A stretch of DNA of 64,000 nt, taken from Dehalococcoidales bacterium. Its GTDB lineage: Bacteria; Chloroflexota; Dehalococcoidia; Dehalococcoidales; RBG-16-60-22. The notes under the pieces were generated by a model. That model was not told where the DNA came from. It saw only the letters and a program-made list of their open reading frames with translations, and searched no databases. The stretch lies in NCBI GenBank assembly GCA_034418415.1, contig DAOULS010000111.1, positions 1,157-65,156 on the forward strand. Direction: 5' to 3'. Positions 1 to 64,000 of the stretch are shown here, in pieces. The translations under genes were made by a program, and so were the position numbers. Positions within the stretch are counted from its first letter, which is position 1. Each line of letters begins with the position of its first letter.

Positions 1-1
1 G

Positions 2-226
2 CATACCACCAAGACCGGCGAGCCGCGTATCGTCAAAGAATGCACCTATCCCCTGACCGCCGCAAGGTGCGTCGGCCTCATCATCACTGACCTCGCTGTC
101 ATAGAAGTCACGGACAAGGGGCTCGTTCTCAAGGAAATCGCCCCCGGCTGGACCGTTCCGGAGGTGCAGGCGCTTACCGCGGCAGGGCTTAAACCGGCCT
201 CGGATTTGAAGGAAATAGAGCTATAA
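2..226 (+). CDS. 3-oxoacid/acyl CoA-transferase beta subunit, C-terminal part (5'-truncated by window)
   Basis: Manual translation of frame 2: HTTKTGEPRIVKECTYPLTAARCVGLIITDLAVIEVTDKGLVLKEIAPG...EL*, which matches the ScoB/AtoA-type C-terminus. Not in the ORF track. Confidence 0.8.
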   Translation, partial: HTTKTGEPRIVKECTYPLTAARCVGLIITDLAVIEVTDKGLVLKEIAPGWTVPEVQALTAAGLKPASDLKEIEL

Positions 227-309
227 TTCTCAAATCCGTTCAACATTGACAAAAGAATCAGACTAACTGAAAATTAAAGAATGTCAGGAATGATAAGGAG
301 GGAAATATT

Positions 310-936
310 ATGGAATTAACGGATGTAATCAATAAAAGGTGCAGTATCAGAAATTTTAAGCCGACACCTGTGGAAAAAGCCAAGCTAGAGAGGGTACTGG
401 AATCGGGGAGGCGGGCGCCGTCGTGGGGCAACACCCAGCCCTGGCGTTTTATTGTGGTTCAGGATAAGGAAAAAGTAGCGACAATAGCTACCGCAGGTGG
501 GCAGCCCTTTCTAAATGCCCCGGTCTTAATTGTGTGCTGCGGCGTGGCGGATGACTTCTCGCGCAAGCACCATCGGGAGACCCTGGCGCAGTTGAGGGAT
601 TTGGGCGTTATGGACTGGGATGATAACATGCTGGATAACGTGGTTTTAGGTAGCGACGCCTACGCGCCGTACCGACTCGGCCAGCAGGCGATGACAATCA
701 GGGCCGCCGAGCAGTTGATGATTGCCGTGGCGTACATGACTCTGGAGGCGGTGAATCAGGGTCTGGGCACCTGCTGGGTTGGCGCGATAACCCCCAAGGA
801 AGTCCACAAGGTCATGAATTTACCGGACAACGTATTCGTGCATACCTTACTGCCCATCGGCTATCCTAATGAGGACCCCAAACCCCGCCCCCGGAGAGAC
901 GCCAAAGAAATCATTTTCTGGGGAAAATACGGGTAA
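310..936 (+). CDS. Nitroreductase family flavoprotein
   Basis: RCSIRNF, APSWGNTQPWRFIVV and GLGTCWVG motifs; RBS GGAGGG upstream. Confidence 0.9.
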   Translation: MELTDVINKRCSIRNFKPTPVEKAKLERVLESGRRAPSWGNTQPWRFIVVQDKEKVATIATAGGQPFLNAPVLIVCCGVADDFSRKHHRETLAQLRDLGVMDWDDNMLDNVVLGSDAYAPYRLGQQAMTIRAAEQLMIAVAYMTLEAVNQGLGTCWVGAITPKEVHKVMNLPDNVFVHTLLPIGYPNEDPKPRPRRDAKEIIFWGKYG

Positions 937-963
937 TTGATATCATAAAATGCTGAATATTAC

Positions 964-999
964 AGGCGCGACGGTGGGGTTGTTCCAGCGTCGCGTTTG
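964..999. terminator. Hairpin between convergent genes, probable terminator
   Basis: Arms aggcgcgacg / cgtcgcgttt. Confidence 0.55.
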
Positions 1000-1004
1000 T
1001 GCGT

Positions 1005-1116
1005 GCGGTTGCTACTCTTTTACCTTATAGACCTTGCACAACAGTGCACGCCTGGCCCATCTTGTCCAGTTAGTGAAGTACTACAATTTGTTCTTTATCA
1101 GCTTAAGTTCTTCCAT
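1005..1116 (-). repeat. Chimeric remnant: copy of the GH39 3' end joined to a copy of the molybdoenzyme 3' end
   Basis: 1066-1116 matches 1143-1193 at 43/51 nt; 1012-1059 matches 3477-3524 at 43/48 nt (aligned by eye). Confidence 0.85.
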
Positions 1117-1118
1117 TA

Positions 1119-3389
1119 TTAAAATAGTGTTATAAACCCTGCCCAGTTAGCAAAATACTCCAGTTTGCTCTTTATCGGATTAAGTTCTTCCATGAGCGCA
1201 GGGATTTCGTCCTCATACCCGGTTGATTTGAGATATCCGATGCGTTCGTTTAGTAGTGTAAAGCGTTCTACGTCGTTCAGTGCTGTTGTCGCCAGCAGGC
1301 GAATACGTAGTTCATCGACTTCGGCAGAATAACTAGAACCAAGCGACTTTAAAAGTGTGTATAGTGACCAGAGGGCTTTCTGTCCCCAGATACTATAGGG
1401 GTTGATTGTTTCCTTTCCAGTAGCCGAGAAGGAATCTTCTATTATCTGTTCGAACGCTTGCCTGGCGCTGGTTCTATCGCCGGCATTTAGTTTTTCCAAG
1501 GCTGAAATATAAGCGGTCTCTTCTTTAACGAGGCGTTCGATGTGGAGATTTGTATTTAGTTGCGGTGGCAATGCCTCTTCACCGATTACTATCAGTGACA
1601 CTGAGTTTGGCGGCAGGCTGAAACGAAAGGTCACCTGTCCATCCTTACTTTCTAAATTGTCCGTTCGCTCAATGATTTTCAATTTCGAGTCTTCTTCTAC
1701 CAAGCGATATTCACTCCAAGAAATAGTCGTATCCACCTCATGGTTTGCCCAAGCATTGCTGTTAACACTATCAATCTGATAGCGTTTCATATTTGTCCAT
1801 TCTTCTGGCAATTCCGTTATGGTGAGGTTGACGTCTTGAACGTCGCTTTTACACTCATCATCCGTTTCATTAAAATGATACAGCAGTACCTGAACCCCGT
1901 TCTCGGTGCGGGCAGCGAATCCGTGAACAGGATCACCGCATTCGCTGCCGCTAAGCTCGATACGTTCATCGCCCATTTTTGCCAAAAGGATGTAGGCATT
2001 CAGAATGGGCATCGGCACGAAATAGTCTCCAGACATGATTGATAAATATCGTTGTACAAAATTATTCGTAAAACCAAACCTCATCACACGGCTGGGATAT
2101 TTCTCCGGCTCATTGAGAGTGCCATCGATGAACCGGCTTAAATAAGCAGCGTCGTAATTCGTATATAAAGTGTATCCTCTTTCATAGTTCGTATATATAC
2201 CATTGATCCATTTGAATAAAACCTGCCCCCATTCATCTATAATCGTGGGAATGTCTGCAAGAGACGGGTATTGATTAATTATACCCAATTTTTCTCCTGC
2301 ATTTTGAAGGTGAGCATCAATTGTCTCGTAGGAATGCCAGAAAATGGCGTCAAGGGGTGCACCTTTACCCCCGGTTGCAAAGTTTGTTCCATTAACACAA
2401 TGCTCGATAAATGGTCTTAACCAGTCGTGAAAGGCTATATTAGGGCCGCCCACTTTTAATTGTTCATCGGCTGTTTTGATACCATCGGCGAAGTAATCGT
2501 ACATTTTTAAATAACTCTCCATGCTTCCCGTAAAAAAAGCGTCAATATCGGGCTCGTTACGAAGCACAAAGAACCACGTCCGTACCTCTTCGATTCCATA
2601 CCTCGCGATGCAATGCTTGGCAGTTTGGTACATCAGTTCCCGGAATTTGTCATGGTCGTTCGGCCCGTTAATCAATGATCCCTGAAAATTACGTACTTTT
2701 TCGTTTTCGTCCACGAGGTCCTCTGGCATATACTCAAGTTGCAGGACGGGCTTGAGCCCATGTGATACGAACATGTCTAGCATGGCATCGAGAAACCAGA
2801 AATTATACTGCGGATTTCCTTGTTCATCTTCGGTATAAAGAGGACCGGGGCCGAAAGAAGACGAAGGAGGAGAGGTCTGAGGGAGTTCGCCATATTGAAC
2901 CAGTTGCTTGACATATCCGGTAAAATCCTCGGATATGCCATCGGAAAAAATACCATCAGCCCGTGCATATTGAAAGATACCTGTCTGACGGATTAGTTCC
3001 CAGAACGGCAGGTTAGCATCACTAACGGCCGTTCCATAGCTTTCAAGAATATAACCGTCCCATATATTATGGTCGATGTCACCTACCACTTTTTCAACAT
3101 TAACTCCGAGACTATAAGAAGGAGGTGGCAGATTTGTTAAATCGGTGACGGGTGGCCTGCAATCAGGTGAAGGTACGCCCAGATATGGTGAGACATCGAA
3201 CCAGGGCAGAGGTTCATCGGAGGTCGTTGTTGGTTGGGTTGCTAGCTCCGGTTCTGGTTGAGAAGTTGGAGTTGTTGATTGGCCTGGTTCAGTTTCTGTT
3301 TGAGATGGCTCCGCCGCTGGGCAGCCGGTCAAAACCATTACGAAACAAAGGATAATTATGATACTTGTTGTAAGCTTTGCGATATCCAT
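1119..3389 (-). CDS. Glycoside hydrolase family 39-like lipoprotein (beta-xylosidase/iduronidase-like)
   Basis: Lipobox VLTGC, Pro/Thr/Gln linker, YNFWFLDAMLD..GLKPVLQL..MP, acid/base NEPD, nucleophile IIDEWG, helical C-terminal extension. Confidence 0.8.
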   Translation of the reverse strand: MDIAKLTTSIIIILCFVMVLTGCPAAEPSQTETEPGQSTTPTSQPEPELATQPTTTSDEPLPWFDVSPYLGVPSPDCRPPVTDLTNLPPPSYSLGVNVEKVVGDIDHNIWDGYILESYGTAVSDANLPFWELIRQTGIFQYARADGIFSDGISEDFTGYVKQLVQYGELPQTSPPSSSFGPGPLYTEDEQGNPQYNFWFLDAMLDMFVSHGLKPVLQLEYMPEDLVDENEKVRNFQGSLINGPNDHDKFRELMYQTAKHCIARYGIEEVRTWFFVLRNEPDIDAFFTGSMESYLKMYDYFADGIKTADEQLKVGGPNIAFHDWLRPFIEHCVNGTNFATGGKGAPLDAIFWHSYETIDAHLQNAGEKLGIINQYPSLADIPTIIDEWGQVLFKWINGIYTNYERGYTLYTNYDAAYLSRFIDGTLNEPEKYPSRVMRFGFTNNFVQRYLSIMSGDYFVPMPILNAYILLAKMGDERIELSGSECGDPVHGFAARTENGVQVLLYHFNETDDECKSDVQDVNLTITELPEEWTNMKRYQIDSVNSNAWANHEVDTTISWSEYRLVEEDSKLKIIERTDNLESKDGQVTFRFSLPPNSVSLIVIGEEALPPQLNTNLHIERLVKEETAYISALEKLNAGDRTSARQAFEQIIEDSFSATGKETINPYSIWGQKALWSLYTLLKSLGSSYSAEVDELRIRLLATTALNDVERFTLLNERIGYLKSTGYEDEIPALMEELNPIKSKLEYFANWAGFITLF

Positions 3390-3421
3390 TTTTCTCTTTA
3401 TTATAAGGGGATTTATCTTAA

Positions 3422-3473
3422 TGATACCTCAGGAGCGATTCGAATGCTCAATACGCGGTATAGTAAACCGCGG
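3422..3473 (-). pseudogene. Degenerate tRNA-Arg fragment (anticodon arm to CCA end), att-like
   Basis: Ungapped 43/52 nt match to tRNA-Arg 6829-6880, same orientation. Confidence 0.8.
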
Positions 3474-3476
3474 TTT

Positions 3477-5708
3477 CTACTCTTCTACCTTATAGACCTT
3501 GCACAAGAGCGCCCGGCTGGCCCACCCCCCGGTTAATGGGTCGCAGAACTCGTCGCCATCCGGCGTGAGGACATTGGCGTTGGACTGGAACACGCCGAAG
3601 AGACACGGGTCTTCCCCCGGCTGTTCGGGGAACCACCAGCTTGCCTCGGCGTTGACCACGTCCGGCAGTATGTCCGGGCTTAAGCTGGCTCTCATCTTGA
3701 TACGACCCCGCCTCGTCTCAATCCAGACCCACTCGCCTTCTTTGATTCCCAGCTTCCCGGCCGTCTCGAGGTGGATGGTCAATAGCGGGTCGGGGTGCCT
3801 CTCACGCATGCCCAGGCCGAGCTGCCGGTGCTCGGAATGGAAAAACGGCATAAAACGCCCGCCAGTGTTGAGAATCAGGGGATATTCTTTAGCGACATCC
3901 GGTGTGCTTATCGGCGACTCCGGCGGTTCTTCGTAAAATGGCAGCGGGTCTTGCCCCAGCTTCTCCATCACCGTACTGTAAAGCTCCAGCTTTCCCGATG
4001 CCGTGGCGAACCCATCTTCCTCGTATTTTTTATATTTCCTCGTGCCCAGTATGTAACCTGTTTTGGTAAACTCCTCGTAGGTAATCCCCAGGGGCTTGAG
4101 ACGGTAAGCGATGACCTCCTCCACGGTCTCCCACGGCCAGTCGCTTTTGTCCTGTCCTGTTGCCAGCGCCAGGTCCCGGAAAAATGTGTAGTCGTCTTTC
4201 CTTTCCCCCAAGGGCGTAATCGGCCTCTCCCCGCCCCACACCACGTCGGTAAAGTCCTCCTGCGTGGAGCACATGGGACGCTCCAGCCAGCTTGCCGCCG
4301 GCAGAACGTAGTCCGCCAGTTGCGCCGTGGGCGTCATCCAGTATTCCTGCACCACGCTTAGTTCCAGGTTCGGACTTTTCAGGGCTTCGTAAATACGCCT
4401 GATATTGGGACCCCACATTAACGGATTGGAGCCCCAGGTAATGGCGGCTTTAATGGGGTAGGGTTTGCCGGTCATTATGGCTTCGGATGCCATCGGCACA
4501 AACGCGCCGAGACGGTGCATCGTGGTCTGGTTGACCCCGTGCCTTTGGTGCCAGGGCGTATTGGTCAGCTCGTAGCCCCGCCAGGTCATCAGCGGCGCTT
4601 TCTCCTGCCCCATCTGCAGCTTCTTTATTTCTTTAGGCAGCCTTTCGGTAAGCTCCAGCTGGGCGTCGCGGATGAACATCTTGCCGTCGATTATCGGCCC
4701 CACCGACGGTATCAGGTCGCCGCCCCGTATATCGATGTTGCCGGTGATGGCTCTGACCGCGTTCCTTGCCTGGCTGACCCTGGCGGAGTTGGGCCCCAGC
4801 TGGTCGGTTGCCAGTCCGCGGTAAAGCGTGGCCGGTTTCGTGGTGGCGTAAAGCCTTGCCGATGCTGTTATCTGCTCCGCCGGGACCCCGGTAATTTGGG
4901 CGACCCGCTCGGGGGGATATTCCCTGGCTCTTTCGGCAAGTTTGTCGAATCCGCTCGTCCACTTATCGACGAACTCCTTATCGTACAGGTTTTCATTGAT
5001 GATGACGTTTATCCAGCCCATGAACAGCGCCGTGTCCGTGCCCGGCCTTATCTGGAGGTGGATATCGGCGTCCCGTGCAATCTTGGTGATGACCGGGTCG
5101 ATGACGATGAGCTTCAGGGGCGCCTGCTGCCGTCGTCTCACAATCGATGCCAGCGTACGCTGCGACGACTCGTGGGGCCTCAACCCCGAGAGGACGAGGC
5201 AGCTGGTATGGGCGATATCGGGGGTCGCCATCACGGAATCGCCCATCATCGCCTGTTCTGTGGCGAGGCAGTTGAGCGTGCAGACGACGCCGGGATGAAA
5301 GACATTTTGCGGATTGCCGAAGAGGTTGCAGAAACGGGACCTCGCCCAGATATTCTGACCGCGGTACGTCCCCTCGAAAAAGGCCAGCGACTGCGCCCCG
5401 TATTCGGCTTTGAGTTCGTTGAGCTTGCCGGCTATCTCGCCGATGGCTTGCTCCCAGCCGATTCTCTGCCACTTGCCCTCGCCCCGTTTGCCCTCCCTTT
5501 TCAGGGGGTAATGGAGCTGGTCGGGGTGGTAAAGCCACTTGATGGCGTACTTCAACCTTTCGCAGCTGAAACCACGACTCAGCCGGTGTTCCGGGTTCGG
5601 CTCCACCTTGACGATTTTATTGTCCTTTACGTGTACCAGCACGCCGCAGCTTACGGCGCAGAAGCAGCACCCCGCCTTTTTTATCTCTTCTTCAGCCATA
5701 TCCCCCAC
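3477..5708 (-). CDS. Bis-MGD molybdopterin/tungstopterin oxidoreductase (DMSO reductase family, acetylene hydratase-like clade)
   Basis: N-terminal CxxCxxxC...C [4Fe-4S] motif, YPLKR.GKRGEGKW, IRPGTDTAL, ADYVLPAASWLE, C-terminal WWFPE..NANVLT. The start may be 5699 (MAEEE). Confidence 0.9.
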   Translation of the reverse strand: MGDMAEEEIKKAGCCFCAVSCGVLVHVKDNKIVKVEPNPEHRLSRGFSCERLKYAIKWLYHPDQLHYPLKREGKRGEGKWQRIGWEQAIGEIAGKLNELKAEYGAQSLAFFEGTYRGQNIWARSRFCNLFGNPQNVFHPGVVCTLNCLATEQAMMGDSVMATPDIAHTSCLVLSGLRPHESSQRTLASIVRRRQQAPLKLIVIDPVITKIARDADIHLQIRPGTDTALFMGWINVIINENLYDKEFVDKWTSGFDKLAERAREYPPERVAQITGVPAEQITASARLYATTKPATLYRGLATDQLGPNSARVSQARNAVRAITGNIDIRGGDLIPSVGPIIDGKMFIRDAQLELTERLPKEIKKLQMGQEKAPLMTWRGYELTNTPWHQRHGVNQTTMHRLGAFVPMASEAIMTGKPYPIKAAITWGSNPLMWGPNIRRIYEALKSPNLELSVVQEYWMTPTAQLADYVLPAASWLERPMCSTQEDFTDVVWGGERPITPLGERKDDYTFFRDLALATGQDKSDWPWETVEEVIAYRLKPLGITYEEFTKTGYILGTRKYKKYEEDGFATASGKLELYSTVMEKLGQDPLPFYEEPPESPISTPDVAKEYPLILNTGGRFMPFFHSEHRQLGLGMRERHPDPLLTIHLETAGKLGIKEGEWVWIETRRGRIKMRASLSPDILPDVVNAEASWWFPEQPGEDPCLFGVFQSNANVLTPDGDEFCDPLTGGWASRALLCKVYKVEE

Positions 5709-5876
5709 AGCTTGCCATATTTGTATTATTTAATGCAAATATGACTTCATTGCTAGGAAAAATATTATTGTAAAAAGTATTGACAAACTCTCTGGCAGGA
5801 CTATAATTAGAATGCCCTCAATTCCAGGACTCCTGATACCAATTAGATAAAGTGCCATAGTTGGAAGAAAGGAGGC

Positions 5877-6779
5877 TTGGCTATGGTTAAAATTGCAACG
5901 TTCAATGCAGAAAACTTATTTGCTAGGTACAAATTCCGAGAAAATGCCGACCCGCTCAATATGGAGGGCTTCACCATTAACGACCTTGCCTTCGATATAT
6001 ATGAGGAGACGTCCAAACAGATAACGGCAGCGGCTGTTAAAGCCACAAAAGCTGACGTATTGGCACTGCAGGAGGTAGAAAGCCTTCCGGTGCTGGACCG
6101 TTTCAATTCAAGGTATCTGGGTGGGAGGGGATACAAACACAGAATCGTCATCGATGCTTTTGACCCCCGCATGATTGATGTGGCTGTACTAAGTAAGTAT
6201 CCCATCGTAGGCGTCAAGACCTATCGACAGGAAAGAAATAAAAAGAACTCCGCTTTTCTATTCTCCCGTGATTGCCTCCAGGTTACTCTGGATATTGATG
6301 GTAAGCCTCTCGTTATGTATGTGAATCATTTCAAATCGATGATCCCCAAACGTTCGGAAACAAAAGAACGTCGTCAGGAGCAGGTAGAGAGGGTCGCCAG
6401 CATTGTAAAAGAGCAATGGGAAGCGAAGGAGTATAAGGGAAACTTCGTGGTACTGGGTGATTTTAATGACTACATTGAAGGTGATACGTCATTGACAGCA
6501 CTCATTAATCACCCCGGCCTGGTGAACGTATCGGAGCGGCTTCCGGAAGACGAAAGATGGACACATTATTGGGCGGGTGGGAACGAGTCCCGCCAACTGG
6601 ATTTCATACTGTTATCCAAGAGTTTGGGTGCTCTCAATTCTAACAAGCCCGAGATTATGCGGAAAGGTCTTCCTTGGAGGGCCGATAAGTATACCGGTGA
6701 GCGACTGGATAACGTCGGTGAAAACCATCCCAAGGCATCTGACCACTGCCCTCTAATCATGGATTTGAAACTAAGCTAA
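5877..6779 (+). CDS. Endonuclease/exonuclease/phosphatase (EEP) family protein
   Basis: ATFNAENLF, DVLALQEVE, NHFKS, GDFND, LDFILLS and SDHCP motifs. Confidence 0.9.
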   Translation: MAMVKIATFNAENLFARYKFRENADPLNMEGFTINDLAFDIYEETSKQITAAAVKATKADVLALQEVESLPVLDRFNSRYLGGRGYKHRIVIDAFDPRMIDVAVLSKYPIVGVKTYRQERNKKNSAFLFSRDCLQVTLDIDGKPLVMYVNHFKSMIPKRSETKERRQEQVERVASIVKEQWEAKEYKGNFVVLGDFNDYIEGDTSLTALINHPGLVNVSERLPEDERWTHYWAGGNESRQLDFILLSKSLGALNSNKPEIMRKGLPWRADKYTGERLDNVGENHPKASDHCPLIMDLKLS

Positions 6780-6828
6780 AGAAAATCCCCGTTAGCCACT
6801 TAGTCGAAACATGATTAGCTTCCAAAGG

Positions 6829-6905
6829 TGGTACCCCAGGAGCGACTCGAACGCTCGACACGCGGTTTAGGAAACCGCTGCTCTATCCACCTGAGCTACT
6901 GGGGC
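6829..6905 (-). tRNA. tRNA-Arg (anticodon CCT)
   Basis: Reverse complement GCCCCAGTAGCTCAGGTGGATAGAGCAGCGGTTTCCTAAACCGCGTGTCGAGCGTTCGAGTCGCTCCTGGGGTACCA folds as a cloverleaf; CCA is encoded. Confidence 0.95.
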
Positions 6906-7075
6906 ATGTGCTTCAAGTGTAATTCTAACAATTGAAAGCCCTCTCTGCAACCGTTATTAGTTATCTCGCCCTATTTGCTATTTTCAATACGCTGGTATAT
7001 CATTTTTTAAACGAGTCGCCAGAGCAAAAATGGTGCGGAAAATCCGGTAGCCCCCGCCGCCTGGCGTGATTTTTT

Positions 7076-8101
7076 ATGGAAACGTTGCTTTTTCGGGTGG
7101 ACGCAGGACCCCAAATCGGCACGGGGCACTTGATGCGCTGCCTGGCGCTGGCGCAGGCATGGAAGGATCAGGGCGGTAAAGCTGTCTTTATTACATCGTG
7201 CCGGGTTGAAGGACTGCTGGCACGACTCCGCGATGAAGGTTTTGAGGTTCGTGCCGTTCCTGACTCTGACGACTGGCCGGATACGCATAAAATTCTTACT
7301 GAATATCCTGGTACATGGGTAGCCCTGGACGGCTATCACTTCGACGGCGCGTATCAGCAAAAGATAAAGGGGCTGGGCTGCCGTTTGCTCGTCATCGATG
7401 ACATGGCGCACCTGGAAAATTACTATGCGGATATCGTGCTCAACCAGAACCTGCACGCCGAACTGCTTCAATATACCTGCGAGCCCCATACGCGCCTCTT
7501 GCTGGGTACGAAATATGTGTTATTAAGAAGGGAGTTCCGTGCCTGGCAGGGCAAAAAACGGACGGCGCCTGAAAAAGCCCGCCGTGTCCTGGTGACTTTA
7601 GGCGGTGCCGACCCCGCTAACCACACGCTCAAGGTAGTCCGGGCTTTACAGCAGGTAGACATTCCCGACCTTGAAGCCACTGTTATCATTGGCGGCAGCA
7701 ATGCCAATGCTGATATACTGCAGGCGGAGACCGCGCGGGGTAATGTGAAAATCCGCCTGGTTCGGGACGTAAAAAATATGCCGGAACTGATGGCAAGGGC
7801 GGACGTGGCGGTGGTATCGGCGGGCACTACGGTCTGGGAGCTGGCGTTCCTGGGAGTGCCGTGTATTGTGGGGATTACCGCCGAAATCGAAGTATATCTG
7901 GTCAAGGGTCTCCGCAAGTACGGCCTGTTTACGGATATCGGCTGGTTTAAAGATGCTTCTGTAGAGCAGTTAAAAAACACCTTGCTGGACTTGATACAGG
8001 ACAGGGAAAGACGGCAAAGCATGACTGAATTGGGACAGCGCCTCGTCGACGGCGCCGGGTGCGATAATACTATCAAAGAGTTGCTCGGACGTAAGGTATA
8101 A
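7076..8101 (+). CDS. pseG: UDP-2,4-diacetamido-2,4,6-trideoxy-beta-L-altropyranose hydrolase-like (GT-B fold)
   Basis: FRVDAGPQIGTGHLMRCLALA, DGYHFD, IDD, LLGTKYVLLRREF and LVTLGGAD motifs. Confidence 0.8.
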   Translation: METLLFRVDAGPQIGTGHLMRCLALAQAWKDQGGKAVFITSCRVEGLLARLRDEGFEVRAVPDSDDWPDTHKILTEYPGTWVALDGYHFDGAYQQKIKGLGCRLLVIDDMAHLENYYADIVLNQNLHAELLQYTCEPHTRLLLGTKYVLLRREFRAWQGKKRTAPEKARRVLVTLGGADPANHTLKVVRALQQVDIPDLEATVIIGGSNANADILQAETARGNVKIRLVRDVKNMPELMARADVAVVSAGTTVWELAFLGVPCIVGITAEIEVYLVKGLRKYGLFTDIGWFKDASVEQLKNTLLDLIQDRERRQSMTELGQRLVDGAGCDNTIKELLGRKV

Positions 8102-9063
8102 TGAAAGAGACGATGAAGAACAGGCGTGTTCTGGTTACCGGCGGCGCTGGTGTTATCGGCCAGGAACTCTTACAGTTGCTAAGCGATAAACAGGCGGACG
8201 TCCTCTCGGTTGACCGCCGTCCCCTTTCCCGCGGCGAAAAACCCGGTGTGACTCACCTCCTTAAAGACCTGGCGGTAGATAGTCTGGACGAACTGGTTGA
8301 TTTTCAGCCGGAAATTATCTTTCACCTGGCGGCAACCTTCGAGCGCTCCAAGGAGTCCCCCGAATTCTGGAAGGACAACTGGCTGGATAACGTTTTGCTA
8401 AGCCACCGACTCTGCGAGCAGCTGAAAAAAATGCCCGACCTTAAGGTGCTGGTCTTTGCCTCCAGCTATCTGCTTTACTCGACCTCTCTGTATCTCTCAC
8501 CTTCGGTGCCGGGTAAAGTGACGTATCTTAAGGAGACCGACCCCGTTGTGCCCCGCAATCTCTGCGGTGCCGCCAAGCACTATACGGAGGGGGAAATCAG
8601 GTTCGTCAGGGAGGTGGAAAGTCCGTCGTTGCGTACCGTCGATGCCCGTATCTTTCGCGTTTACGGCTGCGGTTCTAAAGACGTGATTTCCCGGTGGGTC
8701 AGGGCGGCTCTTACCGGACAGGAAATCCGGGTGTATCATAAGGAGAACCGCTTCGACTATGTTTTTGCCGGCGATGTCGCTGCTGGACTGCTCAAATTAG
8801 CAGCAAGCCCTGCCGCCGCCGGCGCGGTAAACTTAAGCTGCGGAACGGCGCGCAGGGTTGAGGATGTCTTGAGTATTTTGCAGGAGCTTGTACCCGCCTG
8901 CCGCTCGAAAATAAAGTATATTGATGTAGATGAACTCTATGAAGCCAGTGGCGCCGATATATCCATGTTGAAAAAACTGACCGGTTGGACGCCGCCAACC
9001 GACCTTAAAAAAGGTATCGAGATACTGGTGGATTTTGAAAAAAGCAGGGAAAATAAATCATGA
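8101..9063 (+). CDS. NAD-dependent epimerase/dehydratase (extended SDR)
   Basis: VLVTGGAGVIG, IFHLAA, FASS, RIFRVYG. The catalytic YxxxK appears as LCGAAK. Confidence 0.85.
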   Translation: MKETMKNRRVLVTGGAGVIGQELLQLLSDKQADVLSVDRRPLSRGEKPGVTHLLKDLAVDSLDELVDFQPEIIFHLAATFERSKESPEFWKDNWLDNVLLSHRLCEQLKKMPDLKVLVFASSYLLYSTSLYLSPSVPGKVTYLKETDPVVPRNLCGAAKHYTEGEIRFVREVESPSLRTVDARIFRVYGCGSKDVISRWVRAALTGQEIRVYHKENRFDYVFAGDVAAGLLKLAASPAAAGAVNLSCGTARRVEDVLSILQELVPACRSKIKYIDVDELYEASGADISMLKKLTGWTPPTDLKKGIEILVDFEKSRENKS

Positions 9064-9962
9064 AAATCGGTAAGTATCAGGTGGTGGAGGATACCGATTA
9101 CGGCTACCGGCGTCTCGACCCCCTGCCTGATGATGCGGAGTTGACCAAGTTCTACGAGAGTCAGTATTACGACCTTATCCGTAAGGGCGGGCGGGCGCCG
9201 GAGTTGCGGCGCCTGATGGCTGGCGGCAGGGAAGGCGAGCTTGAGCGTCGCTGGCTGCACGAGACCCTCTATACCGATATCCTCTATGTGCTGGATAAGT
9301 TCGCGCCGGGCAAACGGGTACTGGATGTCGGCTGCGGCGTGGGCGAATTCCTTTCTTTTCTAAAACAGAAAAAGCGCAACGCCGCCGGCATCGAACCGGC
9401 GCAGGAAGCGGCCGCCGCGGCGCAGAAAAAGGGACTGGACGTGCGCGCCGCCACTCTGGAGGAATTTGCCGCCGGGGTCTCGGTCAAGTCCGAGAAGTTC
9501 GGCGCGGTTATTCTCTTAAACGTCCTGGAGCACACGCCCCATCCGGAAAACGTGGTTGAGCTGGTTAAGAAAGTCCTGGAGCCGGATGGCGTAATCTGTG
9601 TCCGCGTGCCCAATGATTTCTCTGAAATCCAGCTGGCGGCGTATGATAAACTGAAAAAAGACCCCTGGTGGATATCCCCGCCCGACCATATAAATTACTT
9701 TAACTTTAAATCGTTAAACGACTTCCTGGAAAAGCTTGGTTTTGAGATTGTCTATGCCCAGGGCGATTATCCCATGGAACTCTTCCTGCTGCAGGGTGAC
9801 GATTATACAGGCAATCCTGAACTGGGCGGCAAGTGTCACCGTAAAAGGGTCGATTTTGAACTGTCCATCCCCGGCGAATTAAGGCGCCGTTTATACCAGG
9901 CGCTGGCGCTGGCCGGCGTGGGTCGCGACTGCCTGACCTTCGGGAGGCTTAAGGGAAAATGA
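9060..9962 (+). CDS. Class I SAM-dependent methyltransferase
   Basis: VLDVGCGVG, LNVLEH, VPND and PPDHINYF motifs, typical of glycan-locus methyltransferases. Confidence 0.85.
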   Translation: MKIGKYQVVEDTDYGYRRLDPLPDDAELTKFYESQYYDLIRKGGRAPELRRLMAGGREGELERRWLHETLYTDILYVLDKFAPGKRVLDVGCGVGEFLSFLKQKKRNAAGIEPAQEAAAAAQKKGLDVRAATLEEFAAGVSVKSEKFGAVILLNVLEHTPHPENVVELVKKVLEPDGVICVRVPNDFSEIQLAAYDKLKKDPWWISPPDHINYFNFKSLNDFLEKLGFEIVYAQGDYPMELFLLQGDDYTGNPELGGKCHRKRVDFELSIPGELRRRLYQALALAGVGRDCLTFGRLKGK

Positions 9963-10933
9963 ATGTACTCTTGTCCAGTGCATCGCGCCACGTAAATCTG
10001 GTCCGCGCTTTCCAGCAGGCGCTGAAGCGCGAGGGGGGAGGTAAGGTCATTGCGGTGGACGCCAGTCCGCGGGCCGCCGCCCTCTATTTCGCCGACGAAT
10101 GCTACCTCGTGCCCCAGAGCGATAATCCGGAGTTCCTCGATGTCATGCAGCGACTCTGCCGGAAGCGGGAAGTGCAACTGCTTGTCACCCTCCGCGATGA
10201 AGAGCTTCTCTTTTTCGCTGAACACAAGGCAAAATTCGCCGCCGCTGGCACCACCGTCATGGTGGCGGACAGCAAGACCATAAAAATCTGCCAGGACAAA
10301 CAGCTTTTTATCGAATTCTGCCGCGATAACGGCTTTGCTGTCCCTGAAACCTACGGGGAGAAAGAATTTAAAGCAAAAACGGCGTTCCCCCTGTTCGTCA
10401 AGCCGCGCATTGGCAAGGGTGGTAGAAAGACTACCCGCATCGACTCTCCGGAGGAGCTGGAGCTGGCTTTGAAAAATGCCCACGATGCCATCGTTCAGAA
10501 ATTCATCGTCTCTCCGGAGTACACCATCGACCTTTTTGCCGATTTTTCCGGCAAGGTAATCTCCGTCGTGCCGCGTGAGCGACTGCTCGTCTTTGGCGGT
10601 GAGTCCTTCGTCAGCCGCACGTCTAAAAATTCCCACCTGATAAAGGAGTCGGTCCGCCTGGCGGAGAAGCTGCAACTAATCGGTCATAATACCATCCAGT
10701 GTTTCCTGTCGGGCGACAAAGTCGAGTTTATAGAGGTTAATCCCCGCTTCGGCGGCGGCGCTAATCTCGGGTTTGCCGCCGGTGCCCCCACCCCCCTGTA
10801 CATGGTGCAGTTACTGAAAGGCAAAAAGCTGACGCCGCAAATCGGCGAGTTCAAAGATAATTACTTTATGCTCCGCTACACGGAAGACAAATTCCTGGAG
10901 AAAAAGTCGCTGACCCCCAGGATGTTCACATGA
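9959..10933 (+). CDS. ATP-grasp protein (carbamoyl-phosphate synthase-like, single domain)
   Basis: ICQDK, PLFVKPR.GKGG, EYTID, FIEVNPRFGGG. Confidence 0.85.
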   Translation: MNVLLSSASRHVNLVRAFQQALKREGGGKVIAVDASPRAAALYFADECYLVPQSDNPEFLDVMQRLCRKREVQLLVTLRDEELLFFAEHKAKFAAAGTTVMVADSKTIKICQDKQLFIEFCRDNGFAVPETYGEKEFKAKTAFPLFVKPRIGKGGRKTTRIDSPEELELALKNAHDAIVQKFIVSPEYTIDLFADFSGKVISVVPRERLLVFGGESFVSRTSKNSHLIKESVRLAEKLQLIGHNTIQCFLSGDKVEFIEVNPRFGGGANLGFAAGAPTPLYMVQLLKGKKLTPQIGEFKDNYFMLRYTEDKFLEKKSLTPRMFT

Positions 10934-11610
10934 AAGCCGTGCTGTTCGACCTCGATGATACTCTTTACCCGGAGATTGAATTTGTAAAAAGCGGTTTCAC
11001 CGCGGTAGCCCGCCACCTGGCTTCGAAACACAATTTGAATGCAGACTCTCTTTTTCAGCAGATGCTTGATATCCTGCAGAGAGACGGACGTGGCAAAATC
11101 TTCGATACCCTGCTTGAGAAACTTGGTTTGTTTTCCGGCGAAACGGTCAGGACTCTGGTCGACCTTTACCGCTCGCACCAGCCGTCGATTAGCTTATATC
11201 CGGATACTCTGCCTGTGCTGGAAAACTTGAGACGGAACGGGATTAAAATAGGCATCATCACCGACGCCATGGCTTCGGTCCAGAAAAATAAGGTCAAGGC
11301 CCTGGGACTGGGGAATTCCTTTGATATTATTATCTATACCGAAGAGCTGGGCGAAGGCTGCAGCAAGCCCTCCCCCGTTCCTTTTAAGACTGCCCTCGAC
11401 TCTTTAAAGATGCCGGCACCGGACGCCGCCTATATCGGCGACGACCCCTCAAAAGACTTTCTGGCGCCGAATAATCTGGGCATGTTGACCGTTCAGGTAG
11501 CTAGGCAGGCGCCGCCGGATTTCAAGCCCTTTCCTCCCCCCACCGGTGCTAAATACGTCGTCAAAGACCTGGCAGGGATTTTCCCTATAATCAATAAATC
11601 CCTGCCGTAA
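10930..11610 (+). CDS. HAD-superfamily hydrolase
   Basis: FDLDDTLY, IITD, SKP and YIGDDPSKD motifs. Confidence 0.9.
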   Translation: MKAVLFDLDDTLYPEIEFVKSGFTAVARHLASKHNLNADSLFQQMLDILQRDGRGKIFDTLLEKLGLFSGETVRTLVDLYRSHQPSISLYPDTLPVLENLRRNGIKIGIITDAMASVQKNKVKALGLGNSFDIIIYTEELGEGCSKPSPVPFKTALDSLKMPAPDAAYIGDDPSKDFLAPNNLGMLTVQVARQAPPDFKPFPPPTGAKYVVKDLAGIFPIINKSLP

Positions 11611-11617
11611 CTTTTTT

Positions 11618-12424
11618 CTATAACCCCGCGTTAGTGACCGCCGCCCCGGAAACGTCAACCACCGCCGAGCCTCCGTCGATAAGCAGCGCCGAGCCGGTCA
11701 TAAAGGAAGACTCGTCGCTGGCGAGGTAGCTGCAGAGGCCGGTAATTTCTTCGGGCTTGGACACTCGTTTTAACGGTACGTCCTTGGAAAAGTAGTCCAG
11801 GGCGCCCTGTTTGTTCGTCCCCAGCTTCTGTGATAGCGGAATTATCATCTCGTCGAGCAGCTCGGTGTCGATGCCACCGGGGCATACCGCATTGACCCTT
11901 ATGTTGTACTTGCCGTAGTCCAGCGCCGCCTGCTGTGTCAGCATTATCAGTCCGGCTTTGGCGGTACAGTACGCCGGGCATATCGGTAGACAGCGCATCC
12001 CGCCCAGCGACGCGATATTTATTATCGAGCCTTTTTTTGCCTTTATCATCAGCGGTAGCACCTCGCGCATCATCAGGAAAGGCCCCGTCAGGTCGATATC
12101 GATAACCAGTCTCCAATCGTCCGGCTTGAGGTCGGTAATATTGCCCTTCACATCGTGGGCGGCGTTGTTCACCAGCACGTCGATTTTGCCGTTGAATTCC
12201 AGCGTCTTCTCGACCATCTTTTTTACATCCGCCTCTTTGCTGACGTCCCCCGGGCAGATTAACACCGACCCCTTGGGTAGGGTATTGGCTGTTTCTTCCA
12301 GTTTTTCGCGTCTCCGACCGGATATGCATACTTTGGCGCTGTCCTTGATAAAACGCTTTGTTATTGCCACACCTAGACCGGCGCCTCCTCCGGTAATCAG
12401 TGCTATTTTTCCTTTCAGGTCCAT
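11618..12424 (-). CDS. Short-chain dehydrogenase/reductase
   Basis: TGGGAGLG, NNAA, YCTAK, NAVCPG. Confidence 0.9.
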   Translation of the reverse strand: MDLKGKIALITGGGAGLGVAITKRFIKDSAKVCISGRRREKLEETANTLPKGSVLICPGDVSKEADVKKMVEKTLEFNGKIDVLVNNAAHDVKGNITDLKPDDWRLVIDIDLTGPFLMMREVLPLMIKAKKGSIINIASLGGMRCLPICPAYCTAKAGLIMLTQQAALDYGKYNIRVNAVCPGGIDTELLDEMIIPLSQKLGTNKQGALDYFSKDVPLKRVSKPEEITGLCSYLASDESSFMTGSALLIDGGSAVVDVSGAAVTNAGL

Positions 12425-12468
12425 GTTCTTTATATCCTCCTGTTCTTACTAATAAAAATTTTCTGGTT

Positions 12469-12900
12469 TTAAGGATTAGTGTTTTCTAGTAAACCTGTTT
12501 TGGGGTTTAACCGCCTGTAGAAGCAGTTGCGGGCTTCCCCTTTGGAATTAAAGGTATGGCAAACTCCCCCGCCTTTTGGATTAACCAGGTAGAGCAGTGA
12601 GTTTTGCTCGCAGTTAACATACACTTCTTTCAATTCATAGATATTCCCTGATGTCTCTCCCTTGACCCAGAGTTCGTTTCTGGATGTGCTCCAGAATGTC
12701 GCTATGCCTGTCCGGATACTTTTTTCGAAAGCTTCTTTATTGGTGTAGGCGATGAGTATAACTTCTCTGGTGTTGATATCCTGTACTGCCACTGGAATTA
12801 CGCCGGGAATCTGCGCCACTATCTTTTGTAGCTTTTCAAAGTCTAGCAGGAGGTTCTTCCCTTCCTCTAACTCCTGTGTAGTTATTTTATTGTCTTTCAT
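12469..12900 (-). CDS. hisI: Phosphoribosyl-AMP cyclohydrolase (HisI-like)
   Basis: IPVAVQD, AYTNKEA, FWSTSRNELWVKGETSGN, and three Cys (NCEQN, VCHT, NCFY). Confidence 0.8.
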   Translation of the reverse strand: MKDNKITTQELEEGKNLLLDFEKLQKIVAQIPGVIPVAVQDINTREVILIAYTNKEAFEKSIRTGIATFWSTSRNELWVKGETSGNIYELKEVYVNCEQNSLLYLVNPKGGGVCHTFNSKGEARNCFYRRLNPKTGLLENTNP

Positions 12901-12943
12901 TTGATTTTCCTGAAAACCTTATTCTATACCTGTCTATTATACA

Positions 12944-13351
12944 CTAATCTTCCCGCTCGCCGGTCAGCGATACCGCCATGCAGACGTAAGGCTTGTCCAG
13001 CCTCTTGGTGACAATCGGGCAGTGGTACAGACCGGCCGGGGCCACCAGTACCGTGGGCTTATCGAAGGTATGCTTCTCTTCCTTGCCCTCTTCCCCGATG
13101 GATATTTCCACCTCCGCCCCCAGCTCGTCGAGGTGCTTGGGGTCTGTCCCTATAAAGAACACTGCCTCATCATATTTATGCACATGTGGCTTGCGGGACA
13201 TGCCGGTGATGCCGGTATTATAACCGCAGGCGTAGATAACGTGGAGCTCCAATCCCCCCATTTCCTTCGCCCCCACGGAGAATAAAGGCCCTACCGGCGT
13301 TTTATGAAATGGGATGGTTACCACGTATTTCCCGTACTTGGACTCTGCCAT
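12944..13351 (-). CDS. Small cupin-fold protein of an uncharacterised family
   Basis: PHVHKYDEAVFFIG...LGAEVEI...PAGLYHCP metal-binding cupin pattern. Confidence 0.7.
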   Translation of the reverse strand: MAESKYGKYVVTIPFHKTPVGPLFSVGAKEMGGLELHVIYACGYNTGITGMSRKPHVHKYDEAVFFIGTDPKHLDELGAEVEISIGEEGKEEKHTFDKPTVLVAPAGLYHCPIVTKRLDKPYVCMAVSLTGERED

Positions 13352-13373
13352 TATCGCTCCTCTCGTAGTATTG

Positions 13374-14132
13374 TTATTCTTTTATCTTCTTCCGCAGGGC
13401 TTCCATTAGCTTGTTCACGCGCTTGCGGTGGGTTACCCCTCCCGGTCCCGGCGGCGGGTTGGGGTCGTATTTCATTTCCTTGAGGTTCTCCAGCATCGTC
13501 GGGATACGCTGGAAAGGCACCGATATCAGGAACAGCCCCGGCGGGAAGATATTCATCTCGTGCATGCCCTGTCCCAGTCCGGTGATGTAATAGTTCAGCT
13601 CGCCGCTGACGACCGGGTAGATGTAAATCCAGGCGCAGGCGACCACCGGCATTGCCTTGCTGACGAACGGCTCCCCGGTGGAATAGTTAATCGACCTTAA
13701 TACGGTCGCCGCTTGGTATATATCGGCGGTGATTACCAGAACATCCGGGTCGAAGGTCAGCTTGTCCAGCGGTGCGAAGACAACGTACTGCACCGAGTTC
13801 TTCGGCAGGCGGGGCAGATACTGGTACATGGTGCGGCAGGCGCTGGCACAGGAAAACAGTTTGTCTTCTCCGCCCAGCATCCCGCTCACGAGTATCGTTT
13901 CTACGTCCTGCATGCCCAGTATCCACTGTTCCACGCCCACGCATACCCAGTCGTTGGGCCCCACGTAAAAGGCTTTGCCATCCTGGGCTTCCTTGAGCAT
14001 CTCGCAGAAATTCAGTTCCTTGGCTATCTTCTTGATGCCGGCGGGTTTGACGGCGGTGAACTGCACGCCCACTGGCTTTCTCTCGAACTTGAACTTGTCT
14101 AGTACGGAAAAATCTCTGGAAACAGGGCTCAT
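13374..14132 (-). CDS. DUF169-family protein
   Basis: KPVGVQF, LNFCEMLKEA, VFAPL, ACAW..IYP..SGE patterns. Start moved from track position 14339 to the ATG at 14132, which follows GAAGGAGG. Confidence 0.7.
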   Translation of the reverse strand: MSPVSRDFSVLDKFKFERKPVGVQFTAVKPAGIKKIAKELNFCEMLKEAQDGKAFYVGPNDWVCVGVEQWILGMQDVETILVSGMLGGEDKLFSCASACRTMYQYLPRLPKNSVQYVVFAPLDKLTFDPDVLVITADIYQAATVLRSINYSTGEPFVSKAMPVVACAWIYIYPVVSGELNYYITGLGQGMHEMNIFPPGLFLISVPFQRIPTMLENLKEMKYDPNPPPGPGGVTHRKRVNKLMEALRKKIKE

Positions 14133-14266
14133 AACGGCCTCCTTCAAAGGGGATAATCTAGGACGCTTTCTCCTATAATAAAATTGTTGCCGCGGATATT
14201 CAAGTTGACTCTTATGGAGTTTGGGCGGTGGAGAGATGAGTGTAAACAACGACCTTGGTTTAAATC

Positions 14267-14965
14267 TTACGCCAGGTATTGTTTGTGCAGTTCGGGGTTG
14301 TATTTCGCTCTTCTGGTAGGGCAGTCCTGTTTGGGGCATATCTGGCAGGTTACAAAGCCGCTCTCGTTGGGGAAGATGATGCTGGAGACTGACTTCGTAG
14401 GGTTTAAGACCCCGCCCGACGATAATGTTACCCCGATTCGCCCCTCTACATCGTCGAACAGGCTAAGGAAGGCTCGCTGTTCCGTTATTGGCCAGTCCTC
14501 CAGCGACCCCGGGTTCATGCGGGCTATCTTGGGCATCTTGTATTTCTTTTTGACGTATTCGGTGAGGTATTCGGACGCGTTGCCCAGCACCAGCGTTTTA
14601 ATGATTTCCAGGCAGATGCCCTTCATCATTTCGCCGCGCTCCGCCTTGAGCTCGTCCAGTTCCCTGCCGATGGTGGCTATATAGGGGACTACTGTATCCA
14701 GACCGGTGAAAAGTTTGCTTAATACTTTGCTTTTGAATGTAATCCCGTCGATTTCTGTGGTGGCCTTATCGATGACACGGGCGTGTGATATCTTGTAAAG
14801 CGCCTTGGGACGGGCTATCTTGCGTGTTTCTTCTACCAGCTCCCGCGCCATTGCTTCCACCCGGTCGCTGGTTCTGCCCGGATGCATCCACTTTAGCACC
14901 CAGGTCACATCGATTTCTGCCGGTATCTCAAGCTGATGTATTTCTTTTTTTACGGATTTTTTCAA
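14267..14965 (-). CDS. Stand-alone B12-dependent methionine synthase activation-domain-like protein
   Basis: YIATIG, MNPGSLEDWPITEQ, IGVTL...NPTKSVS, terminal CQICPKQDCPTRRA. Confidence 0.75.
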   Translation of the reverse strand: MKKSVKKEIHQLEIPAEIDVTWVLKWMHPGRTSDRVEAMARELVEETRKIARPKALYKISHARVIDKATTEIDGITFKSKVLSKLFTGLDTVVPYIATIGRELDELKAERGEMMKGICLEIIKTLVLGNASEYLTEYVKKKYKMPKIARMNPGSLEDWPITEQRAFLSLFDDVEGRIGVTLSSGGVLNPTKSVSSIIFPNESGFVTCQICPKQDCPTRRAKYNPELHKQYLA

Positions 14966-15138
14966 AAATGCTATCCTTTAGCTTGTAACGATGCTTGTAT
15001 ATTAATCAATTGTAATATATAATTCTATGTCCGAGCAAAAAATCGAGTTTGAAAAGACTTAGGAGGTAGAAGAATGTAGCAGTGGAACATCGTATTTCTC
15101 TGTGTTTTTTAAAAAAATCACAATTTGGAGGAAGGAAA

Positions 15139-16332
15139 ATGAAAAGGAGCTTATTTATAGCTGCAAATCTCGTACTTGTTTTAGCGCTGGTGTTGAGCTT
15201 CGGTATCGCCGGTTGTACCAGTGAAGAAGAGACCACACCGACGACCTCGACCCCCGCAACAACCTCGCCAGCGCCTACGACTACAACCCCGCCTGAAACC
15301 ACCACGCCCCCGGAGACCACCACGCCCCCGGAAACAACTACACCTCCGGAAACAACCACAACACCGCCAGCGGAACCTGTTGCTATTTCCTGGGAGGAAG
15401 CTGCCGATTATATCGGTGTGCTGGTTACGGTAGAGGGCCCGATTATCGATAAGTGGGATATCGGCACCGGCATGCTGCTCGGCATGGGAAAGAGCGCTGT
15501 GGAGGAAGGCACTGTCGGCATCGAAATCAGCTACGTCCTTGCGGCTGAACTCCCGGAGGATCTGTATGTCGGCCAGACGATTAAGGTAACGGGTACCCCG
15601 TATATCAATCCTCTCGGAGGTGCTTCTATTATTGTTTCTGACGCGTCCCAGATAGAAGCCATGGGACCGGCGCCTACTGAACCGGAACCCACCACTACCG
15701 AGCCGGAACCCACCGAGACAACAACGCCGCCTGAAGAAACCACGGAACCGGCGGGCGCAACTGTCTATGTCAGCGTCAGCGTCAACGGCGAACTGCTGGT
15801 TGCCGCGCAGCCCGTTACTGTCACTGAAATGACTGTCGAAGCCGTACTCATCGCCGCCCACGAGGCATTCTACGCTGACGGTCTGGAAGGCTATACGGCC
15901 GGTATTGACCCGACGTTCGGTATGTACCTCGTTACCCAGTGCTGGGGCATTCAAAACACTCCCTACATCATTATTAACGACGCCCCCCTCGGCTCATCGG
16001 GTATCGAAATCGTCAATACCACCTCGGTCGCTGCCAATGACAACATCATCATTTGTACGGGCACCACCACGAGTACAATTAGTCCGGTAGCTCTGACGGC
16101 AACCGTTTCCGGTGATACCGTGACTATCACGGCGACAGCCTGGACACTTAGCTTCGCGACATTCACGTATTCTTCTGCCGCTCTTGCCGGCGCGACTGTT
16201 ATTGACCCGACCACCGGCGAGGTCCTTGGTACCACGGATGAAAATGGCCAAATCACCATAACCATTCCGGCAAGCGGCATTGTTGCCATTGAAGGTATGG
16301 CGGCTATCAACGTTTTAGCCTCGGCCACATAA
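15139..16332 (+). CDS. Surface lipoprotein with Pro/Thr-rich linkers, an OB-fold-like domain and a C-terminal beta-rich domain
   Basis: Lipobox IAGC and PPETTT repeats. Start taken at the ATG at 15139 after GGAGGAAGG (track start 15082). Confidence 0.75.
   Translation: MKRSLFIAANLVLVLALVLSFGIAGCTSEEETTPTTSTPATTSPAPTTTTPPETTTPPETTTPPETTTPPETTTTPPAEPVAISWEEAADYIGVLVTVEGPIIDKWDIGTGMLLGMGKSAVEEGTVGIEISYVLAAELPEDLYVGQTIKVTGTPYINPLGGASIIVSDASQIEAMGPAPTEPEPTTTEPEPTETTTPPEETTEPAGATVYVSVSVNGELLVAAQPVTVTEMTVEAVLIAAHEAFYADGLEGYTAGIDPTFGMYLVTQCWGIQNTPYIIINDAPLGSSGIEIVNTTSVAANDNIIICTGTTTSTISPVALTATVSGDTVTITATAWTLSFATFTYSSAALAGATVIDPTTGEVLGTTDENGQITITIPASGIVAIEGMAAINVLASAT
15288..15370 (+). repeat. Imperfect 18-nt coding tandem repeat (about 4 x PPETTT)
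   Basis: ccgcctgaaaccaccacg / cccccggagaccaccacg / cccccggaaacaactaca / cctccggaaacaaccaca. Confidence 0.85.
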
Positions 16333-16357
16333 ACCGGTAGCTTACTTGAGCAATTGA

Positions 16358-16406
16358 GTACTCCCCGGGTTTTAGGTTCTTCGGAATCGAGGACTCCGGG
16401 GAGTAC
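16358..16406 (+). terminator. Long GC hairpin with a C(UUCG)G cap downstream of the lipoprotein gene
   Basis: Perfect 11-bp arms gtactccccgg / ccggggagtac; inner ggttc-ttcg-gaatc. Confidence 0.55.
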
Positions 16407-16518
16407 CTGTTGGTTTGTATCTTCAGACAGTTGTTTCCCCCTGCGGATAAATATTGATTGCTTGATAGCATAAGGAGTACAATCGTTTACAGCTTATTAC
16501 CGAAAGGAGGAAAATATT

Positions 16519-17442
16519 GTGCCCGAGCTTAAATACGCAAACTGTCTGGTGCAAACCCCCGCCCCCTTCCCCCTGGAACTGCAGGGAAAAGATGGGGGCA
16601 TGGCAAAAGACCCCGTCCCGGGTGTGCAAACGACCCATGTCCTGACGGCGGATGAAAGCGAGCAAAAAGGTTTTTTCTTCGTTGACGGCATGTGGTTGTG
16701 GGGCGGTGCGTCCAGGGAGCCCGTCGGTGTTCCGCACAAGCATGATTTCGACCATGTACTCTGCTTCGCCGGCGGCCATATCGATGACCCGCAGGATTTC
16801 GGTGCTGAAATAACCGTCTGGCTGGACGGTAATAAAGAGGTTATCAGGCGTAACAGTATCATCTTTGTACCGGCGGGAGTCGTCCACGGACCGATACTCT
16901 TCAATCGAATCCCCCGCCCGGTCTTTTTCCTCACCGTCGCCATTACCGGCAAATACTCAAGGACCGTCGTCCCGCAGGTCGCTAAACCTGCCAAGGAAAA
17001 GAAGTACACCATCGTGGACGAGCTTTACAAGAGCTTCACCGTAGCCGCCGATAAAAATGCGCCCCCGCCTCCACCGCCGAACCCCAATCTAAAAGGGGCT
17101 CGTATCATGCATATTGAGGCGGATAGAGTTCCGGGTGCGTTTTACGTCGACTTCGTCTGGATATTCAAAGGCACCGGTGCCGCGCCGGCAAAGGTGCACG
17201 ACCATGACTGGCCGGAGCTCATTGCCATGGCTGGAGCCGACCCCTCAAAGCCGCACGACCTTGGCGGCGAGATGTCGATTGTGCTCGGCGATGAAACTCA
17301 CGCGACGACCAAGAGTACCCTGGTCTGCATTCCGGCACATATGATGCACTGTCCGTGGGAATTTCATGATATCGAGACGCCCACTTTGGTCTTTACCGCC
17401 GGACCTTCTCATATGTACACCGGCTCGCATAAGAAAGATTAA
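16519..17442 (+). CDS. Bi-cupin protein, same family as 12944..13351
   Basis: Two repeats: PHKHDFDHVLCFAG..FGAEI..PAGVVHGP and VHDHDWPELIAMAG..LGGEM..PAHMMHCP. Confidence 0.75.
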   Translation: MPELKYANCLVQTPAPFPLELQGKDGGMAKDPVPGVQTTHVLTADESEQKGFFFVDGMWLWGGASREPVGVPHKHDFDHVLCFAGGHIDDPQDFGAEITVWLDGNKEVIRRNSIIFVPAGVVHGPILFNRIPRPVFFLTVAITGKYSRTVVPQVAKPAKEKKYTIVDELYKSFTVAADKNAPPPPPPNPNLKGARIMHIEADRVPGAFYVDFVWIFKGTGAAPAKVHDHDWPELIAMAGADPSKPHDLGGEMSIVLGDETHATTKSTLVCIPAHMMHCPWEFHDIETPTLVFTAGPSHMYTGSHKKD

Positions 17443-17451
17443 TAACTGGAA

Positions 17452-17488
17452 AAGAGGAGGCGGGGCTCTTGATTGCCTGCCTCCTCTT
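17452..17488. terminator. Hairpin between convergent genes
   Basis: aagaggaggcggg ... cctgcctcctctt followed by an A/T-rich run. Confidence 0.6.
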
Positions 17489-17511
17489 ATATTGTGGTTT
17501 TGTTTTTACCG

Positions 17512-17991
17512 CTAGGGTGCTGGAGCGTACTGCACGATGCCCGCGGCCAGAAAATAGGTTAACATGTCGCTTATCAGCCACGCCTCGATGATTTTACCGT
17601 CCTTGACTTTCAGGAAATAGGCGCCCTGGTATGTTAAACTCTCACCGCCGACGGTACCTGTCTCCGTCCACCTGACCGCCCCGATGTCGCCCATGGCGAC
17701 TATTTCCGACCACGTATGAGTGATAGGGCCGGCAGCCGAATCCACTATTCCCTGAATGGCGGCTATGTGGTTCTCGCTCCCTACTGTATCCGGCCAGTTC
17801 ATCATGTGGAGAACTATATTGGCGTCTTCGACTTCCATCAGGCCTGAACTGTCTCCGGTGCTGAACATCAAATCTTCAGCTTCGATAAACTTGTTAACGA
17901 CGTCTAATGTAGGATTGCCCCCGCACCCCGTCATCGCTAGGATTGCTACGGCAAGTAAAGGTAATATCAGCCATAATGCTTTGAGTTTCAT
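17512..17991 (-). CDS. SnoaL/NTF2-like lipoprotein
   Basis: Lipobox MTGC; GDIGAVRW..GT...GAYFLKVKDGKIIEAW. Likely start MKLKAL after GGAGG (track start 18033). Confidence 0.75.
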   Translation of the reverse strand: MKLKALWLILPLLAVAILAMTGCGGNPTLDVVNKFIEAEDLMFSTGDSSGLMEVEDANIVLHMMNWPDTVGSENHIAAIQGIVDSAAGPITHTWSEIVAMGDIGAVRWTETGTVGGESLTYQGAYFLKVKDGKIIEAWLISDMLTYFLAAGIVQYAPAP

Positions 17992-18231
17992 TTTTCCTCC
18001 TTGTTTAATTACGCTCTTTACCGGTAAAGGCAAATTAACGTGCAGGACTTTATTAAGTAACTCTTGACCCCTCCTTTCGTTAATAATATCTATAAAATCA
18101 TTTATATTATCTATATATTCATGGGCGTGGGGATTTAATTATAGCACAGTTAGTCAAGGTGGGCATAATGTATGTTTCTCGTAAGAAGTACGAAATAAAA
18201 GGTACGTGTATAACTTAAATTAATGCAATTA

Positions 18232-18272
18232 TAAAAAAAGGGGGAGGCAGCCTGTTCTATACTGCCTCCCCA
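18232..18272 (-). terminator. Intrinsic terminator
   Basis: On the minus strand ggggaggcag...ctgcctcccc followed by TTTTTTT. Confidence 0.75.
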
Positions 18273-18401
18273 TGTCAATGTCCTGGAGGTCATCCGGCTC
18301 TACTTGGGCAGGGGGTAAATATCGCGACATCAATTGATTGAAAATCGGGCTTTTATAGGCTTATACTGAATAGTCGGATGGATACCCGTTAGTAGAATTG
18401 A

Positions 18402-18502
18402 CATAACGATTAGACATAACACTAAAACGAATAAAAACAAATCAGCTACGACCCAAAGCTAAAACAACAAAAAAATTTTTTCCAAAAACAAATAAAACGA
18501 AT
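18402..18502 (-). repeat. Dispersed ~100-bp AT-rich repeat, copy A (inverted relative to B and C)
   Basis: Reverse complement matches 56874-56974 at 92/101 nt, ungapped. Confidence 0.9.
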
Positions 18503-18552
18503 CAATAATCAAGAGTGAAGAAACCCACCGGAGTCACGGGCTTTCTGGGTAT

Positions 18553-19023
18553 CTATTCTAGGGGTACATCACCTTTCCCGCACCTTACATCGTCATAACA
18601 AAAGTCCTGTTGCCTTCTGGCTTCCTGCTCGTCAATCCACTTTTCCAGACCGATTTCCTTCATCCTCTTCCCATCGTAGATTACCGTCGGCTCGCTTTTA
18701 GCGAATCTCTCTATCATCTCGCAGGGATAATCCGTGCACATCGGGCAGGCTTCTATACCCTTGTCTTTGGCGCACTTCCTGATTTTACAGGCAGGATGGC
18801 CGCACGTTTCCTCCCTGCACCTGTTGGTGACTTTCGGATAGGCCAGGCTCTTAAGGAATTTCCAGAATTGTTCAAAACCCTCTACACTTTGCCCCCACTC
18901 CTCCCAGTCCCCGGCTTTCATCGTTTCCATCAGGGCTGATGCCTTTTGTGGCATGCGGCATCTGGTTCCGCAGTTAGGACAATATATACCGCAATACGTA
19001 ACCTCGCTTAGTCGTTCCATCAT
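18553..19023 (-). CDS. DUF3795-family Cys-rich protein
   Basis: YCGIYCPNC..C, CREETC...CKIRKCAKDKGIEACPMCTDYPC. Confidence 0.75.
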   Translation of the reverse strand: MMERLSEVTYCGIYCPNCGTRCRMPQKASALMETMKAGDWEEWGQSVEGFEQFWKFLKSLAYPKVTNRCREETCGHPACKIRKCAKDKGIEACPMCTDYPCEMIERFAKSEPTVIYDGKRMKEIGLEKWIDEQEARRQQDFCYDDVRCGKGDVPLE

Positions 19024-19046
19024 ATGCTCCCCTTAACAGAGTATGG

Positions 19047-19703
19047 TTATTGCTTCTTCCTCGGTGGGTTTTTACGTCCCGTCGTCAGCTTGCAGCGGAC
19101 TTCTCGCTTAACAAGGGCCGCCAGTTCGTTTTCATGTGCTTCCAGAAACCGCTCGACCGCCTGCCGGTCGCGCTTCAAGAGGTCGCGCAGGGCCCATGAC
19201 ATTCCCTTGACCACCATATCATCACGGTCACTCACCAGAGTTTCACAGACCATCAGCGTGCGCGGTGTGTCTCCGGTGCCGCCCTGGGCTTTACGGTTGA
19301 GGAACACGGTACAGACCAGCGCCGCCCGACGCCACCACCGGCTCTTGGAGCGTGTCCAGCTCATTACCCGGGTATCGCTCAGCAGCCCCTCGCGCCAGGC
19401 GGGCCCCGCTATCGCCGTGAAGGCGTCCACCAGACCCCAGCTATCCATCCGGTTCCCGAGTGGCTCTAAATATTTCCAGGTAAGTGCTTTTCTGGCTGTG
19501 GGGTGATTTTTGAGTGTAACCACGGCCGACCAGATGTAGCGCCATTCGTCCATCATGAACAGACGGGCCGCCAGTTCCATAGCTTCCTCATCGGAAAGCG
19601 TGCTCAACTCTTCCATGTAATCGGCGGGTAATTTTCTCTTACTTCGGAATACACCTTTATCGGCAAGCTGCATTGTTGTTTGCAGTATTTTTTCTACACT
19701 CAT
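19047..19703 (-). CDS. DNA alkylation repair protein (AlkD-like HEAT repeat)
   Basis: MDSWGLVD, WWRRAALV, DRDDMVVKGMSWALRDL. Confidence 0.8.
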   Translation of the reverse strand: MSVEKILQTTMQLADKGVFRSKRKLPADYMEELSTLSDEEAMELAARLFMMDEWRYIWSAVVTLKNHPTARKALTWKYLEPLGNRMDSWGLVDAFTAIAGPAWREGLLSDTRVMSWTRSKSRWWRRAALVCTVFLNRKAQGGTGDTPRTLMVCETLVSDRDDMVVKGMSWALRDLLKRDRQAVERFLEAHENELAALVKREVRCKLTTGRKNPPRKKQ

Positions 19704-19717
19704 CGTATATTCCTTTA

Positions 19718-20206
19718 TTACGTCCCGTCGTAAACCCAGTTATGCATATCCACGAATTGAGGTGCCCGGTGACCGAGCATCTGCCTTATTGAATTAATTT
19801 CACCCATGTGGTACCAGGTATGAAAGATACAGCGTACCAGCAACGTGCCCCAGCTTTCTCCCCCCGCCAGCGGATTTTTACATTTCTCCTGCAGGATTTC
19901 TTTATTGGCTGCCTGCAGCCATGCATCCGAAGCACTGCAGGCATCTTTCCATAGGGACAAGGCTTCCTCGAGAGATGGTTGAGAAGGCGGCGCGCCGTAA
20001 CCGTATGGCAGGAACCGGGAATCGGTATTACGGTCTTTTGACCAATCTACAAAATATGCCTGATGCTGGCACGCCACGTGGGCAATTATCCAGCTGATGC
20101 AGTTCATCGGCTCGATGCGTTTACGGGCGTCTTCGTCGGTCAGTCCCTCTAGATTCCTTTCGAACTCCTTGCGGGTGAGGTAAAGCATTTGGACCAGCGT
20201 GTGCAT
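19718..20206 (-). CDS. DinB-family protein
   Basis: MNCISWIIAHVA...CIFHTWYHMGEINSIRQMLG. Confidence 0.8.
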   Translation of the reverse strand: MHTLVQMLYLTRKEFERNLEGLTDEDARKRIEPMNCISWIIAHVACQHQAYFVDWSKDRNTDSRFLPYGYGAPPSQPSLEEALSLWKDACSASDAWLQAANKEILQEKCKNPLAGGESWGTLLVRCIFHTWYHMGEINSIRQMLGHRAPQFVDMHNWVYDGT

Positions 20207-20298
20207 TTCAAACCCCCTTAACCTGTAAAGACTTTAAGAGGTATATAATTAGGCGCTTTCCAGATATTCATGGTACGTCGCAAGACTCCGGAGAGGAC

Positions 20299-20649
20299 TT
20301 ATTTCGGTGATGTTCCGCCGGCCTTGTGGACCAGTCGCCAGGTCACCAGCACAATCAAAAGGCCGCCGACGACGATTATAGTAATGAGCCACCAGCTTAA
20401 TGGTCCTTCGGATTCGGTGGGTGGCCCTTCCAGAATGACAGTGGAGGAAACGGACTTTGTATCCGTTGAAGGTAAACTGGAGTTGTCCGTTATAGCGGCA
20501 ACGGGTCTTGCTGGCAGTTTTGGGAAAATACATGTCACCGCCAGCAGGCACAGGAATATTATAGTAACGTAAGATAGCTTCCTGTACATAATCACTCTAA
20601 AAAGATACTCTTTTTTATTGCAATTTTCAATATACTCAATCCTTGGCAT
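20299..20649 (-). CDS. Small hypothetical membrane protein
   Basis: Hydrophobic segments at the N- and C-termini around a Ser/Thr/Pro linker; start uncertain. Confidence 0.4.
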   Translation of the reverse strand: MPRIEYIENCNKKEYLFRVIMYRKLSYVTIIFLCLLAVTCIFPKLPARPVAAITDNSSLPSTDTKSVSSTVILEGPPTESEGPLSWWLITIIVVGGLLIVLVTWRLVHKAGGTSPK

Positions 20650-20782
20650 AAAAATGACGCGGCAATTATCCCGATGAATAAGTAAAAGTGGAGCCGGGGT
20701 GACAATAGGCAGAACTTTTGAAATGGTATTCCCCCTGCATATTTAGTAGAATGGAAACCAGACTAGAAGCAGATGAATAGCG

Positions 20783-21895
20783 ATGGTTAATTGGAAAGAA
20801 AAGCTTAATGGGGATCCTATACCTTGGCTGCTGGAACACGACGAGACCCAGCCAGCCATTCGCTATTATGCCTTGCGTGATATCCTCGGCCGGGACGAGA
20901 ACGATAAAGAAGTCAAAGCTGCGAGAGCGGCTATCATGGCAAGCGGACCGGTGCCAGTGATCTTGGCGGCGCAGCATCCGGAGGGATATTGGGGAAAACG
21001 ACCCAGGTACACCGGGACGATGCCGGCTATCGTTTTCATGGCGCAGCTTGGGGCGGACGGAGCTGACCCGCGCATTCACGCAAGCTGTGAGATTCTGCTT
21101 TCCCGATACATCGACAGCAATGGTGCCCCTCTGGGTAGTCTGTCATTGAAAGGCACGCCTTCTGGTTCCAGCTATTGCACGGCGGGTATAATGGGGGCGG
21201 CTTTGATTGACTTCGGCTGGCTTGAAGACCAACGCTTGCAGGCAGTAATGGAATGGCTGGCACAGACTATTACCGGGGAAGGAGTGGCTGACACTTCGGA
21301 GCGCGATACAAACAAACGTTACGGTAGGTCTAGGAGTTCAGATCCTTCATTCGCCTGTCCACAGCGTAATGCTAATTTGCCATGCGCCTGGGGCGCAATA
21401 AAGGTGATGATTGCCTTGAACAAAGTACCAACGGCACAGCGAACCAGAAATATGCAGGAGGCTATCAAACGGGGTGTGGACTTTCTGTTGAGCCATGACC
21501 CGGCGGTCGCCGATTACCCCTTTGGCAAGGGGAACAGGCCTAGCTCAACCTGGTTCAAGTTCTATTATCCTCTCCGCAGCGAAGCCGATGTGCTTCAGAA
21601 CCTTGAGGTCCTGGCAGCGCTGGGGCAAGCCAAGAATCCCAAGTTAGCCAACGCGTTAGATCTGGTCATTAGTAAGCAAAACCAACAAGGACGCTGGTTG
21701 CTTGAACGTACCTACAAGGAGTTGGCGGACACACAAGAAAAGAAAGTCTTTTATTGGTACCAGAACTCCCTGAGACTTTATATAACCGGCAAGGAGTTGG
21801 CGGAGATACAAGAAAAGAAAGGTCAACCCAGCAAGTGGGTCACTCTGAGAGCTTTGCGTGTTCTGAAAGCGGCTTATCCAGGAGAACGGAGTTAA
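20783..21895 (+). CDS. (alpha/alpha)6-barrel prenyltransferase/squalene-cyclase-like protein, copy 1
   Basis: DPIPWLLE..PAIRY, QHPEGYW, CAWGAIK, QNQQGRW (QW-like), SKWVTLRALRVL. Confidence 0.7.
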   Translation: MVNWKEKLNGDPIPWLLEHDETQPAIRYYALRDILGRDENDKEVKAARAAIMASGPVPVILAAQHPEGYWGKRPRYTGTMPAIVFMAQLGADGADPRIHASCEILLSRYIDSNGAPLGSLSLKGTPSGSSYCTAGIMGAALIDFGWLEDQRLQAVMEWLAQTITGEGVADTSERDTNKRYGRSRSSDPSFACPQRNANLPCAWGAIKVMIALNKVPTAQRTRNMQEAIKRGVDFLLSHDPAVADYPFGKGNRPSSTWFKFYYPLRSEADVLQNLEVLAALGQAKNPKLANALDLVISKQNQQGRWLLERTYKELADTQEKKVFYWYQNSLRLYITGKELAEIQEKKGQPSKWVTLRALRVLKAAYPGERS

Positions 21896-21912
21896 ATATC
21901 CGGAAGCTAAAG

Positions 21913-21985
21913 TGGAGATAGGGGGATTCGAACCCCCGACCTCCGCGATGCGAACGCGGCGCTCTCCCAGCTGAGCTATATCCCC
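21913..21985 (-). tRNA. tRNA-Ala (anticodon CGC)
   Basis: Reverse complement GGGGATATAGCTCAGCTGGGAGAGCGCCGCGTTCGCATCGCGGAGGTCGGGGGTTCGAATCCCCCTATCTCCA; G3:U70 Ala determinant present; CCA not fully encoded. Confidence 0.95.
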
Positions 21986-22016
21986 ACGGTGACAGGATTA
22001 TTATAACATATCGTGA

Positions 22017-22823
22017 TTAGCGCTCGATTTGCTTTATCTGGTAGCGTAATTTACCGGCTGGCACGGTGATTTCTACGGTTTCCCCGTCGCTCCGGCCGAG
22101 CAATGCTTTCCCCAGTGGCGAGGCGGTGGATATTTTACCCAGGGCGGCATTGACCTCACGCGGGTCTACTAGCATATAACGGCACTCCTCGCCGGAAGCT
22201 AAATCACATACGACGAGTGTGTCCCCGATACCTGATTTACGGGCTGGCTCCTTCTTTTCCTGGATGATATTTGCCGACTTGAGAATCTGCCCTATCTCTT
22301 TAATCCTTCCCTCGATGTGGCCGCGTTCTTCCTTAGCGGCGTCCAGCGGCGCGTTTTCCCGGAAGTCCTTATCGGCGGCGGCGCGCTGTATTTCCGTAAC
22401 GAGTTCCCCGCTCCTCTTTTTGAGGTTCTCCAGCTCTTTCGCCAGCTCGTTGTATCTCTGTTGTGTCAGCGTGGCGGTCTTAATAGTGCCCCGCTTTCCG
22501 ACTGCAGCCGTGGTCTTGCCCTTTTTAGCTTTGAGGTGCGTCGACAGGTTGGTCTGACTCCAGCCCGCCTTCTTGGCATGGGCGAAAAAGGAACGTAAAA
22601 TCACTATCTTTTTTTCGTAGTCGATGTCCGTCACGTTCAGTTGCTCGGTGTAGTTGGCGACGGCTGGGCCGGCCAGCCTGGAAAAAGGACTCTCCCAACC
22701 GTACCAGCGGGCGAATTTATATACCTCCGCCTGACTGGATTCTCTGTCTTCTGTCGATAGCCTGGCCAAGTAAAGTGTAGCGGCTTCACCCAGGCTGGGA
22801 ATCTGGTCTTTGCTGCCGGCCAT
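22017..22823 (-). CDS. greA: Transcription elongation factor GreA with an ~110-aa N-terminal extension
   Basis: LT..RYNEL..ELE.L, AAADKDFRENAPLDAAKEE, KISTASPLGKALLG, VPAG. Confidence 0.85.
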   Translation of the reverse strand: MAGSKDQIPSLGEAATLYLARLSTEDRESSQAEVYKFARWYGWESPFSRLAGPAVANYTEQLNVTDIDYEKKIVILRSFFAHAKKAGWSQTNLSTHLKAKKGKTTAAVGKRGTIKTATLTQQRYNELAKELENLKKRSGELVTEIQRAAADKDFRENAPLDAAKEERGHIEGRIKEIGQILKSANIIQEKKEPARKSGIGDTLVVCDLASGEECRYMLVDPREVNAALGKISTASPLGKALLGRSDGETVEITVPAGKLRYQIKQIER

Positions 22824-22870
22824 CTATATCTCCCTGTTGTAGCGCTGTTTTATTCTAATCATTAACGGTA

Positions 22871-24055
22871 TTAGCGGTCAATGTCGTTGGACTTAAAGGG
22901 TAGCTTGATTATTTTAAGAGTCTTGGTTATCATTTGGTATTTCAGGAGACTCATTATCGTCCGACTGTGCCAGTCGAAAGATATGTCTCTGGCTTTCAGC
23001 AGGGCTTCATCGATACCCCCGGACCTGATAATCTCAAAAACACGGTCGATTTGCCTTGCGCTCATCCTCTCGAACAGCCTGCGTGCCCAGTACCCTGTTC
23101 TTAGTTCCCCTCCCAGCTTCCTCTGCCAGGCCTGTTCGTAGCTTGCCAGTCGTTTTACGGAAAGGTCGTTGTCCGCCAGCGCCCGGTGCAGGACATTTGC
23201 CGCTATTTCCGCCCCCAGCAGACTGTAATAAATGCCGCCCCCGGTGGTCGGTTTTACCTGTCCTGCCGCATCGCCCACCGCCAGCAGTCTCTCGCCGTAA
23301 GTGCGAGGTGGCGGTTTCAGGGGTATGCCCCCGTAACTTAGCTTCACATCAACGGACGTTATTTTGCCCTGCTCCGCCAGACGTTGTAGCCATTGCTTCA
23401 GTCGTGCTCCTGGTTCTGTGCGTGAAAGCAGTCCCGCTCTGGCCTTTCCCCGTGATGTCGGTACCAGCCAGCAAAAAAACCCTAGCGCCATATTCCCGAA
23501 GTAAACCTCTGTCTCTTCGATTCCTGGGGCTTCCACGTCTGCCTGTGCGCCGGCTGTATAATCCTTAGATACTCCCAGCCCCGCCCTTTCGCTTAAGCCG
23601 GGACTAAAACCGCTGGCGATAACCGCCGCCTTTGAGGTTATCTGGAAATTTTTACCATGCTTTGTTCCGGTAATACCGGCGTGGTCGCCGGTGATGGTGA
23701 CGTCTGTTACGCGGCTATTGAATTGATATTCCGCGTTGGCATGCTGCGCTCGCTCTGCCATGGACGCATCAAAAGCCGAACGGTCCAGGACGACTGCCTG
23801 CGGCTCCTTGCGGTGCAGGTGGATGGTATTGCCTGAAGGCGAAAAAAGAACGGCGCTGTTCAGTTCACGGAGAATTACCCTGCTATCGATTTCGAATTTG
23901 TCAGCACATTCTCGGCTGATGAGGCCAGTACAGCAGGCTTTCCTCCCCACCCCTGCGTTTTTCTCCAGTACCAGGACTTTCCAGCCTTTTTCCACCAGGC
24001 GGCGGGCTGCATGGCTTCCCGCAGGTCCGCTGCCGATAATTATTACATCGTACAT
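22871..24055 (-). CDS. Geranylgeranyl reductase-family FAD oxidoreductase
   Basis: YDVIIIGSGPAGS, ACCTG, LDRSAFD, VGDAAGQVKPTTGGGIY. Confidence 0.85.
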   Translation of the reverse strand: MYDVIIIGSGPAGSHAARRLVEKGWKVLVLEKNAGVGRKACCTGLISRECADKFEIDSRVILRELNSAVLFSPSGNTIHLHRKEPQAVVLDRSAFDASMAERAQHANAEYQFNSRVTDVTITGDHAGITGTKHGKNFQITSKAAVIASGFSPGLSERAGLGVSKDYTAGAQADVEAPGIEETEVYFGNMALGFFCWLVPTSRGKARAGLLSRTEPGARLKQWLQRLAEQGKITSVDVKLSYGGIPLKPPPRTYGERLLAVGDAAGQVKPTTGGGIYYSLLGAEIAANVLHRALADNDLSVKRLASYEQAWQRKLGGELRTGYWARRLFERMSARQIDRVFEIIRSGGIDEALLKARDISFDWHSRTIMSLLKYQMITKTLKIIKLPFKSNDIDR

Positions 24056-24146
24056 TCATTCTCCGTACGGAGTCCTGTATTTTTATGTCCAAAATCCACG
24101 TCATAATACTACCTTTTCAAGCTGGTGACTTCAAGTAGTCTATATA

Positions 24147-25415
24147 GTGTATCCGATGACTTTAAAGGAGTATAATAGGTTCAGAAAAATAGTTGATGTT
24201 GATGATATGACAGAGACTCCTCAAGAAAAGCGTTCGTTGCCTGAAAAAGGTCTGTCCTCCGGACTCACATTGCAGCTCCTGCGCGCCAAAGCGAAAACAG
24301 GCTTCCGCAGTCCACATTTCTGGATAATCATCGGACTGTTTATCGTATTTACCTTCGTTTATTACTATCTGCTGGAGTCCTACAAGGACATATACATCAT
24401 TATTTTCTTTTATCCCCTGATATATGCTGCTATCGTCTACCGCATACGCGGAGTGGTTGTTACCGGGGTGGTCTTTCTCGGTATTCTGTTGCCGCAGGCG
24501 CTGGTGGTATCTCAAGACCCGGTATTTCTTGTCCGCACGCTAATTTTTGCCGCTTTCGCTTATCTTGCCGCCGCGCTGGGGGCCGTCCTCCTCAACTATC
24601 TGGAAAGTCAGCTGGAAGCCTACCAGGAAATCCTCTCTCTGAATGAAAAACTTAACGACTATATAGAGAAATTACATAAGACCCAGCAGCAGCTTATCCA
24701 GGCGGCCAAATTGAGTTCTCTCGGCCAGTTGGCGGCGGCGGTAGCCCACGAGCTGAATAATCCCCTGGCGGGAATACTGATTTATACCAGGCTAGCCAAA
24801 GAGAAAATCATCAAAGGCATTGTTGACAGGGAAAAACTGCAGACCAACCTGGAAAAGATAGAATCGGCCATCGAGTATTGTAACAGCATTATTCAGGGAC
24901 TGCTTGATTTCGCCCGCCAGACGGAGCCGCTGTTGCGTCCGGTTACCATAGGGAGGGCTGTCGATAAAGCCATGTCTTTGGCGGGACACCAGATAAAGAT
25001 GAAAACAATCGAGGTTTCCCGTGCGGATGACCCGTCGTTATCGCTGGTGGTGGCGGACTTTAATCAGCTGGTGCAGGTTGTTATCAACCTTATACTTAAC
25101 GCCGTTCAGTCCATGAAAGAAGGCGGCAGGCTTACCATCAACACTTCACAGGATGACAGTCTGGTGAAGATAGCTGTCAGCGACACCGGCAACGGCATAC
25201 CCCCGGAGAACATGGACAAGCTATTTACGCCGTTTTTTACGACCAAGGAAGATGTTAAGGGTGTGGGGCTGGGTTTAGCGATATCTTACGGCATCATCGA
25301 GCGCCACGGCGGCAGGATAGAGGTCCAGAGCGAAGTGGGCAGAGGCAGCACTTTTACCGTAATTCTACCGGCCTATCAGGGTGAAGAACAGCCCGAAGCA
25401 GGGACATCAGACTGA
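24147..25415 (+). CDS. Membrane sensor histidine kinase (HisKA + HATPase, NtrB-like)
   Basis: 4-5 TM segments; LGQLAAAVAHELNNPL, QVVINLILNA, DTGNGI, FTPFFTTK, GVGLGL. Confidence 0.9.
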   Translation: MYPMTLKEYNRFRKIVDVDDMTETPQEKRSLPEKGLSSGLTLQLLRAKAKTGFRSPHFWIIIGLFIVFTFVYYYLLESYKDIYIIIFFYPLIYAAIVYRIRGVVVTGVVFLGILLPQALVVSQDPVFLVRTLIFAAFAYLAAALGAVLLNYLESQLEAYQEILSLNEKLNDYIEKLHKTQQQLIQAAKLSSLGQLAAAVAHELNNPLAGILIYTRLAKEKIIKGIVDREKLQTNLEKIESAIEYCNSIIQGLLDFARQTEPLLRPVTIGRAVDKAMSLAGHQIKMKTIEVSRADDPSLSLVVADFNQLVQVVINLILNAVQSMKEGGRLTINTSQDDSLVKIAVSDTGNGIPPENMDKLFTPFFTTKEDVKGVGLGLAISYGIIERHGGRIEVQSEVGRGSTFTVILPAYQGEEQPEAGTSD

Positions 25416-25418
25416 TTC

Positions 25419-26831
25419 TTATTTGGCAATAGGTCTGGGTATATCTACGGTAAGTTCCGTGCCCCTATCCGGGACGGATTTTACATGGAGGGTGCCGTTT
25501 AGGAGGCGCGCCCGTTCGTGCATCCCCATCAGTCCCAACCGGCCAGCGCTGACCATCCCCTCGATTCTCTCGGGCGCTGTAAAACCTCGGCCGTCGTCGG
25601 TTACGGTCATCCGGATACTGTCATCTTTACTTTCCAGTTTAATAGACACCCTGGATGCACCGGCATGTTTCCTGATATTGTTCAGCGCTTCCTGGGCAAT
25701 CCTGAAAAGCAAAATTTGAGCTTCCGGAGATAGTGCTGTCTTCATATTTTTAGTTTCGACGTCGACCTGGATTTTCTGGTCTCTTTCCAGCCCTTCGGCA
25801 ATCCACTCGAGGGCTGCCACCAGCCCCAGGTCGTCGATTATACGGGGGCGCAGTCCCTGCGCCGTAGCGCGCAGTGACTCCAGGGCTTTGACCGCCTGTT
25901 CCCTCACCTCTTCGAGGTTGCTCCTTAGTGTCGCCAGCTTCGTCCGCGGTGCTGAAACAAGGTTATCCAGCTTTTGAATGAGGATGATGATATCGGGAGA
26001 TACATCGTCATGGAGGTCGCGTGCGATGCGCTTACGTTCCTCTTCCTGCGTCCGAGTTATCTGCTGGAGGTAAGCCCGCACGTTTTCCTCCTGAAGTTTT
26101 TCCTGCGTAACGTCCCTGGCCACATGCTCGAAACCGGTTATCCTGCCCCCGGATACTACCGCATTGGTGGACATCTTTACGGTCCTTATCACGCCGCCTT
26201 TGATGAAAAACTGCTGCTCGTAGGGCTGTTCGAACTCCTCCCCGTTTATCAGCTTGGTCCGTACCTCACGGGCCAGCGCCAGAGAATCTTCGCTTAAAAA
26301 ACGCGCTAGGTGTATCCCCTTCAGTTCATCCGCGCTAAACCCGGTCATTTTCTCAAAGGCGCGGTTGCCGTCCACGAAAAAGCCGTTGACATCCTGCACC
26401 CAGATAGCGTCGCTGGCATGCTCGAATAAATAGCGGTATTTCTGCTCCGAGACGCTCAAGCCACGCTCGGACTCCTCTAACTTGGTAATCAGTTGCTGGT
26501 ACTGCAATCCCCGTTTTCGGTAAGCTTCAATCCAAAAATTTACCAGCAGCCCTACGATGACGACTACGGTACTCTCCAGTATAGCGTCGGCTTTATATTC
26601 GGAAAGTGTAATAATGCGCGGTATGATTACAGCCAGACTTAATCCTAGGGTAGCAAGTCCGATTCGTAAACCGAAGATATAACCGGCGTAGATAATCGGC
26701 ACCAGGAACAGCACCCGTTCCACGCCGTGCCGGGATAGACCCCAGAAAGATAGCAGGGAAGGAGAATCTATCTGTAATATCTGCTGGGGGTAATGAAAGA
26801 TAATGCCGATGATGAACATTGCCACCAGCAC
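25419..26831 (-). CDS. Membrane PAS sensor histidine kinase (HisKA_3, NarX/DegS-like)
   Basis: EEERKRIARDLHDD, LRPRIIDDLGL, RIAQEALNNIRKHA, DDGRGF, GLMGMHER. The N-terminus may extend to 26888. Confidence 0.9.
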   Translation of the reverse strand: MLVAMFIIGIIFHYPQQILQIDSPSLLSFWGLSRHGVERVLFLVPIIYAGYIFGLRIGLATLGLSLAVIIPRIITLSEYKADAILESTVVVIVGLLVNFWIEAYRKRGLQYQQLITKLEESERGLSVSEQKYRYLFEHASDAIWVQDVNGFFVDGNRAFEKMTGFSADELKGIHLARFLSEDSLALAREVRTKLINGEEFEQPYEQQFFIKGGVIRTVKMSTNAVVSGGRITGFEHVARDVTQEKLQEENVRAYLQQITRTQEEERKRIARDLHDDVSPDIIILIQKLDNLVSAPRTKLATLRSNLEEVREQAVKALESLRATAQGLRPRIIDDLGLVAALEWIAEGLERDQKIQVDVETKNMKTALSPEAQILLFRIAQEALNNIRKHAGASRVSIKLESKDDSIRMTVTDDGRGFTAPERIEGMVSAGRLGLMGMHERARLLNGTLHVKSVPDRGTELTVDIPRPIAK

Positions 26832-26927
26832 CCAGAAATGGGGACTGGAGACGGAAAGAGGGGCTTGTTTTAGTGCACGGAACCGAATGGCTGCTACTCC
26901 ATTTTAGTGTACTTAAGAACAGGGCTT

Positions 26928-27590
26928 TTATTGTATGTCGTTGAGGTCGATGTAACCCTGTTTCAGTCCCTTGATGATAGCGTCGGTGCGGCTGCTGCAG
27001 CCGAGTTTGTTAAAGATATTGGTCATGTGGGCTTTCACGGTACGCAGGCTGATAAAGAGTTTTTCCGACATTTCTTTATTGCTTAGTCCCCTTGAAGCCC
27101 ATTTCAATATCTCCATCTCTCTGGAAGTAAGCTGGCCGCCGGCTTCGTGTTCACCCTCGGTTTTTGATATATTGGCCAGTCTCTGCACGAGCTTGCGGGT
27201 TACCTCGGGGTCGAGGACGGATTCGCCGGAACGCACGGCGCGTATGGCCTTCACTACATCCTTGCCCGGTGAGTTTTTCAATAGGTACCCGCAGGCCCCG
27301 GCTTCAAGTAGTCCGATGATATAGCGGATATCACTGTAGGCTGTCAATATTAATAACGCCGTGGAAGGGGAGACCTGCTTGATTTGCTTGGTAGCTTCCA
27401 CACCGTTAAGCCTGGGCATAACTATATCCATGATAACGATGTCCGGTTTGAGTTCTTTGGCTATTTGAACGGCTTCCTCGCCGTCAGTTGCCTCTCCCAC
27501 CAGCTCGAAGTCTTTTTCCTGCTCGAGCAGGTTTCGCATACCTTCCCGCAGCATGGCGTGGTCATCGGCAATTAATATCCTGGTTTTCAT
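26928..27590 (-). CDS. NarL/LuxR-family response regulator
   Basis: ADDH, MDIVMP, GYLLK, LTSRE..IL...GLSNKE...TVKAH. Confidence 0.95.
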   Translation of the reverse strand: MKTRILIADDHAMLREGMRNLLEQEKDFELVGEATDGEEAVQIAKELKPDIVIMDIVMPRLNGVEATKQIKQVSPSTALLILTAYSDIRYIIGLLEAGACGYLLKNSPGKDVVKAIRAVRSGESVLDPEVTRKLVQRLANISKTEGEHEAGGQLTSREMEILKWASRGLSNKEMSEKLFISLRTVKAHMTNIFNKLGCSSRTDAIIKGLKQGYIDLNDIQ

Positions 27591-27773
27591 TTCGCTCCTG
27601 TTGCCTCGGAGTTAGATTGCTCTTACCTTTATATTTTAAAACGTTCGTGTCAAAATCTCAAACTCGACGCATTAAGTCTGGGGTACTATATCCAGGGTAC
27701 GATAATAAATAGGACTTACTAACAGACGTGATACGTCCGAAGGGCGGTTTGGAGAATTTATGCAAATGATAAT

Positions 27774-28094
27774 ATGAAGATAGATACAGGAGTGAGAGGG
27801 TGCGGAAGCAGCGTGAGGAATAGAAAAGATATAAATCGATTGAGTCAAGAAGAAGCAGCCAAGAAGAAAAAAGCCATTCTTACCGCGCTTACTAAAGCCT
27901 CTGAAGATTATCTTTCATCTAAAGGGCGCGATGACGCTTTTGATGGTGAGCCTGATGATTACTACACGCTCTCCCGCGATGAGATGGAAGCACTCGTTAA
28001 CGGCGATATTAAAAAAATAGAAAACTGGGTCAGCAATATGGACAGGAAACACGCCACCCATTTATTGCGCTGGCTCATTAAGGAAAGATGGTAA
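27774..28094 (+). CDS. Hypothetical protein
   Basis: 106-aa ORF filling the gap between the regulator and acs; no motif recognised. Confidence 0.55.
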   Translation: MKIDTGVRGCGSSVRNRKDINRLSQEEAAKKKKAILTALTKASEDYLSSKGRDDAFDGEPDDYYTLSRDEMEALVNGDIKKIENWVSNMDRKHATHLLRWLIKERW

Positions 28095-28160
28095 AGGGAG
28101 GGTAATATACCCACCCTTTTATTATTATTCGCTGCATATTAGCAGGAATAAGAAAAGGAG

Positions 28161-30581
28161 ATGAACAAAATGGTTGAGAGTAAAAGAGTACTGATTGCGG
28201 ATGATGAAAGTATCGTGAGAGATTCGCTGGCTGACTGGCTGACTGACCACGGTTATGAGGTCGTTACCGCCGCCAACGGTGACGAAACGGTGGAGAAGCT
28301 CAATGAGAATGATAATCTGGGTGTTGTTGTCCTTGACGTACGCATGCCCGGTAAAGATGGCATCTCTATCCTGGAGGAGACCAGGCAGCATCACCCCGAC
28401 CTTAAATACATCATTATCAGCGGCTATCCGTCCGTGGATGTCATGAGCCGGGGCATCAGACTGGGCGCTGTTGGTTTCCTGGTAAAGCCCTTTAACCCTG
28501 AAGAACTGGAAAAAATGGTAAAGCACGCCATATATGGTAACGGGGATGTTCAGGCCATCACTTCGGAGGAAGAGGCCGAAAGGTCCGAGGCGGATATGCT
28601 CGGACAGATTTCCGGCAAAGAAATAGCCTCTATGATGGCGGAGAACCGTGTGTTCGAGCCTTCTCAAGAATTTTCCGGCGTGGCGGCTATCCGCAGCCTT
28701 GAAGAATACAAAGCCCTCTATAACTGGTCGGTAAAGGACCCGGAGGGATTCTGGGGCCAGATGGCAAACCAGCTGGACTGGTTTAAGAAGTGGGACAAGT
28801 TCCTGGAATATGATTTTAAAGACAAACCTGAAATACGCTACTTTATCGGCGGTAAAATCAATGTCAGCTATAACTGCCTTGACCGACACCTTAATACATG
28901 GAGGAAAAACAAAGCTGCCCTTATCTGGCAGGGTGAGCCGGATGATGATACTCGCGTCTATACTTACCAGCAGCTGTTCCGCGAGGTATGTAAATTCGCC
29001 AATGTTCTGAAAAAGCACGGCGTCAAGAAAGGCGATACCGTTTCCATCTACCTGCCCATGATTCCGGAGCTGGCTATATCCATGCTGGCCTGTGTGCGTA
29101 TCGGCGCTATTCACAGCGTGGTCTTCGGAGGTTTCAGCGCCGAGGCCCTGCGCGACCGGATTCAGGACTGCGGCTCGAAGGTGCTCATCACCGCTGACGG
29201 CTACTGGCGTAGCAGCAAGCAAATCGGTAGCAAGGTCAATGCCGATAACGCTCTTAAGGAATGCCCGACCGTCCAGAAAACCATTATCGTGAAACGACTT
29301 GGCATTGAAATCCCGATGCAGGCGGGCAGGGACTTATGGTGGCACAATGAAATGGACGCTCCGGATATCTCTTCCGTCTGTGAAGCTGAAAAAATGGATG
29401 CCGACGCGCCTCTGTTTATCCTCTATACCAGCGGCAGTACCGGCAAGCCCAAGGGTGTTCTCCACACGCAGGGAGGCTATCTTCTGCACTGTTACCAGAC
29501 CATGAAATGGATATTTGATACTAAAGACGAAGATACATACTGGTGTACCGCGGATGTCGGCTGGGTTACCGGCCACAGCTATATCGTTTACGGTCCCTTG
29601 GCTATCGGTGCCGCCAGTCTCATGTTCGAAAGCGTGCCTACCTACCCCGCCCCCGACAGGTTTTGGCAAATCGTGGAAAAATTCGGCGTAAACGTATTCT
29701 ATACCGCCCCCACCGTTATCAGGGCTTTGATGAGAGAGGGCGAGGAATGGCCGAATAAGTATAATCTTTCCAGTCTTAGACTCCTTGGCAGCGTCGGTGA
29801 GCCAATTAATCCGGAAGCCTGGATGTGGTACCACCGCGTTATCGGCAAGGAAAAATGCCCTATCGTTGACACCTGGTGGCAGACGGAAACCGGTGGTATC
29901 CTCATTACTCCCCTCCCCGGCGCCATCCCCACTAAACCTGGCTCTGCAACCCTCCCGTTCCCGGGCGTCGAGCCGATAATCTTGAGGGAAAACGGGACCG
30001 AAGCCGGCATCAACGAGGGCGGCTGGCTCTGCATCAAGAAACCCTGGCCGGGCATGATGCGTACTCTCTGGGGCGACCCGGAACGGTTTAAACTGACTTA
30101 CTTCTCTAAATTCCCCGGCTACTACTGCACCGGCGACGGCGCTCGGAAGGACCTGGATGGCTATTACTGGCTTATGGGTCGTATCGACGACGTAATTAAT
30201 GTATCCGGACATCGTATCGGTACTGCCGAGGTTGAAAGCAGCCTTGTCTCCCATCCCAAGGTAGCCGAGGCCGCCGTAGTCGGTATGCCGCACAAACTGA
30301 AAGGCCAGGGCATCTATGCCTACGTTACCCTCAAGACCGGCGTAACCGTGACTCCGGACATGGAGAAAGAACTCAAGACCCATGTGCGTCAGCAAATCGG
30401 CCCGATTGCCACCCCGGACGTTATTCAGATGGCTGACGGCCTACCCAAGACGCGCAGCGGTAAAATCATGCGGCGTATCCTCGTGAAAATTGCCGCCGGC
30501 GACACCGGCAACCTGGGTGATACCTCCACCCTCGCCGACCCATCGGTGGTGCAGACGCTATTGGCGGGCAAGAAGTCATAA
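28161..30581 (+). CDS. acs: Acetyl-CoA synthetase (AMP-forming) fused to an N-terminal receiver domain
   Basis: REC: [21 protein letters not shown]. Acs: [62 protein letters not shown]. Confidence 0.92.
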
Positions 30582-30593
30582 AAACCCTGTGCG

Positions 30594-30630
30594 ATAACGG
30601 CCGGGGCAGGGAATCCTCCCCGGTCGTTTG
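30594..30630 (+). terminator. Hairpin after acs
   Basis: aacggccgggg ... ccccggtcgtt followed by tgttgtatt. Confidence 0.55.
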
Positions 30631-30635
30631 TTGTA

Positions 30636-31238
30636 TTGAACTATATTATTTGGAGGTATTTCGTGTCACAAATCTCGGCTAAGGAAGAACCGCAATGGGC
30701 AAACCCGGGCGCTCTAGGCCTGGCGGCGTTCGGGTTCAACACTGTCCTGCTCCAGATTCATAATATCGGCTGGATAGACAGCTACATGCCCCTTATTTAC
30801 GGCATCTTCTGGGGAGGTATCGCCCAGATAATCGCTGGTGTCATCGACGGAAAGCGGGGCGATACCTTCGGACTGACCGCTTTCGTGTCCTACGGTGCGT
30901 TCTGGATAGGTATCGCAATGGCTTTCGTTTTCCAGTGGACCGGCGTTGTTACGCTGGATAGTACCGGTCTAGCTTGGACGTTCATCATGTGGGGTATATT
31001 CACTGCCTTCATGATGGTCGGCACGCTAAAGATGACCTTCGTGCATTTCTTCGTGTTCGCCTCGCTGGTGGTGCTTTTTGCCCTCCTGGCGGCACACAAG
31101 TTCGGCGTTATCTCGGCTGTACCTGCTGGCATCGAGGGGCTCTTCTGCGGCGCGGCAGCGGCTTACGGCGCGGCGGCGGTCATCATCAACGGTAAGTTCG
31201 GGCGAGCTGTCCTTCCTATGGGAAGAATGTTCAAATAA
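30636..31238 (+). CDS. satP: GPR1/FUN34/YaaH (SatP) acetate/succinate transporter
   Basis: WANPGALGLAAFG, GGIAQIIAG, DTFGLTAFVSYGAFW. The start may be the GTG at ~30663. Confidence 0.9.
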   Translation: MNYIIWRYFVSQISAKEEPQWANPGALGLAAFGFNTVLLQIHNIGWIDSYMPLIYGIFWGGIAQIIAGVIDGKRGDTFGLTAFVSYGAFWIGIAMAFVFQWTGVVTLDSTGLAWTFIMWGIFTAFMMVGTLKMTFVHFFVFASLVVLFALLAAHKFGVISAVPAGIEGLFCGAAAAYGAAAVIINGKFGRAVLPMGRMFK

Positions 31239-31262
31239 ATCGCTGATTCATAATAATAGTCG

Positions 31263-31310
31263 GGCGGCTGGGAAGGTAATAATCGTGAGTTCCCAGCCGC
31301 TTCATTATTT
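31263..31310 (+). terminator. Intrinsic terminator after satP
   Basis: gcggctgggaa / ttcccagccgc followed by a T-rich tail. Confidence 0.65.
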
Positions 31311-31366
31311 TACTTGCTATTCAAGATATACTGATTGTATCATAGGTAACTGGAGCGCTTATTATC

Positions 31367-32371
31367 ATGGATAGTGACTTAGTTCCCCCCGGCCTTAACT
31401 ACCTGGCTGATAACGTAATCACGAAGCAGAATATCCTCGGTGTCAGCAAGGAACAGGGAGCGCGCTGGGCGAAAAAGCTGGGCCTTCCTACCACTGCCGA
31501 GACTATGTTTTTCGCTGGCTGCGGCTACCAGTTTTCGCCGCAGCTGGAAGTATTGATGTCCCTGGCTCGGGGTACCGATAAAAGCGTTATCGGCTCCGAA
31601 CTCCCCATGCGCTTTGCCCGATTTCAGAAGAAACTGGGACTCAACCTGCCCGGTATTTATAGTAATGTTCTTTCACGTGGTGCTGCCGGTGAGGTCAAGC
31701 CGCTGGAGGCTGCCGTTAAAGCGTTGCGTAAGCTTGGCATTCAACCCGGCTACCTGGCGGAAAAAGAGCCCTGCTGCGGTGCCACGCTTTATCATGCCGG
31801 GCTTCAGAGCAAGTTTGTGGAAAATGCACGCCAGGCTTATAAAGTACTCAAGGATGCTGGCGTCAAGAGCGTTATAGGCGTTGTACCTTATTGCACTCAC
31901 GCGTTAAAGACACTCTTTCCCCGCTTTATCGACGGTTATGATATAGAAGTAAAACATCTACTGGAACTGGTCGCCGAGAAAGTCTCCCTCTTTAAACTCC
32001 GTTACCCTCACCCGGTCAGGGTGACCTATCACGACCCCTGCCAGATGGTCCGCTACATGAACCTGGTGGAAGAGCCGCGCCGGATTCTTGGTTCCATCGA
32101 GGGTGTTATACTGGTGGAACCGGAGTGGACACGCGGCGAGTGGGCGACCTGCTGCGGCGGCGGGGGCGGCTTTGAGACGGTCTTCCCGGAACTAAGCGAG
32201 GTACTGGCGGTCAACCGTGTCAAGGAGTTGCTGGAAAATAAACCGGATATTATCGTTACGCATTGTCCCGGCTGCATCATGCAGCTCAAGGACGGACTGC
32301 GCAAGCTGAAAGTTAAAAATGTCGATGTGCTTGACCTGATGGAGGTCGTCGCCACGGCGATGGAACCATGA
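31367..32371 (+). CDS. CCG-domain Fe-S protein (LutA/GlcF-like)
   Basis: FFAGC, EPCCG, YHDPCQ, TCCGGGGG, THCPGC. Confidence 0.85.
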   Translation: MDSDLVPPGLNYLADNVITKQNILGVSKEQGARWAKKLGLPTTAETMFFAGCGYQFSPQLEVLMSLARGTDKSVIGSELPMRFARFQKKLGLNLPGIYSNVLSRGAAGEVKPLEAAVKALRKLGIQPGYLAEKEPCCGATLYHAGLQSKFVENARQAYKVLKDAGVKSVIGVVPYCTHALKTLFPRFIDGYDIEVKHLLELVAEKVSLFKLRYPHPVRVTYHDPCQMVRYMNLVEEPRRILGSIEGVILVEPEWTRGEWATCCGGGGGFETVFPELSEVLAVNRVKELLENKPDIIVTHCPGCIMQLKDGLRKLKVKNVDVLDLMEVVATAMEP

Positions 32372-33579
32372 AAAAACAGTCGGACTTCAAGAGCTATAAG
32401 AAAGAAATCATGGGCGCCGCTTACAATGAGCGCCTGCGCCTGGCGCTTTCGCGCGCTGTCAGGAGCTTCCGCGCCAATGTGAAAAATGCCCTTAAAAAGT
32501 TCCCTCATACCGAAAAGCTTGCGGATGAAGTCCTCGAAATTAAGAAAAAAGCCATCCCGGACATGGAAAAACTGGCCCGACAGGCTGTTGCTGCCATCGA
32601 GGAAAATAAGGGTAAGGGTTATATCGCCCGCACGGCGGAAGAAGCCTTGGAAATCATCTCCGACCTCGTCGGGACGAAGAAACTCATTGTAAAAGGCAAG
32701 TCCATGACCGGCGAGGAAATCGGACTCCGCGAGCACCTGGAAGAAGCCGGCAACGAGGTCTATGAGACCGACCTCGGGGAATTTATTATTCAGAAAATGG
32801 GGTCGCGTCCCATGCATATCCTGTCGCCTGCCATCCACGTACCCCGCGAGGATGTTGCCCGTCTGTTCTCGAAAATCATGGGACAAGAAATCGCGCCCGA
32901 TGCCGAGATTGCGGACATGGTAGCGGCGGCCCGGGAATATCTTAGGGACAAGTTCTTCCGCGCTGATATCGGCATCAGCGGTGCCAACGTTGTCGCCGCC
33001 GAGACTGGCACGCTCTTCATTATTGAAAACGAGGGTAATATCCGTCTCGCCACTGGCGCCCCGCCCGTCCACATCGCTCTGGTCGGCATGGAAAAACTGG
33101 TGCCCTCTTTAAGCGACGCCTTTAAAGTCAGCGAGGTTACCTGGCGCTATGCCAATTACACCATTCCTTCCTATGTGAGTATGGTATCCGGCCCCAGCAA
33201 GACCGGCGATATTGAAAAGGTCACCACCTACGGCGCTCACGGCCCTAGGGAATTTCACGTCATCTTTCTCGACGGTGGCAGGACACGACTGGCTAAATAT
33301 CCCCGTCTCCGACAAGCACTCTACTGCCTGCGCTGCGGCGGCTGTCTTTACGAGTGCCCGGTCTTTGCCGTGACCGCTGGCCATTTCGGAGATAGATACT
33401 TTACCGGCATCGGCGCCGTCTGGGCAGCTATCGTGAATGAAGATAAAGAAAAAGCGGCGTCTCTTGCCTATACCTGCCTTACCTGCGGGCGCTGCCGCCA
33501 GCGATGTCCCGTGAAAATCGACGTGCCGGAAATGGTTATCGAGTTGCGCAGGTTTCTGGCGGAAGGCGAACCGGAATAA
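32368..33579 (+). CDS. LutB-like lactate-utilisation Fe-S protein (LUD domain + ferredoxin)
   Basis: VKGKSMTGEEI, ETDLGEFIIQ, NEGN, GAHGP, CLRCGGCLYECP, CLTCGRCRQRCP. Confidence 0.85.
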   Translation: MKKQSDFKSYKKEIMGAAYNERLRLALSRAVRSFRANVKNALKKFPHTEKLADEVLEIKKKAIPDMEKLARQAVAAIEENKGKGYIARTAEEALEIISDLVGTKKLIVKGKSMTGEEIGLREHLEEAGNEVYETDLGEFIIQKMGSRPMHILSPAIHVPREDVARLFSKIMGQEIAPDAEIADMVAAAREYLRDKFFRADIGISGANVVAAETGTLFIIENEGNIRLATGAPPVHIALVGMEKLVPSLSDAFKVSEVTWRYANYTIPSYVSMVSGPSKTGDIEKVTTYGAHGPREFHVIFLDGGRTRLAKYPRLRQALYCLRCGGCLYECPVFAVTAGHFGDRYFTGIGAVWAAIVNEDKEKAASLAYTCLTCGRCRQRCPVKIDVPEMVIELRRFLAEGEPE

Positions 33580-34424
33580 TGCGTACTATTAAAGTCGATG
33601 TAATTACCGACGCTATTGCTAATTTATTTAAAAAGGCTAATTATACGCTGGGAGATGATGTTCTTGTCGCGCTGAAAAAAGCACGCCGGGAGGAAGAGTC
33701 ACTCGCCGGCCGAGAAGCTCTGGACGTTATTATCGAAAATGCCTGTGTTGCCGCCGAAGAGAAAATACCGCTTTGCCAGGACTGTGGCACCGCCGTTGTC
33801 TTTCTGGAAATTGGTCAGGATGTCCATATTGAGGGTGGTGACCTTTATGCTGCCGTTAATGAGGGCGTGCGAAAGGCGTATAAAGAAGGTTATTTGCGTA
33901 AGTCCATGGTTGACCGACCCTTTTCCGACCGTGAAAATACAGGCGATAACACCCCGGCTGTAGTCCATACTGATGTTGTCCCGGGCGATAAACTGAAAAT
34001 CATCGTGTTACCTAAGGGGGGTGGTGCGGAGAACATGGCTAAACTCGGCATGTTGCTGCCGGCCTCCGGTAAAAAGGGCGTTATCGACTTCGTGGTTAAT
34101 GCCGTTAATGAAGCCTGGAGCAATCCCTGCCCGCCTGTTATCGTTGGGGTGGGTATTGGCGGCACTGCGGAAAAAGCCATGATGCTGGCAAAACACGCCC
34201 TGATTAGAAAAGTAGGGCAGCCCAGTCCCGATAAAGAGACCGCTGCCATCGAAAAGGAAATTTTATATAAAGTTAATAACCTCGGCATCGGCCCGATGGG
34301 CTATGGCGGCAGGATAACGGCTTTAGCTGTGCACGTGGAGACCTTCCCCGCCCATATCACCGCTCTCCCCGTAGCGGTCAATCTGCAGTGTCACTCCGCC
34401 CGTCACCGAGAAGTAGTGCTCTAG
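33579..34424 (+). CDS. Class I fumarate hydratase / tartrate dehydratase alpha subunit
   Basis: PLCQDCGT, GYLRKSMV, NTGDNTP, PKGGGAEN, NPCPP, NLQCHSARH. Start at the ATG at 33579 overlapping the upstream TAA (track start 33504). Confidence 0.9.
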   Translation: MRTIKVDVITDAIANLFKKANYTLGDDVLVALKKARREEESLAGREALDVIIENACVAAEEKIPLCQDCGTAVVFLEIGQDVHIEGGDLYAAVNEGVRKAYKEGYLRKSMVDRPFSDRENTGDNTPAVVHTDVVPGDKLKIIVLPKGGGAENMAKLGMLLPASGKKGVIDFVVNAVNEAWSNPCPPVIVGVGIGGTAEKAMMLAKHALIRKVGQPSPDKETAAIEKEILYKVNNLGIGPMGYGGRITALAVHVETFPAHITALPVAVNLQCHSARHREVVL

Positions 34425-34434
34425 AGAAGATATA

Positions 34435-34986
34435 ATGGCAAAGAAAATAACACTCCCTTTAACTAAAGAAACAATAAAAAGCCTCAAATCCGGTGATAAT
34501 CTTCTGCTTTCCGGTGTCCTCTACGTTGCCCGCGATGCTGCCCATCGCCGGATGGTAGAGGCTTTAGATAAAGGAGAGCCCCTCCCCTTTGATATCAAAG
34601 ACCAGACGCTCTACTACATGGGACCTTCTCCCGCCCCGCCCGGCAGGGTTATCGGCTCTGCTGGTCCTACCACCAGCGCGCGTATGGATGCTTATACCCC
34701 CTGCCTCCTTACCGCCGGAATCAAAGGTTTGATTGGCAAGGGCGTGCGTTCTCGAGAGGTTAAGGAAGCCCTGAAAAAGTATCAAGCTGTCTATCTGGCA
34801 GCCGTCGGCGGCGCCGGCGCTCTTGTTTCCAAAACAATCGTAAAATCTGAAGTAGTTGCCTATCCCGACCTCGGTCCCGAGGCCGTTCTCAAGCTTGAAG
34901 TGAAAAATTTCCCGGCCACTGTTATCAATGATATCTACGGCAGCGACTTGTACGTTGAGGGGAAAAAGAAGTATCAGAAAGACTAG
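34435..34986 (+). CDS. Class I fumarate hydratase / tartrate dehydratase beta subunit
   Basis: ARDAAHRR, YYMGP, GSAGPTTSARMD, IGKG, DLGPEA. Confidence 0.9.
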   Translation: MAKKITLPLTKETIKSLKSGDNLLLSGVLYVARDAAHRRMVEALDKGEPLPFDIKDQTLYYMGPSPAPPGRVIGSAGPTTSARMDAYTPCLLTAGIKGLIGKGVRSREVKEALKKYQAVYLAAVGGAGALVSKTIVKSEVVAYPDLGPEAVLKLEVKNFPATVINDIYGSDLYVEGKKKYQKD

Positions 34987-34987
34987 T

Positions 34988-35368
34988 CTATTTTTGTTCC
35001 TTTGCTATCTTGTCATCCAGCAGCTTTTCCGCTTCTTCCCTCGTAGCGACGATATCAGGTACATAATCTACACTCTTGCCCATCCTGGAGAACTGCATAC
35101 TTGTAAGCTTGAATTTACCCTCCACCCGGATAGCATGCCTGACGCCGGCCTTTTTTAGATAAGCCTGGCCGCGGGCTACTTCATCGAGCGTGTCCTGACC
35201 GACAGGCTTGAATTCCGAGAGGTCTGTAATAACATCAAAACCCGGTTTAAGTTTCTTAACCTCCGAAATAGTCTTATCGGTGCACTCTTTCATCTCTTTA
35301 TAATCAAAATATCCCACCATCTTAGAGTATAATCTGTTTTTCTTAATATCTGCTTCAACGGTAAACAT
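34988..35368 (-). CDS. Hypothetical protein, possible STAS/SpoIIAA-like fold
   Basis: RBS GGAG upstream; alternating beta/alpha pattern (VITDLSEF). Fold is an inference. Confidence 0.6.
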   Translation of the reverse strand: MFTVEADIKKNRLYSKMVGYFDYKEMKECTDKTISEVKKLKPGFDVITDLSEFKPVGQDTLDEVARGQAYLKKAGVRHAIRVEGKFKLTSMQFSRMGKSVDYVPDIVATREEAEKLLDDKIAKEQK

Positions 35369-35578
35369 GGCAGACTCCTTCCCGGGACTTGTGTTTTTAG
35401 TAGCTTCGACAGTTATTGCAAAGTGTCTTATGTGAAAAAAAGTTTACACCATAAGCGGTGATTTATCAAGGAATGATGGCCTCTACATCTTTACCTGACG
35501 GCGAAAAAAAGCTAAAATATAAGTGTCTGAACATCCTCACGAATGCCGAGAAATCGTAGTTTGCGGACGTGAAAAATT

Positions 35579-36496
35579 TTGGCTAAAGAAGTCCTCGACT
35601 GGCTGCTGGAAGGATCTGCATGGCTCAAGTATGCCGTCGAACTCCAATTGCTTGACCAAAAACCAGGAACAGACACGGCACTTAAGGATAATTCTATCCG
35701 GAAAATCATCTCCCGAATCAAAGGCAATGACGTCGGCATACCCGCCATAAAGTCGGGCAGGGTGCATTACACGGAGGCAGGCAAGGCTTATTGGGACCTG
35801 TTTTTCCTAGCGGACATCGGGCTGACGGTAAAAGATGCCGGCCTTGAAGCGGAAGCGGAAGAAATCTTTAAATTTCAGTCGCGCGACGGCACCTTCACCA
35901 TGCCTCCTAACGTACAGGATAACTATTTCTGTATGTCGGCGATACTTATCGCCTCGCTGGCGAAGATGGGCTATCGCGACGACCCGCGGGTGATAAAATA
36001 TATCCGCGCCGCGATGGGCACCCAGATGCCGGGCGGCGGTTGGGACTGCTACGGCGACAGTTACGTGATTGGGGATTCCTGCCCGATGGACGACATGAAT
36101 ATCCTGATGCTGCTGGGGCAATACCTCGATTACCGCAATAACCCCGGACTCTACGGTGCTATTGATAACCTGCTGACGCACTGGCAGGAAAGAACTCATC
36201 TTTACGGATTTGGGGTAGGTAAACGCTTCCGCAGCCTGCAGTATCCGGCGGTAAAGTACGGCATCCTGCGGGTATTGGATGTGCTTTCGTTTTTTCCTTA
36301 CGCTGTTAAAAGTCCGGCCTTTCAAAACATGCTGGACTGCGTACACGCTAAAATTGCTGACGGACGTTATTTTGCCGAAGCTGCTGATATGGTTTATACT
36401 GATTTTGACTTCAGCCAGACCAGAGAGCCCAGCCGCTGGATTACGTTTCTTGTGAGCAGAATTGATAAAAGGATTGAAAGTATCCAATCAGGTTAA
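35579..36496 (+). CDS. (alpha/alpha)6-barrel prenyltransferase/squalene-cyclase-like protein, copy 2
   Basis: VLDWLLEG..WLKY, QSRDGTF, QMPGGGWDC, LQYP..KYGILRVLDVL, PSRWITF. TTG start. Confidence 0.7.
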   Translation: MAKEVLDWLLEGSAWLKYAVELQLLDQKPGTDTALKDNSIRKIISRIKGNDVGIPAIKSGRVHYTEAGKAYWDLFFLADIGLTVKDAGLEAEAEEIFKFQSRDGTFTMPPNVQDNYFCMSAILIASLAKMGYRDDPRVIKYIRAAMGTQMPGGGWDCYGDSYVIGDSCPMDDMNILMLLGQYLDYRNNPGLYGAIDNLLTHWQERTHLYGFGVGKRFRSLQYPAVKYGILRVLDVLSFFPYAVKSPAFQNMLDCVHAKIADGRYFAEAADMVYTDFDFSQTREPSRWITFLVSRIDKRIESIQSG

Positions 36497-36510
36497 AAGA
36501 AAGGGGCATA

Positions 36511-39360
36511 GTGTACCGTATTGAGGTCGCGGTGAAGGAAGGTTTCGCCGACCCGCGCTCGGAGGGACTGCAGAAGGATATCCTGGATCTCGGCGTTAAA
36601 ACGGTCAAACGCGTTAAGGTCAGCAGCGTCTATTTACTCGACGGCAGGCTGGATGATAAAGAACTCCTGGCCGTCTGCCATGAGTTGCTAACCGACCCCA
36701 TTGTGGAAGAGTATTCTACCGGGGAAAAGCCCGCCCCGCCCGGTGCCCGGCTGGTCGAGGTAGCCTATAATCCCGGCGTTATGGACCCGGTGGAAGACAG
36801 CGTAAAGAAGGGCGTCCGCGACCTCGGTACAACGACGATTACCGCCGTCAGGACGGCTAAAAAATACCTCCTCTGGGGTGATGTCTCCGATGATACCCTT
36901 AAGTCCATCTGCGATAAGCTCCTCGTCAATAGCGTCGTCCAGCATATTGTTGCTCGTAAGGAGGCGGTAGCGCTGCCTTCGGCGTCCTATAAATTCGTTC
37001 TGGAGAAAGTAGACATCGCCGCTATGGACGATAATGCCCTGATGGAATTAAGCAAAGGTCGGTTCTGGCTGAATATTCATGAGATGCGCATTATCCAGAG
37101 TTACTTTAAAAAGCTGAACCGCCAACCCACCGATGTGGAACTGGAAACGCTGGCGCAGACGTGGTCGGAGCACTGCATCCACAAGACATTTAAAGCCAAA
37201 ATCACGCTCGGTAAAAAAGTCATCGATAACCTGATGAAAAGCACGGTGATGAAAGTGACGCAGGAGTTGAACAAGCCCTGGTGTCTTTCCGTGTTTAAAG
37301 ATAATGCTGGCGTCATTGACTTTGACGGGCGGTATGCAGTCTGTTTCAAGGTAGAGACGCACAACCACCCCTCGGCGGTGGAGCCTTACGGTGGCGCGGC
37401 GACGGGTATTGGAGGGGTAATCCGCGACCCCCTGGGCACGGGACTGGGTAGTTTTCCAATTATGAATACAGACGTTTTCTGTTTCGGGCCGCCGGACTAT
37501 CCTTACGATGAATTACCCAAAGGCGTGCTGCACCCGCGTCGTATTTTTAAAGGTGTACGGGCAGGCGTGGCCGACTACGGCAATCGTATGGGCATACCTA
37601 CCTCCAACGGCTCGATATTCTTCGATAAGCGCTATGTGGGCAACCCTTTGGTCTATTGCGGTACGGTGGGTATTATGCCTAAAAGCATGGGTCAGAAAGG
37701 CATGCAGCAGCCGGGTGATTTAGTCGTGGTGGTGGGGGGTAAAACGGGACGTGACGGCATCCACGGCGTGACCTTTGCTTCCGGCGACCTCGATAAGGAA
37801 TCAGAAACACTGTCCCAGAGTTCGGTGCAGATAGGCAACCCTATCGTGGAGAAGAAAGCTCTCGATGCTATTATCCAGGCGCGCGACCTTGGTTTGTACC
37901 GTCGCATTACCGACTGCGGGGGTGGAGGGCTTTCATCGGCGGTGGGCGAAATGGCCGAGGAGACGGGCGTCCGCGTCGACCTGGAAAAAGTGCCTTTGAA
38001 ATACGCTGGACTTTCCTATACCGAGATTTGGGTATCTGAATCGCAGGAGCGTATGCTGCTGGCCGTCCCGCCGCAGAATATCGACCGCCTGATGGCGATT
38101 TTCAATAATGAGGACGTGGAGGCTACCGTTATCGGCGAGTTTACGGATAATCGCCGTCTACAGCTTTACTATGAGGGCAACCTGGTCTGCGACCTCGATA
38201 TGGAGTTCCTGCATAAGGGACTGCCGCAGCTGGAACGCGAGGGCCTCTGGCAGCCGTCCCGTAATCCCGAGCCGGACTTCTCCCAGCCGCCCGACCTTAA
38301 AGAAGACTTAAAAATGATACTGGGCTCGTGGAACGTCTGCAGCAAGGAATGGGTCATCCGCCAGTACGACCATGAAGTGCAGGGCACCAGCGTTCTCAAG
38401 CCGTTAGTAGGAGTAAAAAACGACGGCCCCGGCGATGCTGCCATCATAAGACCGCTGGCGGACTCGAAGAAGGGTATTATCATCTCCAACGGCATCAATC
38501 CAAAGTACGGGGACATCGATACCTACTGGATGGCGGCCTCGGCTATCGACGAGGCGTTAAGGCAGATTGTCGCGGTCGGCGGCAGCCTGGACGAGGTAGC
38601 CCTGCTGGACAACTTCTGCTGGGGCAACCCGGAAAAACCCGACCGTCTGGGGGCTTTGGTCAGGGCGGCGCAGGCCTGCTACGATATCGCCATTGTTTAC
38701 GGCACGCCCTTTATCTCCGGCAAGGACAGCCTCTATAACGAGTATGAGACCGGCGAGGAGACCATTTGCATTCCACCGACGCTGCTCATCTCTGCCGTGG
38801 GCGTGATGGATGACATCGATAAAGCCATTACTATGGACTGCAAGCAGGCGGGCGACCTGATTTATATCGTGGGAACGACATATAACGAACTTGGCGGGTC
38901 GCATTATTACGCAATTCACGACTTTATCGGAAATAACGTGCCTAAGGTAAATCCGGAGAAGGGCAAAAAGCTGATGAATGCCCTGTCGGCGGCGGTGCAA
39001 AAAGGTCTTGTTAAGGCCTGCCACGACCTTAGCGAAGGGGGCATCGGGGTGACGGCGGCAGAAATGGCTTTTGCCGGCGGTCTGGGCATAGGTGTTGACC
39101 TTAATAACGTACCGCTTGGAGAAGCGATGGAACGTGACGACTATATCCTGTTTTCGGAGTCGAACAGCCGCTTTCTGGTGGAAGTAGCCCCCGGAGACAG
39201 GCAGTCATTTGAAAAAGCCATGGCCGGAACTGACTTTGCTCAAATAGGACGGGTAACCGAGGATAAAAAGCTGGTGATTAAGGGTAAAAATAACCAGGTG
39301 GTTCTTACTGTACCAATAGATGAATTAAAGGAAGCCTGGCAGAAGCCTTTAAGGTGGTAA
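36511..39360 (+). CDS. purL: FGAM synthase PurL with N-terminal PurS-like domains
   Basis: AQTWSEHCIHK, KVETHNHPS, DGIHG, DCGGGG, SESQERM, ISGKDS, HDLSEGG. Confidence 0.95.
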   Translation: MYRIEVAVKEGFADPRSEGLQKDILDLGVKTVKRVKVSSVYLLDGRLDDKELLAVCHELLTDPIVEEYSTGEKPAPPGARLVEVAYNPGVMDPVEDSVKKGVRDLGTTTITAVRTAKKYLLWGDVSDDTLKSICDKLLVNSVVQHIVARKEAVALPSASYKFVLEKVDIAAMDDNALMELSKGRFWLNIHEMRIIQSYFKKLNRQPTDVELETLAQTWSEHCIHKTFKAKITLGKKVIDNLMKSTVMKVTQELNKPWCLSVFKDNAGVIDFDGRYAVCFKVETHNHPSAVEPYGGAATGIGGVIRDPLGTGLGSFPIMNTDVFCFGPPDYPYDELPKGVLHPRRIFKGVRAGVADYGNRMGIPTSNGSIFFDKRYVGNPLVYCGTVGIMPKSMGQKGMQQPGDLVVVVGGKTGRDGIHGVTFASGDLDKESETLSQSSVQIGNPIVEKKALDAIIQARDLGLYRRITDCGGGGLSSAVGEMAEETGVRVDLEKVPLKYAGLSYTEIWVSESQERMLLAVPPQNIDRLMAIFNNEDVEATVIGEFTDNRRLQLYYEGNLVCDLDMEFLHKGLPQLEREGLWQPSRNPEPDFSQPPDLKEDLKMILGSWNVCSKEWVIRQYDHEVQGTSVLKPLVGVKNDGPGDAAIIRPLADSKKGIIISNGINPKYGDIDTYWMAASAIDEALRQIVAVGGSLDEVALLDNFCWGNPEKPDRLGALVRAAQACYDIAIVYGTPFISGKDSLYNEYETGEETICIPPTLLISAVGVMDDIDKAITMDCKQAGDLIYIVGTTYNELGGSHYYAIHDFIGNNVPKVNPEKGKKLMNALSAAVQKGLVKACHDLSEGGIGVTAAEMAFAGGLGIGVDLNNVPLGEAMERDDYILFSESNSRFLVEVAPGDRQSFEKAMAGTDFAQIGRVTEDKKLVIKGKNNQVVLTVPIDELKEAWQKPLRW

Positions 39361-39367
39361 GTTTGAG

Positions 39368-40138
39368 ATGTCTAAAGTAAAAGTCTTAATGCTGCGGGCG
39401 CCCGGCACCAACCGTGATGTCGATACGCAAATCGCCTTCGAGGCGGTCGGCGCGGAGGTGGCATCGGCGCTGGTGCCGGAGTTATTACGTAAAGAGAAGC
39501 GCCTGTCTGAATATCATATTTTAATGATTCCCGGGGGCTTTACCTACGGCGATGATATTTCTGCCGGCAGAATCATGGCTAACGAAATACGGTTGAGGCT
39601 GGGGGAGGATATTAAGAGGTTCGTGGGGGATGGGCGGCTTGTCATGGGCATCTGCAACGGTTTCCAAGTACTGGTGAAAACGGGTATCTTGCCGGGAATA
39701 GGGGGGCAGAGCGCCCAGCCGGTGACTCTGACCAATAACGATTCCGGCAAGTTCGAGTGCCGCTGGGTATATCTAAAGGCAAACGAGAAAAGTCCCTGTA
39801 TTTTTACTAAAGGTATAAAATGCATTTACGTCCCCATCGCCCACGGCGAGGGCAAGCTGGTGGCGGAGCCCGGTATGGCGGAAAAGCTGAATATAGCACT
39901 CCAGTATGTCGATGACAAGGGAAAAACGGGGGCGGGTTACCCTTATAATCCTAACGGCTCCGTGAATGATATCGCCGGCATCTGCGATGCTTCCGGTCGC
40001 ATCTTCGGGATGATGCCTCACCCGGAGGACTTTATACGCTGGACGCAGCACCCCCGCTGGACGAGAGAAAAACCGAGGGAAGACCTGCTGGGCCTGCAGA
40101 TATTTACCAATGCGGTAACGTGGTCGAAGGGAATTTAG
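39368..40138 (+). CDS. purQ: FGAM synthase glutaminase subunit
   Basis: PGTN, PGGFTYGD, GICNGFQ, AHGEG, YPYNPNGS, MMPHPE. Confidence 0.95.
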   Translation: MSKVKVLMLRAPGTNRDVDTQIAFEAVGAEVASALVPELLRKEKRLSEYHILMIPGGFTYGDDISAGRIMANEIRLRLGEDIKRFVGDGRLVMGICNGFQVLVKTGILPGIGGQSAQPVTLTNNDSGKFECRWVYLKANEKSPCIFTKGIKCIYVPIAHGEGKLVAEPGMAEKLNIALQYVDDKGKTGAGYPYNPNGSVNDIAGICDASGRIFGMMPHPEDFIRWTQHPRWTREKPREDLLGLQIFTNAVTWSKGI

Positions 40139-40172
40139 GATTAGAGGAATTAACTAATACAGGGAAATGGTT

Positions 40173-40433
40173 TTAGACTTCTATCCCCTGTTCTTTCAAG
40201 TAGTCGATGGCGTCTTGGATGGTGATTATCTTTTCCGCCGCTTCATCGGGTATTTCCAGCTTCTTCTCCGGCGTGCTGAAGGCTTCTTCAATCGACATTA
40301 TCAGTTCAACTAGGTCTAAAGAGTCGGCGCCCAAATCCTCAACAAAGCTGGCAGTGGGCACGACATCTTTCTCATCGACGCCGAGCTGCTCCACGACCAT
40401 AGCTTTAATTTTGTCATAAACCGAAGTTGCCAC
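40173..40433 (-). CDS. acpP: Acyl carrier protein
   Basis: [17 protein letters not shown]; likely GTG start at 40433 (track start 40499). Confidence 0.92.
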
Positions 40434-40446
40434 GTTTTTCCCCCTT

Positions 40447-40869
40447 TTAACGAGTGTTCTGGCGGTCGGCAACTGCGCTGACCGACCCCAAGACCCCATT
40501 TATGAACTTGGCTGAACTGCCACCGCCGAATGCCTTGGCAAGTTCAACCGCTTCGTTTACAGCTACCTTAACCGGTACTTTATTATCAAATAAAATCTCA
40601 AATATTGCAAGTCTTAATATATTCCGGTCGATTATCGCCAGCTGTTCCACCGGATATGCCGGCGCGTATTTCTTGATGTTGCGGTCGATTTTCTTCATGT
40701 TCTTGATGGTGCCAGCGACTAAATCGCGAGTAAACTCGCTTATTTCTTCGGGGAGTCCGGCCTCGGTAAGTAGTCTTGCGATGGCAGTCTCTGGCGGACG
40801 GGCTACGGAATCGACCTCATACAGTGCCTGCAGGGCGAGTATCCTGGCTTTATGTCTTTTCCCTGTCAT
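40447..40869 (-). CDS. nusB: Transcription antitermination factor NusB
   Basis: [40 protein letters not shown]. Confidence 0.95.
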
Positions 40870-40964
40870 TTGTTAATGTCCTGAATAGTAATTATAGCAT
40901 AACTGAAGGACGCCGATAAAAGGCAGAGAATCGACGGGGGAATGCAAGGGCAGATTTTTTATGT

Positions 40965-41057
40965 GGTATTCGTTTTATTCGTTTTTTGAAAATATTTTTT
41001 TGGTGTCTTAGCTTTGGACCGTAGCTGATTCGTTTTTATTCGTTTTGGATTTATGTT
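40965..41057 (+). repeat. Dispersed ~100-bp AT-rich repeat, copy B
   Basis: ggtattcgttttattcgtttt..ggtgtcttagctttggaccgtagctgattcgtttttattcgtttt, aligns with copies A and C. Confidence 0.85.
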
Positions 41058-41188
41058 AAATATTTCATGCCAGCACCGACGGTCCGGTGTCCCATGTCCA
41101 CAACAACTGTAATATAAAACCGGGTAATAAGCAACCAAAAATTGTCATCTGACGTGCTATAATAATGCAACAGCAACGGGGAGGGACA

Positions 41189-41536
41189 ATGAAAACGCTT
41201 TTCTGGTCGCGACTGGACGAATTGATTAAGTCGTCGCGGATAGTCATCGACAGGCCAAAGGGTACCCCGCATCCAAAGTATCCCGACCTTGTATTCCCGC
41301 TGGACTACGGTTACCTGGAAGGCACAACGGCTATGGATGGCGGGGGCATCGACCTGTGGATAGGCACGGCAAAGCACCGCGAGCTTACCGCGATAGCCTG
41401 CACGATAGATATCAAGAAAAAGGACGCGGAAATCAAGCTGCTTATAGGATGTACGGACGAAGACATAGAGACTATCAAAAAGTGTCATAACGACGAGTTC
41501 ATGTCCGGCATTATCGTGCGGCGGTCTGAAGATTAA
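41189..41536 (+). CDS. Short inorganic pyrophosphatase-like protein
   Basis: IVIDRPKG..HPKY...PLDYGYLEGT..DGGGID. Start after GGAGGG. Confidence 0.7.
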   Translation: MKTLFWSRLDELIKSSRIVIDRPKGTPHPKYPDLVFPLDYGYLEGTTAMDGGGIDLWIGTAKHRELTAIACTIDIKKKDAEIKLLIGCTDEDIETIKKCHNDEFMSGIIVRRSED

Positions 41537-41587
41537 GCGCCTTGAACCTTCACCCTCGAAACGTTAAAGTAATAGTAGGGGAACGTT

Positions 41588-42976
41588 GTGATTGACGCTA
41601 AAAAAATAGAAAAGCTGCGTAAAATTGTCGGCAAGGAGAACGTGCTGGACTCCGTCGAACAACTGACTGCCTATTCTTACGATGCCACGAATATATGGTC
41701 GCATTTGCCGGACGTGGTCGTTTTCCCGACGAATACGGAACAAATTTCGGAAATTCTAAAATTAGCCAACGAAAACGGCATCCCGGTAACGCCGCGTGGC
41801 GGTGGCACTAATGTCAGCGGCGGCTCAATACCTATCAAGGGCGGCATAATCCTCTGCACTACCAAGATGGGACGGATTATCGAGATAAGTAAAACCAACC
41901 TGAACGCTACGGTCGAGCCGGGCGTGGTTTTACAGGACTTTCAAAATGCTTTAGCGAAGGAAGGGCTGTTCTTCCCCCCCGACCCTCAGAGCTTCGCCGG
42001 CTGCACGATGGGCGGGGTCATCGCGGAAAATTCCGGCGGGCCTTCCTGCCTGAAATACGGCGTCGCCAAGCAATATGTCTTAGGTCTTGAGGTGGTCCTG
42101 GCTGACGGTCAAGTAATGAAGCTGGGCGGACTCACGCCGAAAAACCGCACCGGCTACGAGCTGATGATGCTGTTCACCGGCTCCGAGGGCACGCTGGGGG
42201 TTATCAGCAAAATAACCCTGCGCCTGCTGCCGGCGCCTAGGGCCAGCAAGACCATCGTGGCGGTTTTTAACGACGTGGCGGTGGCCGGGGAGACCGTGAC
42301 CGCTATCATCGCCAGCAGCGTCCTGCCTTCGAAAGTGGAGTTTGTGGACAACTGGACTTTCGAGAAGTTCCGCAGCCTCCTGCCCGGCCATATGCTCGAT
42401 GCTTCGCAGGTAATTCTCTTGATACAGGTGGACGGCCTACCGCAAACAGTGGAGGCTGAAACACAGCAGGTCGTGGATATCTGTAATCAGTGGGCGCGCC
42501 AGGTCAGGGTCGCCGCCGATGCGGTGGAAGCTGATAAATACTGGCAGGCGCGGCAGGCGCACTTCTCCGACATATCCAGTCGCGCCCATACCATCATTAA
42601 CGAGGACGTCTCCGTACCGCGTGATAAGATAGCCGACTTTATCCGATTAAGTCAGGAAAGCGCCAAACGCCACGACGTGCCGATCAGCTTCGCCGGACAC
42701 GTGGGGGATGGTAATTTCCACCCGGTCGTGCTTACGGACAGTCGGGAAAAAGAGCACTACCAGCGCGCTCTGAAATGCGTCGATGAAATTATCGAAATAG
42801 CTTTGAAGCTTGGCGGCGTACTCTCCGGCGAGCACGGCATCGGACTGGAAAAGCAGCGTTTCCTCAAGAAAGCCATGGACCCGCTGGCGATAGAAACGAT
42901 GAAGAAGATTAAAGATATCCTCGACCCCAACCACATTCTCAACCCCGGTAAAATCTGGGAAGAATCTAAAGAATGA
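41588..42976 (+). CDS. FAD-linked oxidase (GlcD / D-lactate dehydrogenase-like)
   Basis: PVTPRGGGT, FFPPDP, GSEGTLG, GHVGDGNFH, LSGEHGIG, ILNPGK. Confidence 0.9.
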   Translation: MIDAKKIEKLRKIVGKENVLDSVEQLTAYSYDATNIWSHLPDVVVFPTNTEQISEILKLANENGIPVTPRGGGTNVSGGSIPIKGGIILCTTKMGRIIEISKTNLNATVEPGVVLQDFQNALAKEGLFFPPDPQSFAGCTMGGVIAENSGGPSCLKYGVAKQYVLGLEVVLADGQVMKLGGLTPKNRTGYELMMLFTGSEGTLGVISKITLRLLPAPRASKTIVAVFNDVAVAGETVTAIIASSVLPSKVEFVDNWTFEKFRSLLPGHMLDASQVILLIQVDGLPQTVEAETQQVVDICNQWARQVRVAADAVEADKYWQARQAHFSDISSRAHTIINEDVSVPRDKIADFIRLSQESAKRHDVPISFAGHVGDGNFHPVVLTDSREKEHYQRALKCVDEIIEIALKLGGVLSGEHGIGLEKQRFLKKAMDPLAIETMKKIKDILDPNHILNPGKIWEESKE

Positions 42977-44256
42977 AAACCGCCCCGGTTTACGAGCAAA
43001 TAGAAAAATTCAAGTCCGACCTCGATACCTGCACCAAGTGCGGCTTCTGCATGTCCGCCTGCCCTGTGTACCAGGAAGAAAAGGTGGAGTCCTCGGTAGC
43101 GCGGGGCAAAATCATGCTTATCCGCTCATTGCTCTCCGGTGAGCTTGAGGTTACTGATGAAATGGCGGAGCAGCTTAACCGCTGTACCCTGTGCATGACC
43201 TGCGCGGAGAACTGCCCCGCCGGGACGCATGTGCCGTCGGTCATTACCGCCGCCCGGGCGGACAAGGTCAAGCGTAAAGGCGTGCCGTTCCCCTATAACC
43301 TGATATTCCGCTGGCTTTTACCGCGGCGCCGGCTCTTTGGCTGGGTGGTCAGGTTTGTCTCCTGGTTCCAGGGTGTTTTCATGCCCAAAACGGAGGGGAC
43401 TATCCGCCACCTTTCCTTTTTCCTGGCGGCGTTGGGAAAAGGCAGGCATATCCCGCAGATAGCCCCCAGGTTCCTGCGACAGTCTGTGCCGGAAGTAAAT
43501 AAGCCCCCCGCCGCCATCCCGGTCACGTGCACCGTCGGTTATTTCACCGGCTGTATGACCGACTTCGTTTTCCCCGAACTGGGCAAGAAGATTATCAAAT
43601 TCCTGAATGATAACGGCGTGGAGGTTATCGTGCCGCAGGGGCAGGGTTGCTGCGGGGCGCCGGTTTTCCTGGGCGCCGGCGACTTTGCCACCGGGCGTAA
43701 GATGGCCGACGCTAACGTTAAGGCTTTTCAAGACCTGGACTACGTTATTACCGACTGTGCCACCTGTGCCTCGGCGATGAAGGACTACGTTAAATTCCTG
43801 GCGGACAGCGAGGAGAGAAAGCAAAAATACACGGAATTTGCCGCTAAAATCAAGGATATCACCGAGTTCCTCGTGGACGTGCTCAAGCTGCCCCCCTCCG
43901 CCTATAAAGTTGCCCCGGAGTTCAAGGGCAAGACCGTCACCTTCCACGAGCCCTGCCACTTGGGACGCTACTTGGACGTAAAAGAGCAGCCCCGCCAGAT
44001 ATTGAAGTCCCTGAAAGATATAAAATATGTGGAATTGCCCGATGCCGACCGTTGCTGCGGCATGGCGGGAACTTTCAGCGTCAACTATTACGAATTATCG
44101 AAAAAAATCGCCGATAAAAAGGCCACTTCCATACGTACGACCGGCGCCGATATTGTCGTCACCGACTGTCCCGGCTGCCAGATACAGCTCATCGATACCG
44201 CCAAACGCCACGGCCTGCCCCAGCAGGTCCGGCACATCATGGAACTGTTTGAATAA
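42973..44256 (+). CDS. GlcF-like Fe-S subunit
   Basis: CTKCGFCMSACP, CTLCMTCAENCP, CCGAP, HEPCH, CCGMAG, DCPGC. Confidence 0.9.
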   Translation: MKTAPVYEQIEKFKSDLDTCTKCGFCMSACPVYQEEKVESSVARGKIMLIRSLLSGELEVTDEMAEQLNRCTLCMTCAENCPAGTHVPSVITAARADKVKRKGVPFPYNLIFRWLLPRRRLFGWVVRFVSWFQGVFMPKTEGTIRHLSFFLAALGKGRHIPQIAPRFLRQSVPEVNKPPAAIPVTCTVGYFTGCMTDFVFPELGKKIIKFLNDNGVEVIVPQGQGCCGAPVFLGAGDFATGRKMADANVKAFQDLDYVITDCATCASAMKDYVKFLADSEERKQKYTEFAAKIKDITEFLVDVLKLPPSAYKVAPEFKGKTVTFHEPCHLGRYLDVKEQPRQILKSLKDIKYVELPDADRCCGMAGTFSVNYYELSKKIADKKATSIRTTGADIVVTDCPGCQIQLIDTAKRHGLPQQVRHIMELFE

Positions 44257-44401
44257 TCATCCCATCACTTTTTGTGACTTTTCTCCTATCAATTTCTGCT
44301 GGGTTATTGCATCATTATTAAAGTAGTGGTTCAATATATATCAATAGTATTATTTATGGTAAAATTGTGACAATTGACCGCTACTGGCAAGAAGGAGGAA
44401 T

Positions 44402-45586
44402 ATGAAACCCAGAGAGATTAAGAAAGATATCTATTGTGTCGGCGCTGTGGATTGGGACAGGCGCTTATTCGATTCCCTCATCCCCCTCCCCGACGGTACC
44501 AGCTACAATGCTTACTTAATCAAGGGTAACCAGAAGACAGCCCTCATCGATACCGTCGACCCGCCTATGAAGGACGTATTGTTCAATAACCTCGACCAGC
44601 TTGGCATCAAGCGTATCGATTATGTTGTCTTTAACCACGCCGAGCCTGACCACTCCGGCAGCATCCGCGAGGTTCTGGAGAAGTACCCGGAGGCTAAAGC
44701 CGTCTGTACTCCCAAGTGCAAGGACATGCTCATCGACCGTTTTATGATAGCCCCGGAGAAATTCAAGACTGTTGAAGATAAAGCGACCATTTCGCTGGGC
44801 GACCGCACTCTGGAGTTTATTCATGCCCCCTGGGTGCACTGGCCGGAGACCATGCTGACCTACCTTCAGGAGGACAATATCCTCTTCCCCTGCGACTTCT
44901 TCGGGTCGCATCTCGCCACCTCGGATATGTATGTCCGTGATGCCGGGCAGGAATACGAAGCCGCCAAGAGATACTGGGCGGAAATCATGATGCCCTTCCG
45001 ACTTCAGATTCAAAAGAACTTGGAAAAAATCAAGGATTATAAAATAGATATTATCGCTCCCAGCCACGGCCCCATACACGATAAACCGCAGTTCATTATC
45101 AATGCCTATCGCATGTGGGCGTATGATGAGCCCGGTAATATCGTCGTCATCCCTTATGTTTCCATGCACGGCAGCACCCGTCGTATGGTCGCCTATCTCG
45201 TGGAAAATCTCACCCGCAAAGGTATTACCGTCAAGCAGTTTGACCTTGCTGTTTCCGATATCGGCAAGCTGGCGATAGCATTGGTGGATGCCGCCACGAT
45301 TGTCATCGGCACGCCCACCGTCCTCACCGGCCCTCATCCCAACGCCGCCTATGCTGCTTTTCTGGCTAACGCTATTAAGCCAAAGGCTAAATTCGCCTCT
45401 GTTATCGGTTCTTACGGTTGGGGTGGTAGAGCGGTGGAGCAAATCGCTGCCATGATTCCCAACCTTAAGGTGGAAATCCTTGCCCCGGTAATTATCAAAG
45501 GTTATCCTAAGGAAACTGATTTCCAGGCGCTGGATAAACTCGCTGATACTATCGTTGCCAAACATAAAGAAGCTGGTCTGGTATAA
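44402..45586 (+). CDS. fprA: Flavodiiron protein (FprA/A-type flavoprotein)
   Basis: GTSYNAYL, NHAEPDHSGS, HWPE, CDFFG, PSHG, YVSMHGST, GSYGWGG. Confidence 0.9.
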   Translation: MKPREIKKDIYCVGAVDWDRRLFDSLIPLPDGTSYNAYLIKGNQKTALIDTVDPPMKDVLFNNLDQLGIKRIDYVVFNHAEPDHSGSIREVLEKYPEAKAVCTPKCKDMLIDRFMIAPEKFKTVEDKATISLGDRTLEFIHAPWVHWPETMLTYLQEDNILFPCDFFGSHLATSDMYVRDAGQEYEAAKRYWAEIMMPFRLQIQKNLEKIKDYKIDIIAPSHGPIHDKPQFIINAYRMWAYDEPGNIVVIPYVSMHGSTRRMVAYLVENLTRKGITVKQFDLAVSDIGKLAIALVDAATIVIGTPTVLTGPHPNAAYAAFLANAIKPKAKFASVIGSYGWGGRAVEQIAAMIPNLKVEILAPVIIKGYPKETDFQALDKLADTIVAKHKEAGLV

Positions 45587-45610
45587 TATGTCTGTCTTGA
45601 AAGGAGCCGC

Positions 45611-45856
45611 GTGTTAAAAATATCCAGGGAAACTAAACTCAAACCGCAGGAAGTTGTTAAAAAAGCCGTGGCATTTTTCGGTCCCGGCGGCTATGGACTG
45701 CAACTCAAGGCGGAAGACGACTGTACGGCCTACTTCGAAGGTGGCGGCGGCAGCGTTAGAGTACTCGCTGTGGCCGGTAAGAAAGGCAGCACGGTAGATA
45801 TAGAATCGGTAGAATGGGACTACCAGGCAAAGCAATTCTTAGATAAATTAAAGTAA
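45611..45856 (+). CDS. Small hypothetical protein
   Basis: 81 aa with RBS GGAG, in the fprA-sod operon. Confidence 0.6.
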   Translation: MLKISRETKLKPQEVVKKAVAFFGPGGYGLQLKAEDDCTAYFEGGGGSVRVLAVAGKKGSTVDIESVEWDYQAKQFLDKLK

Positions 45857-45886
45857 TTTATTAGTCATAATTTCAGGAGGAACAAA

Positions 45887-46465
45887 ATGGCATATACGGC
45901 TAAGGACTACACTAAATTAATCGGTATGGAGGGTTTCAGCCAGACACTTTTAAACAATCACTTCACGCTTTATCAGGGCTATGTGACCAATACCAATAAA
46001 CTCTCCGATATTCTGGCGGCGATGCTGAAAGAAGGCAAGACCGCCACACCGGAATACGCCGAGCTCAAACGGCGCTTCGGATTCGAGTTTAACGGCATGC
46101 GTCTCCACGAGTACTACTTCGGTAATCTCGGCGGCAAGACAGCCCTTGATAAATCAGGCGTCCTGGCTAAAAAACTTGCCGCGGCTTTCGGCAGCTATGA
46201 TGCCTGGGAGCAGGACTTTAAAGCCACCGGTGCCATGCGCGGCATCGGCTGGGTGGTACTTTACCAGGATGATGTCACTGGCACTCTGTTTAACCAGTGG
46301 ATTAACGAGCATGAGGTAGGACATCCTGCAGGCTGCAGGCCGATACTGGTCATGGATGTCTTCGAGCATGCTTTCATGATTGATTACGGTCTTAAGCGTG
46401 CCGACTACATAGCGGCGTTCTTTAAAAACATCGACTGGAAAGCGGTGGAAAACCGCATAAAATAA
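45887..46465 (+). CDS. Fe/Mn superoxide dismutase
   Basis: NHFTLYQGYV, LHEYYF, GIGWVVL, DVFEHAF; metal ligands H, H, D, H are present. Confidence 0.9.
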   Translation: MAYTAKDYTKLIGMEGFSQTLLNNHFTLYQGYVTNTNKLSDILAAMLKEGKTATPEYAELKRRFGFEFNGMRLHEYYFGNLGGKTALDKSGVLAKKLAAAFGSYDAWEQDFKATGAMRGIGWVVLYQDDVTGTLFNQWINEHEVGHPAGCRPILVMDVFEHAFMIDYGLKRADYIAAFFKNIDWKAVENRIK

Positions 46466-46487
46466 GCTACTCGTATTTTCAGGAGGC

Positions 46488-46964
46488 GTGGTGATGGCTG
46501 AAAAAATGACTCTGAAGTCTGTCCTGGACATAGCCATTAAGAAGGAAATCGAGGCGCAGGAGCTGTATCTCGACCTTAGTAAGAGGGTTGTTGAACAGTC
46601 CGCGATAAATATGTTTCTGGAGCTCTCTAAAGTAGAGAAGAAACATGAGAACATGTTACGCGACTATGCGAGTGGGAAGCTGCGGAAGGGAGCGCTGAAG
46701 GGCGACCAAGTCATCGACTATAAAATTGCTGAAAAGCTTGAGCAGCCGCCGATTGAGCCTGATATGAGTCTGGCTGATGTACTCCTCCTGGCGGCTAACC
46801 GCGAGAAAGCCTCCAATGAATTCTATATCGGCCTTGCCGCTTTACACCCGCCCGGTGAAATAAAAGAACTCTTGGAAGAACTTGCCTCTCAGGAGCTGGA
46901 ACACAAACACCGTGTCGAGGACCTTTATACACAGGTTGCTTTTCCCCAGACATCCGGTGGATAG
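46488..46964 (+). CDS. Ferritin-like/rubrerythrin-family diiron protein
   Basis: AIKKEIEAQELY..E.KH and REKASNEFY..ELEH (paired E..ExxH motifs). Confidence 0.85.
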   Translation: MVMAEKMTLKSVLDIAIKKEIEAQELYLDLSKRVVEQSAINMFLELSKVEKKHENMLRDYASGKLRKGALKGDQVIDYKIAEKLEQPPIEPDMSLADVLLLAANREKASNEFYIGLAALHPPGEIKELLEELASQELEHKHRVEDLYTQVAFPQTSGG

Positions 46965-46975
46965 CCGGTGAAGCG

Positions 46976-49900
46976 CTATCTCTTTTTCCTCGTCAACAAC
47001 CTGCTTAAAAGTTCTCGAAGTTGTTTTACGCTGTAAGGCTTGGCGATAACAGCCTTAAATCCATATTTCCTATAGTCGGACATAATCGGGTCGGTAGCAT
47101 AACCGCTGGACACGATTACGGTAGCTTGAGGGTCTATTTCCAGTAGCTTTTTTACCGCTTCTTTGCCGCCCATGCCTCCCGGAATGGTCAGGTCCATGAT
47201 AACGGCATTAAACGGGTCTCTTGCCTTTTTTGCCTGCTGGTATTTTTCCAGAGCTTCAACTCCGTCAGCTGAAACCTCCACTATGTAGCCGGCCATTCCC
47301 AACATATTCTTCAGCATTTTCCTGATTACTTCTTCGTCGTCCATTATCAATATCTTGCCGCCCGCCTGCCTGGATTCCTCGACTGTCAATTTTTTAGCTC
47401 CTTTCAATGCTTTTTTCGTCGCCGGCAAATAAATATGGAAACTCGAGCCTTTATTTTGTGTGGATTCTACGAGTATAGCGCCGTTGTGGTTCTTGACCAC
47501 GGAATATGCCGTCGTCAGTCCCAGTCCGCTTCCTCTCTGTTTGGTGGTGAAATAAGGCTCGAATATACTCTGGAGTTGTTCACGGGACATGCCTATCCCC
47601 GTGTCTGTGATATCTACACGGATATAGTTGCCTCCTCGGAGAGGCAAAGCATCACTTTTCTTTACAGCCTGGTTTACGGCGCTGATTTTTAGTCTCCCGC
47701 CAATCGGCATGGCTTCATCGGCGTTAATAACCAGGTTGTTAATGACCTGGCTGATTTGCCCCTCGTCAGCTTCTATCGGCCACAATTCATCTGAAAAAGA
47801 TAATTCCAGCTTGACCTTAGAACCTCTCAAAGCGAACTCGGCGGATCCTTTAATTAGATCGGCGGCGTTAACCAGTTTCTTCAACGGTTTACCGCCTTTA
47901 GCAAAGGTTAAAAGCTGCTGTGTCAGGTCTCTGGCTCGTACCGCAGCTCCTTCCGCTTCGTCAAGCATCTCATAAGTGGGGTCGGAGGAGGAAATATATG
48001 TCTTTACCAGGCCGATGTTTCCCATGATGCCCGTCAGAAGGTTATTAAAATCGTGCGCGATGCCACCCGCCAGCATTCCGATTGTTTCCATCTTGGCCAT
48101 ACGCAATCGCTCCTGCTCCTGCAATTCATTAGCGGCCACTAATTCCATATCGCGGAGAGCGAAAGCTATATCCATGGCAACCTCGTCAAAGAGGGAAATT
48201 TCCTCTGTATCCTGTATCAATTTCTTGGATATTGAAGCGCACAGGATACCATAGTTTTTCCCTTCTATTTCCAGCCTGACGGTCATACTTCCAGTGTCGG
48301 CGTTGCCACATTGCGTCGGGCAACCCTTGCAGGCTTTTAACTGGTCTTCGGTTATTACCACTTGCTTGTTACTTAACGCCTTCTTAACGCATTGGGGTAT
48401 TTCCCCTTGTTTCAACGATTCAATCAAAGCAGGGAACTCCTTGTTCATATTCGCCCCGGCCCAGATAACAGGCTGCTGGTTCTCATCGAGCAGGACAATC
48501 CAGGTGCTTATAAAACTCCGGCTCTCCACCAGGCTGTCGCAGACTTTCTGGATAAGCAGACTGCGGTCCTTCTCCCGGGTAATCAACTGGTCGACGTTAC
48601 GTACGGAACGCAGCATGAGGTTGAGATGGTTGATTCTTTCTTCCGCCTCTTTTCTCTCCGTTATATCCAGCGCCGATACTACCAGGCATTTAATACCACG
48701 CAGCATTATTTGTTCTGCGGAAAACAGAAGCGTCCTGATTTCACCGGATTTAGTACGCATCAATATCTCAAAGTCCTTTAGCCGTCCCTCGGTATTAATT
48801 ATGTTGTAAAATTCCCTTCGCTGTTCCGGGTTAAACCATAAATTAAGCTCAAGTGTAGTCTTACCGATGATTTCCCGTCGCTCATAGCCGGTTATACGTG
48901 TATGTTCTGCATTAGCGTCGATGAACCGCCCTTCATCCATTGTAAGGACGGATCCCAGATTAGGAGAGGCATGAAAAGCTTTGTTGAACCTCTCCTCGCT
49001 TTCTTTGATAACCTCCTCGGCACGTTTCCGCTCGGTTATATCCAGTATCGTTGCAGTGATACCCTTGGAAGGGTCATCGGGGTCAAGGGGGGCCGAGTTT
49101 AGTATTACATTCAGGGCAGTTCCATCTTTATGTCTTAAGCGGGTCTCGAGGGTGCCGGTTCCCGTAGCAGTCATCTGACTATATATTTTACCTGCGTACT
49201 CATATTCTTCGTTGCTGTTGTATACTATTTGTGACGATTGGCCGAGGAGTTCATCGCGCGTATAACCTACCATTTCACAGAACCCCTCGTTTACTTCGGT
49301 GAAAGTACGGTCAACCAGCACGACGATACCTATGGGGGCCACACTGAAAATAGAACTCACTCTATCCTCGCTAGCCTTGCGAGCCTCCTCCGCCTCTTTC
49401 TGCTCGGTGATATCTTGAGCGAAACCTACCAGGCCGATTACTTTGCCGTCATTATCTAAAATGGGGATTTTATCCGTTTGCACCCATCTCATTCCTGCGG
49501 CAGACTCGTATTGTTCTAAGATGTTCAACTTGGGGTGTCCTGTAGTGAAGACCTCTCGGTCGTCGTTTGACATGCCTTGTGCGATGTCTTTTGAAAATAG
49601 GTCAAAAACTGTTTTCCCTAATAAATCTTTCTCGGCCATATTCAAAGCTGTTGCCATAGCCTTATTGATCCGTAGGAATTTACCCTTTAAATCCTTATAA
49701 AATACCAGAATTGGGGCTGAATCGATTATCAGCTTTATTTCCTCACTATCTCTCTCCAGCTGCTCTTCCATTCTTTTCCGTTCGGTGGTATCTCGGATTA
49801 TCATGCTGGTTCTGGCTTTGCCGTCCTTATCGTAAAATACCTTGCTGGATAATTCGATGGGAAATTTGGTTCCGTCGGCACGAACGCCGATAAGATCTCC

Positions 49901-52183
49901 GGAAAACTCACCGGTCGCCTTACGTTTTTCAAGTGCTTTTTCCAGCCGGGGGTCGGCTACATCGATTACACCGCCTCTTCCAATGCGGCAGATGTCCTCC
50001 TCACTCCTCCCGAACATCCGGCAAGCTTCAGGATTTGCCGCTAAAATTCCTCCATCCAGGGATGTCAGCAGGATGGCATCTTTGCTGTTTTCAAAAATCA
50101 GACGGTACCTCTCCTCGGACTCCTGCAGGGCTTTCTCTGCTTTCTTCTGCTCGGTAATATCAGAAAAAGTGGTATAGACCCGATAGGGGATTGTTTCCCC
50201 CTCTCTGAATTCCGGAATGGCGCTAACTAAAATCCATTTATGTTCGTTAATTTTTGGATTAAAAACTCCCATAACTACGTTTTCCACGGCTTTACCGGTG
50301 CGTAGCGCCACCATTGAGGGGTGTTCTTCGCCGGGGAAATCGGTACCGTTTTCATATATGCTTTTCCAGCGCGGGTCTGTTGATGTCCTGCCTAATATCT
50401 GGTCTATAGACAGCCCCAGAATACGTTGCGCCGCCGGATTAGCGGATATTATCTTTCCGTCAGCTAACTGATATATAACACCCTGCGCCATTGTCTCGAA
50501 CAGGCTGCGGAACCTTGTCTCACTCTCTTCTAGTGCATCTTCCGCCTGCTTCCGCTCGGTAATATCTGATGCAATCGATATTAGATACGGCTCTTCTTTC
50601 AGGGTAATTTTTGCTATAGATAGACTAAACGTCCGTATTTCTCCCGATTTTGCTCTGAATCTCACCTCGGCATTTGATACTGCCCTTCTTTTTTCCAACG
50701 ACTCTGCCATCGACCCTCTTTGCTTGGGGTCGTGCCACAAATTTAATTCGAGAGTTGTATGGCCGATTAGTTCCTTACGGCTGTATCCCGTAGCCTGGCA
50801 ATATGCATCGTTTACTTCAATTATTTGGCCTTCCTTTAGCGTTGAAATTAACATCAGGTTGGGAGAATCGCGGAATGCCAGCGAAAACATCTGCTGGCTT
50901 TCTTTCAGCGCCTCCTCTGCCTGTTTCTGCTCGGTGATGTCCCTTTGTACGGAAAGAAGGCATTTCTTATTGCCTATTAGAATGGGTTCAGCGGAATACT
51001 CCCAGGTGCGTATTTCGCCCGATTTGGTGCGGAATTGATATACTTCCTGGCTTACCCTACCGTTCTTTTCAAGTGATTGTTGTATTTTGGCGCTGTCTTC
51101 CGGGTTGACCCAGAGGTTTAGCTCGAGTGTGCTGTGCTCTATCATCTCATTTAGGGAATAACCCGTGTTTTTAACGGCGGCATCATTAGCATCGATGATA
51201 ATACCATCGTCGAGTGTGATAATCATCACAGCGTCGGGACTGGAACGGAAGGCTTTAGAAAACATCTCCTCCGTCTGTCTAAGCGCGTCATACATTTTTT
51301 TCCTGTCAGTTATATCCCGCACGATGACTATATCAATCAGTTTTTGTCTGAAATTAATCAGATTGGCGCTTATCTCTGTATGTACCGTAGTGCCGTCTCT
51401 GGATATAATATCCAGCTCGTACCGGTCCGGTACTTTCATGCCGGCAACTCTTTGCTTGTACATCTCCGCGGCATTGTTTTTTTGTTCCGGCACGATGAAA
51501 TCGATAAACGGTTTGTCGATCAACTCTTCCATAGCATAACCGGATATTTCCAGCATTTTTGAATTACAATATCGGATAAGTCTGTCTTCGATATAAACAA
51601 TGCCGTCATTGCCCTGCTCGACGAGGCTGTGATATTTTTCCTCGCTATCTTTCAGCGCTGCCTCGACCCTTTTTCGCTCTGTAATGTCTTCGTACATGGC
51701 CATGTACTGCTTTTCTCCACCCCACATTACCTCCCGGCGGAATACCATCAGGTTTCTCACCTCTCCGTCAGGCCGTCTGATGCCAAGTTCATATTCTCCA
51801 GGAACATGCTCATTTAGTTTTCGTTTCCTCTTTCTTTCCTGGAAGGCAGCATAACTCTCTGGCGTATAAAGGTCGCTCTTTTTGACCGCCGCCAGCTCTT
51901 CTACCGTCTTATACCCGAAGATATCCAGGGCTGCTTTATTGGCATAAATCAGGTCGCCATCCTCCGTCACGATGCGAACCCCCAGCGGGCAGGTATCCAT
52001 AGAATTCTTGAAGTTCCGTTCAGAGGCAAGGTAGGCCTGGGCCAGGTCGATGGTATCTACGTCAGGTATATTGTTATCGCCTCCAGCAGCATTTTTCACA
52101 GTCTGCTGGAATTTGCCCAGAAGTTCTTCGACCTTCGTCAATCTTTTTTTAAGTTCTTCATAAGTAGGTTTTTTAATTTTCAT
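46976..52183 (-). CDS. Cytoplasmic hybrid histidine kinase: 9 PAS + GAF + HisKA + HATPase + REC
   Basis: Nine PAS units ending in DITE/DTTE; AGGIAHDFNNLL; GSGLGL; C-terminal ILIMDDEE..IMDLTIPGG. Confidence 0.92.
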   Translation of the reverse strand: MKIKKPTYEELKKRLTKVEELLGKFQQTVKNAAGGDNNIPDVDTIDLAQAYLASERNFKNSMDTCPLGVRIVTEDGDLIYANKAALDIFGYKTVEELAAVKKSDLYTPESYAAFQERKRKRKLNEHVPGEYELGIRRPDGEVRNLMVFRREVMWGGEKQYMAMYEDITERKRVEAALKDSEEKYHSLVEQGNDGIVYIEDRLIRYCNSKMLEISGYAMEELIDKPFIDFIVPEQKNNAAEMYKQRVAGMKVPDRYELDIISRDGTTVHTEISANLINFRQKLIDIVIVRDITDRKKMYDALRQTEEMFSKAFRSSPDAVMIITLDDGIIIDANDAAVKNTGYSLNEMIEHSTLELNLWVNPEDSAKIQQSLEKNGRVSQEVYQFRTKSGEIRTWEYSAEPILIGNKKCLLSVQRDITEQKQAEEALKESQQMFSLAFRDSPNLMLISTLKEGQIIEVNDAYCQATGYSRKELIGHTTLELNLWHDPKQRGSMAESLEKRRAVSNAEVRFRAKSGEIRTFSLSIAKITLKEEPYLISIASDITERKQAEDALEESETRFRSLFETMAQGVIYQLADGKIISANPAAQRILGLSIDQILGRTSTDPRWKSIYENGTDFPGEEHPSMVALRTGKAVENVVMGVFNPKINEHKWILVSAIPEFREGETIPYRVYTTFSDITEQKKAEKALQESEERYRLIFENSKDAILLTSLDGGILAANPEACRMFGRSEEDICRIGRGGVIDVADPRLEKALEKRKATGEFSGDLIGVRADGTKFPIELSSKVFYDKDGKARTSMIIRDTTERKRMEEQLERDSEEIKLIIDSAPILVFYKDLKGKFLRINKAMATALNMAEKDLLGKTVFDLFSKDIAQGMSNDDREVFTTGHPKLNILEQYESAAGMRWVQTDKIPILDNDGKVIGLVGFAQDITEQKEAEEARKASEDRVSSIFSVAPIGIVVLVDRTFTEVNEGFCEMVGYTRDELLGQSSQIVYNSNEEYEYAGKIYSQMTATGTGTLETRLRHKDGTALNVILNSAPLDPDDPSKGITATILDITERKRAEEVIKESEERFNKAFHASPNLGSVLTMDEGRFIDANAEHTRITGYERREIIGKTTLELNLWFNPEQRREFYNIINTEGRLKDFEILMRTKSGEIRTLLFSAEQIMLRGIKCLVVSALDITERKEAEERINHLNLMLRSVRNVDQLITREKDRSLLIQKVCDSLVESRSFISTWIVLLDENQQPVIWAGANMNKEFPALIESLKQGEIPQCVKKALSNKQVVITEDQLKACKGCPTQCGNADTGSMTVRLEIEGKNYGILCASISKKLIQDTEEISLFDEVAMDIAFALRDMELVAANELQEQERLRMAKMETIGMLAGGIAHDFNNLLTGIMGNIGLVKTYISSSDPTYEMLDEAEGAAVRARDLTQQLLTFAKGGKPLKKLVNAADLIKGSAEFALRGSKVKLELSFSDELWPIEADEGQISQVINNLVINADEAMPIGGRLKISAVNQAVKKSDALPLRGGNYIRVDITDTGIGMSREQLQSIFEPYFTTKQRGSGLGLTTAYSVVKNHNGAILVESTQNKGSSFHIYLPATKKALKGAKKLTVEESRQAGGKILIMDDEEVIRKMLKNMLGMAGYIVEVSADGVEALEKYQQAKKARDPFNAVIMDLTIPGGMGGKEAVKKLLEIDPQATVIVSSGYATDPIMSDYRKYGFKAVIAKPYSVKQLRELLSRLLTRKKR

Positions 52184-52189
52184 GGTTCA

Positions 52190-52290
52190 AACCCCATAAG
52201 CCGGGGTTACTTACTGGCTGTTCTAAATGAAATGAGCGTCTTACATTGCTATCACCGATACATTATCTCCTGATAGCGCCGACGCTCATT
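52190..52290 (-). promoter_or_regulatory. Structured 5' leader candidate of the hybrid kinase
   Basis: Nested inverted repeats aatgagcgtc/gacgctcatt and gctatca/tgatagc; an aacccc/ggggtt hairpin covers the RBS. Confidence 0.4.
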
Positions 52291-52575
52291 AATCCATACA
52301 GCACCCCCCAAACTCATCAGTCAGAGGTCAAAAGTATTAAGTTTATTTCAAAACACCAATAATATTTAAGTGTATATTCCGTTTAAAAGTATTGTCAAGT
52401 GGCAAACGAATACCCAGCCGATAGCCATGTGACCTGTATTTTAGACGATTCTCGCGCTCTTTTTTATTCTATTGATTGTATGTTATGTTTAGCTTCTGCT
52501 TGACACCTTGAGCCTGTAATTGCTACACTTTTCTTGTTTCCCCCTGAACACAGTTGGGGCGGATTACGTAAGGAA

Positions 52576-53433
52576 ATGAACATAAAAAAAGTCGGTATCC
52601 TCTACCATCCGATGGTCGAAGCTACACTTGCCAAGGCCAAGGAACTGGAAAGCTCCTTGACCATGCAGGGAGTCGCTGCCTGGAAATGCTCCTCCTGGGA
52701 AAAAGAGGAGGTTCAGGCTATGCTCGAAGGCACCGACCTGCTTTTAACCGTAGGCGGCGATGGCACGATTCTCCGCGCGGTGCAGGCCGTCATCCCGGGT
52801 GTTACTCCTATTACCGGTATCAATCAGGGTAAGCTCGGCTTTCTGACGGAACTGGATGCTGCTGAAGCGATACAGAAATTGCCCCTGCTGTTTACCGGCC
52901 AGGGCTGGCTCGACGAGCGTGCCATGTTGCAGGCAGAGCTTGTATCACAAGGCCAGGAGCCGCGTGTTTTTCATGCCTTGAACGATATCGTCATCGCGCG
53001 GGGTGAAATCCCCCGCGTTATCCGTATCGAAGCTGCCATTGATGGCCAGCCGCTTACTGCCTTCAAAACCGATGCTCTGGTTGTCTCCACGGCAACCGGC
53101 AGTACCGGCTATGCCCTCGCCGCGCGGGGTCCCATTATGCACCCACAGTCCCGCGATATCCTGCTCGTGCCGGTAGCCCCCCATCTAAGCCTCTCTTATC
53201 CCCTCGTCCTGCCGGAAACCGCCGAGGTTCGTTTACGTCTTAACACCTACCATCCTGCTGCTTTAAACGTGGATGGCCATATCAATCTGTCCATGTCTGA
53301 TGGCGATACGGTTATTATCAGGCGCAGCCCGCATGTCGCGCGGTTTTTTAGAATACGCGCTGAAAATTCGTTTTATCTATCTCTGGAAGACAAATTGAAA
53401 GGAAAACAAGGTGAGTCAGGTAGAAAAAGCTAA
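52576..53433 (+). CDS. nadK: NAD kinase
   Basis: VGGDGT, GINQGKLGFL, ALND, STATGSTGY, VDG. Start at ATG 52576 (track start 52534). Confidence 0.92.
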   Translation: MNIKKVGILYHPMVEATLAKAKELESSLTMQGVAAWKCSSWEKEEVQAMLEGTDLLLTVGGDGTILRAVQAVIPGVTPITGINQGKLGFLTELDAAEAIQKLPLLFTGQGWLDERAMLQAELVSQGQEPRVFHALNDIVIARGEIPRVIRIEAAIDGQPLTAFKTDALVVSTATGSTGYALAARGPIMHPQSRDILLVPVAPHLSLSYPLVLPETAEVRLRLNTYHPAALNVDGHINLSMSDGDTVIIRRSPHVARFFRIRAENSFYLSLEDKLKGKQGESGRKS

Positions 53434-53866
53434 AATTACCGATGCCCAGCAAATACACAAGCTTGTCAACAAATTTTCTGAAAAAGGCTTGATGCTCGCC
53501 AGGCCTTTGAGCGAGATATACGAGTGTATCCGCGACTTTTTTGTGGTTAAAGAAGACTCGAAGGTGGTTGCCTGTGCTGCTCTGCATGTCAGCTGGGACG
53601 ACCTCGCGGAAATACGGTCGATGGCTGTTTTTGAAGATAAACAAAAAACAGGTCTGGGAGCCATGCTTGTGGCTGCCTGTCTGAAGGAAGCGGAGGAACT
53701 CGGCATCAATACGATATTCTGCTTTACCTACCAGCCGGACTTTTTCAAGCGCTACAAGTTTGTTGATATTGATAAAAAAGAGCTCCCCCGCAAGGTCTGG
53801 ACGGACTGCTTTCGCTGCCCCAAGTTCCCCGACTGTGATGAGACCGCACTGATATATCATGGCTAA
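53411..53866 (+). CDS. argA: Stand-alone GNAT amino-acid N-acetyltransferase (short ArgA type)
   Basis: MLAR.LSEIYE..RDF, LAEIRSMAV, ELPRKVWTDC..CPKFPDCDE. Confidence 0.75.
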   Translation: MSQVEKAKITDAQQIHKLVNKFSEKGLMLARPLSEIYECIRDFFVVKEDSKVVACAALHVSWDDLAEIRSMAVFEDKQKTGLGAMLVAACLKEAEELGINTIFCFTYQPDFFKRYKFVDIDKKELPRKVWTDCFRCPKFPDCDETALIYHG

Positions 53867-54413
53867 AAAGAAGACTACGGATATTGCCGAAAAGACCCTT
53901 AAGCGCAGGTATGTCTTCGAAGGACGCCTTATCAAGGTGCGTGTGGATACTGTCGATACTGCTCACGGACACGCCGAGCGTGAAATCGTCGAGCACCCCG
54001 ATGCCGTCGTCATGGTCGCTCTGGACAAGGACGATAATGTTCTGCTGGTCAGCCAGTACCGTGCCCCGCTGGGGAAAAGACTGCTGGAGATTCCAGCCGG
54101 AGTTATTGAAAAAGCTGAAGACGCCGAAGCCACGGTGATTCGTGAGATGCAGGAGGAGACGGGTTATAAGCCGCAAAAAGTTGAGTTCTTATGCGGCTTT
54201 TATACCTCTCCCGGCTTCAGCAACGAATACCTGCATCTTTATTTAGTCAGGGACTTAGTCCCCTCGCGTCTTGAAGCCGAAGACACTGCCGGCATCGAAC
54301 TCGTGCGCGTGCCGGTATCACAGATAAAGGAACTGATTACTTCGGGTAAGATACAGGATGCCAAGACCATAGCAGGACTGTTACTGTTTCTGGAATATCG
54401 TAAAAGCCGCTAG
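53859..54413 (+). CDS. NUDIX hydrolase (ADP-ribose pyrophosphatase-like)
   Basis: VSQYR, EIPAG, REMQEETG, YTSPGFSNE, DAKT. Confidence 0.9.
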   Translation: MAKKKTTDIAEKTLKRRYVFEGRLIKVRVDTVDTAHGHAEREIVEHPDAVVMVALDKDDNVLLVSQYRAPLGKRLLEIPAGVIEKAEDAEATVIREMQEETGYKPQKVEFLCGFYTSPGFSNEYLHLYLVRDLVPSRLEAEDTAGIELVRVPVSQIKELITSGKIQDAKTIAGLLLFLEYRKSR

Positions 54414-54417
54414 CTCT

Positions 54418-54786
54418 CTAGTTCACCCACTTTAACGGGCGTCCGCCCATCAGGTGTATGTGCAGGTGCTGTACCAGTTGACCCCCGTGCGCCCCGCAGT
54501 TGATGGTCAGCCGGTAGCCGTTTTTGGCGAGCCCCTGCTCCTTGGCTACTTTGTTGGCGGCCGCCACCATCTTCCCCACCAGCGCCGCATCGCTTTCCTC
54601 CATGTCCACCAGCGAAGCTATATGCTTGACGGGCACTACCAGCAGGTGTACCGGCGCTACCGGGTTAATATCCGGGAAAATAACTACGTCCTCGTCGCGG
54701 TAGATGATATTCGAAGCTATTTCACCGCCGATAATCTTGCAGAAAATGCAGTCCGACTTGCTTTGTTCGGGGGCCATCTTTAACAC
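54418..54786 (-). CDS. HIT-family nucleotide hydrolase
   Basis: DCIFCKII, DINPVAPVH, GQLVQHLHIHLMGG. Confidence 0.92.
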   Translation of the reverse strand: MLKMAPEQSKSDCIFCKIIGGEIASNIIYRDEDVVIFPDINPVAPVHLLVVPVKHIASLVDMEESDAALVGKMVAAANKVAKEQGLAKNGYRLTINCGAHGGQLVQHLHIHLMGGRPLKWVN

Positions 54787-54808
54787 CCCTTTTCCCGATA
54801 ATTAGAAA

Positions 54809-55231
54809 TTATAAATCCACCCAGACCTTGGGCGCGCCGACCGGTGAGGGCGGGCCTTTCATGTCGAGGATGGTTGCCCTGGCGTTCTTCAACTTAAAAA
54901 CGCCCACGTAGTCCCAGCCGTTTTCATCCACCCCCGGTTTGTAGAAGGTACGCTTCTCCGCGACCTCTTCCTTGAACGCCTGGTCCTTTATCTCCTCCAT
55001 CTGCCCGACTACCCTTATCTGAACACCATCGGCAAAGTAACACAGTTCGGTGGCAGGGTTTTTAATCAGCTGCTTGTAAACGTCCTTGGGTGACTGCATG
55101 GCGAAGATGATGCCGTTTTCGTCGGCCCGGTAGGTCCCCATGGCGCGAACGTGCGGCGTATTGCCTTCGGCGGTAGCCATGTAGGCGACGGGGTTTTTGG
55201 TAATGAATGCCAGGATTTCTGTTTTATCCAT
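54809..55231 (-). CDS. Pyridoxamine 5'-phosphate oxidase-like FMN-binding protein, copy 1
   Basis: YMATAEGNTPHVRAM, KQLIKNPATELCY, QIRVVG. Confidence 0.8.
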   Translation of the reverse strand: MDKTEILAFITKNPVAYMATAEGNTPHVRAMGTYRADENGIIFAMQSPKDVYKQLIKNPATELCYFADGVQIRVVGQMEEIKDQAFKEEVAEKRTFYKPGVDENGWDYVGVFKLKNARATILDMKGPPSPVGAPKVWVDL

Positions 55232-55242
55232 GAATCTGCTCC

Positions 55243-55662
55243 TTATGATAAATCGACCGGGGTTATGCCGCCCGTCATGTTCTGCATCGACCAGGTGGAA
55301 GCCTCCACCGGCTTTAGCCTGAAAACAGCCATGTGGTCCAGGCCGAATTTTTCAATGTTAGGTTTTAAGAACGGGTATTTATCCACGATTGCCTGTTTGA
55401 GTGTATTGTCTTTAAGTTCTTCTACCCGGCCGCTGACCCGAAGCTGGGTGCCATCGGCGAAGTAGCAGACCTCCGTCTCTGGGTTGGCAAGCAGCTGTTT
55501 GCAGACGTTCTTGGGATAACTGGTGAAATAGATAATGCCGTTTTCGTCGGCCCGGAAACATCCCATGCCGCGTACGTGCGGCTTGTTGCCGTCCACCGTA
55601 GCCATGTAGCCCATGGGATTTTTGGTGATGAATGCGTACATTTCCGCTTTGTTCATAATCAT
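55243..55662 (-). CDS. Pyridoxamine 5'-phosphate oxidase-like FMN-binding protein, copy 2
   Basis: YMATVDGNKPHVRGM, KQLLANPETEVCY, QLRVSG. Confidence 0.8.
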   Translation of the reverse strand: MIMNKAEMYAFITKNPMGYMATVDGNKPHVRGMGCFRADENGIIYFTSYPKNVCKQLLANPETEVCYFADGTQLRVSGRVEELKDNTLKQAIVDKYPFLKPNIEKFGLDHMAVFRLKPVEASTWSMQNMTGGITPVDLS

Positions 55663-55719
55663 CCTCCGCTTTTTTGGTCTTCACAATTCTAATAGGCTGA
55701 CTTTTTATTGTCAAATGAA

Positions 55720-56805
55720 TCAGCGGAGTTTGTTGATTACGGCGTCCGCCACCTGTGATGTCCCCACGGCCGCAGGGTCGTCGCGGCGCTCTTTCATGTC
55801 GTAGGTGACGCTCTTGCCCTCTTTGATGACCGCCGCGATGGCGCTTTCCAGTCGGTCCGCCGCCTTATCCTCCCCGATGTGCCGCAGCATCAGCACCCCG
55901 GAGAGCATCATCGCCATGGGGTTGACCTTGTTCTTGCCCCTGTACTTGGGCGCGCTGCCGTGGGTCGGCTCGAAAAGCGCAATATCCTCCCCGATGTTCG
56001 CTCCCGGCGCCAGACCCAGGCCTCCCACCAGCCCCGCACAGAGGTCGGAGATGATATCGCCGTAGAGATTGGGGGCGACGATGACGTCGTACTCCTGCGG
56101 TCTTCTCACCAGCTGCATGCAGAGGTTATCGATGAGGGCTTCCTGGAACTCGATATCCGGGTAGTCTTGAGCCACCTCCCGCGCCACCGAGAGGAAAAGT
56201 CCATCGGAGAACTTCATGATATTGGCTTTCTGCGTCGCCGTCACCTTTTTGCGTCCGTAGCGGCGGGCGTACTCGAAGGCGTATTTCACGATGCGCCGCG
56301 TGCCGTGTTCGGTAATCATCTTGATACTGATAGCGGCATCATCTCCGATGACGTTACCTTGCTTGAGTTTGATGAACTTCGCCAGGAATTTGACTTCCGC
56401 ACTCCCTCTCTCGTATTCAATCCCTGCGTAAAGGTCTTCCGTGTTCTCGCGGACGATGACGATATCAACATTACTGAAGGGGGTCGGCGCGCCGGGATAG
56501 CTCTTGCAGGGACGCAGGCAGGCGTAGAGGTCTAATGCCTTGCGCATGGCGACGTTGACGCTGCGGAAGCCCGTGCCAATGGGGGTGGTCACGGGGCCCT
56601 TGAGCGCCACTTTGTTCTTCTTGATGGACTTGATGACGCGGTCGGGCAGGGGAGTGCCCTCTTTTTCCATGACCTCGGCGCCGGCGTAAGCCAGCTCCCA
56701 GTCGAACCGCACGCCCGTGGCTTCCAGCACGCGTCGCGTTGCTTCGGTGATTTCCGGTCCCACCCCGTCGCCGGGTATTAAGGTGATTTTATGCGGTGAG
56801 TTCAT
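55720..56805 (-). CDS. Isocitrate/isopropylmalate dehydrogenase family enzyme, IDH-type substrate loop
   Basis: LIPGDGVGPE, KGPVTTPIGTGFRSVNV, RENTEDLY, KANIMK, NLYGDI.SDL, FEPTHGSAP. Confidence 0.9.
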   Translation of the reverse strand: MNSPHKITLIPGDGVGPEITEATRRVLEATGVRFDWELAYAGAEVMEKEGTPLPDRVIKSIKKNKVALKGPVTTPIGTGFRSVNVAMRKALDLYACLRPCKSYPGAPTPFSNVDIVIVRENTEDLYAGIEYERGSAEVKFLAKFIKLKQGNVIGDDAAISIKMITEHGTRRIVKYAFEYARRYGRKKVTATQKANIMKFSDGLFLSVAREVAQDYPDIEFQEALIDNLCMQLVRRPQEYDVIVAPNLYGDIISDLCAGLVGGLGLAPGANIGEDIALFEPTHGSAPKYRGKNKVNPMAMMLSGVLMLRHIGEDKAADRLESAIAAVIKEGKSVTYDMKERRDDPAAVGTSQVADAVINKLR

Positions 56806-56870
56806 ATACTCCTAATTATTCGTTTTTTAATCGTTTTTTCAAGATTTTTTCATAGCTAAACAGCTTCAAG

Positions 56871-56974
56871 GGTATTCGTTTTATTCGTTTTTCAATAAAA
56901 TTTTTTTGGTGTCTTAGCTTTGGGTCGTAGCTGATTTGTTTTTATTTGTTTTAGAGTTATGTTTAATCGTTATG
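56871..56974 (+). repeat. Dispersed ~100-bp AT-rich repeat, copy C (partial extra copy at ~56818-56850)
   Basis: Aligns with A (92/101) and with B. Confidence 0.9.
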
Positions 56975-57110
56975 GTAAATTAGGCGCGATATCAGGTAAC
57001 GCTCATGTCCGACCGTGTAAAGTTTAACCTAAATAATGATAACAAACAACTTGTATTTGTCGGTTTGTTAAAAGTGCTGGGTCTATATTCTGATTTCTTA
57101 TTCTAAAATT

Positions 57111-57211
57111 CTGGATTCCCGTTTTCACGGGAATGACGAATAATAATAGCGGGAATGACGACCGGTTAAAGCCTAACAAATACGTCATTCCCGACCTGAT
57201 CGGGAATCCAG
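57111..57211. repeat. Inverted pair of CGTC-type REP-like palindromes plus one half-site
   Basis: ctggattcccgttttcacgggaatgacg (57111-57138), half-site gcgggaatgacgac (57149-57162), opposite-orientation cgtcattcccgacctgatcgggaatccag (57183-57211). Confidence 0.9.
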
Positions 57212-57219
57212 TTTATGCC

Positions 57220-57513
57220 TTAAATAATATCCTCGTATAAATCTTTCCATTCTGGATTACTTTTCTCGATTAACTCGATTTTCCACTTCCTGTTCCATTT
57301 TTTAATTCGTTTTTCTTCGAGAATAGCTGCTTCAATATCTTCAAACTGCTGATAGTAGACTAACATGTGTACATTGTATTTTTTCGTAAAGCCTTCGACG
57401 AGATTGTTCTTATGTTCGTAAACGCGTTTGACAAGGTCAGCAGTAACTCCTGTATAGAGAGTGCCGTTGCGTTTGCTGGCCAGGATATATACATAAGAGT
57501 ACTTTGTTTTGAT
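57220..57513 (-). CDS. Small GIY-YIG nuclease (97 aa, no canonical start; not in the ORF track)
   Basis: Manual translation IKTKYSYVYILASKRNGTLYTGVTADLVKRVYEHKNNLVEGFTKKYNVHMLVYYQQFEDIEAAILEEKRIKKWNRKWKIELIEKSNPEWKDLYEDII*. The first codon is ATC, 6 nt after GAAAGG. Confidence 0.85.
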   Translation of the reverse strand: MKTKYSYVYILASKRNGTLYTGVTADLVKRVYEHKNNLVEGFTKKYNVHMLVYYQQFEDIEAAILEEKRIKKWNRKWKIELIEKSNPEWKDLYEDII

Positions 57514-57524
57514 TTTTAGCCTTT

Positions 57525-57632
57525 CTGGATTCCCGTTTTCACGGGAATGACGACTTGTTGATACTGGATTCCCGTTTTCACGGGAATGACGACTTGTTGA
57601 TACTGGATTCCCGCTTTCGCGGGAATGACGAC
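57525..57632. repeat. Three tandem CGTC-type REP-like palindromes, 39-nt period
   Basis: ctggattcccg(t/c)ttt(tca/cg)cgggaatgacgac starting at 57525, 57564 and 57603, separated by an identical ttgttgata. Confidence 0.92.
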
Positions 57633-57660
57633 TTATTGTTGCAGGAATTGCGGCGAATAA

Positions 57661-58155
57661 CTAGACCTTGATATCCCCGTGTTTCTGGATATAGGGGATT
57701 AAGCCGCCCTCGTTGAGGATTTTGAGCATGACGCCCGGTATCCTGCCGAAGGTCAGCTTGTTGCCGTTGGTCTTGTCTTTCACCGTCCCCGCCGCCAGGT
57801 CCACCTCAAGCTCGTCGCCGTCGTCAATCTTGTCGGTATCACATATCAGGACGGGCAAGCCGAGGTTGATGGCGTTGCGGAAGAAAATCCTCGCCGCGCT
57901 TTTAGCCAGTACGGCGCTGACGCCAGCCATCTTGATTACCAGCGGGGCGTGCTCCCGGCTCGACCCCAGGCCGAAGTTGCTGCCCCCCACCACGAAGTCG
58001 CCGTGTTTGACCTCTCTGGCGAAATTCTTATCGGCGTCCTCCAGAACGTGCTTGGCGAGCTCCGGCAGGTTGCTGCGCAGATGGGCGTACCTCCCCGATA
58101 TGATATGGTCGGTGGAAATGCCGTCGCCGAACTTGTGCGCTTTGCCCTTGAGCAT
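57661..58155 (-). CDS. leuD: Aconitase-family hydro-lyase small subunit (LeuD/HacB-like)
   Basis: ISTDHII, NFGLGSSREHAP, SAARIFFRNAINLGL. Confidence 0.85.
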   Translation of the reverse strand: MLKGKAHKFGDGISTDHIISGRYAHLRSNLPELAKHVLEDADKNFAREVKHGDFVVGGSNFGLGSSREHAPLVIKMAGVSAVLAKSAARIFFRNAINLGLPVLICDTDKIDDGDELEVDLAAGTVKDKTNGNKLTFGRIPGVMLKILNEGGLIPYIQKHGDIKV

Positions 58156-59409
58156 TTACATCACCTCCCGTGGGTCGGTAATTTCGCCCTTGAGCGCCGA
58201 TGCCGCCGCGGTAGCAGGGGAGGCAAGGTAAATAAAGCTCTTTGGGTTGCCCATGCGCCCCTGGAAGTTGCGGTTGGCGGTGGAGAGACATGCCTCATCG
58301 TTGCCCAGCACACCCTGGTGCAGGCCCAGGCAGGGACCGCAGCCGGGCGGCAGGATAGCGCCCCCGGACTCCACCAGCGTCTTGATGTAGCCCTTTTCAA
58401 CGGCTTGCAGGAGCACCTTCCGCGAGGCCGGCGCGATGATAAGTCGTACATTTTTAGCGGTCTTCTTGCCCTTTAAAATACCGGCGGCCACGGCTAAATC
58501 CTCCAGTCGGCCGTTGGTGCAGGTGCCGATGACCACCTGCTGGATTTTCGTGCCTTTGAGGTCTTTAGCCAGCGCCGTGTTGTCCACCGTATGCGGCTTG
58601 GAGACGGTGGGCTCAAGCTTGGCGGCGTCTATTTTTATCTTTTTTTCATATTTAGCGTCGGCGTCGGCTTCTATCGGTTTGAAGTCGTTAACTCGCCCCT
58701 CGCTCTTAAGAAATTCATGCGTCGTCTCGTCCGCGGCGAAGAGCCCCGCCTTAGCCCCGGCCTCCACCGCCATGTTGGCGACGGTGAAGCGACCGCTCAT
58801 GCTCATCTTTTTGATGGCGCTGCCGTGAAACTCCAGCGCTTTGTAGGTGGCGCCGTCCGCGCCTATTAAGCCGATTAGGTGCAGAATCAGGTCCTTGGCA
58901 CTGACGCCTTTCTGGAAATCCCCATTAACCTCGATTTTGAACGACTCCGGCACGCGGAACCAGTTCTTGCCCAGTCCCATCGCCACGGCAACGTCGCTCG
59001 AACCCATGCCGGTGGCGAAAGCACCGAGACCCCCTGCTGTGACCGTGTGCGAGTCCGCCCCCACCACCACGTCGCCCGGGCGGGCATAAGCCTCCTGGAC
59101 AATCTGGTGGCAGACGCCGTCGCCGACATCGCTTAAGATACATCCGCTTTTTCGTGAGAAGTCCCGCAGCAGGATATGGTCGTTGGAAAGGCTGGCGCTG
59201 GGGCTGGGCGCCGCGTGGTCGATAAACAGCACCGTCCTTTTGGCATTAGCCAGTTTGCCCATACCGCTGCTCTGGAACTGGCGGACAGTCAGCGGGCCGG
59301 TGGTGTCCTGCACGAAAGCCAGGTCCACTTTAGCGATGACAATATCCCCGGCTTTGGCGTCCGTGCCAGACTTTTCGCTTAAGATTTTTTCTGATAGTGT
59401 TTTGGGCAT
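58156..59409 (-). CDS. leuC: Aconitase-family hydro-lyase large subunit (LeuC/HacA-like)
   Basis: DH, GVCHQ, GADSHT, GMGSSDVA, IGTCTNGR, PGCGPCLG, STANRNF.GRMG. Confidence 0.85.
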   Translation of the reverse strand: MPKTLSEKILSEKSGTDAKAGDIVIAKVDLAFVQDTTGPLTVRQFQSSGMGKLANAKRTVLFIDHAAPSPSASLSNDHILLRDFSRKSGCILSDVGDGVCHQIVQEAYARPGDVVVGADSHTVTAGGLGAFATGMGSSDVAVAMGLGKNWFRVPESFKIEVNGDFQKGVSAKDLILHLIGLIGADGATYKALEFHGSAIKKMSMSGRFTVANMAVEAGAKAGLFAADETTHEFLKSEGRVNDFKPIEADADAKYEKKIKIDAAKLEPTVSKPHTVDNTALAKDLKGTKIQQVVIGTCTNGRLEDLAVAAGILKGKKTAKNVRLIIAPASRKVLLQAVEKGYIKTLVESGGAILPPGCGPCLGLHQGVLGNDEACLSTANRNFQGRMGNPKSFIYLASPATAAASALKGEITDPREVM

Positions 59410-59417
59410 TAATTCTT

Positions 59418-59532
59418 AAAATCCCTCTCTAACTCTCCCTTTTTCAAAGGGAGAGGATGATAGTACAAGCCAGTGTATCTTTATTCTAGCCGTTCTTTCC
59501 CCCTTTAGAAAAGGGGGACCAAGGGGGATTTT
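59418..59532. repeat. Inverted pair of a second REP-like palindrome type (CCCTTT..AAAGGG)
   Basis: aaaatccctctctaactctccctttttcaaagggaga, and on the opposite strand aaaatcccccttggtcccccttttctaaaggggga. Confidence 0.65.
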
Positions 59533-59533
59533 A

Positions 59534-61078
59534 CTACATCGGGATGTTGCCGTGTTTCTTGGCTGGGCGGGACTCCTTCTTATCCTTTAGAGCCTCCAGA
59601 GCCGCGATGATTTTCGCCCGTGTTTCGCTGGGCTGGATGACGGCGTTGATATACCCCATCTTCGCCGCCACGTAGGGATTGTAGAAAAGCTCGCGGTATT
59701 CCTCCATCTTTTCCTGCTCTTTGGCTTCCTTATCCTCGGCTTCGGCTATCTCATTCCGAAAAATTATGGGTGTGGCGCCTTCCGCGCCCATAACGGCGAT
59801 TTCCGCCTGCGGCCAGGCAAGGGTATAGTCGGCACCAAGACCCTGACTGCACATAGCTATATACGCTCCGCCGTAAGCCTTGCGGGTTATCAGCGTTATC
59901 TTGGGCACCGTCGCCTCGGCGTAGCACCAGAGCAACTTGGCGCCGTGTCTAATGATGCCGCCCCATTCCTGGTGACTGCCGGGCAGAAAGCCGGTGACAT
60001 CGGCGATGGTCAGCAGGGGGATATTAAAAGCGTCGCAGAAGCGGATGAAGCGCGTTGCCTTGTCCGAGGCATTGATATCGATAGAGCCGGCCAGAAACTG
60101 CGGCTGGTTGGCAATGATGCCGATAACCTGTCCGTTCATCCGCGCGAAGGCGGTTATCATGTTCTGGGCGTACTGGCGTGAAGGCTCAAAAATCTCACCA
60201 CCGTCGACGATGGCTTTAATGACGTCCTTCATATCATAGGTCTTTTTCGTGTCTTTCGGCAGGACATTATTCAGGGTTTCAACTGCGTTTGCCGTGGGAG
60301 CCACGGAGGCATTATGGGGAGGAAATTCTTTATTGTTCGACGGTAAATAGCTTAGCAGTTGCTTGATTTCTTCAATTGCCTGCTTGTCATTATTGCAGGC
60401 GAACTGCGCCACGCCGCTCTTGGTGCTGTGGGTTATCGCCCCGCCCAGCTCATCGTTGGTGATTTCCTCGCTGGTGACGCTCTTGACCACCGCCGGACCC
60501 GTGATGAACATGTAGCTGGTCTTTTTCACCATGAAGACGAAGTCCGTCATCGCCGGGGAATAGACGGCGCCACCCGCCGCCGGTCCCATGATGGCGGAAA
60601 TCTGCGGGATGACGCCGGAAGCGCAGGAGTTACGGTAAAATATATTGCTGTACCCGTCGAGGGAGTTGATGCCTTCCTGAATGCGCGCCCCGCCGCTATC
60701 GATGAACCCCACCATCGGCACCTTCATCTTCATCGCCAGGTCCATGACGCGGCAGATTTTCTTGGCGTGCATCTCGCCGAGCGTACCCCCGCGCGACGTG
60801 AAATCCTGGGCGAAGGCGCAGACAGTGCGGCCGTTCACCTTGCCGAAGCCGGTGATTACGCCGTCCGCCGGGATTTTTACCTTATCCAGCCCGAAGTTGC
60901 TCGAGCGGTGCTCCACGAAAAGGTCGGTCTCCTGGAACGTCCCTTTATCGAAGAAAAGGTCGAGCCTTTCCCGGGCGGTCAGCTTGCCGGAATCGTGCTG
61001 TTTCTGGACGTTCTTTTCACCGCCCCCCGCTTTAAGCTCCGCCTCAAGTTTCTTAAGTTTCCTGGTTTCGTCACTCAA
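59534..61078 (-). CDS. Acyl-CoA carboxyltransferase subunit (propionyl-/methylmalonyl-CoA type)
   Basis: GKLTARERL, DGVITG, DSGGARIQEG, GPAAGGAVYSPA, RKAYGGAY, AVMGAEGA, KKHGNIP. Confidence 0.92.
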   Translation of the reverse strand: MSDETRKLKKLEAELKAGGGEKNVQKQHDSGKLTARERLDLFFDKGTFQETDLFVEHRSSNFGLDKVKIPADGVITGFGKVNGRTVCAFAQDFTSRGGTLGEMHAKKICRVMDLAMKMKVPMVGFIDSGGARIQEGINSLDGYSNIFYRNSCASGVIPQISAIMGPAAGGAVYSPAMTDFVFMVKKTSYMFITGPAVVKSVTSEEITNDELGGAITHSTKSGVAQFACNNDKQAIEEIKQLLSYLPSNNKEFPPHNASVAPTANAVETLNNVLPKDTKKTYDMKDVIKAIVDGGEIFEPSRQYAQNMITAFARMNGQVIGIIANQPQFLAGSIDINASDKATRFIRFCDAFNIPLLTIADVTGFLPGSHQEWGGIIRHGAKLLWCYAEATVPKITLITRKAYGGAYIAMCSQGLGADYTLAWPQAEIAVMGAEGATPIIFRNEIAEAEDKEAKEQEKMEEYRELFYNPYVAAKMGYINAVIQPSETRAKIIAALEALKDKKESRPAKKHGNIPM

Positions 61079-61307
61079 ATCAGTTTCACCTCACAGCTAT
61101 AGCCTGAAAACAAATAAATGATAACATAAGGGGGATAAGGGGGCAAATTACGCGAGGGCTGAAATGGCATCTTAAGTTTAGCGAAATATTTATAAGTTGA
61201 GGGTAGCATTATTTTTTATATTTATTACAACAAATATGTATTGCATCATATAATAGTTGGACGTATAATTAGCCATACTAGAATTATTAGTGATTTCATA
61301 GAGAAAT

Positions 61308-62843
61308 ATGAACAAAGAATCTAATATTAATAAGAAATGGTGGAAGAGTAGAATTAGTAATTTCAGGGTATTATGGGCGAACACGTCAAGTAGATTTAGT
61401 AAATGGTGGAAAGACAAGTTATTAATTTCTCTTAAAGCGTCTTATAAAAATATATTTAAAATTGCTGGAATTAGTGCAATAACATATTCGCTTATTTATC
61501 TAATACCAGCTTTACTGGTACTACTAGTTAATAAAGACAATCCTGAGTTTACGACAACGATTACTGATATATTTATTAATTTCCTTTTATCTTTCTTTAT
61601 TATACTGCTAATATTTATTTTTCTTGGATTAATTTATGTTGTTACAGGAACAAAAACTGATTTATTAAGACTATCATACAATAATATTAGATCAAAAATA
61701 AGGGAAATTATTAAGAAATGTTTGATTGGTTCTGTAATTTTAGTACTCATTGTTTGTATACCACAATTTTTCGTCCTACTTTACAATATAGACCATCCCG
61801 ATTTCAACAGTGCTTTAGCTAATTTATTTGTGTTTGGAATTATTTCGCTCTTTAGCCTAATTGTCTGTATTTTCATTTTGTTTTGTATTTCTATAGTTAT
61901 AATTACTATATGGAGAAAATATCATCCCAGTGTTACTAAGAAAAAAGGGGATAGTATCTTGAAAGATGAAAATGTGCCTCCAGGTGGACCTCCCACACAA
62001 CCTATAATTAGTGGATCAAATTTCGGACATACTAGAAAATATATAATTATGTCTATCGGCGGTATAACATGGCTTGTATATGTTATTTACTATGTTGGTA
62101 GAGCTTATCTTGAAGGATTTTTTATATCGTTGGGTATACCTAAAGAGTACGTTTCATTCCAATTGCACGATTATATATATTATGGGGCTCAAATTGATAC
62201 AATCATCATCGTTATTATATTTACAGCAGTATTAGTAAAACTGATAATGACTTTATCTAGACAAAGTATTACGCAAAACAAGCCATTTAGTATACCGATT
62301 GACATTTTTGTTCTTGGTTATTTGGTACTGTATAGCATATTTCTGGTATGTTTTGTGTTTCTTCAGATTTTTAGACCAGACTATGTTGTACATGTTGCGC
62401 CAACAATGGTTATTTTAATGACTTGTATTTTCCTTTTAGGCTTTATGACTTTGATTTTGTATTTTGATCCAAATACATACGCTCATATAATGAGTTCAAA
62501 AATCAGGCGAAGCCTTTTCATTACAACTATTATAATTACACTCATAGTATCTCCATATATGAGTGGTAAAGCTTGGGGGGCATATAAAGGTCTAATTGTT
62601 AATCGTCTTGGTTTTCCTAAGGTAGAATTATGTACAAATAAAATATTAGATGATGATATAAAATGGATAACAGCTGATAATTTTACTTATAGAACAGACC
62701 AAGAACTCCTGCTAGTTATGGAAACAAATGACTATGTTTTTATAAAGACAACCGAGACAACTAGTCCAGTGTATATACTAAAACCTTCAGATATATTATC
62801 TATTAAGGTTCTATATTCTGAAAAAATGGATATTACAGAATAG
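61308..62843 (+). CDS. AT-rich orphan polytopic membrane protein
   Basis: 511-aa ORF with roughly 9-10 hydrophobic segments; DNA visibly far more AT-rich than its neighbours. Confidence 0.7.
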   Translation: MNKESNINKKWWKSRISNFRVLWANTSSRFSKWWKDKLLISLKASYKNIFKIAGISAITYSLIYLIPALLVLLVNKDNPEFTTTITDIFINFLLSFFIILLIFIFLGLIYVVTGTKTDLLRLSYNNIRSKIREIIKKCLIGSVILVLIVCIPQFFVLLYNIDHPDFNSALANLFVFGIISLFSLIVCIFILFCISIVIITIWRKYHPSVTKKKGDSILKDENVPPGGPPTQPIISGSNFGHTRKYIIMSIGGITWLVYVIYYVGRAYLEGFFISLGIPKEYVSFQLHDYIYYGAQIDTIIIVIIFTAVLVKLIMTLSRQSITQNKPFSIPIDIFVLGYLVLYSIFLVCFVFLQIFRPDYVVHVAPTMVILMTCIFLLGFMTLILYFDPNTYAHIMSSKIRRSLFITTIIITLIVSPYMSGKAWGAYKGLIVNRLGFPKVELCTNKILDDDIKWITADNFTYRTDQELLLVMETNDYVFIKTTETTSPVYILKPSDILSIKVLYSEKMDITE

Positions 62844-62858
62844 CCACTGCGTACCTTC

Positions 62859-63461
62859 CTACCCCTCCCCGTACCTTTCCTCCTGCCAGGGGTCGCCGTG
62901 GATGTGGTAGCCGGCCGCCTCCCAGAACCCCGGTTCTTCTTGAGCCATGAACCTGACGCCGGTCACCCACTTGGCGCTCTTCCAGAAGTAGAGTCGGGGC
63001 ACCACCAGCCTTACCGGGCCCCCGTGCTCCGCCGACAGAGGCTGGCCGTCGTGCTTAAGCGCGAACAGGACGTCCTCCCGGAAGAAGTCCTCCAGCGGTA
63101 TATTAGTCGAAAAGTCTCTCATACCCGCTACCATCACGTGCCTTGCCTCTTCCTTTATCTGCACCAGGTCTTTAATTACGCTTGTGCTGACGCCCTCCCA
63201 GGTGTTGTTCAGTCGCGACCAGGTGGTCACGCAGTGGATATCGGAGAAGACCTCGACCATGGGCAGGTTGGTGAATTCATCGTAGGTGAGAGTGCGCTCC
63301 TTTTCTACAAGTCCCGTAATCTTAAACGTCCACTTGGACGTGTCGATTTTCGGCACGCTGCCGTAATGCAGCACGGGCCATTTTTCGACGAGGCGCTGTC
63401 CCGGGGGCAGGCGATTTTCCCTTTGCGTATCGGGACTGATAATTTTCCTGGTGCTTTCCAT
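62859..63461 (-). CDS. Sulfite oxidase-like molybdopterin-binding oxidoreductase
   Basis: LPPGQ, DIHCVTTWS, HGGPVRLVVP..YFWKSAKW, GFWE..GYH. Confidence 0.88.
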   Translation of the reverse strand: MESTRKIISPDTQRENRLPPGQRLVEKWPVLHYGSVPKIDTSKWTFKITGLVEKERTLTYDEFTNLPMVEVFSDIHCVTTWSRLNNTWEGVSTSVIKDLVQIKEEARHVMVAGMRDFSTNIPLEDFFREDVLFALKHDGQPLSAEHGGPVRLVVPRLYFWKSAKWVTGVRFMAQEEPGFWEAAGYHIHGDPWQEERYGEG

Positions 63462-63533
63462 ATTTCCAATATAGCATATCGTTGCATTATTTAGTATTTA
63501 AATAGCGCTTTTAAGGTGTTACAATAGTGTTGA

Positions 63534-64000
63534 ATGAAAACCGTTTTAACTCCCACGAAGTGCGGTCGCGCCGAGTTCCGCTGGGGCGAGAAGACCTACA
63601 TCATGGGGGTGGTTAACTTAAGTCCCGATTCTTTTTCCGGCGACGGCATCGGCGGGGATATTGAGCGCACGGTTGAGCAGGCGCGGCGCATGGTGGACGA
63701 GGGGGCGGACATTATCGACGTGGGAGGGGAGTCCACGCGTCCCGGCACCGAGCCCATGTCTATCGAGGACGTGGACGAAGAGCTTAAGTTAGTTATCCCC
63801 GCTATCGAGCGGCTGGTAAAAGAAATCTCTGTGCCTATCAGCATCGATACGTACAAGTCGCGGGTGGCCGTACGCGCCCTGGAGGCCGGCGCCTGTGTCA
63901 TTAACGATATCTGGGGGCTCAAGAAAGACCCTACCCTCGCCCGGCTGGCTGCCGAGAAGGGCGTGCCCGTCATCCTGATGGCGAACGAGCGCGACGCCCC
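63534..64000 (+). CDS. folP: Dihydropteroate synthase (3'-truncated by window; not in the ORF track)
   Basis: Manual translation MKTVLTPTKCGRAEFRWGEKTYIMGVVNLSPDSFSGDG...GADIIDVGGESTRPG...SIDTYK...INDIWG. Confidence 0.9.
   Translation, partial: MKTVLTPTKCGRAEFRWGEKTYIMGVVNLSPDSFSGDGIGGDIERTVEQARRMVDEGADIIDVGGESTRPGTEPMSIEDVDEELKLVIPAIERLVKEISVPISIDTYKSRVAVRALEAGACVINDIWGLKKDPTLARLAAEKGVPVILMANERDA

Follow-up and report, generated by a model that had tools for sequence, protein, structure and literature searches.

The stretch of DNA analyzed here (64 kb; hereafter the window) comes from a Dehalococcoidales (Chloroflexota) metagenome-assembled genome and carries a leuC-leuD-icd operon. Between the upstream gene for a LeuD-type dehydratase small subunit (positions 57661-58155, minus strand) and the downstream one for an isocitrate/isopropylmalate-family dehydrogenase (Iso_dh; 55720-56805, minus strand), we located an ORF of 97 codons plus a TAA stop, designated ssn (57220-57513, minus strand; inferred ATC start), which lies on the same strand as both neighbors and in the same reading frame as the TAG stop of LeuD. 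This ORF has no gene call in assembly GCA_964609685.1. Its 97-aa translation, IKTKYSYVYILASKRNGTLYTGVT...EEKRIKKWNRKWK...DLYEDII, matched the Pfam GIY-YIG domain (PF01541) over residues 7-80 with an E-value of 5e-15, and the Pfam scan returned no domain beyond GIY-YIG. The presence of a 97-codon GIY-YIG ORF with palindromes on both sides, as recognized in the initial annotation, was confirmed, and the repeats were located within the 64-kb window. By tblastn, no second ssn gene was detected in the window.

The 5' side of ssn carries three 39-nt units in tandem, each consisting of a 28-nt NTS repeat and an 11-nt spacer. NTS_a (CGTCATTCCCGCGAAAGCGGGAATCCAG; 57603-57630, minus strand) agrees with the published NTS consensus at every position, and is the only site in the 64-kb window that is matched by the published NTS regular expression; it is identical at 28/28 positions to the NTS beside ssnA of N. 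gonorrhoeae (L170:1360-1387), and the energy of its DNA hairpin is -9.0 kcal/mol. NTS_b (CGTCATTCCCGTGAAAACGGGAATCCAG; 57564-57591, minus strand) matches the published SRM expression and differs from NTS_a in a stem pair that is changed on both sides, from C:G to T:A (hairpin energy -7.8 kcal/mol). Its 39-nt unit is identical to the adjacent 39-nt unit. NTS_c (57525-57552, minus strand; SRM match) is the repeat closest to the gene and forms the left end of the canonical unit; its core ends 40 nt before the codon for the catalytic tyrosine, the family median being 38 nt. Downstream lies the inverted right-end repeat, NTS_inv (CGTCATTCCCGACCTGATCGGGAATCCAG; 57183-57211, plus strand), which has a longer loop, with a 9-nt spacer separating the ATTCCC and GGGAAT arms. 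It begins 8 nt past the ssn stop (family mode 4-9 nt, median 13 nt), and its subtype is also kept in two syntenic copies of the locus (L088 and L089). A truncated NTS comprising the 5' half only (CGTCATTCCCGC; 57149-57160, minus strand) and an additional direct copy, NTS_d (57111-57138, minus strand; SRM match), complete the set. The 28-mers of NTS_b, NTS_c and NTS_d have one and the same sequence, and the presence of additional tandem and direct copies reveals that the repeats have turned over locally. Within the 64-kb window, the SRM expression was matched four times, the core GTCATTCCC-N8-GGGAATCC four times, as compared with 0.02 matches expected by chance, and GGGAATGACG six times, as compared with 0.10. 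Every one of these matches fell at the ssn locus and none elsewhere in the window; all NTS/SRM copies, including the inverted copy and the half-site, are situated no more than 130 bp from the ORF.

The initial annotation had considered such a pairing of nuclease and palindromes to be uncharacterized, a view that is outdated, as the Ssn/NTS system was described in March 2025 (Chenal et al., 2025, Nat Commun; PMC11893778). Ssn proteins are single-domain GIY-YIG enzymes and constitute the first family of site-specific endonucleases acting on ssDNA only (PMC11893778). The NTS hairpin (CGTCATTCCCGCGMAVGCGGGAATCYRG) contains dRS3 (PMC11893778), such that the link drawn in the initial annotation to the Neisseria dRS3 core was correct. 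SsnA binds the NTS solely as ssDNA, recognizes just one of its strands and makes its cut a few nt 5' of it; the substitutions Y6A, Y17A and E64A each abolish cutting (PMC11893778). The notion that nuclease and palindromes act as a pair, with cutting beside the hairpin, has thus been borne out biochemically for four Ssn homologues, and the characterized members, i.e., the Neisseria and Wolbachia enzymes, have no dsDNA activity (PMC11893778). Flanking SRM motifs were reported for 71% of Ssn homologues (PMC11893778).

When the window protein was compared by tblastn with the N. gonorrhoeae chromosome, it yielded an E-value of 2e-22 at 60% identity, the published criterion for Ssn homology being E < 1e-10 (PMC11893778). 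Pairwise alignment with Neisseria SsnA was gap-free, with 54/90 residues identical (E 5e-43), and residues Y9, Y20 and E67 aligned with Y6, Y17 and E64 of SsnA. Across a 17-sequence family alignment, Y9, Y20, H34 and E67 were invariant and R30 nearly so. As in the described system, the protein belongs to the ~95-aa single-domain GIY-YIG class (within the range of ~90-100 aa, and with no accessory DNA-binding domain), NTS/SRM hairpins are present on both the 5' and 3' sides of the gene, and the gene lies between two NTS, the downstream one being inverted (NTS-ssn-NTS). From these sequence comparisons, the locus is very probably a member of the Ssn/NTS system, i.e., a gene that encodes a single-domain GIY-YIG endonuclease of 97 aa and has its cognate NTS hairpins on both sides.

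The locus nevertheless differs from the published examples in its host, a Dehalococcoidales MAG, in its position within a biosynthetic operon, in its tandem array of three 39-nt units and in its putative ATC start codon. Moreover, NTS copies are scattered by the hundreds in pathogenic Neisseria, whereas the window repeats only flank the gene in the 64 kb seen, and a genome-wide, transformation-modulating role of the Neisseria type may therefore not apply here. The Neisseria dRS3/NIME arrays resemble the window repeats in their shared ATTCCC-N8-GGGAAT core and in forming similar gene-adjacent clusters; however, dRS3 is defined as a 20-bp repeat that serves as a phage integration target, whereas the functional Ssn site is the oriented 28-nt NTS.

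There is no Ssn structure in the PDB and no NCBIfam model for the family. An AF2 model of the window protein comprised one compact domain with the GIY-YIG fold (pLDDT 83), and the closest solved structures were UPF0213 and Slx1. Of the UPF0213/YhbQ proteins, 1zg2 was the nearest solved fold (sequence E-value 6e-5, Foldseek E-value 2e-4) and 1ywl gave a weak match (E 1.7e-3), which places the relation to UPF0213/YhbQ at the superfamily level as far as these comparisons indicate. The GIY-YIG domain of Slx1, a structure-selective nuclease, aligned with a TM-score of ~0.6. Both groups, however, share only 20-29% identity with the window protein and have no associated NTS repeats, and Slx1 additionally requires Slx4 and has a RING domain.

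A small, free-standing gene that is polymorphic for presence could also belong to a classical GIY-YIG homing endonuclease, which would cut the empty allele as dsDNA and let repair copy the cassette in. The protein does weakly match TIGR01453, a model for group I intron endonucleases (E 7e-4), but the match covers residues 6-40 only, and its score of 19.6 bits falls short of the cut-off of 56. At 97 aa, it has no DNA-binding domain, in contrast with the linker and C-terminal DNA-binding domain of homing endonucleases of the I-TevI and Seg type; there is no intron or intein context, the gene is missing from phage records, and characterized Ssn members are inactive on dsDNA (PMC11893778). We consider a homing endonuclease extremely improbable.

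The start of ssn required closer consideration, since no in-frame ATG, GTG or TTG exists in the ORF upstream of Met50 (ATG at 57366). The sole plausible start would be the ATC at 57513. Six nt 5' of this codon, we read a Shine-Dalgarno-like GAAAGG (57520-57525, minus strand), and GAAAGG or GGAAGG is kept at the equivalent place in L088 and L089. All three syntenic copies share an ATC or ATT (ATY) start codon, and in L089 an in-frame TAG stands immediately 5' of the ATT. The 94-aa ssnA ORF of N. gonorrhoeae, which is the orthologue of the characterized N. meningitidis SsnA, likewise starts at ATT, and it is this ORF that the published residue numbering of SsnA fits (PMC11893778).

Taken on its own, the missing conventional start codon, along with the failure of the source assembly to call the gene, might suggest that ssn is a decaying pseudogene, left inert after an old insertion. 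Against this, the reading frame is unbroken over all 97 codons and no catalytic residue has been lost; the ATC/ATT codon and the Shine-Dalgarno-like motif are conserved in three copies, one of them with its TAG directly before the ATT; and the gonococcal orthologue, numbered as in PMC11893778, is itself an ATT-started ORF. In comparisons with the two syntenic copies, pN was 0.05-0.10 and pS 0.70-0.78, and the resulting pN/pS of ~0.07-0.13 showed, at the level of these substitution rates, that ssn is under strong purifying selection. The gene in the window is therefore apparently functional, and a pseudogene is highly improbable. We infer that the ATC codon probably supports translation of ssn at a low level. 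Given that no room for a promoter of its own is evident, transcription most likely occurs by read-through from the operon. Co-orientation of ssn with its neighbors in 79-80% of cases, a raw share taken without a proper baseline, is suggestive in this respect and fits read-through expression.

In all, 160 homologue loci were surveyed (80 metagenomic loci and 80 genomic loci from at least 15 phyla). The published motif occurred within 300 bp of the ssn homologue in 70-71% of these loci (SRM in 57/80 metagenome and 56/80 genome loci), and SRM density was 2.1-2.3 per kb near the gene, against an outer-flank density of 0.08-0.11 per kb, i.e., a 19-29-fold enrichment. The initial annotation had suggested looking for repeats within 300 bp of homologues, and its expectation of an association was upheld. 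SRMs upstream of the gene mostly shared its orientation, and most of those downstream were inverted.

These data also bear on the view that the hairpins are primarily operon regulators (terminators, attenuators or mRNA stabilizers), with the nuclease gene being incidental. Their location within an operon spacer, and the compensatory stem change by which NTS_b retains pairing, are in keeping with such a role. None of the hairpins is followed by a T-tract, however, a terminator scan was negative and no Rfam match exceeded threshold. Relatives run the same operon with no repeats, and the repeat accompanies ssn across phyla regardless of the neighboring genes. A primarily regulatory function for the hairpins thus appears very unlikely.

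Comparison of the leuD-icd spacer among relatives delimited the cassette. The spacer measures 855 bp in the window and 278, 246, 243 and 106 bp in relatives, which keep the same operon with no cassette. Alignment with two of these (L004, GCA_016930185.1; L006, GCA_016926705.1) revealed that both flanks are homologous and that a 551-bp (±1) segment, at 57091-57641 on the minus strand, is absent; the empty site sought at the leuD-icd junction thus exists in relatives. The initial annotation had described an AT-rich block of ~850 bp. Its length agrees with the 855-bp spacer, but only 57091-57641 corresponds to the cassette, while the 285 bp at 56806-57090 (minus strand) constitute the native AT-rich spacer, or icd leader, which lies outside the cassette and aligns over its full length with L004 and L006. 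A promoter-like site (10/12 positions) was present within this leader at 56842-56815, and its consensus fold gave no convincing structure.

At the window junctions, no target-site duplication is convincing. The final letters of the left flank are AATTCCTG and those of the element GAAATCAG; each loosely resembles the NTS 3' end, GAATCCAG, matching at 6/10 positions, which is not significant. By eye, the junctions in L004 and L006 match the NTS 28-mer at only 10-11/28 positions, and a relic NTS at these empty sites is accordingly not claimed.

The empty-site genomes are more closely related to the window than are the other filled genomes, as judged by the identity of both LeuD (90-91% vs 85-87%) and ICD (86-89% vs 74-82%), and the distribution therefore requires either two or more gains or two or more losses. 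At the same time, the three closest homologues examined (DNA compared for two) also sit downstream of leuD, and synonymous divergence between the syntenic ssn copies is saturated, their protein divergence being similar to that of LeuD. This shared position and saturated divergence argue for long residence and vertical descent at the leuD site over recent hopping.

If the enzyme behaves as its Neisseria and Wolbachia relatives do, it would bind the NTS exclusively in single-stranded DNA, recognizing the CGTCATTCCC...GGGAATCCAG strand alone, and would then hydrolyze the backbone a few nt 5' of the hairpin. The canonical unit comprises NTS_c, ssn and NTS_inv, with the two repeats inverted around the gene, such that on each strand the 5' edge of the cassette would carry an NTS open to cleavage. 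A likely role would be the cleavage of NTS-bearing ssDNA, for example in incoming, replicating or recombining DNA, and this would alter recombination at and around the cassette.

GIY-YIG enzymes are hydrolytic, and do not form the covalent intermediate of the HUH tyrosine transposases. The initial annotation proposed that a GIY-YIG nuclease may take the place of the RAYT at the locus, but the two chemistries are not analogous; strand transfer by Ssn alone is not expected given the lack of such an intermediate. In architecture, the locus does resemble RAYT/REP systems (REPtrons, REPINs): inverted palindromes lie on either side of a nuclease gene (NTS_c and NTS_inv around the ORF), a pattern also seen in the 160 homologue loci, these would by analogy be recognized as ssDNA hairpins, and repeat doublets with no gene exist. 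By Pfam, sequence and fold, however, Ssn is a GIY-YIG protein and not a Y1 transposase (Y1_Tnp), and the window repeats are not dispersed within the 64 kb. Similarly, the IS200/IS605 elements (TnpA, peel-and-paste) share with the cassette a very small size, subterminal hairpins as boundaries and, by analogy for the window, strand-specific recognition of an ssDNA hairpin with cutting a few nt from its foot. They differ in that the cassette has no HUH protein or HUH/Tyr chemistry, and no conserved target tetranucleotide, target-site duplication or insertion-site rule was found at Ssn cassette junctions.

Could Ssn nonetheless form a RAYT-like selfish system, in which the nuclease mobilizes NTS-ssn-NTS and amplifies solo NTS and doublets as HUH tyrosine transposases do for REPs and REPINs? 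Several observations are in line with this. Paralogous copies in two other genomes are homologous only across NTS-ssn-NTS, over 403 bp in one (L159) and 363 bp in the other (L114/L134); the cassette is polymorphic for presence at the orthologous leuD-icd site; and one relative (L007) has, in the equivalent intergenic site, an inverted SRM-like doublet with no gene. The identity of three of the window 28-mers and the tandem duplication of the 39-nt unit, the large NTS arrays that flank ssn in L108, L109 and L095, and the occurrence in at least 15 phyla of proteins 57-76% identical to that of the window, point in the same direction. The possibility that Ssn drives mobility or amplification of the repeats was also raised by the authors of the original study (PMC11893778). 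On the other hand, hydrolytic catalysis leaves strand transfer with no covalent intermediate to proceed from, neither the window junctions nor the L159 copies showed a target-site duplication, NTS copies are absent from the rest of the 64 kb, and the closest homologues remain syntenic at leuD with the saturated synonymous sites and LeuD-like protein divergence described above. The cassette is also rare on vehicles of transfer: ssn was found in 19 of 2.9 million viral contigs, was not matched in GenBank phage records, and was present in 31 plasmid records only, mostly megaplasmids or chromids. A selfish system of the RAYT type is thus possible but rather doubtful. We would place at a similarly tentative level the idea that NTS-ssn-NTS moves autonomously, as an IS-like unit of ~360-400 bp that is copied or excised through a hairpin-guided hydrolytic ssDNA nuclease together with host replication or repair. 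Movement of the cassette or amplification of its repeats by Ssn is, for now, an unproven hypothesis; our literature searches returned no follow-up on Ssn mobility, and nothing relevant that pairs GIY-YIG proteins with repetitive extragenic palindromic sequences or REPINs.

Given that the pairing was already published in 2025, the locus opens no new category. What it adds is an unannotated, apparently functional Ssn member from the Dehalococcoidales, whose repeats are, within the 64 kb, confined to the flanks of the gene, as well as a clean comparison of filled and empty states at an orthologous operon site. It also illustrates how annotation overlooks or mis-calls ssn genes: some copies have non-ATG starts, and others have been given spurious N- or C-terminal peptides translated out of the repeats. 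Were NTS-ssn-NTS indeed a mobile unit, then NTS doublets and arrays that lack the gene would be non-autonomous forms derived from it, and the leuD-icd polymorphism would represent gain or precise loss of the element. The filled and empty sites, together with the NTS-bounded paralogues, thereby bear on the question, posed in PMC11893778, of whether NTS-ssn-NTS is, or was, mobile.

The ssn ORF runs from 57513 to 57220 on the minus strand (IKTKYSYVYILASKRNGTLYTGVTADLVKRVYEHKNN...EEKRIKKWNRKWKIELIEKSNPEWKDLYEDII; 97 codons plus TAA), with the GIY-YIG catalytic domain spanning residues 7-80 of its product (Pfam, E 5e-15). An AlphaFold model of the protein (pLDDT 83) displayed the GIY-YIG fold; the nearest solved structures were UPF0213 BH0048 and the Slx1 nuclease domain, and no Ssn family structure was present among the solved structures searched. 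The neighbouring genes, on the same strand as ssn, encode a LeuC/LeuD-type dehydratase pair and an isocitrate/isopropylmalate-family dehydrogenase. Upstream of ssn, three 39-nt units lie head-to-tail, each consisting of a 28-nt palindromic element (NTS_a, 57603-57630; NTS_b, 57564-57591; NTS_c, 57525-57552) and an 11-nt spacer. Downstream are an inverted element whose loop is longer (57183-57211, plus strand), a 5' half-element (57149-57160, minus strand) and a further full element in direct orientation (NTS_d, 57111-57138). The core GTCATTCCC-N8-GGGAATCC occurred four times in the 64-kb window against 0.02 expected, and GGGAATGACG six times against 0.10; neither was found in the window outside the ssn locus. 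The ORF, Pfam match, motif counts and neighbouring genes thus confirmed what the initial annotation had described, i.e., a GIY-YIG gene with palindromic repeats inside an operon. The elements form 8-bp DNA hairpins (-7.6 to -9.0 kcal/mol). NTS_b, NTS_c and NTS_d are identical 28-mers, the 39-nt unit being duplicated in tandem; they differ from NTS_a on both sides of one stem pair (GCG/CGC in NTS_a, GTG/CAC in the other three), so that pairing is kept. The NTS array appears to break assemblies: a 944-bp contig from short reads (L002, Logan SRR14802572), whose leuD gene is identical, stops in the first NTS copy.

The initial annotation had regarded the system as uncharacterised; this is out of date, as it has been described in Neisseria (Chenal et al., 2025, Nat Commun 16:2388, PMC11893778). 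In that work, the Neisseria Transformation Sequence (NTS) was defined as CGTCATTCCCGCGMAVGCGGGAATCYRG, within which dRS3 is contained. SsnA, a 94-aa protein of family cd10448, binds NTS solely as ssDNA and on one strand only, with the cut falling a few nucleotides upstream; cutting is abolished by Y6A, Y17A and E64A, and in N. meningitidis SsnA reduces transformation by NTS-bearing DNA (PMC11893778). NTS-like motifs (SRMs) flank ssnA homologues across bacteria, with at least one in 71% and motifs on both sides in 42% (PMC11893778). In the window, the published NTS expression matched exactly at 57603-57630, on the gene's strand at the ssn locus, and the published SRM expression gave four matches, all at that locus and on that strand. 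NTS_a is identical at 28/28 positions to one NTS beside gonococcal ssnA. By tblastn against PLSDB, the window protein was 60% identical (E 2e-22) to a product of two complete N. gonorrhoeae chromosomes (2.17 Mb) that are filed there as plasmids (NZ_CP119142.1, with ssnA in the region 1880219-1883488, L170; and NZ_CP119140.1). Read from ATT, the gonococcal ORF encodes 94 aa and gives the published Y6, Y17 and E64 numbering; over 90 residues aligned without gaps (E 5e-43), these correspond to Y9, Y20 and E67 of the window protein. The window locus shows every defining feature of Ssn/NTS that can be read from sequence, and ssDNA-specific cleavage is predicted for its product. Of the proposal that the nuclease takes the place of a RAYT, the partnership with the hairpins and the cutting beside them are established for the family (PMC11893778), whereas a RAYT-like mobilising role is still hypothetical.

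The family is very large, with >8000 proteins passing the homologue search threshold. The best matches were from Dehalococcoidales and Chloroflexi, and Patescibacteria homologues reached ~75% identity. The initial annotation had called for a tabulation of repeats near homologues, and this showed strong enrichment. An SRM lay within 300 bp of the gene in 57/80 metagenome loci (both sides in 25/80), at 2.10 per kb near the gene vs 0.108 per kb farther out; for 80 species-representative genome loci, covering at least 15 phyla at 57-76% identity, the figures were 56/80, 29/80, 2.28 and 0.079 per kb. The 8-mer GTCATTCC lay within 300 bp in 139/160 loci. SRMs were mostly on the gene's strand upstream and mostly inverted downstream. 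Spacing in the window was close to the family medians, both from the upstream core end to the catalytic-Tyr codon (40 nt; median 38 nt) and from the stop codon to the start of the inverted copy (8 nt; median 13 nt). Many called homologues bear N- or C-terminal extensions that are translated repeats (VIPAKAGIQ, SFPRKRESR, RHSRENGNP, GFPIKLGMTG). Since gene calls for ssn homologues often run on into the flanking repeats, such artefactual peptides recur in protein databases (P0009, P0019, P0021, P0061, P0069, P0087, P0096, P0106, P0108).

Dehalococcoidales relatives share the gene order carboxyltransferase, leuC, leuD, dehydrogenase, PNPOx, HIT, and their LeuD is 90-91% identical to that of the window. 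Their leuD-dehydrogenase spacers measure 278, 246, 243 and 106 bp vs 855 bp in the window. Alignment with two relatives, L004 (GCA_016930185.1) and L006 (GCA_016926705.1), revealed the anticipated empty site: 57091-57641 (551 bp, +/-1) is extra in the window, and both spacer ends are homologous. The ~850-bp AT-rich block noted initially is therefore only in part an insertion, the remaining 285 bp being a native AT-rich leader also present in relatives. No convincing target-site duplication was seen at the cassette junctions in this alignment. The native spacer (56806-57090; L004:3524-3773; L006:3514-3741) has a GC content of about 0.29-0.34 vs ~0.6 in the surrounding region, and despite its AT-richness contains long blocks conserved among relatives. 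The window spacer includes a promoter-like site (56842-56815); neither an Rfam match nor a convincing consensus fold was found for the native spacer.

Of the Ssn homologues examined, the closest three (84-88% identity) are encoded immediately after leuD in other Dehalococcoidales contigs, and DNA was compared for two of these, L088 and L089. Ssn divergence was similar to LeuD divergence, with pS at 0.70-0.78 (saturated) and pN at 0.05-0.10, which points to long residence of ssn downstream of leuD under strong purifying selection. By LeuC, LeuD and dehydrogenase, the empty-site genomes are nearer to the window genome than other filled genomes are, so that the distribution requires two or more gains at one site, or else two or more clean losses. 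Other differences were seen in this operon. The left side of the L088 cassette (L088:2788-3115) is more complex, with several diverged NTS variants, one having a 40-nt loop and one inverted, and a SnoaL_4 gene is inserted between ssn and the dehydrogenase gene. In the relative L007, a small DUF559/MTES_1575 gene (Vsr-like endonuclease fold; L007:5396-5785) is inserted between PNPOx and HIT, i.e., another small nuclease gene with presence/absence among genomes of the same operon. The window has tandem PNPOx-like paralogues downstream of the dehydrogenase gene (54809-55231 and 55243-55662; 140 and 139 aa) vs a single gene in L005, L006 and L007.

The window ssn ORF lacks any in-frame ATG, GTG or TTG before Met50. 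Where most relatives carry ATG, it has ATC, with GAAAGG 6 nt upstream; across the three syntenic copies this position reads ATC, ATT and ATT, each time preceded by GAAAGG or GGAAGG. Gonococcal ssnA likewise has no in-frame ATG, and a start at ATT matches the published length and numbering. Among 161 scorable homologue loci, 129 had ATG, 23 GTG/TTG only and nine no canonical start nearby; a weak non-ATG start is a minority feature of the family, and is probably functional. Because of this start the gene is unannotated: CAZSRM010000001.1 (GCA_964609685.1), which contains the window, has no gene between leuD and the dehydrogenase gene. The leuD TAG stop (57661-57663) is in the ssn frame, and the intervening 150 nt, including the three NTS units (13 codons each), are stop-free, such that TAG read-through (57513-57663) would yield a LeuD-Ssn fusion. 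This shared frame is probably due to chance, since in L089 an in-frame TAG immediately precedes the ATT.

Paralogous copies bear on what is duplicated. In a Bdellovibrionales MAG (L159), two ssn copies 2.5 kb apart are 85% identical over exactly 403 bp, from 8 nt before the left NTS to 11 nt beyond the inverted NTS on the right; in another MAG (L114/L134), two copies share 363 bp whose limits are the NTS ends. The 106-bp spacer of L007 (3496-3601), at the site of the window cassette, is almost wholly taken up by two copies, mutually inverted, of a different SRM-like hairpin repeat (GTCATTGCGAG...GGCAATCTC) that enclose no gene, a REPIN-like doublet. Long tandem arrays of NTS-containing units, from hundreds of bp to >1 kb, surround ssn in some Thermodesulfobacteriota and Anaerolineae MAGs (L108:4714-6073; L109:4348-6029; L095, ~4600-5700 and 8560-9400) and resemble BIME or NIME clusters. 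The paralogue limits, L007 doublet, arrays and tandem units of the window are consistent with a discrete element bounded by NTS copies and with local turnover of the repeats. That Ssn itself catalyses cassette movement is only a hypothesis, against which stand the hydrolytic chemistry of GIY-YIG enzymes, the confinement of the repeats to the ssn locus within the window and the rarity of ssn in phages and plasmids. The NTS-ssnA-NTS layout has been noted as IS-like, an analogy with IS200/IS605 and REP/BIME has been drawn, and domestication was put forward purely as a hypothesis (PMC11893778).

Taken together, the window ssn cassette is a further member of the already published Ssn/NTS system. 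Its value lies chiefly in providing a clean filled/empty example, and a case in which, across 64 kb, the repeats have not spread past ssn.
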